This document shows, in pieces, positions 1-5,809 of a stretch of DNA of 5,809 nucleotides; position 1 is the first letter of the stretch, and every line of letters starts with the position of its first letter. The notes under the pieces were generated by a model that was not told the DNA's origin, ran no database searches, and saw only the letters and a program-made list of their open reading frames with translations. This stretch comes from a virus (lineage: Duplodnaviria > Heunggongvirae > Uroviricota > Caudoviricetes). The position numbers were made by a program, and so were the translations under genes. The stretch lies in the IMG/VR virus record IMGVR_UViG_3300039368_000109. One strand, 5' to 3'.

Positions 1-60
1 CTGATAGAAACAGAAGCCACTGGAGCACCTCAAAAACACCATCATACACTAAATCAGTAA

Positions 61-360
61 GTTGGCAGCATCACCCACTGCCTGCCTGGAAATATATCTA
101 CAAAAAGCTGTGTAATACGCAATGCGGCGCAGGCCTTAACTGACGATGGAACTCTATACGGAGCCACAATTCTTGGCGATGGAGTTGTGCACAATAGCTT
201 CGGTCAAAAACTGATGCGCATTTACAATCAGAAAGGCATCTTTTCAAACACAAAAGATTCCGAAGAAGGCTTAACACATATACTCTCAGAGCATTTCGAG
301 AATGTTAAAACCAAGGTTCAAGGTACTGTAGTAATGTTTTCCGCTTCAGGGAAAAAATAG
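61..360 (+). other. Unassigned 100-codon open frame ending at TAG 358-360, convergent on tfa; possible small CDS (first ATG at 214 gives 48 aa) or remnant/pseudogene of cargo DNA
   Basis: Plus-strand frame 1 is stop-free from 61 to 357 (hand translation VGSITHCLPGNISTKSCVIRNAAQALTDDGTLYGATILGDGVVHNSFGQKLMRIYNQKGIFSNTKDSEEGLTHILSEHFENVKTKVQGTVVMFSASGKK). The same frame is also open from the window start to an in-frame TAA at 58-60. No convincing SD before ATG 214 or GTG 187. The region looks AT-richer than the tail-fibre genes by eye. Confidence 0.25.
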
Positions 361-367
361 CATCCAA

Positions 368-400
368 CCGCAGCACGTTCTTGCTTAAGACGTGCTGCGG
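368..400. terminator. Perfect 11-bp inverted repeat (CCGCAGCACGT - 11-nt loop containing CTTAAG - ACGTGCTGCGG), 14 nt downstream of the tfa stop; candidate terminator or RNA-stability hairpin between convergent reading frames
   Basis: Seen directly: left arm 368-378 is the exact reverse complement of right arm 390-400. On the minus strand a U6 tract (plus-strand AAAAAA 352-357) follows, but only after a 10-nt spacer, so this is not a canonical intrinsic terminator. On the plus strand no U-tract follows. Confidence 0.4.
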
Positions 401-414
401 CATAATCCCAATGA

Positions 415-999
415 TTACTCCCTGACAGGGTTCGTAGGCCACTCAATATCAGGTGCAGTTGATGTATCAACACGGTTCAGCAACACCCGATACTTTTTCC
501 AGGCTTCCAGCAATGAGGTTTCTTCCTCCGTTGCAATTTCCAGATCTGCAGCATCCTGAAGCGGCGCAATATGCTCACTGGCTACCTGCATCAGGTTGTT
601 TTTTGTTTCTTCCGCCTCCCGGATCCGGAACAGTTTTTCTGCTTCCGTATCCTTCACCCAGGCTGTGCCGTTCCACTTCTGAAACTCCCCTTCCGGCGAT
701 AACCAGGTAACATTTTCCGGTAACGGACCGAGTTCAGAAATAAATAACTCGTCCCCTGACGCTACGTCATAAACCGTTTTCCCCCGATGGTCTTCAACGA
801 GATGCCACGATGCCTCATCACTGTTGAAAACAGCCACAAAGCCAGCAGGAATATCTGGTGGTGCAATATCGGTACTGTTTGCTGGCAGACCTGTATGAGG
901 CGGAATATATGCGTCACCTTCACCAATAAATTCATTAGTTCCGGCCAGCAGATTATAAATTTTTATGGTCCGTGCTTGTTCACTCATTCTGAATGCCAT
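415..999 (-). CDS. tfa: Tail fibre assembly protein Tfa (chaperone for the Stf C-terminal tip; T4 gp38 / P2 G family)
   Basis: 194-aa ORF starting [79 protein letters not shown]..., nearly identical to my recall of lambda Tfa (also 194 aa). ATG overlaps the stf stop (TAATG), which suggests translational coupling. SD-like TGAGG sits 8 nt upstream. Confidence 0.95.
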
Positions 1000-3900
1000 T
1001 ATGCAAGCCTCACAATATAGTTAAATGCGATGTTTTTGACGGTGTTTTCCGCGTTACCCGCAGCGTTAACGGTGATGGTGTGTCCATGTGAACCAATCGC
1101 AACGGAGTGCGTATGCGCACCAATACCTACAGTATGTGCATGTGCGCCAGAACTTGCTGCAGTACCAGACAGCGAGTGGGTATGAGCACCTGCTGACTGT
1201 GTCTGAATACGTTGATAATACGATCTATAGGAAGAAGTCTCCGGGCTTACTTGATACTGTGAATTCTGGACATAAGTGAACCCACCGCCATCATAAAATG
1301 CTAACGCAGAACCGCCGCCTCCTGGCCAACGAATACCATTACCATGAGTATGAACACCGGCAGACCCCGTAGAGCCACTCAGACTGTGCGTATGCGCCCC
1401 GGTGTTATTCGTGGATTTAGTGCCGTAATCAAACGACGATGTGGTTTTCGTCCCCAAATCCGTACTGGATGCGCTGGCGCTGTGGGTGTGCGATTTTATG
1501 CCGTCCTGTTCCTGAGACAATACGGCCCGGCCACTGGCGGGTTTGCCCTTGATTGTCCAGCCGCGCATATCTGGAATAACACCTGAAGGATAGGCAATAG
1601 CCAGTTTCGGATATGCTGCCTTATCAAACGTCTGCCCCTGCATGATCGCATAACCTGCAGGTGGTGTATCTGATGGCCACGGCAGCGGAACACCTGGCGG
1701 AAACGCTTCAATATTTGCCGAGCCGTCAAATTTTACGCCGTTAATTGTCCTTGCAGTTTGCAATTTGGTTGCTGTGCTTGCATTACCCGATAAAGATCCA
1801 GTGATACCACCACTCGCGTTTAATTTAGTTGCAATTGTAACATTGCCAGTATGGTTACTAATTATAAACGGCCTTAAGCTATTGTGCGTACCAAGACTGT
1901 TACCCGAATCTGTCAACATAAAATATGTGTTTGATCCATCATTTCGGATAAAGAATCCATAGTTGCCATAGGCAATACGCAGACCATTTGCTGACCTTGA
2001 AATAACCTCACCAGCAGCAGTTAAACCACCTGAAAGAGTCCCTCCAGTTAATGCCAATGCCCCAATATTTGAAGGGGTCAATGTGATATTTGCACTACCA
2101 TCAAATGACACACCGTTAATCGTTCTGGCTGCCTGAAGTTTCGTGGCGGTCGCAGCATTACCTGTAGTGTTTTGATTACCGGTAGCGTTGACTCCAGGCA
2201 AGTTGATATCTGCCGATCCATCAAATGCCACGCCCCCAATCTTACGTGCTGTCTTGATCTTGGTCGCAGTATCTGCGTTTCCGGTCAAATTACCAGTAAC
2301 ACTACCACCAACTTTTAGTCCATTACCGATGGACACCAACCCTGATCTTAAGTTTATAGAGAATGGTCTTAATGAACCGATGTCTCCATTTTCCCCCTCC
2401 CCTTCATTAGTCGGAATAAGATGAAGATGATCTTCGGAACGCCTAAAAATAAGGCCAAAGGCTTGGTTGAATATTCGAAGAGCATTTATCGTGCTGATTT
2501 TTAACTGCCCTCCCATTGTGTCGCCAGTTTTTTGAACTGAACTATCTTTAACAGTTTTAACTGCCTTTGGCGTTGCCGCCAGCTTTTCACTGGTGCTGTT
2601 TGTTGCACTGCTGAGCTGTACTATCCCCTTTTTCGTCGTGCTCGCATCCTCCAGCGCCACGGCGGATGCAATATCCTCTGCCCGTTTTGCTGCTGTCTCG
2701 GCGCGCGTTGCCGCGGATTCAGCAGCAACTTTGCTCTGAGATGCAGCCGTCGCACTGCCTGCCGCCTCTGATGCTTTCGTTGTTGCTGTCGTGGCACTAC
2801 CTTTCGCTGCTGACGCTTGTCTGGTCGCCTCATCTTTTGAAGCAGACGCAGATGATGCCGATGACGCCGCTGAACTGGCTGACGATGCGGCTGCCGCCTT
2901 AGAGGAAGCAGCATTGTCTGCTGAAGTCTTTGCATTTGTTTCAGAGGTTTTTGCTGCAGAAGCAGACCTCGCTGCTGCAGTGGCTTGCTCAGTGGCTTTG
3001 CCAGCTTTCGTTGTGGCTGTTGAAGCGGATGATGCGGCGCTTTCTGCCGATTTTCCGGCGGCGGTGGCACTGGCTGAGGCCTGCCCGGCACTTGTTGACG
3101 CGGCACTGGCAGATAATGCAGCCGCTGTTTTTGAACCTGCCGCAGCTGAGGCGCTCTGTCCCGCTGCTGTTTCAGAAGACTTAGCGTTCGTCTCGGACGT
3201 TTTTGCCGCCTTCGCGGAATTTCCTGCCGCCGTTGCCGAGGAAGCTGCACTACTGGCACTTGATGATGCATTCGTTTCTGAAGATTTCGCTGCCTCTTTT
3301 GAGGCCGCCGCACCCCGTGCCGAGGTGGCAGCTTCTGACGCCTTCGTGGTCGCTGTGGATGCAGAAGTGGCTGCCGATTTTTGTGATGCTGCGGCATTCG
3401 TTTCTGACGTTTTCGCGGCACTGGCGCTGGTAGCTGCCGCGCTTTTTGATGACTCTGCAGCAGCAGCACTTTTTGCTGCTTCACGGGCCTTTGTCGATGC
3501 CGTTCCTGCGCTGGAAGACGCTGACTGAGCCGACGACGCGGCCTGTCCGGCTGACGTGCTGGCGGCACGTGCTGAGGCTGCAGCATCGGTTGCATGAGTT
3601 GCCGCCTCGCTGGCTGATGCACTGGCATCGCTGGCTGATTTTTTCGCGGCTGCCGTATTCTGTGCAACCGCGGAGGCGTTACGTGACACCTCTTCCACCA
3701 TCTGCTCAAAGCGGCGCAGTGCCTCCGGTCGGACATCATCCTCCGTCATGGCACCGAGAAAATCATTCAGCGTACCTGGTCTGGAACCTTCATAGACGGT
3801 AATGGTCCCGGCATGTGAAGGCGGAAAACCTTCAACCAGCAGGGTGACGCTGTACTGGCCATGCTCAACATCCATGCTGTAACGTCCGGCTTCATCCGGA

Positions 3901-4025
3901 TTTTCAGAGGCCACCGTGTTCACCACCACCGTGCTGCTGGTTCGTCTGGCCTTCAGCACAATGGTGCAGTTCTGTACTGGTTTTCCTGTGCCATCTTTAA
4001 GCACGCCAGAAATTTTTACTGTCAT
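999..4025 (-). CDS. stf: Side tail fibre protein Stf, 1008 aa, intact full-length form with a lambda-like N-terminal attachment region and C-terminal receptor-binding tip
   Basis: Single uninterrupted ORF. N-terminal ~110 aa ([22 protein letters not shown]...) and C-terminal ~230 aa (...[59 protein letters not shown]...[31 protein letters not shown]) match my recall of lambda Stf. SD GGTGGA lies 6 nt upstream of the ATG. Stop TAA shares its last A with the tfa ATG. Followed by tfa, as in lambda. Confidence 0.93.
1080..1493 (-). other. His-x-His motif cluster in the Stf C-terminal tip ([14 protein letters not shown] twice, [34 protein letters not shown]); probable metal-coordinating fibre-tip domain
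   Basis: Motifs read directly from the translation (about aa 845-982). T4 gp37-type fibre tips are known to use HxH repeats to coordinate iron ions in the needle domain, and the lambda Stf C-terminus is known to be gp37-related. Confidence 0.55.
1710..2480 (-). repeat. Internally duplicated ~90-aa module in Stf, each copy ending in a tail-fibre-type repeat (A-T-K-L/I-x-T/A-A-R-x-I-x-G-V-x-F-D-G-S-A-x-I), plus a third copy of the short repeat between them
   Basis: Protein-level alignment by eye: aa 516-606 ([91 protein letters not shown]) against aa 682-772 ([90 protein letters not shown]). Third short repeat at aa 626-648 ([23 protein letters not shown]). The motif resembles the Pfam 'phage tail fibre repeat' family as I recall it. 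Confidence 0.7.
2631..3683 (-). repeat. Ala/Ser/Thr-rich low-complexity quasi-repetitive tract inside stf (about aa 115-465)
   Basis: In the Stf translation the motifs AAKTSETNA (three times), STATTKA(S/G) (three times), SASSAASSA and TSAGQAS recur. The DNA is dominated by GCN/TCN/ACN codons, which is why long stop-free frames appear on both strands here (ORFs 2621..3739 and 2791..3528 in the supplied track). Confidence 0.85.
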
Positions 4026-4045
4026 ACTTTTCCACCAATAAAAAA

Positions 4046-4071
4046 AGCCCGCAGCAGTGACGCCACGGGCT
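4046..4071 (-). terminator. Candidate intrinsic terminator / stem-loop downstream of lom and immediately upstream of the stf RBS
   Basis: Seen directly: 6-bp stem AGCCCG (4046-4051) / CGGGCT (4066-4071) with a 14-nt loop. On the minus strand the hairpin is followed by a U7 tract (plus-strand AAAAAAA at 4039-4045, the last A shared with the stem), then GGTGGA and the stf ATG. The loop is large for a canonical terminator, so confidence is moderate. Confidence 0.4.
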
Positions 4072-4176
4072 TCAGGACAGTGTAACTTTACGTTTCCTCA
4101 AACGCAGTTCACCCCATAAGGTGGATGAACCTGCGTATCATAACAATATTTACAGAAGATAAATCGGCGTCTGTTG

Positions 4177-4776
4177 TCAGAAACGGTATCCGATACCAAC
4201 AATAAATGCATCCGTTCGCCAGTCGCCACTACCGGAACCTTCATAAGCAAGGTCAATGGTTACGGATTCGGTCGGGTTAAACTGCACGCCAGCCCCCCAC
4301 GCCAGAGACGTGTTGCTGTGGCGACCGTCATCACTTCCGGTCAGCACATCGTGCGTTTTCCCCTTGTTGTCAGTTACGCGGAGATAATCCCCGGAGAAAG
4401 TCGACACACGGCTGTAAGCCACACCCACCATCGCATACGCGCTGAACCATTCATTCACGCGTACAGACGGCCCCGCCATCACGCTGAACCAGCGGTTACG
4501 CACGGAATCTTCATGCCAGCGGGTATCGCTGTAGTGCGTTTTTTGCTCATCCTCAGCATTGGCATAACTGAAGGACGTAATCAGCCCCAGCGCGTCCGTA
4601 AACTCATAACGGTATTTCACGTTAATCCCGTTCAGATTATCGCTGCCGGGAGCGTTCGTACGGGCATGAAGATACCCCGCGCTCAGTGTGGACTGATGTT
4701 CAGACGCCCATGCAGGCGCACCGGATACGGACAGACAGATGGCTGCGGACAAAATGGCTGCACAAACTTTACGCAT
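4177..4776 (-). CDS. lom: Lom outer membrane protein (Ail/Lom/OmpX/PagC family 8-stranded beta-barrel); lysogenic-conversion moron
   Basis: 199-aa ORF. N-terminus MRKVCAAILSAAICLSVSGAPAWA is a typical Sec signal peptide (basic n-region, hydrophobic core, AWA cleavage motif). C-terminal ...FIVGIGYRF ends in an aromatic residue, as outer-membrane beta-barrels do. Sequence matches my recall of lambda Lom closely. Good SD upstream. Position between J and stf as in lambda. Confidence 0.93.
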   Translation of the reverse strand: MRKVCAAILSAAICLSVSGAPAWASEHQSTLSAGYLHARTNAPGSDNLNGINVKYRYEFTDALGLITSFSYANAEDEQKTHYSDTRWHEDSVRNRWFSVMAGPSVRVNEWFSAYAMVGVAYSRVSTFSGDYLRVTDNKGKTHDVLTGSDDGRHSNTSLAWGAGVQFNPTESVTIDLAYEGSGSGDWRTDAFIVGIGYRF

Positions 4777-4790
4777 AATTACCTCTCGCT
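4777..4790 (-). promoter_or_regulatory. Ribosome binding site of lom (GAGAGG, 5-nt spacer, ATG)
   Basis: Reverse complement of 4777-4790 reads AGCGAGAGGTAATT, immediately followed by the lom ATG at 4774-4776. Confidence 0.6.
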
Positions 4791-4806
4791 TTTCTGCAAT
4801 AAAAAA

Positions 4807-4824
4807 GGCGCCATTTCTGGCGCC
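4807..4824 (-). terminator. Intrinsic-terminator-like hairpin between J and lom (GGCGCCA-4 nt loop-TGGCGCC; on the minus strand followed by TTTTTTATTG)
   Basis: Seen directly: 7-bp GC-rich perfect stem 4807-4813 / 4818-4824 with loop TTTC; the plus strand has AAAAAA at 4801-4806, which is a U6 tract immediately 3' of the hairpin on the minus-strand transcript. Lies 17 nt after the J stop and about 25 nt before the lom start. Confidence 0.55.
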
Positions 4825-4843
4825 CGTATATGGGTTATAAAAT

Positions 4844-5809
4844 TCAGCTGATACTGATGCCTGCGGTGGCTTTCTTCATCACCACAACCAGCAAATCGCT
4901 GATACTTGCTGTGGGATACCAGTTATTCACCAGCCATGCTGACACCGAAAACTCCAGCGTCATGTGGCCGCGACCAGCTGGCATATCAATAACACCACTG
5001 TAAATCAGCGTATTATCCAGCGCGGTACGGTTATAAATTTCAGCACCGTTTTTCCGTACTATCAGGCGGCATGACGAATAAATATCGTTATTCTCCCGCT
5101 CATGTTTAGCGCCGCTGAATGCCACCGCCGGAATAACAATTTGCCTGTCAAAAGGCTGATCGTCATAAATCCTGACGGTAATGGTCCCTGATGGCCACCG
5201 CTCCGGTGCCCGGGAGTCCCGCGGAAAAGCCTTACCCACTGTTTTGACTATATCGCCTTCAATCTGGTTGGCTGACAGTTTCCCCTTAATCTGACAGTTC
5301 TCATTAATTGTGACATTGTTGAGCGTCCCGGCGTTCGCATTCACACTGCCACTGATATCTGCATTTTTAGCGGTCAGTTTTCCGTCCGGTGTCAGGGAAA
5401 ATGCCGGAGGATTACCGCCGCTGGTAATGGTGGGAGCCGTCAGGCGTTTCAGGAACACGTCGTTCATGAATATCTGATCGCCCTGACCAACAAACATCGG
5501 CTTTGTGTTGCCATTCGCAGGATTAATCATCGCAATCCTGTCTGCCGCCAGCAGCACCTGACTCTGCATTCCTGCTGGCGTATTCTCAATACCGGCACCG
5601 ATACCCGCAATATAAAGGCGTCCGTCCTGCATCTGCTGCAGCTTCACAGCCCACATGCTGTTCAGATTATTATTTGTATCAACCTGAACCTTCTGTATCT
5701 GCTGGATTGCCGCACTCTGATTTTCCAGTTTTTTATTGACGGTCTGCGTGATTTCATTGCTGACATCCGTAATGGACGTCCTGATTTCAGCCAGGTCAGG
5801 CGCAAGCTG
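4844..5809 (-). CDS. J: Host specificity / central tail fibre protein J, C-terminal part (5' end lies beyond the right window edge)
   Basis: The listed 270-aa ORF (4844..5656) continues in the same frame with no stop up to 5809; I translated the extra 51 codons by hand ([51 protein letters not shown] then [22 protein letters not shown]...). This matches my recall of the lambda gpJ C-terminal region. Stop codon TGA at 4844-4846 (minus strand). Position directly upstream of lom matches lambda gene order. Confidence 0.88.

Follow-up and report, generated by a model that had tools for sequence, protein, structure and literature searches.

A probable side tail fibre gene, mosaic and with a non-lambda central shaft, from a lambda-like prophage of E. 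coli

The window (the whole stretch of DNA analysed, 5,809 nucleotides) carries a long open reading frame that resembles the side tail fibre gene of phage lambda at both ends and departs from it in the centre, which raises the question of what this fibre is, how it was put together and what it may bind. The ORF (999..4025) lies on the minus strand, an orientation missed by the earlier note on this DNA. It starts with an ATG and runs for 3027 nt, encoding 1008 residues, the frame being as unbroken as that note had stated. It is very probably the stf gene, made by recombination of modules, of a lambda-like prophage in E. coli. The ORFs and Pfam matches of the window give the gene order J-lom-stf-tfa. 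The 3' part of gene J, encoding the central tail fibre (4844..5809, minus strand; Pfam Ig_GpJ_C and Phage_Tail_Tip), stays open up to the window end at base 5809 and shares 59% identity with residues 862-1131 of lambda J. The lom gene encodes an Ail/Lom outer-membrane protein (4177..4776, minus strand; Pfam Ail_Lom, E-value 5.8e-126). Between lom and stf, the sequence contains a putative terminator-like hairpin with a 13-bp stem and a T-run (4044..4073, minus strand), and a GGTGGA Shine-Dalgarno sequence is found between this hairpin and the stf ATG. Being located 5' of stf, the hairpin could restrict expression unless late antitermination passes through it. The tfa gene encodes a tail fibre assembly chaperone of 194 residues (415..999, minus strand; Pfam Caudo_TAP PF02413, E-value 1.9e-44), and its ATG (999-997) overlaps the stf stop codon (999-1001) at base 999. 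The identity of Tfa is 94% with its lambda counterpart and 96% with TfaR, which parallels the 98-100% conservation of the C-terminal needle of the fibre. The lambdoid late-operon setting of stf is visible in strain ATCC 25922, in which the whole prophage context can be seen. Downstream of tfa there is a methyltransferase gene, after which the ATCC 25922 prophage has a tfa fragment, beyond the window. An invertible segment in the style of Rac, P1 or Mu was considered and rejected, as tfa has no adjoining invertase.

The first 91 residues (3753..4025, minus strand) form the StfN attachment (tail collar) domain, delimited by Pfam, phmmer and the limits published for Ur-lambda Stf, whose fibre architecture, domain limits and OmpC role have been described (PMC12617516). 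Pfam reports phage_tail_N PF08400 (E-value 5.6e-70, 234 bits for a cutoff of 26.6; residues 1-134), and phmmer a hit with the cryo-EM chain of the lambda Stf N-domain (9e7m_Ta, E-value 3.6e-47). Residues 1-108 are 85% identical to lambda Stf and 100% to HUSEC2011 Stf. A segment (3723..3752, minus strand), placed by gap-free collinear alignment with lambda Stf and the same published limits, presumably separates the attachment domain from the rod. According to composition, periodicity and alignment, the Ala/Ser-rich heptad rod, or proximal coiled coil, covers residues 102-490 (2556..3722, minus strand) and ends with a conserved ATPKAVK box. Its 389 residues comprise 38% Ala, 23% Ser and 11% Thr, and their dominant periodicities are 3.5 and 7 residues; the proximal coiled coil of lambda spans the homologous residues 102-393 (PMC12617516). 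The rod is 82% identical to lambda Stf where both have rod, and 90-93% identical, with no gaps, to StfR of the K-12 Rac prophage (b1372, 1120 residues). The N-terminal 490 residues as a whole are collinear with StfR (gap-free, 89-93% per segment) and not with lambda, a point that the earlier note had missed.

Global alignments locate the difference from lambda in a stretch of 105 residues, or 15 heptads (residues 304-408; 2802..3116, minus strand), that is present in StfR and absent from lambda. When shifted by multiples of 14 residues, this stretch aligns with adjacent segments of the rod at 42-54% identity, and the ATPKAVK box ends at residue 490 here versus 385 in lambda. With 15 additional heptads, the rod would be roughly 15 nm longer than that of lambda. 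When Ur-lambda Stf is rebuilt from lambda orf-401 and orf-314, it comprises exactly 774 residues, and the excess of the present fibre is 234 residues, in line with the ~230 estimated before. It decomposes into 105 more residues in the rod, 140 more between the ATPKAVK box and PWPSD (291 versus 151) and 11 fewer in the tip; that nearly half of the extra length is coiled-coil rod, outside the shaft, had not been noticed. Whole-heptad differences in rod length are observed with lambda (105 residues), HUSEC2011 (112 residues) and L019 (7 residues), and five of the seven distinct box positions (490, 483, 385, 378 and 266) are in heptad phase. However, positions 482 and 270 are off by 8 and 220 residues, and a rule that rod indels always comprise whole heptads was rejected.

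Sharp jumps in segment-wise identity delimit the central shaft, one after ATPKAVK (residue 490) and the other before FPxGxPxPWPSD (residue ~773). Residues 492-772 are just 12-22% identical to lambda, which bears out the non-lambda centre proposed previously. Residues 491-612 (2190..2555, minus strand) contain the first junction, shaft module A and the first of three repeats, as indicated by the drop in identity (down to 12-25% versus lambda, StfR and HUSEC2011) and by likeness to module B. Residues 613-649 (2079..2189, minus strand) hold the second repeat and a crossover site, located by the motif scan and by comparison with P0023 and P0024, and residues 650-772 (1710..2078, minus strand) comprise module B, of the T4 gp34/Mu S type according to Pfam and solved structures, and the third repeat. 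The repeat, GNAxTATK[IL]xxAR.I.GV.FDGSA.I, was found by the motif scan in the three copies that had been announced, starting at residues 582, 622 and 747; it is like the repeating fibrous motif of gp34 and gp12 (PMC5537660), a likeness by motif alone. The internal duplication reported before is real, residues 501-607 and 667-772 being 42% identical over 107 residues (E-value 7e-23, Smith-Waterman z = 25 with 500 shuffles), but its unit is ~107 residues instead of ~90 and is ancient. Pfam identifies Gp34_trimer PF21446 (94.2 bits for a cutoff of 27; residues 620-722), and the module B region matches Mu S (5yvq, E-value 1e-25, or 1.1e-25 with the whole sequence) and T4 gp34 residues ~1040-1121 (E-value 1e-17). 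The shaft further matches the T4 gp34 structures 4uxe, 5nxf and 9x3r, and its relationship to tail-fibre families is thereby confirmed. An AlphaFold2 monomer model of residues 482-788 (mean pLDDT 65.5, pTM 0.36) served for secondary structure and Foldseek, not for geometry; it exhibits β-strands at residues 515-566, within module A, and Mu S and gp34 are its sole Foldseek matches with E-values below 1e-3. Module A is assigned to the gp34 type on the strength of the 42% identity that it shares with module B.

The tip starts with residues 773-892 (1350..1709, minus strand), which contain the second junction, the collar domain (Pfam Collar, residues 778-825, 40 bits for a cutoff of 24) and the first half of an HxH needle. 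The T4 gp37 tip structure covers all of it, residues 743-1008 aligning with residues 2-242 of 2xgf_A (E-value 1.2e-79). Residues 773-892 are 86% identical to lambda and share 92 of 120 positions with T4 gp37. In the returning half of the needle and the conserved C-terminus (residues 945-1008; 1002..1193, minus strand, followed by the stop codon), identity reaches 98-100% with StfR, D72 and HUSEC2011, 88% with lambda and 48 of 64 residues with T4 gp37. The seven HxH motifs (residues 846, 878, 892, 948, 962, 971 and 980) correspond one-to-one to the seven of T4 gp37. Alignments reveal, between the two needle halves, a hypervariable head island of 52 residues (893-944; 1194..1349, minus strand), presumed to be the receptor-contact tip, that has 21% identity with lambda and 23% with StfR, matches T4 at 12/52 positions and yet reaches 94-96% with the Stf proteins of D72 and HUSEC2011. 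The lambda-like ends described earlier are thus confirmed at 85-88% identity for residues 1-108, 773-892 and 945-1008, but not for this island. It aligns with T4 gp37 residues ~932-961, with 19 gap positions and 19 residues more than T4. The host-range residues of the T4 gp37 head domain are 938-955 (PMC5221442), and the head island is most likely the receptor-contact surface. Among 5426 complete E. coli genomes, 720 (~13%) carry it at a minimum of 95% identity, on at least three different shafts, including fibres of the StfR type (D72) and of the HUSEC2011 type.

Comparison with characterized systems places the fibre in the Stf family. It shares with Ur-lambda Stf (P03764, 774 residues; PMC12617516) the J-lom-stf-tfa locus, the collar domain, the rod, the ATPKAVK box, the HxH tip and Tfa. 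In contrast, lambda residues 394-525, which form the hinge and the distal six-chain coiled coil, are replaced here by 283 residues of gp34/Mu S-type modules and repeats; a lambda-type hinge and distal coiled coil are not recognizable in this fibre, the alignment returning 12-22% identity with large gaps. Because the hinge interval holds these modules, the fibre is an Stf family member by its ends and not a collinear lambda orthologue. Lambda Stf also has one more SFDYGTKTTG unit and eight HxH motifs versus seven. StfR has the same seven-HxH tip frame, with 98% identity over the C-terminal 64 residues, and its single module of the gp34 type, which precedes a GNAxTATKLQ repeat, is 45% identical to module B. 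However, StfR is devoid of module A, its 420-residue shaft differs in the proximal and distal domains (among them an AFARR...YRNGGLFYRSS domain absent here) and its head island is 21 residues shorter. T4 gp37 (2XGF) possesses the collar, seven HxH motifs in register and an identical C-terminal stretch of 15 letters, but it uses gp38 (plus gp57A) as chaperone, whereas a lambda-type Tfa is encoded here, and the rest of its fibre is unrelated. The relatives of module B are residues 268-350 of Mu S (5YVQ, 93.4 bits for the aligned stretch) and the matching residues in the C-terminal region of T4 gp34 (4UXE, 5NXF, 5NXH), and P7 Sv' is ~70% identical across part of the shaft. The gp34 protein of T4 and the S proteins of Mu, P1 and P7 belong to contractile-tailed phages and differ in their N-termini and tips; the present fibre has a pair of such modules inserted into a siphophage side fibre.

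These relatives indicate how the gene was assembled. P0023 and P0024 are 90% identical over residues 492-612 (their 12 missing N-terminal residues being counted), which they carry in other fibres; they equal the present protein over the shared residues through ATATKLQ and then continue into other distal domains. The shaft has a GC content of 0.41-0.47, the rod of 0.57-0.62 and the tip of about 0.50-0.55. At the DNA level, the shaft returns either matches at least 99% identical (the same allele, in 423 genomes) or short-piece matches only. No donor of the whole shaft was found in phages, E. coli genomes or a set of 5.8 billion proteins, the matches considered from the latter being proteins of ~500 residues or less, with protein matches that cover sub-modules only. 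Shaft, head island and rod length assort independently among relatives, with crossovers inside repeats, and no full-length collinear match to any characterized Stf was obtained. The proposal of a mosaic made by modular exchange is upheld by the junctions, the assortment of modules and the segment identities. The mosaic is also finer than ends versus centre, since the length of the rod, a pair of separable sub-modules in the shaft and the head island in the tip are part of it. The recombination probably took place at short conserved linkers (ATPKAVK box, GNAxTATKLQ repeats, PWPSD box), and the rod probably gained and lost heptads in register.

If the two 107-residue modules derived from a recent tandem duplication, the long shaft would be specific to this lineage. 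Both do present the same order of elements, a domain and then a GNAxTATK repeat, and share a predicted strand pattern. However, 42% is a low identity for recent copies, each module has closer relatives elsewhere (82-100% identity of module A with parts of P0009, P0023 and P0024; 70-80% of module B with P1/P7/Mu-type S fibres), and Tandem Repeats Finder reports no DNA-level tandem repeat in the shaft; a recent duplication is highly improbable and was rejected. The receptor is a separate matter. Ur-lambda Stf and T4 gp37, the two known relatives, use OmpC. The fibre might keep this receptor, the exchange of shafts altering only reach and geometry, and this is consistent with a collar and needle that share 86-88% identity with lambda and 75-77% with T4 gp37, as well as with the W-x-G-G-G and S-Y-R motifs of T4 retained in the island. 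Yet all mapped T4 host-range residues fall in the island, where similarity to lambda and T4 is low, which is longer than that of T4 and in which T939, V941 and A955 are not retained, and the Stf of Gifsy-1 shows that a lambda-type Stf is able to target the LPS core. Retention of OmpC therefore appears rather unlikely, and OmpC specificity is not transferable from lambda, because the island is only 21% identical.

The gene might also be an intact-looking remnant in a decaying cryptic prophage, its expression and assembly having ceased as with stfR in K-12 Rac. Defective prophages house many of the Stf genes of E. coli, the terminator-like hairpin before stf is strong, and an IS3 element interrupts the gene in strain SW070919. 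In the source prophage of the window, an IS1 is inserted ~340 bp past the tfa end, so this copy may be decaying. Nevertheless, the 3027-nt frame is unbroken, tfa is intact too, the terminase-to-tail module upstream of stf in ATCC 25922 is annotated intact with zero pseudogene flags, and 419 records contain the gene at 99% identity or more, all of which makes a decaying remnant improbable.

A functional fibre made of exchanged modules being the preferred reading, a tentative model of its action can be drawn. The beta-rich shaft would consist of two paralogous gp34/Mu S-type modules, each followed by GNAxTATK repeats, in place of the lambda hinge. The fibre is expected to trimerize and to assemble with the tail collar, its conserved needle probably depending for folding on Tfa, encoded directly downstream, and the seven HxH motifs of the needle would bind metal ions. 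Its expected role is a rapid and reversible primary adsorption, with an outer-membrane protein or an LPS structure as target, that precedes the irreversible binding mediated by J. It is possible, though somewhat doubtful, that the head island sets its specificity apart from the OmpC/LPS-glucose specificity of lambda Stf and T4 gp37, and that two rigid gp34-type modules, in place of the hinged distal coiled coil of lambda, alter reach or angle, for example to get through the capsule or O-antigen of strains of clinical or commensal origin like ATCC 25922.

The 1008-residue protein is 100% identical to RefSeq WP_000216487.1, from the ATCC 25922 prophage, and the nearly full-length gene occurs in 423 of 5426 complete E. 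coli genomes (~8%). An assembly artefact or chimeric read was rejected, as many complete genomes, independent of one another, contain the full gene at 100% identity. With the identical, uncharacterized RefSeq protein present in hundreds of genomes, the sequence is not new; among phage records, DNA-level coverage of stf does not exceed 71%, and nothing specific was found in the literature on this stf allele or the ATCC 25922 prophage fibre. IMG/VR relatives display more than 40 architectures, and the novelty of this mosaic is small, because such mosaicism is the rule for Stf genes. The fibre is an ordinary Stf made of known tail-fibre modules, and the current view of Stf biology is unchanged. 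It offers a clean natural case of tail-fibre module exchange, of modest practical value. If the proposed change in specificity or reach is true, it would provide a ready natural module to retarget lambda-based delivery particles, and the receptor of the head island, once identified, would add a specificity for retargeting lambda-derived particles. Engineered lambda STF chimeras (lambda-P2, -K1F, -K5 and -KL106; PMC11338833) use fusion points, validated by experiment, at R393 and S528. The natural junctions coincide with these points, R393 directly after ATPKAVKVVMDETNR and S528 (GAGENS) directly before AFPAGAPIPWPSD. The man-made chimeras exchange everything distal to the fusion point, whereas in the natural fibre the exchange is confined to what lies between the two points, and a gp37-type tip is kept.

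The side tail fiber gene (stf, residue numbers below referring to its product) occupies positions 999..4025 of the window on the minus strand and, as the earlier note had read it, is intact: the frame runs uninterrupted from an ATG start over 1008 residues. Pfam analysis of this protein reports a phage_tail_N domain (residues 1-134, E 5.6e-70), a Gp34_trimer domain (residues 620-722, 94 bits), a Collar domain (residues 778-825), and a short Phage_fiber repeat. The tfa gene (415..999, minus strand; 194 residues, Pfam Caudo_TAP, tail fiber assembly protein), whose start overlaps the stf stop codon at base 999, encodes a protein 94% identical to lambda Tfa and 96% identical to TfaR of the Rac prophage. 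Upstream of stf lie lom (4177..4776, minus; 199 residues, Pfam Ail/Lom) and the 3' end of J (4844..5809, minus; Pfam J tip protein C-terminus), a long ORF open to the window edge, an arrangement that by homology matches the lambda order J-lom-stf-tfa. Strong terminator-like hairpins bracket lom on the coding strand, one followed by a T-run 3' of J (4806-4825, minus), the other, with a 13-bp stem and a T-run, ending 19 nt 5' of the stf start codon (4044-4073, minus). To be expressed, stf presumably requires antitermination of late transcription. The C-terminal 270 residues of J are 59% identical to lambda J, its last ~130 residues, the receptor-binding domain, being far more divergent; the central fiber probably does not use LamB as lambda does.

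When lambda orf-401 is fused to orf-314 with its frame extended upstream, the resulting Ur-lambda Stf, the wild-type lambda side tail fiber, has exactly 774 residues, the length assumed in the earlier note, and the excess of 234 residues agrees with its estimate of ~230. With the end of the ATPKAVK box at residue 490 (lambda, 385) and the start of PWPSD at residue 782 (lambda, 537), the excess divides into +105 residues in the rod, +140 in the shaft, and -11 in the tip. Global alignments give the following identities per segment to Ur-lambda Stf, K-12 Rac StfR, the Stf of HUSEC2011 (O104:H4, 944 residues), and that of strain D72 (1137 residues), in this order: residues 1-108, 85, 89, 100, and 90%; 109-303, 82, 93, 72 (gapped), and 93%; 304-408, absent, 91%, mostly absent, and 91%; 409-491, 82, 90, 92, and 90%; 492-612, 12, 19, 25, and 20%; 613-649, 22, 27, 62, and 24%; 650-772, 13, 45, 19, and 45%; 773-892, 86, 88, 90, and 91%; 893-944, 21, 23, 96, and 94%; 945-1008, 88, 98, 100, and 100%. 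The fiber is therefore collinear with StfR, not with lambda, through residue 490, and it carries a private shaft and a tip island common to some alleles only, the rest of the tip being conserved. The enlarged mosaic Stf is thus confirmed and its interpretation by modular exchange supported: identity to lambda drops from 82-88% in the flanking segments to 12-22% in the center, and the lambda-like ends hold for residues 1-108, 773-892, and 945-1008 but not for the island at residues 893-944. The 1008-residue Stf of strain 203740, identical from residue ~304 on and 89-92% identical before, marks a further junction inside the rod at about that residue. Engineered lambda STF chimeras have been fused at lambda Stf R393 and S528 (PMC11338833), which in the rebuilt Ur-lambda Stf fall on the R of ...ATPKAVKVVMDETNR and, ahead of AFPAGAPIPWPSD, on the S of ...GAGENS, and which coincide with the two sites of ancestry change in this fiber.

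The rod is homologous to the proximal trimeric coiled coil of Ur-lambda Stf (residues 102-393; PMC12617516). Residues 109-470 (38% Ala, 23% Ser, 11% Thr) are most strongly periodic at 3.5 and 7 residues; the 105-residue stretch absent from lambda resembles the adjoining rod segments when shifted by multiples of 14 residues. Rod lengths differ between alleles mostly by whole heptads, namely 105 residues (lambda), 112 (HUSEC2011), 7 (an IMG/VR locus, L019, of otherwise the same architecture and 1001 residues), and 224, the exceptions being differences of 8 and 220 residues (box positions 482 and 270), and five of the seven distinct ATPKAVK-box positions are in heptad phase. These mostly whole-heptad differences suggest in-register unequal recombination that keeps the coiled-coil phase. 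Assuming ~0.15 nm per residue, the 15 extra heptads would lengthen the rod by roughly 15 nm. Two further ORFs overlap the Ala/Ser rod, one of 372 residues in another frame (2621-3739, minus) and one of 245 residues (2791-3528, plus); comparable to the annotated antisense orf206b of lambda, they most likely arise from the repetitive, GCN-rich nature of the coding strand and are not genes.

In Ur-lambda, the next interval comprises a hinge (residues 394-422) and a distal six-chain coiled coil (residues 423-525) (PMC12617516), which are replaced here by two modules, A and B, and three repeats. The internal duplication reported in the earlier note is real (residues 501-607 versus 667-772, 42% identity, E 7e-23, z = 25 against shuffles) but spans 107 residues instead of ~90, module A being a paralogue of module B. 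The three tail-fiber repeats, GNAxTATK[IL]xxAR.I.GV.FDGSA.I, indeed start at residues 582, 622, and 747 and are foreign to lambda Stf, whose shaft does not align to them; by motif, they resemble the repeating fibrous motif of gp34/gp12 (PMC5537660). In addition to the Gp34_trimer domain, the center matches tail-fiber families through module B (~667-745), which aligns with residues 268-350 of the Mu tail fiber S (5yvq; 93.4 bits over the aligned stretch, E 1.1e-25 for the whole sequence) and with residues ~1040-1121 of T4 gp34 (E ~1e-17). A monomer AlphaFold2 model of residues 482-788 (mean pLDDT 65.5) exhibits the same 3 + 2 strand pattern in modules A and B and a β-hairpin in each repeat, and Foldseek against the PDB returns Mu S and gp34 alone at E < 1e-3. 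The GC content is 0.41-0.47 in the shaft, 0.57-0.62 in the rod, and ~0.50-0.55 in the tip. Searching a large protein set with the 287-residue shaft listed matches all of ~500 residues or less, the identical 1008-residue protein not being among them. Two of these database proteins, P0023 and P0024, match from MGGQLK (residue 504) through module A and repeat 1 into repeat 2 as far as ATATKLQ, the shared residues being identical; beyond, P0024 continues with a StfR-type distal domain and then a gp37-type tip, and P0023 with an unrelated C-terminal domain (Pfam PF21882). As both switch within repeat 2, crossovers occurred inside the repeat. The best phage protein matches to the shaft, of partial cover, are from CMS-2020a (65%) and P7 Sv' (~70%).

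The crystal structure of the T4 gp37 tip aligns with residues 743-1008 (E 1.2e-79); outside the island, identity is 92/120 and 48/64 residues. Seven HxH motifs (residues 846, 878, 892, 948, 962, 971, and 980) all align with the seven of T4; StfR likewise has seven, whereas lambda Stf has eight. Bartual et al. 2010 are said to have found that the HxH motifs of the gp37 needle coordinate seven iron ions. The island aligns to gp37 residues ~932-961, is 19 residues longer, and shares 12 of its 52 positions with T4. Counted along the alignment, it encompasses G938, T939, V941, G943, Y949, Y953, and A955 of gp37, mutations of which change OmpC or LPS recognition (PMC5221442), and Magaziner and Salmond found divergence in this tip family to be concentrated where T4 receptor specificity is set (PMC9659904). 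The island occurs at ≥95% identity in 720 genomes, ~300 more than the shaft, and also on StfR-type (D72) and HUSEC2011-type fibers; head and shaft therefore assort independently. Receptor precedents are OmpC for lambda and T4, an LPS core sugar for T4 on strain B, and an LPS core sugar for the Gifsy-1 Stf (PMC12312913). Neither specificity can be transferred to this fiber, given so divergent an island.

The alignments show that each segment has a homologue among fiber parts of known structure, where the junctions lie, and that the modules assort independently. Four trimeric fibers would be anchored by a 12-mer collar as in Ur-lambda, with a coiled-coil arm longer than that of lambda, a β-structured distal shaft bearing two knobs, and a metal-stabilized needle; the head island may mediate reversible primary adsorption before J-mediated irreversible binding. 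The conserved Tfa is paired with a C-terminal needle that is 98-100% conserved.

Among the best 80 of 593 confirmed relatives from an IMG/VR scan with the N-terminal 135 residues, together with five other loci (L002-L006), 61 Stf ORFs were complete. These ORFs, whose N-termini are close in nearly all cases, fall into more than 40 length/architecture classes; five of them have the 1008-residue architecture, and one is a 1001-residue variant. Mosaicism is the norm for stf; the modules of this fiber are all of known families, and it has evolved in the textbook way for tail fibers. Nor is the sequence new, as it is present in RefSeq in hundreds of genomes, though uncharacterized. Of 5426 complete E. 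coli genomes, 423 contain at least 80% of stf, and 419 records carry it at ≥99% identity. The 861-nt shaft DNA is bimodal in E. coli, being either full-length at ≥99% identity, in 423 genomes, equal in number to those with the whole gene, or matched only in short pieces. Among phage records, a DNA search found none covering more than 71% of stf.

In E. coli ATCC 25922, stf has a counterpart of 100% identical DNA, DR76_RS19575 (WP_000216487.1, annotated as 'prophage tail fiber N-terminal domain-containing protein'), which closes a lambdoid structural module of complete appearance, integrated adjoining potB. Homology to ATCC 25922 stops at base 76 (junction 75/76), and bases 1-75 (plus) are the end of an IS1 element, matching IS1 family transposase elements found, as a median, at ~10 places in each E. 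coli genome. This insertion cuts a class I SAM-dependent methyltransferase gene, the 3' part of which (76-360, plus) converges with tfa; because of this IS1 end, the window does not come from ATCC 25922 itself. The exact junction was found as one contiguous match in no complete genome of the collection. In SW070919 (NZ_CM129861.1 2449199-2453538), an IS3-family insertion interrupts this stf allele, showing inactivation of some copies to be under way. D72 and Rac loci harbor a Pin-type invertase at the corresponding downstream site (L006 6048-6638). Outside the window, 3' of tfa and the methyltransferase gene, ATCC 25922 contains a second, N-terminally truncated tfa fragment (L001 24484-24657), which may be the relic of an invertible tail-fiber segment.
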